A stretch of DNA of 16,168 nucleotides. Origin: Candidatus Krumholzibacteriia bacterium. GTDB lineage: Bacteria; Krumholzibacteriota; Krumholzibacteriia; WVZY01. Made by a program: the position numbers and the translations under genes. The notes beneath the pieces are model-generated. The model saw only the letters and a program-made list of their open reading frames with translations, did not search any database and was not told the origin of the DNA. Location of the stretch: positions 1 to 16,168 of the forward strand of contig JAZGDW010000002.1 in assembly GCA_036478295.1 (NCBI GenBank), given 5' to 3'. The first letter of the stretch is position 1. Every line of letters starts with the position of its first letter. This document shows positions 1-16,168 of this stretch, piece after piece.

Positions 1-84
1 CATCATCTTTGCCATCATGCTGCACGAGGCGAGGGCAAAAGTCGCCACCAGTATCGCAATCGGCAGTATTACCTTCTTCGACAT
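1..84 (-). CDS. 5' end of a lipoprotein (truncated by window edge)
   Basis: Reverse strand reads ATG at 84: MSKKVILPIAILVATFALASCSMMAKMM; basic N-terminus, hydrophobic core, lipobox LAS-C; AGAGGAG Shine-Dalgarno just upstream. Not in the ORF track. Confidence 0.8.
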   Translation of the reverse strand, partial: MSKKVILPIAILVATFALASCSMMAKMM

Positions 85-261
85 AATCTCTCCTCTTGCC
101 TGCGGGATTCAATAAATCGGGCGGGACCGCCGGGTGAACGGTATCAACAGGTGAGTGGCCCGGCCGAACCAGTATAGCAGTTTCGTCGCCCGTCCCGGCC
201 ATTCATTACAAAAAAACTTCTCTTCAACCAATTGCCTTAATTGAGGTTGTCCAAAACACGG

Positions 262-1467
262 CTAACGTGACGCCCGTGACTCGCGGGCGACCCGCTCGAC
301 CTCTCTCCACACCCGAAAGAGGTTGCCCGAGCACATCTTTTCGATGTCCCCTTCGCCATAGCCCCTCTCGAGGAGCGCGGCAATCAAGTTCGGATAATGG
401 GAAACGTCCTTCAGGCCCGTGGGGAGCGTGTCCCCCACACCGTCGAAATCCGACCCGAAACCCACGTGGTCCACCCCGACCAGCCGGACGACGTGATCGA
501 TATGGTCGGCGACATCTGAGATATCGGCAAACCCGTGGGGATTGTCTTCAAAGTACTTCGTACGCCAGGCCCTGGCCTCGGGACCCTCGGGGTCGAGGTC
601 GTTTTCACGGGCGTATTGCTCGGCCTTGTCCTTGCCGATATAGAACCTCCGCCGGCAATCCTCGTTGATGAAAGTCGAGCCGAAGTTTATCTGGATGACG
701 CCGCCGTTCTTGGCGAGCAGCTTGATCATTTCATCGTCCATGTTGCGCTCGAAACCCGGGGTGAAGTGGCGGCAAGAAGAGTGCGACGCGATGGCGGGCG
801 CCTTGGACAATCCCATGACCTGGTAGAACGCCTTGTCCGATACGTGTGAAATGTCGATCATGACACCGAGACGGTTCATTTCGGGCACCACCTTCTTGCC
901 GAAGGGGCTGAGCCCCCCCCAGGTCCCGCTGTCATCGTAGGAGGAATCACAGATGTGGTTGTCCTTCGAATGGGTCAGTGTGACGTAACGCACGCCTCTT
1001 CTGGCAAAGTACTCGAGGTTCCCCAGGTCCCCCTCGATCGGTGAGCCGTTTTCCATCCCCAACATCAGCGCGATCTTGCCGGCCTCAACCGCTTCCTTTG
1101 CTTCATCCACCGACGTCGCCATGGCGAACTTGGCGGGCCACCGCACCGCGAAACCCTCTACCAGGTCGATCAAGCTGTCCGCCAGAGCTTTCGAGCCGCC
1201 TTTTTCCTCCTGCTGCCACGGTGTGAAAATCGACATGAAGACCGCGTCGAGACCGCCCCGTTTCGCACGCGGATAGTCGAAATCTCCACCCTCGGTGGCC
1301 ACCGAGATGTCCTCCATTTTCTTCCACAGCCGGTAAGGCACATCGATGTGGGTGTCCGCGATGATGAAATCCTGGGCGAGGCGGGTCGCATGGGCCAGCC
1401 GCTCATCGCCCTGCTGGTCGCCAGGGCCGGAAAGCAACAGGAGGGCCACAAAAGGAATTACGCTCAT
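262..1467 (-). CDS. Membrane dipeptidase (peptidase family M19, amidohydrolase fold), probably exported
   Basis: Motifs DTHID, GMENG, LTH, DISHVS, IASHS, GFGSDFDG typical of M19; ATG at 1467 has an AGGGAG RBS and a hydrophobic N-terminus (ORF-track start 1494 less likely). Confidence 0.9.
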   Translation of the reverse strand: MSVIPFVALLLLSGPGDQQGDERLAHATRLAQDFIIADTHIDVPYRLWKKMEDISVATEGGDFDYPRAKRGGLDAVFMSIFTPWQQEEKGGSKALADSLIDLVEGFAVRWPAKFAMATSVDEAKEAVEAGKIALMLGMENGSPIEGDLGNLEYFARRGVRYVTLTHSKDNHICDSSYDDSGTWGGLSPFGKKVVPEMNRLGVMIDISHVSDKAFYQVMGLSKAPAIASHSSCRHFTPGFERNMDDEMIKLLAKNGGVIQINFGSTFINEDCRRRFYIGKDKAEQYARENDLDPEGPEARAWRTKYFEDNPHGFADISDVADHIDHVVRLVGVDHVGFGSDFDGVGDTLPTGLKDVSHYPNLIAALLERGYGEGDIEKMCSGNLFRVWREVERVARESRASR

Positions 1468-1540
1468 AAGGGTTCTCCCTGGTTCGTCAAACAACTACGG
1501 CAGTTGAGGCTGCGGTGCTTGACACACGCACGGCGCTCGA

Positions 1541-1948
1541 CTACGACAATTGCTTCTTGCAGTAATGACAGGAAGCATCTTTCTTGTGGGCGGGTTGGCT
1601 GCACTCCGGGCACTGGCGCATATCATCCATGGTGCCGATGATTTCCCGGGCGCGTGGGGCATCCGCCTCCCGCACCAGGATCCTCACCTCGGCCAGGCCG
1701 TCGATCGTGAAGCCATGAGTGAGACGTAGCGATTCGCCGCTGAACATCGAACTTATTCCGTTGCTTTCGAGGAGCGATCGGATCAGCTGGGCGTCCATCT
1801 CGCCGTGAGCATACCATACCTCCACCAGTGCGCCGTCACGCGTGTCCGGTGCGGGCTCTACGAGCTGTGCCACCAGATCGACCCCGCAATCCTCGCAGGT
1901 CTCCGTGCCCTCCAGGTATTCGCTCCGGCATTCGGGACAAAACGCCAT
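1541..1948 (-). CDS. DUF2007 (PII-like putative signal-transducing) protein flanked by two zinc ribbons
   Basis: ATG at 1948 with GGAGG RBS; N-terminal CPEC-x10-CEDC, central 'AQLIRSLLESNGI...VRILVREADAPRAREII' DUF2007-like core, C-terminal CPEC...CHYC. Upstream part of the 266-aa ORF is not protein-like. Confidence 0.8.
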   Translation of the reverse strand: MAFCPECRSEYLEGTETCEDCGVDLVAQLVEPAPDTRDGALVEVWYAHGEMDAQLIRSLLESNGISSMFSGESLRLTHGFTIDGLAEVRILVREADAPRAREIIGTMDDMRQCPECSQPAHKKDASCHYCKKQLS

Positions 1949-2119
1949 GCCGTACCTCCAGTTGTGACGGCGAAGTTGTAAGATGTTTCCGATAACAATC
2001 GGTGATTGGCGCATTATAGTGGATACGGTTCCCCGGCACCAGCCAAACCGACCGGTAGCCCGTGCTCTCTTGGGGACACCGGACATTTCTAAATGTGCTT
2101 TACAACCGACCGCGCTGTA

Positions 2120-2148
2120 TTGACTGGGTGGGGTACACGGTGTACACT
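2120..2148 (+). promoter_or_regulatory. Sigma70-like promoter for the CHRD gene, overlapped by a GTACAC-g-GTGTAC palindrome
   Basis: TTGACT (2120-2125) - 17 nt - TACACT (2143-2148); palindrome at 2133-2145. Confidence 0.55.
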
Positions 2149-2227
2149 TGTTGCAACGATGACCTGCGGAAAACGCCCGGTAGCCCGCTCGCCGGACCTG
2201 GTCGCGAACGTTGGGGGCCGTGCTCCA

Positions 2228-2716
2228 ATGATTTATCGATCCCTTGTCAAGATGGCTGCTGTCACCGCGCTCTTTGCGCTGGTCGCAGGCTTGCCGGCCG
2301 CCGCTGATACGACCTTCATCGCCATGCTCGACGGCGCCCAAAACGTACCCCCGCTACCCGTCCCGGGCTCCGGCTCCGCGATCCTCGTTTTAAATACGGC
2401 CCAGACCCAGTTGTCGTTCGATATCCGCTACCGCGACCTGATCGGCCAGGAGACGGACGCGCATTTCCACAACGCAGGGCCGCGGGATAACGGCCCCATC
2501 CATTTCGGACTGCCGCTGGGTACCTCCAAGATCGGTGTGTGGGACATTCCTTCGGGAATGGTTCCCGAGCTCTTCGCCGGACGCATTTATATCAACATTC
2601 ACACGGACGTCTATATAACCGGCGAGCTGAGAGGCAACATCCAGAACGCCGCGCCCGTCGAGAACACGACGTGGGGCAGAATCAAGCACCTGTTCTCGCT
2701 GGAATCGCGGCGTTGA
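2228..2716 (+). CDS. Secreted CHRD-domain protein with C-terminal TTWGRIK tail
   Basis: Signal peptide ending ...LPAAA-D; CHRD hallmarks LDGAQNVPP, GSGSA, AHFH, GPI, IYINIHT, GELRG; start at ATG 2228 (or 2252) because the promoter lies downstream of the ORF-track start. Confidence 0.85.
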   Translation: MIYRSLVKMAAVTALFALVAGLPAAADTTFIAMLDGAQNVPPLPVPGSGSAILVLNTAQTQLSFDIRYRDLIGQETDAHFHNAGPRDNGPIHFGLPLGTSKIGVWDIPSGMVPELFAGRIYINIHTDVYITGELRGNIQNAAPVENTTWGRIKHLFSLESRR

Positions 2717-2740
2717 TTGATCCGCCGTGGGTTGCGGGGG

Positions 2741-2791
2741 GGTGCCGGTTAGATTGTCTCGCTCGCCGTGCTCCACTTCGCTCGGCTACCC
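2741..2791 (-). repeat. Partial copy of an intergenic REP/MITE-like repeat
   Basis: Reverse complement of 2766-2791 (GGGTAGCCGAGCGAAGTGGAGCACGG) matches 5515-5540 at 25/26, followed at identical spacing by ACAATCYAAC in both copies. Confidence 0.8.
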
Positions 2792-2804
2792 GCCGCGTAG
2801 CTCA

Positions 2805-2813
2805 TGGTATACT
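2805..2813 (+). promoter_or_regulatory. Extended -10 element (TGGTATACT) for the DUF5916 gene
   Basis: TGnTATACT 35 nt upstream of ATG 2849; no recognisable -35. Confidence 0.35.
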
Positions 2814-2848
2814 GGGTGGGCTTACAGTGCTTCCGCCGGAAAGGGAAC

Positions 2849-5221
2849 ATGAGATTGAAAACCCAGAACGCACCTCGTTTTCTTTCTATAATAGTCGTTG
2901 TCTTAATCCATCTAGCCGTGCTCTCACCGTCGGCACCGTTCGCGCGGCCGGACGGTGGAGGTTACAACGACTCTTCGACCGGCGATCTCCCAAAATTCAC
3001 GCCCAACTCCACCCTCGATTTCATTATCCCCCGGATCACCTCGCGCCCGACGATCGACGGTAAGCTCGACGAGGTCATGTGGCAACGCGCCGCAAAGCTC
3101 ACCAATTTCGTGGAAGTCACCCCTGGGGACAACGTGGAGCCTGCCGTTCAAACCGACGTGTTGCTGGCGTATGACGATGAGAACATATATGTGGCGTTTG
3201 TCTGCCACGACGAGGACGTTGCGGGCATCCGCGCCACGGTGACCGACCGTGACAACATCGGCCGCGATGATTTCGCGGGGATCATGTTCGACACCTTCAA
3301 CGATCGCCAGAACAGCTACGAATTCTACGTCAACCCGTACGGCATCCAGTACGACCAGCGGCGGAGCAAGGGCGGTGGTGAGGACGACAGCTTCGACACC
3401 GTATGGCAATCGGCGGGCGAGATAAATTCGACGGGCTGGACGGCCGAGTTGGCCATCCCCTTTAGAAGCCTGCGCTTTCCAAATGTAGAGGAGCAAGAAT
3501 GGGGAGTCCACGCGCTGAGGATTCGCCCGCGGAGCAGCCGAGAGCAACACTCGTGGGCACCGCTATCGAGGGACGAGAGCTGTCTCTTCTGCCAGGCGGG
3601 CACGATGACCGGCATCACCGGAGTGAACTCGGGTCGAAAGCTCGAAATCCTGCCCTACGCGATCAGCGACCAGGTAGGACGAGCCCAGGACATCGACGAC
3701 CCGACCTCGGCGTTTCAGAACGACGACGCGAACGTCGACGGCGGCGTCGGCATAAAGTACGGCCTCACCACGAACCTCACACTCGACGGAACCATAAACC
3801 CCGACTTTAGCCAGGTGGAATCCGACGAGGCCCAGATTAGCTTGAATCTCACCTCCGCTATTTTTCTCGACGAGAAGCGGCCGTTCTTTCTCGAGGGCGC
3901 CGACATTTTTCGCTCGAAGGTCCGGACCGTTCACACGCGAACCCTGAACGACCCGAAAGCCGCCGGTAAGGTGACCGGCAAGGCGGGCAAATACACCGTG
4001 GGTTTTATATCCGCCCAGGATGACAACACCTCTTTTCCCGTGCCCTTCGAAGAGGGCAGCAGCCTGGTTTTTCCCGGCGAGTCCGTGTCGAACATTCTGC
4101 GGGTCAAGCGCGACGTCCTGGACGATTCGTTTGTAGGACTCATGGTCACCGACCGGCGATACACCGACGCCGGTGGTTCCGCCAGCAATTTCGGCATTGA
4201 CTACGATTTGAGATTGAAGGAAAAGTACCGTTTCAACGCCCAGGTCATGGGCAGCCATACGCGCGAGCCGAACAACCCGTCGCTGTCCGATGATTTCAAC
4301 GGTGACTCCTTCGGTCCCCGGGCGGACAACGATCGCTATACTTCGGACTTCGACGGGGAAAGTTTCTTTGGCCACGCCATCGCCGCCGACTTCAACCGGG
4401 AGGCGCGCCACTGGAATTTCGGTATCTATTATGAGGATAGCTCGCCGACATTCCGCGCGGACAACGGGTTCGTTTTTGCGAACAATTTCCGACTGGCCGG
4501 CATGTGGAACGAAATGACCTTTCAGCCCGACAACAGAATTCTCGACGTGGTCGAACCGGGCTTTAACATTGGCCGCGAGTTCAACTACGACGGCAAGTTC
4601 AAGGACGAATGGATCGAACCGCAGCTATTCATGAAATTCAAGAAGCAAACCCAGGTGTTTGCCAGCTATCTGTGGAGCCAGGAGGATTTCCGAGACGTGC
4701 ATATCAAGGGCATTCGCCGACTGTTCTTCGAAGTCGAAACGGACTTCACACGTTTTCTAACGGCCGAGGGATGGATCCGCCAGGGCCGCTCGATATTCAG
4801 GTCGGCTTCACCGTTTCTGGCCAGTTCGACCAGCATGAGGTTGAGGGCCGAACTCAAGCCCACGAGCCAGATCAAGTTCGATACCATCTACCTGATCATC
4901 AAGTTCGCCAAGCTGCCCGGGCGGCCCGGTGTGCCGCACGCCCAGCACAAGCAGTACAGCGTACGCAACAAGCTCACCTACCAGCTCAACAAGCGGCTCT
5001 TCCTGCGCCTGGTGGGCGAGTACCGCAAGGACTCGGGAGGCGGCGCTACCTACGATCTCGACCCGCTGATCAGCTACAAGATCAACCCCTTCACCGTATT
5101 CTTCGCCGGCTCCACGCACGATTTCCTCGACTACGAAGAACCGGGCTTCGCCGGTAACACTGGTTTCCGGCAGACCCAGCGCACGTTCTTCGTAAAGTTC
5201 CAGTATCTCTTTCGCGTATAG
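2849..5221 (+). CDS. CBM9-like/DUF5916 outer-membrane protein (N-terminal sugar-binding-like domain plus beta-barrel)
   Basis: Signal peptide; PTIDGKLDEVMW, WTAELAIPFRSLRF, NPDFSQVESD, EKRPFFLEG family motifs; amphipathic beta-strands and C-terminal FVKFQYLF; AAGGGA RBS before ATG 2849. Confidence 0.85.
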   Translation: MRLKTQNAPRFLSIIVVVLIHLAVLSPSAPFARPDGGGYNDSSTGDLPKFTPNSTLDFIIPRITSRPTIDGKLDEVMWQRAAKLTNFVEVTPGDNVEPAVQTDVLLAYDDENIYVAFVCHDEDVAGIRATVTDRDNIGRDDFAGIMFDTFNDRQNSYEFYVNPYGIQYDQRRSKGGGEDDSFDTVWQSAGEINSTGWTAELAIPFRSLRFPNVEEQEWGVHALRIRPRSSREQHSWAPLSRDESCLFCQAGTMTGITGVNSGRKLEILPYAISDQVGRAQDIDDPTSAFQNDDANVDGGVGIKYGLTTNLTLDGTINPDFSQVESDEAQISLNLTSAIFLDEKRPFFLEGADIFRSKVRTVHTRTLNDPKAAGKVTGKAGKYTVGFISAQDDNTSFPVPFEEGSSLVFPGESVSNILRVKRDVLDDSFVGLMVTDRRYTDAGGSASNFGIDYDLRLKEKYRFNAQVMGSHTREPNNPSLSDDFNGDSFGPRADNDRYTSDFDGESFFGHAIAADFNREARHWNFGIYYEDSSPTFRADNGFVFANNFRLAGMWNEMTFQPDNRILDVVEPGFNIGREFNYDGKFKDEWIEPQLFMKFKKQTQVFASYLWSQEDFRDVHIKGIRRLFFEVETDFTRFLTAEGWIRQGRSIFRSASPFLASSTSMRLRAELKPTSQIKFDTIYLIIKFAKLPGRPGVPHAQHKQYSVRNKLTYQLNKRLFLRLVGEYRKDSGGGATYDLDPLISYKINPFTVFFAGSTHDFLDYEEPGFAGNTGFRQTQRTFFVKFQYLFRV

Positions 5222-5263
5222 GCCGTCGCGGCCCTGCGCACGCGAACAACCTGTCCCAATAAT

Positions 5264-5317
5264 TGACAGCATACTGTCACAGTGACAGTATGCTACCATA
5301 ATGACAGCATGCTGTCA
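5264..5317. promoter_or_regulatory. Three tandem 16-bp palindromes TGACAG-N4-CTGTCA, 19-bp period (operator-like array)
   Basis: TGACAGCATACTGTCA (5264-5279), TGACAGTATGCTACCA (5283-5298), TGACAGCATGCTGTCA (5302-5317, perfect palindrome). Confidence 0.7.
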
Positions 5318-5401
5318 TGTTGTGGTTCTGCTCGTGTGCTTTGTGAAAGGCGGTGCGGTGGGCTGGGTGTTCTAAAGCGAGTTCCAGAGTGGCGGAGCGT
5401 C

Positions 5402-5497
5402 GTTGGGTTGGTGACGGAGCCGTTGCGGGAACGAGCGAGTTACGTAGGAGCGGTGGACTGTTGGATTGTTGACGGACCCGTCGCGGGAACGAGCGAG
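5402..5497 (+). repeat. Imperfect 38-bp direct repeat, 58-bp period
   Basis: 5402-5439 vs 5460-5497 identical at 34/38 positions. Confidence 0.85.
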
Positions 5498-5568
5498 GAT
5501 CACCCCGCGCAGCGGGGTAGCCGAGCGAAGTGGAGCGCGGGTCAGGAAACAATCCAACAGCCCACCGC
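5450..5568. repeat. About 120-bp REP/MITE-like element with 21-bp terminal inverted repeats; long hairpin just downstream of the ALDH gene
   Basis: GCGGTGGACTGTTGGATTGTT (5450-5470) pairs with AACAATCCAACAGCCCACCGC (5548-5568) at 20/21; internal hairpin ACCCCGC-gca-GCGGGGT (5502-5518). Confidence 0.8.
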
Positions 5569-5574
5569 CCGAAG

Positions 5575-7023
5575 CTACCGCAGACTCACCCACACCGACT
5601 TCGTCTCCAGAAAATGCTCCAACCCCTCCCGACCCAACTCGCGCCCGAAGCCGCTCTCCTTGCGCCCCCCGAAGGGAGACGCCGGATGAAACAGGTTGTA
5701 CGTGTTGATCCACACCGTTCCGGCCTCGAGTGCCGCCGCCACACGGTGCGCCCGCGCGGGATCCTGGGTCCACACGCCGGCGGCCAGTCCGTAGCAGTTC
5801 GTGTTCGCCCACTCCACCACCTCTTCCTCTTCGTCGAAGGGCAGCACGCAGAGGACGGGTCCAAAGATCTCGTCCCTGGCGACGCTCATCTCGTTGTTCA
5901 CCCCGGTAAGCACCGTGGGCTCCACGTAGTAACCCTTGCCTCCGACCGTGGTCGCGTTACCACCGGTGTAGACGTTCGCGCCTTCACTTTTACCCTTGTC
6001 GACGGCCGCGACGATGCCGTCGCGTTGGGACTCCGACACCTGCGGGCCGAGGCGGGTCTTGTCATCCAGCGGATCGCCGGGAACGTACTTGGCCATCTTC
6101 TGGGTGAGCACATCGAGAAACTGGTCGTGCACGGACTTGTGCACGAAGAGTCTCGAGCCTGCCGTACACACCTCTCCTTTATTATAGAAGATGCCGCCAC
6201 AGGCGCCGCTGGCGGCATAGTCGAGCTTCGCATCCGAAAAAACGATGTTCGGAGACTTGCCGCCCAGTTCCAGCGACACCCGCTTGATGGTGCTAGCCGC
6301 TCCGCGCATGATGGCGCGTCCCGTCTCCGTCGAGCCGGTAAAGGCGATCTTGTCAATATTCGCAGACTCGAGCATGGCTTTTCCAATGACCGAACCCTTG
6401 CCCGGCACAACGTTGACCACCCCGGGCGGAAAACCCGCTTCGAGACAGAGCGCCCCGAGCTTGAGCGCGGTCAGCGGCGTGTACTCGGCCGGCTTGATCA
6501 CGGCGGTGCAGCCCGCCGCCAGCGCCGGCGCGAGCTTGTAACACGTAAGGAGCAGCGGAAAATTCCACGGCACGATCATCCCCACGACACCGACCGGCTC
6601 CTTCAGCGTGTAATTCAGCAGCCCGGGCTGCACGGGAATGCTCTCGCCCTGGATCTTGTCCGCCCAGCCGGCGTAGTAGCGGAACACCTCGACGACGAAC
6701 GGCATGTCGATCTTGCGCGACTCGAAGATGGGCTTGCCCTGGTTGATCGTCTCCAGGCGGGCGATCTCGTCGGCGTCGCGCTCGAGCAGGTCGGCGAGCT
6801 TCCACAGCGCTTTGCACCGGCCCGTACCGCCCATTTTCCGCCACGCCTTCGAGCGGAACGCCGCACGGGCCGCCTCTGCCGCTGCTTCCACGTCGGCGGC
6901 CGAGCCTTCGGCCACTTGACACAACACTTCCTCGGTGGCGGGGTTGACAATCGCGTGCGTGGCGCCGCCGTCCGCATCACGCCATTCGCCGTTAATCAGC
7001 AGTTTGGTGTGCTCGATGGTCAT
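5575..7023 (-). CDS. NAD(P)+-dependent aldehyde dehydrogenase (family 1/2-like), last gene of the box cluster
   Basis: PWNFP, KPAE, FTGSTETG, catalytic Glu in LELGGKSP, catalytic Cys in GEVCTAGSR, EIFGPV, PFGGRKESG; AGGAG RBS. Confidence 0.95.
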   Translation of the reverse strand: MTIEHTKLLINGEWRDADGGATHAIVNPATEEVLCQVAEGSAADVEAAAEAARAAFRSKAWRKMGGTGRCKALWKLADLLERDADEIARLETINQGKPIFESRKIDMPFVVEVFRYYAGWADKIQGESIPVQPGLLNYTLKEPVGVVGMIVPWNFPLLLTCYKLAPALAAGCTAVIKPAEYTPLTALKLGALCLEAGFPPGVVNVVPGKGSVIGKAMLESANIDKIAFTGSTETGRAIMRGAASTIKRVSLELGGKSPNIVFSDAKLDYAASGACGGIFYNKGEVCTAGSRLFVHKSVHDQFLDVLTQKMAKYVPGDPLDDKTRLGPQVSESQRDGIVAAVDKGKSEGANVYTGGNATTVGGKGYYVEPTVLTGVNNEMSVARDEIFGPVLCVLPFDEEEEVVEWANTNCYGLAAGVWTQDPARAHRVAAALEAGTVWINTYNLFHPASPFGGRKESGFGRELGREGLEHFLETKSVWVSLR

Positions 7024-7050
7024 GTGACTCCTGGTGGTTTGTGGGAAAGT

Positions 7051-8484
7051 CTAGAGCCGGACGTATTCGAAATCGAGCGGCTTACCGAAAATACCCCGGT
7101 TTGGTGGAGTGATCCAGTTGGCGAACTTGCCGCGCTCGGTCACCCGCGCCATAATGCCGCGCACGTACTTCTTGTCCTCCTCGGTGGGAGTCCATTTGTC
7201 CTTGCTCGCCTCCCACTCTTCCTTGCTCAGGGGAGTGCCCGCCGGGTCGCAAAAGTGTGTCGACTGCAGGCCAATCTTGCGGTTGAAACGGGCCGACGGC
7301 AGTGTGAACCGAAAATCGATCTGCTCGTCCTCGAGGACCTTGTTCCAGCGGCGCACGGCACGGGCACAATCGTCCATGTAGGCGTCCCTCAGCACTGCGT
7401 TCATGGCGCGCCTCATCGGTATGGTCACGCTTGTGACCTTGCCCTTGTCATTGACCGTCTCAAGCTCGTATCCGACATCCTTGCAGACAGGGTCCGGGTG
7501 TTTCTTGCGGTTCGACTCACCGAAGCGGCCTTTGAGACTCGATCCGAAAAACGACGCCGCGTTGCTCGAGTCTTCCGAGCCGAAGAGGTCCAGGGATACG
7601 GAAAACCAGTGATTGATGTACTTCTGGATGAGATCGAGCGGAATCGCGTCGAACTCGGTCACGTCCTCGTTCGTGCTTTCCTTCATGAGTTGCGCGGTTC
7701 GCCGGATCACGCGCCCCACCCCGGTCTCGCCGACAAAGAGGTGATGCGCCTCCTCGGTCAACATGAACTGAGTGGTGCGTGCCATCGGTGTAAAGGCGCT
7801 TTCGGCCAGCGCGCCCAGCTGGTACTTGCCGTCGCGGTCGGTGAACATGGTAAAGCAAAAGAAATCCAGCCAGTCGAGGATCGGCTCGTTGAACGTGGTC
7901 AGGATACGGGGAGCGTCGGCATCGCCCGAGTTACGGATGAGAAGTTCCTCGGCCTCCTCGCGACCGTCACGACCGAAGAACTGCTGCAGCAGGTAGACCA
8001 TCGCCCACAGGTGACGCGCTTCCTCGACGTTTACCTGAAAGAGATTGCGCAAATCGTAGAGAGACGGCGCGGAGTGTCCCAACTTCTGCTGCTGCTCGAC
8101 CGATCCCGGCTCGGTGTCGGCCTGTGTCACGATGAGCCGCCTCAGGTCGTTCCGGTACTCGCCGGGTACTTCCTCCCACCTGTCTTCCCCCATGCGGTCG
8201 CCGAAATGTATCTTCTCCTCGCCCTTGGTCGGCGTCAGAAAGATGCCCCATTTGTAGTCGGGCATGCGAACGTAGTCGTACGTCGCCCAGCCGCTGGAAT
8301 CCACACTGATCGCCGTTCTCAAGAAGACCTCGTTATCCTGAAAACCCTCCGGGCCCCGCTCCCACCACCATTTCATGAACTTGGGGTGCCACTCGGCCAG
8401 CGCGCGCTGCAGCTTGCGGTTGCCCTTGAGGTCTACGTTATTCGGCACGACATCGTCGTAATTAACATTGGAAGAGATGTTCAT
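7051..8484 (-). CDS. boxB: Benzoyl-CoA 2,3-epoxidase, oxygenase subunit BoxB
   Basis: VPNNVDL, WWWERGPEGFQ, LRTAISVD, VRMPDYKWGI, QADTEPGSVEQQ, di-iron EEARH and EEAHH motifs, FTDRDGKYQL, C-terminal DFEYVRL; ATG at 8484 overlaps the boxC stop (TGATG). Confidence 0.95.
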   Translation of the reverse strand: MNISSNVNYDDVVPNNVDLKGNRKLQRALAEWHPKFMKWWWERGPEGFQDNEVFLRTAISVDSSGWATYDYVRMPDYKWGIFLTPTKGEEKIHFGDRMGEDRWEEVPGEYRNDLRRLIVTQADTEPGSVEQQQKLGHSAPSLYDLRNLFQVNVEEARHLWAMVYLLQQFFGRDGREEAEELLIRNSGDADAPRILTTFNEPILDWLDFFCFTMFTDRDGKYQLGALAESAFTPMARTTQFMLTEEAHHLFVGETGVGRVIRRTAQLMKESTNEDVTEFDAIPLDLIQKYINHWFSVSLDLFGSEDSSNAASFFGSSLKGRFGESNRKKHPDPVCKDVGYELETVNDKGKVTSVTIPMRRAMNAVLRDAYMDDCARAVRRWNKVLEDEQIDFRFTLPSARFNRKIGLQSTHFCDPAGTPLSKEEWEASKDKWTPTEEDKKYVRGIMARVTERGKFANWITPPNRGIFGKPLDFEYVRL

Positions 8485-10127
8485 CAGGCTCTGCTCCAGT
8501 CGAATTCCGGGTTGGTGGTCTGGCCGTATGAAGTGAGCGCTCCCCGCTCGCCGGTGGCATTGGGACGTGTAAAAATCCAGTTCTGCCACGCGGAAAGCCG
8601 GGCGAAGATCCGGCTCTCCATCGATTCGGGTCCGACAAAGCGCAGGTTGGCCTCGAGACCGGTGAGCGCATCCGGCGATAGCGACACGCGTTCCTCGATG
8701 GCCACGCGGACCTCGTCTTCCCAGTCTATATCATCCGGTATCTCGGTGACAAGACCGAGCTCGTACGCTTCCGCGGCGTCTACGAGCGCGCCGCTCTTCG
8801 CCAGTGCCGCCTCGACCCGCTCGTCGGCCTGGTAAAAGCGGTTTTGCAAGCGGCTAAGATGGTGGTACATCGGCAGGTGGCCGTCGTTCAGGACGCTCAC
8901 CCCGATGCGGTTCTTGCCGTCCGAGTCGTCGAGCATGTAGACCCGATCAGCTGCCAGGGCGATCTCGAGCAGGCTGCCGGCGAAACACGACCCCGGCTCG
9001 ATCAGCGTATAAAAGGTGCGGGCCGTTATGTCGATCATCTTCAGCACCCTTCCCTGCTGGAGGAGCACCTCGCGCGCGAACCAGTGGTCCTTGCGCGCGT
9101 GCAGCGCCTCGTCGAGGGCGATGAGCCATGCGGGGTTCCCCTCGCTGTGTACCACGACCGCACCGACGGTCCCGTAATTGAAACGGAGCTGCAGGACCGC
9201 ATCGCGCAACTCGCGCCACATACGAAGCGCATACCAGTCCGAACCGAGCTGTGCGGCGTCTTTCGGTATCTCTGAGTCTTTCTCCTCGGGTCCCTTGATC
9301 GTAATCTTTGCGGTGCGCGCCGCGACGTCGATCGCCAGTGTGACGTAGCGGTACTTGTAGGTATCACCCTCCACTTCGGACTGCACCGTTTCGAGGGTGA
9401 TCCCCCTGGCGTCGTTCCCTTTACCGGCGAGCTCCTTGAGACGGCCCGCCACCTTCTCCTCGAAGGTCGAGGACGGATGCGTGTAATCGACGAGATTCCA
9501 TTGCACGGCTCGCTTGCCCTTTACCCCCTCGGCCACCGTGCAAAAGACGTCGGCCAGGTCCCGTCGCACCTTGCGCTTGTCCACCACACGCGTCAGCCCT
9601 CCCGTTCCCGGCAGCACGCCGAGGTACGGCACCTCGGGCAGGCTGACCGTGGACTTGCGGTCGTCGATCAAATGGATTTCCTCACAGGCCATGGCCAGCT
9701 CGTAGCCGCCGCCGGCGGCGAGACCGTTCAATGCCGCCACGTAGTACTGGCCGCTCTTTGCCGTCGCCTCTTCGATATTGATCCGGGTCTCGTTCGTGAA
9801 CTTGCAAAAATTCACTTTGTGGCTGTGACTCGACTGTCCCAGCATGAAGATGTTCGCCCCTGCACAAAAGGTACCCTCTATCGCACTCGCGATGCACACC
9901 ACCGCCACCTCTGGGTGTTCGAAACGAAGCCGGTTCACCGCGTCGTTCAGCTCGATGTCAACACTGAGATCGTACGAGTTGAGCTTGAGCTTGTATCCCG
10001 GCCTGAGCCCGTCTTCTTCCGAGACGTTCAGCCGGATGTGCGCGATGGGGCCGTCGACCGACAGCTCGATATGCTTGTACTTGTCGGGGTGGGTGTTGAA
10101 CTGAATCTTTTCTGTTTCTGTCGACAT
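8484..10127 (-). CDS. boxC: 2,3-epoxybenzoyl-CoA dihydrolase BoxC (double crotonase fold)
   Basis: GLRPGYKLKLNSYDLSVDIEL, LRFEHPEV, FCAGANIFML, KVNFCKFTNETR, SLPEVPYLGVLPGTGG, SPDALTGLEANLRF, RLSAWQNWIF. Alternative GTG start at 10145 overlapping the upstream stop. Confidence 0.95.
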   Translation of the reverse strand: MSTETEKIQFNTHPDKYKHIELSVDGPIAHIRLNVSEEDGLRPGYKLKLNSYDLSVDIELNDAVNRLRFEHPEVAVVCIASAIEGTFCAGANIFMLGQSSHSHKVNFCKFTNETRINIEEATAKSGQYYVAALNGLAAGGGYELAMACEEIHLIDDRKSTVSLPEVPYLGVLPGTGGLTRVVDKRKVRRDLADVFCTVAEGVKGKRAVQWNLVDYTHPSSTFEEKVAGRLKELAGKGNDARGITLETVQSEVEGDTYKYRYVTLAIDVAARTAKITIKGPEEKDSEIPKDAAQLGSDWYALRMWRELRDAVLQLRFNYGTVGAVVVHSEGNPAWLIALDEALHARKDHWFAREVLLQQGRVLKMIDITARTFYTLIEPGSCFAGSLLEIALAADRVYMLDDSDGKNRIGVSVLNDGHLPMYHHLSRLQNRFYQADERVEAALAKSGALVDAAEAYELGLVTEIPDDIDWEDEVRVAIEERVSLSPDALTGLEANLRFVGPESMESRIFARLSAWQNWIFTRPNATGERGALTSYGQTTNPEFDWSRA

Positions 10128-10141
10128 GTCTTTTCGAAACC

Positions 10142-11191
10142 TCACTTGCCTTGGTTGTCCGAACTCACGCGGATGACGAGCTTGCCGAGCACCTCGCGTT
10201 TCTCCATCAACCGGTGCGCCTCCGCGGTATCCGCGAGATCCATCACCCTGCCGATCGTTGCCTTCATCGCTCCCCGGAAGAGCAGCTGCAGCGGGGCGAG
10301 CAGCTCGTTCCGGGTGCCCGTGGTGGACCCGATCACCTCGAGCTGGTTATAGAAAATATAACGAAGGTCCGTGGGCGGGTCGTAGCCAGTGGTGGCGCCG
10401 CACGTCAACAGGCGGCCGCCCTTCGCCAGGCTCCTCAGACTCTTGACCCAGGTGGCCTTGCCGACGTAGTCCACGCATATGTCGACGCCCCTCTTGCCCG
10501 TTTCCTCGCGCACGCGCTCGAGGAAATCCTCGTCTTTATAGTTGATGAGAACGTCCGCGCCCAGCTCGCGGCAGAATTCCAGTTTGTCGTCGCTGCTCGC
10601 CGCCGCGATGACGCGGGCGCCCGCGCCCTTCGCAATCTGGATGCAGGCGCTTCCCACGCCCGCGGCCGCGCCCAGAATCAAGACGTCTTCCGCCGGACGG
10701 AGCTTACCACGCGTGACCAGCATGCGCCACGCCGTTACAAAAACCATCGGTACCGCCGCCGCTTCTTCGTACGAGAAGTGGTCGGGGATCTTGACGACGT
10801 TATCTTCGGGGACAACGAGCTTCTCGGCGTACCCCCCCCACACGTGCTCTCCAATGATTTGCAGTCTGCGGCACATCGAGGCGTCGCCGCGCACGCACAC
10901 CTCGCACCTGCCGCAAGTAATCGACGGGTTGACCAGCACGCGGTCGCCGACCGCTACGTCGCTTACCCCGTCGCCGATGGCGGCCACACGGCCGGCGGCG
11001 TCGCATCCCGGCACATGGGGCAGCGGCAGCTCGATACCGGGCAGGCCCTGCCTGACGAAGATGTCCAGGTGGTTGAGTGACGTGGCCCGCACGTCGATCA
11101 GTACCTCACCCGACCCGGCGGCAGGCGCCTCGAGTTCACCCACCTCGAGGACTTCGGGACCACCGTGCTTTTTGAAATAAACTGCCTTCAC
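10142..11191 (-). CDS. MDR-superfamily zinc-binding oxidoreductase (alcohol dehydrogenase/quinone reductase-like)
   Basis: GroES domain (HGGPEVL, SLNHLD, PHVPGCD), structural-Zn CGRCEVC-x7-C, Rossmann GAAAGVG; lacks canonical catalytic-Zn Cys and GHE. Confidence 0.9.
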   Translation of the reverse strand: MKAVYFKKHGGPEVLEVGELEAPAAGSGEVLIDVRATSLNHLDIFVRQGLPGIELPLPHVPGCDAAGRVAAIGDGVSDVAVGDRVLVNPSITCGRCEVCVRGDASMCRRLQIIGEHVWGGYAEKLVVPEDNVVKIPDHFSYEEAAAVPMVFVTAWRMLVTRGKLRPAEDVLILGAAAGVGSACIQIAKGAGARVIAAASSDDKLEFCRELGADVLINYKDEDFLERVREETGKRGVDICVDYVGKATWVKSLRSLAKGGRLLTCGATTGYDPPTDLRYIFYNQLEVIGSTTGTRNELLAPLQLLFRGAMKATIGRVMDLADTAEAHRLMEKREVLGKLVIRVSSDNQGK

Positions 11192-11202
11192 CCGTTCCCC
11201 CG

Positions 11203-11616
11203 TCAGGTCCGGAAGCGCTCGAATCGCTCGCGCAAATCATCGGGAATAGAGATCGCCTTGAACGTGTCGTTGTCTATGGCGACGGTGGTTATTTCCGCCG
11301 TCGTTGCCAGTACACCGTCCGCCACGCGGGTAATCGTGTAACGGATGGTTATGGATTTCTTGCCGACACGGACGAGTTCCAGCTCGACGCGAATGCGCTC
11401 TCCGAAACGGAGCGGACTCTTGAACTGCGTTTCGATGCGAACGGCCGGAAAACCGATGTTCCTCTCGACGATAATTTCGCGGTACGAGATGCCCAGAGCG
11501 TCGCCGAACCAGTCCTCAAAGGTCCGGTGAAAATAGTGAAAAAACCGCGGGTAATAGACCACGCGTGCGTGATCGACTTCACCGAAACGAATGGTGAACT
11601 CCTCGGCGTATTTCAC
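11203..11616 (-). CDS. Acyl-CoA thioesterase (4HBT/YbgC hot-dog fold), likely aromatic-CoA thioesterase
   Basis: IRFGEVDHARVVYYPRFF motif, FKSPLRFGE; GTG at 11616 gives a family-typical 137 aa (TTG at 11715 would overlap the upstream gene by 35 nt). Confidence 0.85.
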   Translation of the reverse strand: MKYAEEFTIRFGEVDHARVVYYPRFFHYFHRTFEDWFGDALGISYREIIVERNIGFPAVRIETQFKSPLRFGERIRVELELVRVGKKSITIRYTITRVADGVLATTAEITTVAIDNDTFKAISIPDDLRERFERFRT

Positions 11617-11680
11617 CTGCCACCCGTCCCGGTCGAGCTGGGCGTAGGCGCCGGCATTCTCGAGCGACGGCAACCCATCA

Positions 11681-12010
11681 TCAGAGCTCTCTTTCTGCTT
11701 TGGCGGCCAGGACAAAATCGCTCTCGGTCAGACCGTTGATCTTATGGGTCCATATGGTGAGCTTTACTTTGCCCCAACTCAGATAGATGTCGGGGTGGTG
11801 TCCCTGCGCCTCGGCCAGCTCACCCACCTTCACCGTAAAGTCCATGGCCTCGCGAAAGTTCTTGAAGCTGTACTCCTTCTCCAGGTGGTGATCGTCGACG
11901 GACTTCCAACCGCCCCCGAGCTGGTCGAGCAGGGATTGGATCGCCTTTTCGCCAAGCGGCGGCACCCCGCCGCGGCACGGTACACATTCCTTATTGGCCA
12001 GTTCGCTCAT
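11681..12010 (-). CDS. Pterin-4-alpha-carbinolamine dehydratase (PCD, PhhB family)
   Basis: MSELANKECVPCRGG start, FKNF, catalytic EAQGHHP, WTHKINGLTESDFVLAAK. Confidence 0.92.
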   Translation of the reverse strand: MSELANKECVPCRGGVPPLGEKAIQSLLDQLGGGWKSVDDHHLEKEYSFKNFREAMDFTVKVGELAEAQGHHPDIYLSWGKVKLTIWTHKINGLTESDFVLAAKAEREL

Positions 12011-12026
12011 CTGCCGCATTCCCTTT

Positions 12027-12046
12027 CGCCGGGTCCTGACCCGGCG
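12027..12046. other. GC-rich intergenic hairpin between sodA and PCD, no U-tract
   Basis: CGCCGGGTC-ct-GACCCGGCG perfect 9-bp inverted repeat; followed by AAAG on the coding strand. Confidence 0.6.
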
Positions 12047-12063
12047 GCCAGGACGACATCGCG

Positions 12064-12675
12064 CTACTTCGCGGCTTCGAAACGCCGCGCCACTTCCTGC
12101 CAGTTGACGACGTTCCACCACGCCTTGACGTAGTCCGGGCGCCGGTTCTGGTAGTTCAGGTAGTACGCGTGCTCCCATACGTCGATTCCCAGGATAGGCT
12201 TAAGGCCCTCGGATATCGGGTTGTCCTGGTTCGGCGTCGAGGTCACGGTCAGCCCGCCGTCGGACTTGACGGACAGCCATGCCCAACCGCTGCCGAAGCG
12301 TGTCGCGGCCGCTGTGGCGAGCGTATCCTGGAACTTTGCGAAGTCACCGAACGCGGCGCTAATCGCCGTGGCAAGGGCGTCTTGCGGTTGGCCGCCCGCG
12401 TTGGGGCTTATGATGGTCCAGAACATGTTGTGGTTGTAGAAACCGCCGCCGTTGTTGCGCACCGCCGTACGAATGTCCTCGGGGACCGCATCGAGGTCCG
12501 TCAACAGATCTTCGATACTCTTGTCCTTCAAATCGGAGTGTTTGTCGAGGGCGGCGTTGAGATTGTTGGTGTAGGCGGCGTGGTGTTTGCCGTGATGGAT
12601 CTCCATGGTCTTCGCGTCGATGTGCGGCTCGAGCGCGTTGGTCTCGTACGGCAGTTTTGGAAGTTCGAAAGGCAT
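12064..12675 (-). CDS. sodA: Superoxide dismutase, Mn-type signature
   Basis: [16 protein letters not shown] (GG, Mn-type), NQDNP (Mn-type Gln), [18 protein letters not shown]. Confidence 0.93.
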
Positions 12676-12833
12676 GATGGACTCCTCCAGGTGAGTATGA
12701 ATCCCCGGGCACCCCGTGGGCGGGAAAGAGCTCGTGAACTCACAACCGTTTGGTCTTGTGCGGTGATTACAACGAATACAGGCCTACGCGCAGTAGCAAT
12801 CGACACAACGGCTAGACGCAGGATTTCGCAGGT

Positions 12834-12862
12834 AGTATAAGCAGTTTAGTGACGCCGGTCAA
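12834..12862 (-). promoter_or_regulatory. Sigma70-like promoter of sodA and probably the downstream box genes
   Basis: Minus strand TTGACC (12862-12857) - 17 nt - TATACT (12839-12834). Confidence 0.65.
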
Positions 12863-12899
12863 AGGGGAAATGGAACTGGGTGTGGTAACAGGAATTCGC

Positions 12900-13400
12900 C
12901 TATTTTCCCCCAGCGCTGGTCAGGTCGGTCTTGAGTTCACATTCGGGACATTCCTCACCGGCCAGGTGCCACTCGAGAAACTCGTGGAAATGTTCTATGA
13001 CGGGGCTGAAATCCTTGGGGCAGTTGGCGAGATAATCGAGGAATACCAGCAGGCGTTGGTAGGTGTCCTTCCCGACTACGTGTTCGATCTCGCAGGCCTC
13101 GAGCTCGGCTAAGGACTCGTCCACGCGCAGGATCTCCACCAGAAAGCGCTGCAGGACCTCGAAACGGTCGTTGACCCCCTCGGCCAGACGTTTCCCCCTA
13201 GCGGAGAGCTTCACCTCGCCGTAGGAAGGATGGACTACCAGCCCTTTTGTTTTCAACGTGCGCAGGGCCTCCGAGACGCTGGGCATGGTGATCCCCATCT
13301 TTTCCGCGATGGCCTTGACGCGCACCGGGGCGTTGTCGCGGCCCAGGCGAAGGATCGTCTTCAGGTACATCTCCATATTGGGTGAAAGCTTCTTGTCCAT
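12900..13400 (-). CDS. DtxR/MntR-family metal-dependent transcriptional regulator with Cys/His-rich tail
   Basis: EMYLKTI, HTH IAEKMGITMPSVSEAL, GEVKLS, EACEIEH dimerisation/metal motif. Confidence 0.92.
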   Translation of the reverse strand: MDKKLSPNMEMYLKTILRLGRDNAPVRVKAIAEKMGITMPSVSEALRTLKTKGLVVHPSYGEVKLSARGKRLAEGVNDRFEVLQRFLVEILRVDESLAELEACEIEHVVGKDTYQRLLVFLDYLANCPKDFSPVIEHFHEFLEWHLAGEECPECELKTDLTSAGGK

Positions 13401-13433
13401 ACACTGGTCCCTGTTACCTCTGGGGCTGTAGAG

Positions 13434-13763
13434 CTAGATGCTGAAGGATTCGCCGCAGCCGCAGGTGCTCGTGGCGTTGGGATTGGAAAAGACGAAACCC
13501 TTGCCGTTCAGCCCGGTCGTGTAGTCCAGCGTGGTGCCGGTGAGAAAGAGCTGGCTCTTTGCGTCCACCAACAGGCGGACGCCGTCCTTTTCGATCACGG
13601 TGTCGCCGTCTCGTTTCTCGGTATCGATGGAGAGGTCGTAGGAAAATCCCGAACACCCACCGCCCTTGACGCCGACCCGGAGATACGCTTCCGCCGGCGC
13701 GACCTTCTTTTCCTCGATTGCCGCCTTGATGGCCTCTACCGCATTGTCCGTTATGGTAATCAT
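13434..13763 (-). CDS. A-type iron-sulfur cluster carrier (HesB/IscA/ErpA/SufA family)
   Basis: LRVGVKGGGCSGFSY and NPNATSTCGCGESF; GGGAG RBS 7 nt before ATG 13763. Confidence 0.95.
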   Translation of the reverse strand: MITITDNAVEAIKAAIEEKKVAPAEAYLRVGVKGGGCSGFSYDLSIDTEKRDGDTVIEKDGVRLLVDAKSQLFLTGTTLDYTTGLNGKGFVFSNPNATSTCGCGESFSI

Positions 13764-13800
13764 GTCCAAACTCCCGTTTTAACTGGTTGCATCTACGTTC

Positions 13801-13830
13801 ATTATAATACCCGGGACACGTAATAGTCAA
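13801..13830 (-). promoter_or_regulatory. Sigma70-like promoter for Fe-S carrier plus regulator
   Basis: Minus strand TTGACT (13830-13825) - 18 nt - TATAAT (13806-13801). Confidence 0.65.
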
Positions 13831-13989
13831 ATAGTCCCTAACCCCCTTTTTTGCAAGCAAATGCCGCTCCAAACGGGGACAGCGACGGTTTGAAATGGAC
13901 GGCCTTCCGACCGCCTGGACAGCGGACGGGGTTCGGCGCCTGTGCCGCCTGGAAAGCGGACGCAGCTGGGCTTTGCCGGTGGTTTTCGC

Positions 13990-14034
13990 TTCACAAACGC
14001 GGCAGGCCGACGTATATTAAGTCCAATAAATTTA
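13990..14034 (+). promoter_or_regulatory. Sigma70-like promoter of the barrel gene overlapped by an AT-rich imperfect palindrome (candidate DtxR-family operator)
   Basis: TTCACA (13990-13995) - 17 nt - TATATT (14013-14018); TATATTAAGTCCAATAAATTTA (14013-14034), 14/22 self-complementary. Confidence 0.5.
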
Positions 14035-14149
14035 AGGGGATGGCGATTCTGATCGGGGGCCCCACCCCGGCTGCCTGCGCGATGGCCGCGCGTTCCCACC
14101 CGTCCACCGGACACTCGCCCACCGACATCATTACAGAGGAGGACCCTGC

Positions 14150-15064
14150 GTGCAGGTCTGCAAAGCCTTGTCGGGCGCGTTCGCGCTCATGCTGCTCCCG
14201 CATTTTGCGGCGCCGGCGCTCGCGCAGGCGTGGCTGCAGGAAACCGGCAGCTATTACTTCAAGGTATCGGCAAGCTACCTGTCCGCCGACGAGGAGTTCA
14301 ATTTCGAGGGCGACCGCAAGCCGGTCTTGAACGAGGACGGCTCCAAGATGGATACGTCGTTTCGCGACATCTCCCTCACCGCCTACCTCGAGTACGGTTG
14401 GCGGGACTACCTCACACTGGTCGCGAGCGTCCCTTACAAGATTGTGACCACGATGGAAACCCGCGCGTCGGGATTTCGCATCGAACCGACCAACGGCGGG
14501 CTGGGTGATTTCTTGATCGCCCTGCGCGCGCCGCTGCTTCGCAAACCCTTCGTCCTCTCCGTGCAGGGTGGACTCAAGCTGCCCCTCGGCTACGAGCAGG
14601 ACCCCGACAACGACGGGGCGCCGCTCGGCACCGGCGAAGTGGATGCGGAATTCCAACTGCTCTACGGACAGAGCCTGTGGCCCATCCCCGCGTACATAAG
14701 CGCCGGCTTCGGCTACCGCATTCGTGGCGGCTCCGGCACGCGTGACCTGGCAACGGTGGGCGCCATCGGCGGTCTCAACGATGAGATCTTCTATAATGTG
14801 GAAGCCGGTTACACGCTGGGACGGGTTTTCGTCAAGCTGAGGTTCGATGCCCTGCAGAGCACCGAAGATCCCCCGGATCTCTCCGGCGGCGGTTCCCGCC
14901 TCGAAGTGGTGGCGGGTGACCAGGACGTCTACAAGCTGACGCCGGAACTGGACTACAATTTCAATGAGAACTTCGCCATAAGCACGGAGCTCTTTCACAT
15001 CTTCGCGGGCGCGAACACGGTGGCGGGAACGGCGGTGTCAGTGGGTGTGGTGTTCAAGAGGTAG
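14150..15064 (+). CDS. Outer-membrane beta-barrel protein, COG4313 / 'MetA-pathway of phenol degradation'-like
   Basis: GAGGAGG RBS, GTG start, signal peptide (..ALA-QA), GLGDFLIALR, GLKLPLGY, PLGTGEVD motifs, alternating beta-strands, C-terminal VSVGVVF. Confidence 0.7.
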   Translation: MQVCKALSGAFALMLLPHFAAPALAQAWLQETGSYYFKVSASYLSADEEFNFEGDRKPVLNEDGSKMDTSFRDISLTAYLEYGWRDYLTLVASVPYKIVTTMETRASGFRIEPTNGGLGDFLIALRAPLLRKPFVLSVQGGLKLPLGYEQDPDNDGAPLGTGEVDAEFQLLYGQSLWPIPAYISAGFGYRIRGGSGTRDLATVGAIGGLNDEIFYNVEAGYTLGRVFVKLRFDALQSTEDPPDLSGGGSRLEVVAGDQDVYKLTPELDYNFNENFAISTELFHIFAGANTVAGTAVSVGVVFKR

Positions 15065-15098
15065 ACCTGCCTCTTCGGGGTGGCAGTAATCCCTCCCG

Positions 15099-15119
15099 GC
15101 CCGTTATTGACGGGTTTTT
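15099..15119 (+). terminator. Probable intrinsic terminator of the barrel gene
   Basis: GCCCGTT-att-GACGGGT stem followed by T-run; preceded by a cTTCGg-loop hairpin at 15067-15086. Confidence 0.55.
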
Positions 15120-15160
15120 CGGGATCCGCTACAAAGAGAATTGGAACTTTCAAAAATCTA

Positions 15161-16168
15161 CTAAAACAAGTCCCACTCCGCAAATTTCTCTCTGGCCTTT
15201 TTCGCCTGCTTGAACTCCGAATCCGCTTCTTCCCACACCTTCAGGGCAGTATTCAGGTGTTCCATGGCCTGTTGTTTCTTATCCTGCTCCCAATAAACCA
15301 GAGCGAGTTCGTAATGGGCTAGTGGACTAAAAGGCTCGAGCTGTAGAGCCTTTCGCAATGCATCTTTTGCTTCTTTAAACTCCTTGAGCTTCCTGTAGCA
15401 CGGACCAATACGACTGAATAGGAGCACCTTTTCTCCCCGTCCTGGTACCATCTCCGCTGCTTTTTGAAAGCCTGCAATGGCCTTGAGAATATTCTTCTCT
15501 GTCATAATCGAGCTTTGCACGGCCCCACCAGAGATATACCCGCCATTCCTCCCAATTGTAAGTTTGTATAAACGCTTCAAATTTCCCAAGCTCTTCCTCC
15601 AGCACAGCACCCGTTTCAGGGTCTTCCACGTTAAAGTTGAAAATGAGATCAAACAAGAAAGACAGCTGATTGAGGGGCGGCCCGAGCTGGTGCGCCTGTG
15701 CTTCAAACTCTTTCACAATCTTCAGAGCCATGTCTTTCTTGCCGGCCAGTACGTAGCGTTCTATGTAACCCAATTTTCCCGCCATTAATATATCTAATGG
15801 AGAGGCAAACTTTTGCATTTCAGCAAAGTACAAGTCCCAGTATTCAATGGCTTTGTCTATTTGGCCCCTGAATTTATAATAATTCGATAATGACTCATAA
15901 ACTGATCTCCGCTCTTGAGGAATTTTAGCAACATTAAGCGCATTTTGGTATTGCTGCGAGGCTTGCTCAAAATTGCCCAGGTGCCTTTCCGTATTAGCTA
16001 ACGATGTCACAATCCAACTGTTCTCCGGTTCAATAAGAAGTGCTTTTTTAAAATACAATTTCGCCTGTTCATGATCACCTGTCGTGCTGTATAAATCGCC
16101 TATCTCTATAAATGATACTGATCTGTTTGGATATAGATCGGCGTAGCGCTCATAATATTTTAATGCCC
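15161..16168 (-). pseudogene. 3' part of a TPR-repeat protein, frameshifted near 15482 (pseudogene or sequence error); 5' end outside window
   Basis: Frame is open from the window edge (ALKYYERYADLYP...AKLYFKKALLIEPEN...) to EEYSQ, then TPR pattern continues in another frame (AIAGFQKAAEM...ALQLEPFSPLAHYELA...WEEADSEF); removing one base in CAA-G-GCC joins them. Confidence 0.75.

Follow-up and report, generated by a model that had tools for sequence, protein, structure and literature searches.

The closest described system is the canonical Box pathway of Aromatoleum/Azoarcus evansii and Burkholderiales, which comprises BoxA and BoxB (BoxAB, PDB 3PER/3PM5), BoxC, BoxD, BoxR and a benzoate-CoA ligase. 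Genome surveys score box clusters without boxA as incomplete; BoxA itself is described as working transiently and in minor amounts (PMC4498308). A second point of comparison is FprA, a reductase of the adrenodoxin-reductase type: according to PMC6208970, its pair with a 7Fe ferredoxin transfers electrons in vitro, FdxA stimulates the reference FprA 2- to 4-fold, which places it towards the weak end of the partners compared, and the described clients are P450s. A third is given by degraders with both an oxic and an anaerobic route, such as Aromatoleum EbN1, in which both benzoate pathways are reported to be expressed under essentially all conditions (PMC9765128). Anaerobic benzoyl-CoA reductase (bcr) genes in Krumholzibacteriota have already been published, with no mention of box genes in the main text of that paper (PMC10936416).

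A box locus inside a sod operon

The window (the whole stretch of DNA that was analysed, 16 168 nt) comes from a Candidatus Krumholzibacteriia genome, here G000 (90.9% complete, 316 contigs), and contains the following features.

5575..7023, minus strand: aldehyde dehydrogenase (ALDH) of the ALDH1/BADH type, not BoxD (family models and comparison with BoxD)
7051..8484, minus strand: BoxB, diiron benzoyl-CoA 2,3-epoxidase (TIGR03225, 693 bits, cut-off 499; NCBIfam)
8484..10127, minus strand: BoxC (TIGR03222, 776 bits, cut-off 712; NCBIfam)
10142..11191, minus strand: MDR-family oxidoreductase, backbone gene (closest structure PDB 2eih)
11203..11616, minus strand: hot-dog (4HBT/YbgC-type) thioesterase, box-linked (PF13279)
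11681..12010, minus strand: pterin-4a-carbinolamine dehydratase (PCD) homologue, backbone gene (PF01329)
12064..12675, minus strand: Fe/Mn superoxide dismutase, sodA (closest model Mn-type, under its cut-off)
12834..12862, minus strand: conserved sigma70-type promoter 5' of sodA (pattern conserved among relatives)
12900..13400, minus strand: MntR/DtxR-family metal-dependent repressor (Pfam PF01325/PF02742)
13434..13763, minus strand: IscA/ErpA-type Fe-S carrier (TIGR00049, 127 bits, cut-off 58.8)
13801..13830, minus strand: sigma70-type promoter-like site upstream of iscA (11/12 matches)

The window holds an intact BoxC-BoxB pair, together with a thioesterase and a non-BoxD ALDH, within a household sod-PCD-MDR operon. 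Gene calls and profile matches bear out the predicted order sodA-PCD-thioesterase-MDR-boxC-boxB-ALDH on one strand, its tight spacing (53 nt for sodA-PCD, 64 for PCD-thioesterase, 11 for thioesterase-MDR, 14 for MDR-boxC and 27 for boxB-ALDH) and the boxC/boxB overlap, which is 1 nt long. iscA and the MntR/DtxR-family gene lie directly upstream of sodA on the same strand; iscA is the upstream member of a conserved neighbourhood that is not box-specific (it is also present in box-less G013, G030 and G011), and the MntR/DtxR gene precedes sodA only in G000, G001 and G007.

BoxB keeps all six diiron ligands (E125, E155, H158, D216, E245 and H248) and the second-shell residues of the pocket (Q121, T124, S128, F198, F208, F211 and T215), the residue set for this comparison being that of PMC5489048, and matches PDB 3per at 574 bits. 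Orthologues of the thioesterase (E<1e-40) are found in precisely those 22 genomes that have operon-type boxB; it is likely an aryl-CoA release valve, and the box genes of EbN1 are likewise accompanied by a COG0824-type thioesterase (PMC6449761). The ALDH was rejected as a BoxD: an authentic BoxD (a reference validated at 677 bits against a cut-off of 444) matches it at only 76 bits, which is the top score anywhere in G000, so that this genome search found no BoxD. ALDHs of the window type accompany boxCB in other phyla, and this one is likely a non-orthologous stand-in for BoxD.

The promoter pattern occurs upstream of sod in 21 out of 29 genomes and in 3 out of 1160 shuffles (it was derived from the same regions on which it was counted), and upstream of iscA in 12 out of 12 loci. 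It was found before none of the inner genes (PCD, 0/15 loci; thioesterase, 0/17; MDR, boxC and boxB, 0/19 each; ALDH, 0/13), in agreement with the predicted lack of an internal promoter, also before boxC. Transcription of the operon likely starts at the conserved sigma70-type site before sodA, as had been proposed, and the linkage to sod recurs in 20 of the 22 operon genomes, one of the remaining two having a different gene in front. The sod-box link is broken in G024.

The original prediction went further: their place behind sodA would make the box genes inducible by O2 or superoxide, and the module might serve to consume O2. Such coupling would benefit a facultative organism whose reductase is O2-labile, and the recurrent linkage, the tight spacing without internal promoter pattern, the lack of BoxR in G000 and the MntR/DtxR gene before sodA in three genomes are all consistent with it. 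However, sodA is a household backbone gene; its promoter is the plain consensus of the lineage, with a spacer and leader that are unconserved, and is found in four box-less relatives as well. No palindrome is shared by the 29 sod regions, although degenerate or non-palindromic operators could escape this search, and FNR-type sites (one mismatch allowed) occur in 2 out of 15 sod regions, both created by the -35 hexamer. Since box-less relatives equally have the promoter and sod-PCD-MDR, and a conserved operator is lacking, there is no evidence for ROS control or for an O2 sink; G000 moreover has two respiratory oxidases (two heme-copper oxidase subunit I genes), and BoxB retains its benzoyl-CoA pocket. 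We consider O2/ROS wiring improbable.

Searches for BoxA, BoxR and a ligase

As predicted, boxA is found neither in the window nor in G000, where the whole-genome check gave matches to the ferredoxin domain only. At E<=1e-12 it was found in none of the 121 genomes searched (G000 and 120 relatives), 30 of which carry boxB over the cut-off; the set includes the single-contig G015, and the positive control of the search scored 682 bits. None of 36 further boxB genomes has boxA over the cut-off, and 3 out of 80 metagenomic box loci have it (a set biased towards the BoxB type of the window). The locus is thus no special case in lacking BoxA; this is the rule in the sampled boxB genomes and loci.

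The missing gene could in principle reflect the incomplete, 316-contig assembly, or the cluster could be a dead remnant, and BoxA-less clusters are taken as impeded in PMC10803450. This reading is largely refuted, and we hold it to be extremely improbable: boxA is missing from single-contig genomes too, the reading frames are intact, the catalytic residues are invariant over 61 BoxB sequences, and the thioesterase and FprA (see below) have been retained jointly with the box genes.

BoxR is also missing, the best match in a genome-wide search of G000 reaching 75 bits (cut-off 204) over the shikimate-kinase part only. As noted, the locus has no benzoate-CoA ligase; a candidate, a gene of the benzoate-CoA-ligase family (398-400 bits, cut-off 375), lies on another contig (G000:C194), inside a tryptophan/anthranilate cluster. 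Six of the 22 operon genomes, among them one partial genome, gave no match to the ligase over the cut-off.

Candidate electron donors of BoxB

Three substitutes for BoxA had been suggested: host ferredoxin, flavodoxin and the MDR protein. No flavodoxin was found in G000, and a flavodoxin gene adjoins boxC in 13 of the 80 metagenomic loci. In every operon genome inspected the MDR gene directly precedes boxC, and a similar gene is near boxC at one Myxococcota locus. MDR as the reductase of BoxB is nevertheless very unlikely: it stays with sod-PCD in 10 genomes without adjacent box genes (seven box-less, three with boxCB elsewhere), and its families and closest structure indicate a zinc-ADH/quinone-reductase-type fold with no flavin or Fe-S domain; enzymes of this type transfer hydride, not single electrons. 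A host ferredoxin is the likely donor, and a 7Fe ferredoxin (FdxA) is encoded in all 22 operon genomes.

Other candidates were rejected. The search for a thioredoxin-like [2Fe-2S] ferredoxin in free form returned just the subunit of complex I (the L097 protein as query gave no match), a 62-aa ferredoxin occurs in 0 out of 35 order relatives, a glutathione-reductase-type ferredoxin reductase with Rieske ferredoxins in one out of five genomes and a PaaE-type reductase in none of five (no known positive being among them); no paa system was found. Among the matches listed for 60 genome loci no reductase recurs beside the box cluster.

The explanation we favour, at a probability of roughly 0.55, is that BoxB is re-reduced not by BoxA but by an unlinked FprA together with the 7Fe FdxA, with boxCB lying inside the household operon. 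The putative NADPH-ferredoxin reductase of the FprA/adrenodoxin-reductase type (G000:C77:5695-7077) aligns over its full length with PDB 1lqt (FprA, 389 bits) and 1CJC (adrenodoxin reductase, 362 bits), including the FAD- and NADP-binding regions of the family. FdxA (G000:C249:18025-18330) matches ferredoxin I at 115 bits (the 7Fe FdxA-type references were PDB 1AXQ and 2V2K). In this order neither gene is near the box genes.

What is new is that an FprA-type reductase is co-distributed with boxB in the order, and that fprA lies directly 3' of boxB in two metagenomic clusters (L327 and L329, out of 80 loci; 39% identity). FprA is present in 26 of the 121 genomes, namely all 25 boxB carriers of the order and G004, the only one of 11 order members without boxB that has it; by genus, these are 7/7 with boxB versus 1/10 without. 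On a backbone tree (FastTree; root poorly placed, G002 and G005 left out, three tips placed on SOD alone) the box genes change five times and FprA four times, on identical branches except for G004; 17 of the 25 carriers belong to one genus and are hence non-independent. FdxA is found in 31 of 32 boxB genomes, and also in 17 of 36 box-less ones. P450s, the usual clients of FprA, were found in none of five FprA genomes tested. Outside the order FprA is rare (3 of 36 other BoxA-less boxB genomes; 0 of 85 class-level relatives, seven of them with full or partial boxB), and is therefore no general answer to the lack of BoxA.

A predicted BoxB-FdxA complex scored 0.35 (best control 0.06), with runs sharing at least 71% of contacts and a partner pLDDT of at least 84. 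The mark applied was reached by 116 out of 157 solved complexes and 2 out of 215 mismatches, but among scores of 0.60 or less the complexes that reached it number just 18, alongside both mismatches, so that the model lends weak support to the pairing.

The pathway might also work with FprA serving another enzyme, BoxB being fed by FdxA through 2-oxoacid:ferredoxin oxidoreductases or Rnf, a supply that would also serve the anaerobic benzoyl-CoA reductase, or by some other donor. G000 has an oxoacid:ferredoxin oxidoreductase set and, judged by sequence, Rnf-like genes, fdxA adjoins oxidoreductase genes in G002, G011 and G012, bcr clusters have no ferredoxin of their own, and class-level boxB genomes encode an FdxA-like protein without FprA. 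Motif matches in G000 point the same way: they indicate a Rieske-type oxygenase, a membrane desaturase and a protein resembling NrdB, any of which could be the real client of FprA (a crude motif scan for Fwd/Ftr as client gave no match). This alternative, however, leaves unexplained why, of the 11 box-less members of the order, 10 have no FprA although six of these keep FdxA and six an oxidase, and why fprA lies behind boxB in L327 and L329; 2-oxoacid:ferredoxin oxidoreductases are also O2-sensitive, and an FNR-type site precedes the G000 set. We regard it as rather unlikely.

With FprA and FdxA as the donors, the aryl-CoA ligase encoded in the tryptophan/anthranilate cluster would activate benzoate or a relative, or benzoyl-CoA would be supplied by peripheral routes. 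Electrons would pass from NADPH through FprA and FdxA to the diiron site of BoxB, the two proteins together doing the work of BoxA, which itself begins with a ferredoxin domain that holds two clusters. BoxB would then epoxidise benzoyl-CoA with O2, BoxC would open the ring and release formate, the semialdehyde would be oxidised by the ALDH and general beta-oxidation would complete the route; should the pathway stall, the thioesterase would liberate CoA. The sod promoter would drive the box genes as well, probably with no response to substrate or ROS. Naming a two-protein replacement makes the reductant of BoxB without BoxA a testable question.

Anaerobic bcr genes and the known systems

G000 also encodes a benzoyl-CoA reductase operon, bcrCBAD-dch-had-oah (dch as a homologue), and, judged by sequence, nitrate-reductase-like genes. 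An FNR-type site is found at all three bcr loci of family f1 and is absent at 7 out of 10 bcr loci overall; a strict motif gave no match to a Crp/Fnr regulator, and no ferredoxin lies beside bcr in 10 loci. The bcr genes behind an FNR-type site, the nitrate-reductase-like genes, the oxidases and the aryl-CoA ligase make it likely that benzoyl-CoA is the hub of a two-mode metabolism with the box genes as its oxic arm, in which the availability of O2 would choose the branch. If so, aerobic ring cleavage would join anaerobic dearomatisation in Krumholzibacteriota. More tentatively, and in our view somewhat doubtfully, BoxA may be the exception and most BoxB proteins may run on interchangeable household carriers; here a P450-style chain of FprA and 7Fe ferredoxin would drive a diiron aryl-CoA epoxidase, and the same ferredoxin would feed benzoyl-CoA reductase without O2, the electron pool and O2 acting as the switch instead of a substrate sensor.

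Compared with the two-mode degraders Thauera and Aromatoleum (class I benzoyl-CoA reductase and Box), G000 is alike in bcrCBAD, had, oah, the dch homologue, the nitrate-reductase-like genes and the oxidases, but differs in having no BoxR/BzdR-type sensor and no ferredoxin beside bcr. BoxA-less clusters with a flavodoxin beside boxC share the missing part, with a small carrier as stand-in, but differ from those of this order, where the candidate donor is encoded in trans and consists of a 7Fe ferredoxin and an FprA-type reductase, G000 having no flavodoxin. With the canonical Box system the locus shares BoxB and BoxC proteins that pass the curated cut-offs, the boxC-boxB order, and identical iron ligands and benzoyl pocket; it differs in the lack of BoxA, BoxR and BoxD, the unlinked ligase, the other ALDH family, the embedding in sod-PCD-MDR and the candidate reductase chain encoded elsewhere. 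Finally, the described clients of FprA/adrenodoxin reductase systems are P450s, whereas the client proposed here is a diiron aryl-CoA epoxidase.

The box operon and the missing BoxA

The source genome (G000; 3.5 Mb in 316 contigs, 90.9% complete) carries the box genes on contig C112, which the window covers entirely. The gene order on the minus strand is iscA, an MntR/DtxR-family gene, sodA, a pterin-4a-carbinolamine dehydratase homologue (PCD), a hot-dog thioesterase, an MDR oxidoreductase, boxC, boxB and an aldehyde dehydrogenase (ALDH), with gaps of 53, 64, 11, 14, -1 and 27 nt from sodA onward. BoxC and BoxB clear the curated cut-offs, and the original prediction's account of gene order, gaps and BoxC/BoxB identity was reproduced throughout. 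Among named BoxB proteins the nearest, at 92% identity, comes from a Candidatus Krumholzibacteriia bin. The window's BoxB retains all six iron ligands and all seven of the pocket residues described for the A. evansii enzyme (PMC5489048). Three other features of the window are:

5264-5317: head-to-tail array of a 16-nt palindrome, TGACAG-AT-CTGTCA type
5376-5570: REP-like hairpin element (∼190 nt) 3' of the ALDH stop; 46 G000 contigs have matches to it
15080-16168: contig end, low in GC, with a TPR gene in pieces

The REP-like element may terminate or stabilise the operon transcript. The palindrome arrays (2-6 copies at a period of 19 or 22 nt) occur on ∼13 G000 contigs (also C26, C30, C41, C69, C80, C107, C124, C129, C136, C203, C314 and C316) and form a dispersed repeat family.

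BoxA, the usual reductase of BoxB, is truly missing from this cluster. As predicted, the genome-wide search of G000 found neither boxA (the BoxA model matches ferredoxin domains only) nor the repressor BoxR; the semialdehyde dehydrogenase BoxD was not found in G000 either. Among G000 and 120 relatives, 30 of 121 genomes have boxB above cut-off and none has a BoxA match at E ≤ 1e-12, including the single-contig genomes G015 and G057 (a true boxA, used as positive control, was recovered at 682 bits). None of 36 boxB genomes of other groups passed the BoxA cut-off; partial matches occur in 11 of them. Among metagenomic boxB loci (the best 80 of >600, a set biased toward the query's BoxB type, in which boxA could go unseen on short contigs) boxA was found in three of 80, and in two of the 51 having at least 1.5 kb of downstream sequence. 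Loss of BoxA is common among boxB genomes; its absence is remarked in PMC10803450, and boxBC alone is listed in PMC12008989. No substitute reductase was found named in the literature searched, which did not include the primary JBC papers.

Since BoxD is absent, the ALDH likely takes its role. The ALDH gene is directly 3' of boxB in most loci (5-8 kb off in three out of 13) and goes along with boxCB in other phyla too. Substitution of BoxD by another ALDH has been raised as a possibility for SAR324 and SAR116 (PMC4782131; 10.64898/2026.07.17.739263).

Short BoxB-like proteins (∼200 bits) occur in family f7 (G050, G055, G060 and G082; three of the four have a distant thioesterase homologue) and in archaeal bins (L055, L056). 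In G065 a small cysteine-bearing protein with no Pfam family match, possibly a thioredoxin-like ferredoxin, is encoded directly 3' of boxB (L097:10736-11074). In the best 80 metagenomic loci a flavodoxin gene lies beside boxC in 13, and a DUF6306 (10) or TetR (15) gene lies 3' of boxB.

Household backbone, box module and promoter

The sod-PCD-thioesterase-MDR-boxC-boxB order is repeated in two families of the order. The sod linkage, whose conservation the original prediction proposed to check, is kept in 20 of the 22 genomes with the window's BoxB type (17 have it on a single contig as far as boxC, three across contig breaks; G017 lacks PCD); the remaining two are a locus that breaks off and G024, where a different gene stands in front. 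sod-PCD-MDR is present also in seven box-less genomes and in G016, G026 and G028, where boxCB sits elsewhere (BoxB of G016 and G026 is in a different clade of the BoxB tree), which argues against MDR, once suggested as electron donor, as a box-specific part. Orthologues of the thioesterase occur in all 22 operon genomes and in no others, with five weaker matches outside the order. Thus sod, PCD and MDR form a household backbone, and thioesterase, boxC, boxB and ALDH a box module. The two operon families are sisters in the BoxB tree, which fits an operon in their common ancestor followed by repeated loss. In the single-contig genome G011 sod is in two pieces ∼570 kb apart (L249/L250), by rearrangement or misassembly.

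A TTGAC-N17-TAT.AT site lies 5' of sod in 21 of 29 genomes (shuffles 3/1160) and 5' of iscA in 12 of 12 loci; it is found upstream of 74 of 2333 G000 genes, and of none of the inner operon genes (13-19 loci per gene). This makes a single transcript running from sodA to boxB likely, in keeping with the predicted use of the sodA promoter. Family f2 usually has a T-run hairpin ahead of the site. The proposed O2/ROS wiring was not supported: four of the 21 genomes are box-less, the spacer and leader are variable with no shared palindrome seen at the sod promoter, and nothing indicates ROS control of the box genes. The idea of an O2-consuming module found no support.

Candidate electron donors for BoxB

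Redox proteins of G000 were listed and candidates profiled across genomes. A 62-aa ferredoxin (0/35), a glutathione-reductase-type reductase (1/5) and a PaaE-type reductase (0/5) are not shared. Two thioredoxin-reductase-like proteins fused to NapH-like membrane Fe-S proteins are encoded at C9:24693-27017 and C180:323-2443 of G000.

A 7Fe FdxA-type ferredoxin is present in 22/22 operon, 31/32 boxB and 17/36 box-less genomes (68 genomes searched); it resembles the BoxA N-terminal domain at family level only (30% over 76 residues). An FprA/adrenodoxin-reductase-type protein is found in 26 of 121 genomes, namely every one of the order's 25 boxB carriers plus G004, and is missing from 10 of 11 box-less order members and from 85 class-level genomes. 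By genus, seven of seven with boxB have FprA vs one of 10 without (Fisher p nominally 0.0004, an overstatement given that related genomes are not independent). On the SOD-PCD-MDR-IscA tree (35 genomes) box changes state five times and FprA four, G004 being the difference. No P450 was found in the five FprA genomes examined; G000 has other potential FprA clients. FprA occurs in only three of 36 other BoxA-less genomes, and fprA is unlinked to box genes in this order; in two metagenomic loci (L327, L329) fprA is immediately 3' of boxB, with a flavodoxin near boxC in both.

The BoxB-FdxA complex model scored 0.35 vs 0.06 for the best control, with contact agreement of at least 71% and partner pLDDT of at least 84; 116 of 157 solved pairs reach this mark, as do two of 215 mismatched ones (18 and two in this low range), and the model weakly supports the pairing. 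We infer that in this order BoxA is most likely replaced by NADPH-FprA-FdxA, in line with the host ferredoxin among the donors that the original prediction named: NADPH would reduce FprA, FprA would reduce FdxA, and FdxA would reduce BoxB. The reference FprA reduces a 7Fe ferredoxin, modestly (PMC6208970). BoxA acts transiently and in low abundance (PMC4498308), which makes a reductase swap plausible. PaaE, analogous to BoxA, can be non-essential (PMC13186573).

Metabolic setting

Two further G000 clusters concern aromatic metabolism:

C271:487-9217 (L167): had-oah-dch-tetR-bcrCBAD operon for class I benzoyl-CoA reductase, bearing a perfect FNR-type site
C194:3005-13192 (L158): tryptophan dioxygenase-kynureninase-salicylyl/anthraniloyl-CoA monooxygenase-ligase cluster

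The reductase genes bcrCBAD, together with had and oah, are present in G000 (four of five pass cut-off, with BcrA narrowly below it); the dch homologue also stays below cut-off. The operon has no ferredoxin gene; in family f2 GNAT and Rrf2 genes are at its end. BcrB is above cut-off in 28 of 121 genomes, within family f1 only in G000, G001 and G007. The FNR-type palindrome has 50 copies in G000, where 6-9 are expected, and is found upstream of the operon in these same three genomes; it is missing at the seven other bcr loci examined. As the original prediction stated, there is no benzoate-CoA ligase at the box locus; elsewhere in G000, a member of that family sits in the tryptophan/anthranilate cluster (above cut-off in 17 of 121 genomes, 16 with boxB).

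Together with nitrate-reductase-like genes and two oxidase subunit I genes, this gene layout is that of a facultative benzoyl-CoA degrader. The main text of the Krumholzibacteriota bcr paper (PMC10936416) has no mention of box genes. Strain EbN1 expresses both benzoyl-CoA routes in essentially all conditions (PMC9765128), so by analogy a box arm without regulation would be workable. BoxB, BoxC and ALDH would most likely open benzoyl-CoA under O2, with their genes riding on the sod promoter. The cluster is proposed to work like the canonical Box pathway, yet it is not a canonical cluster.
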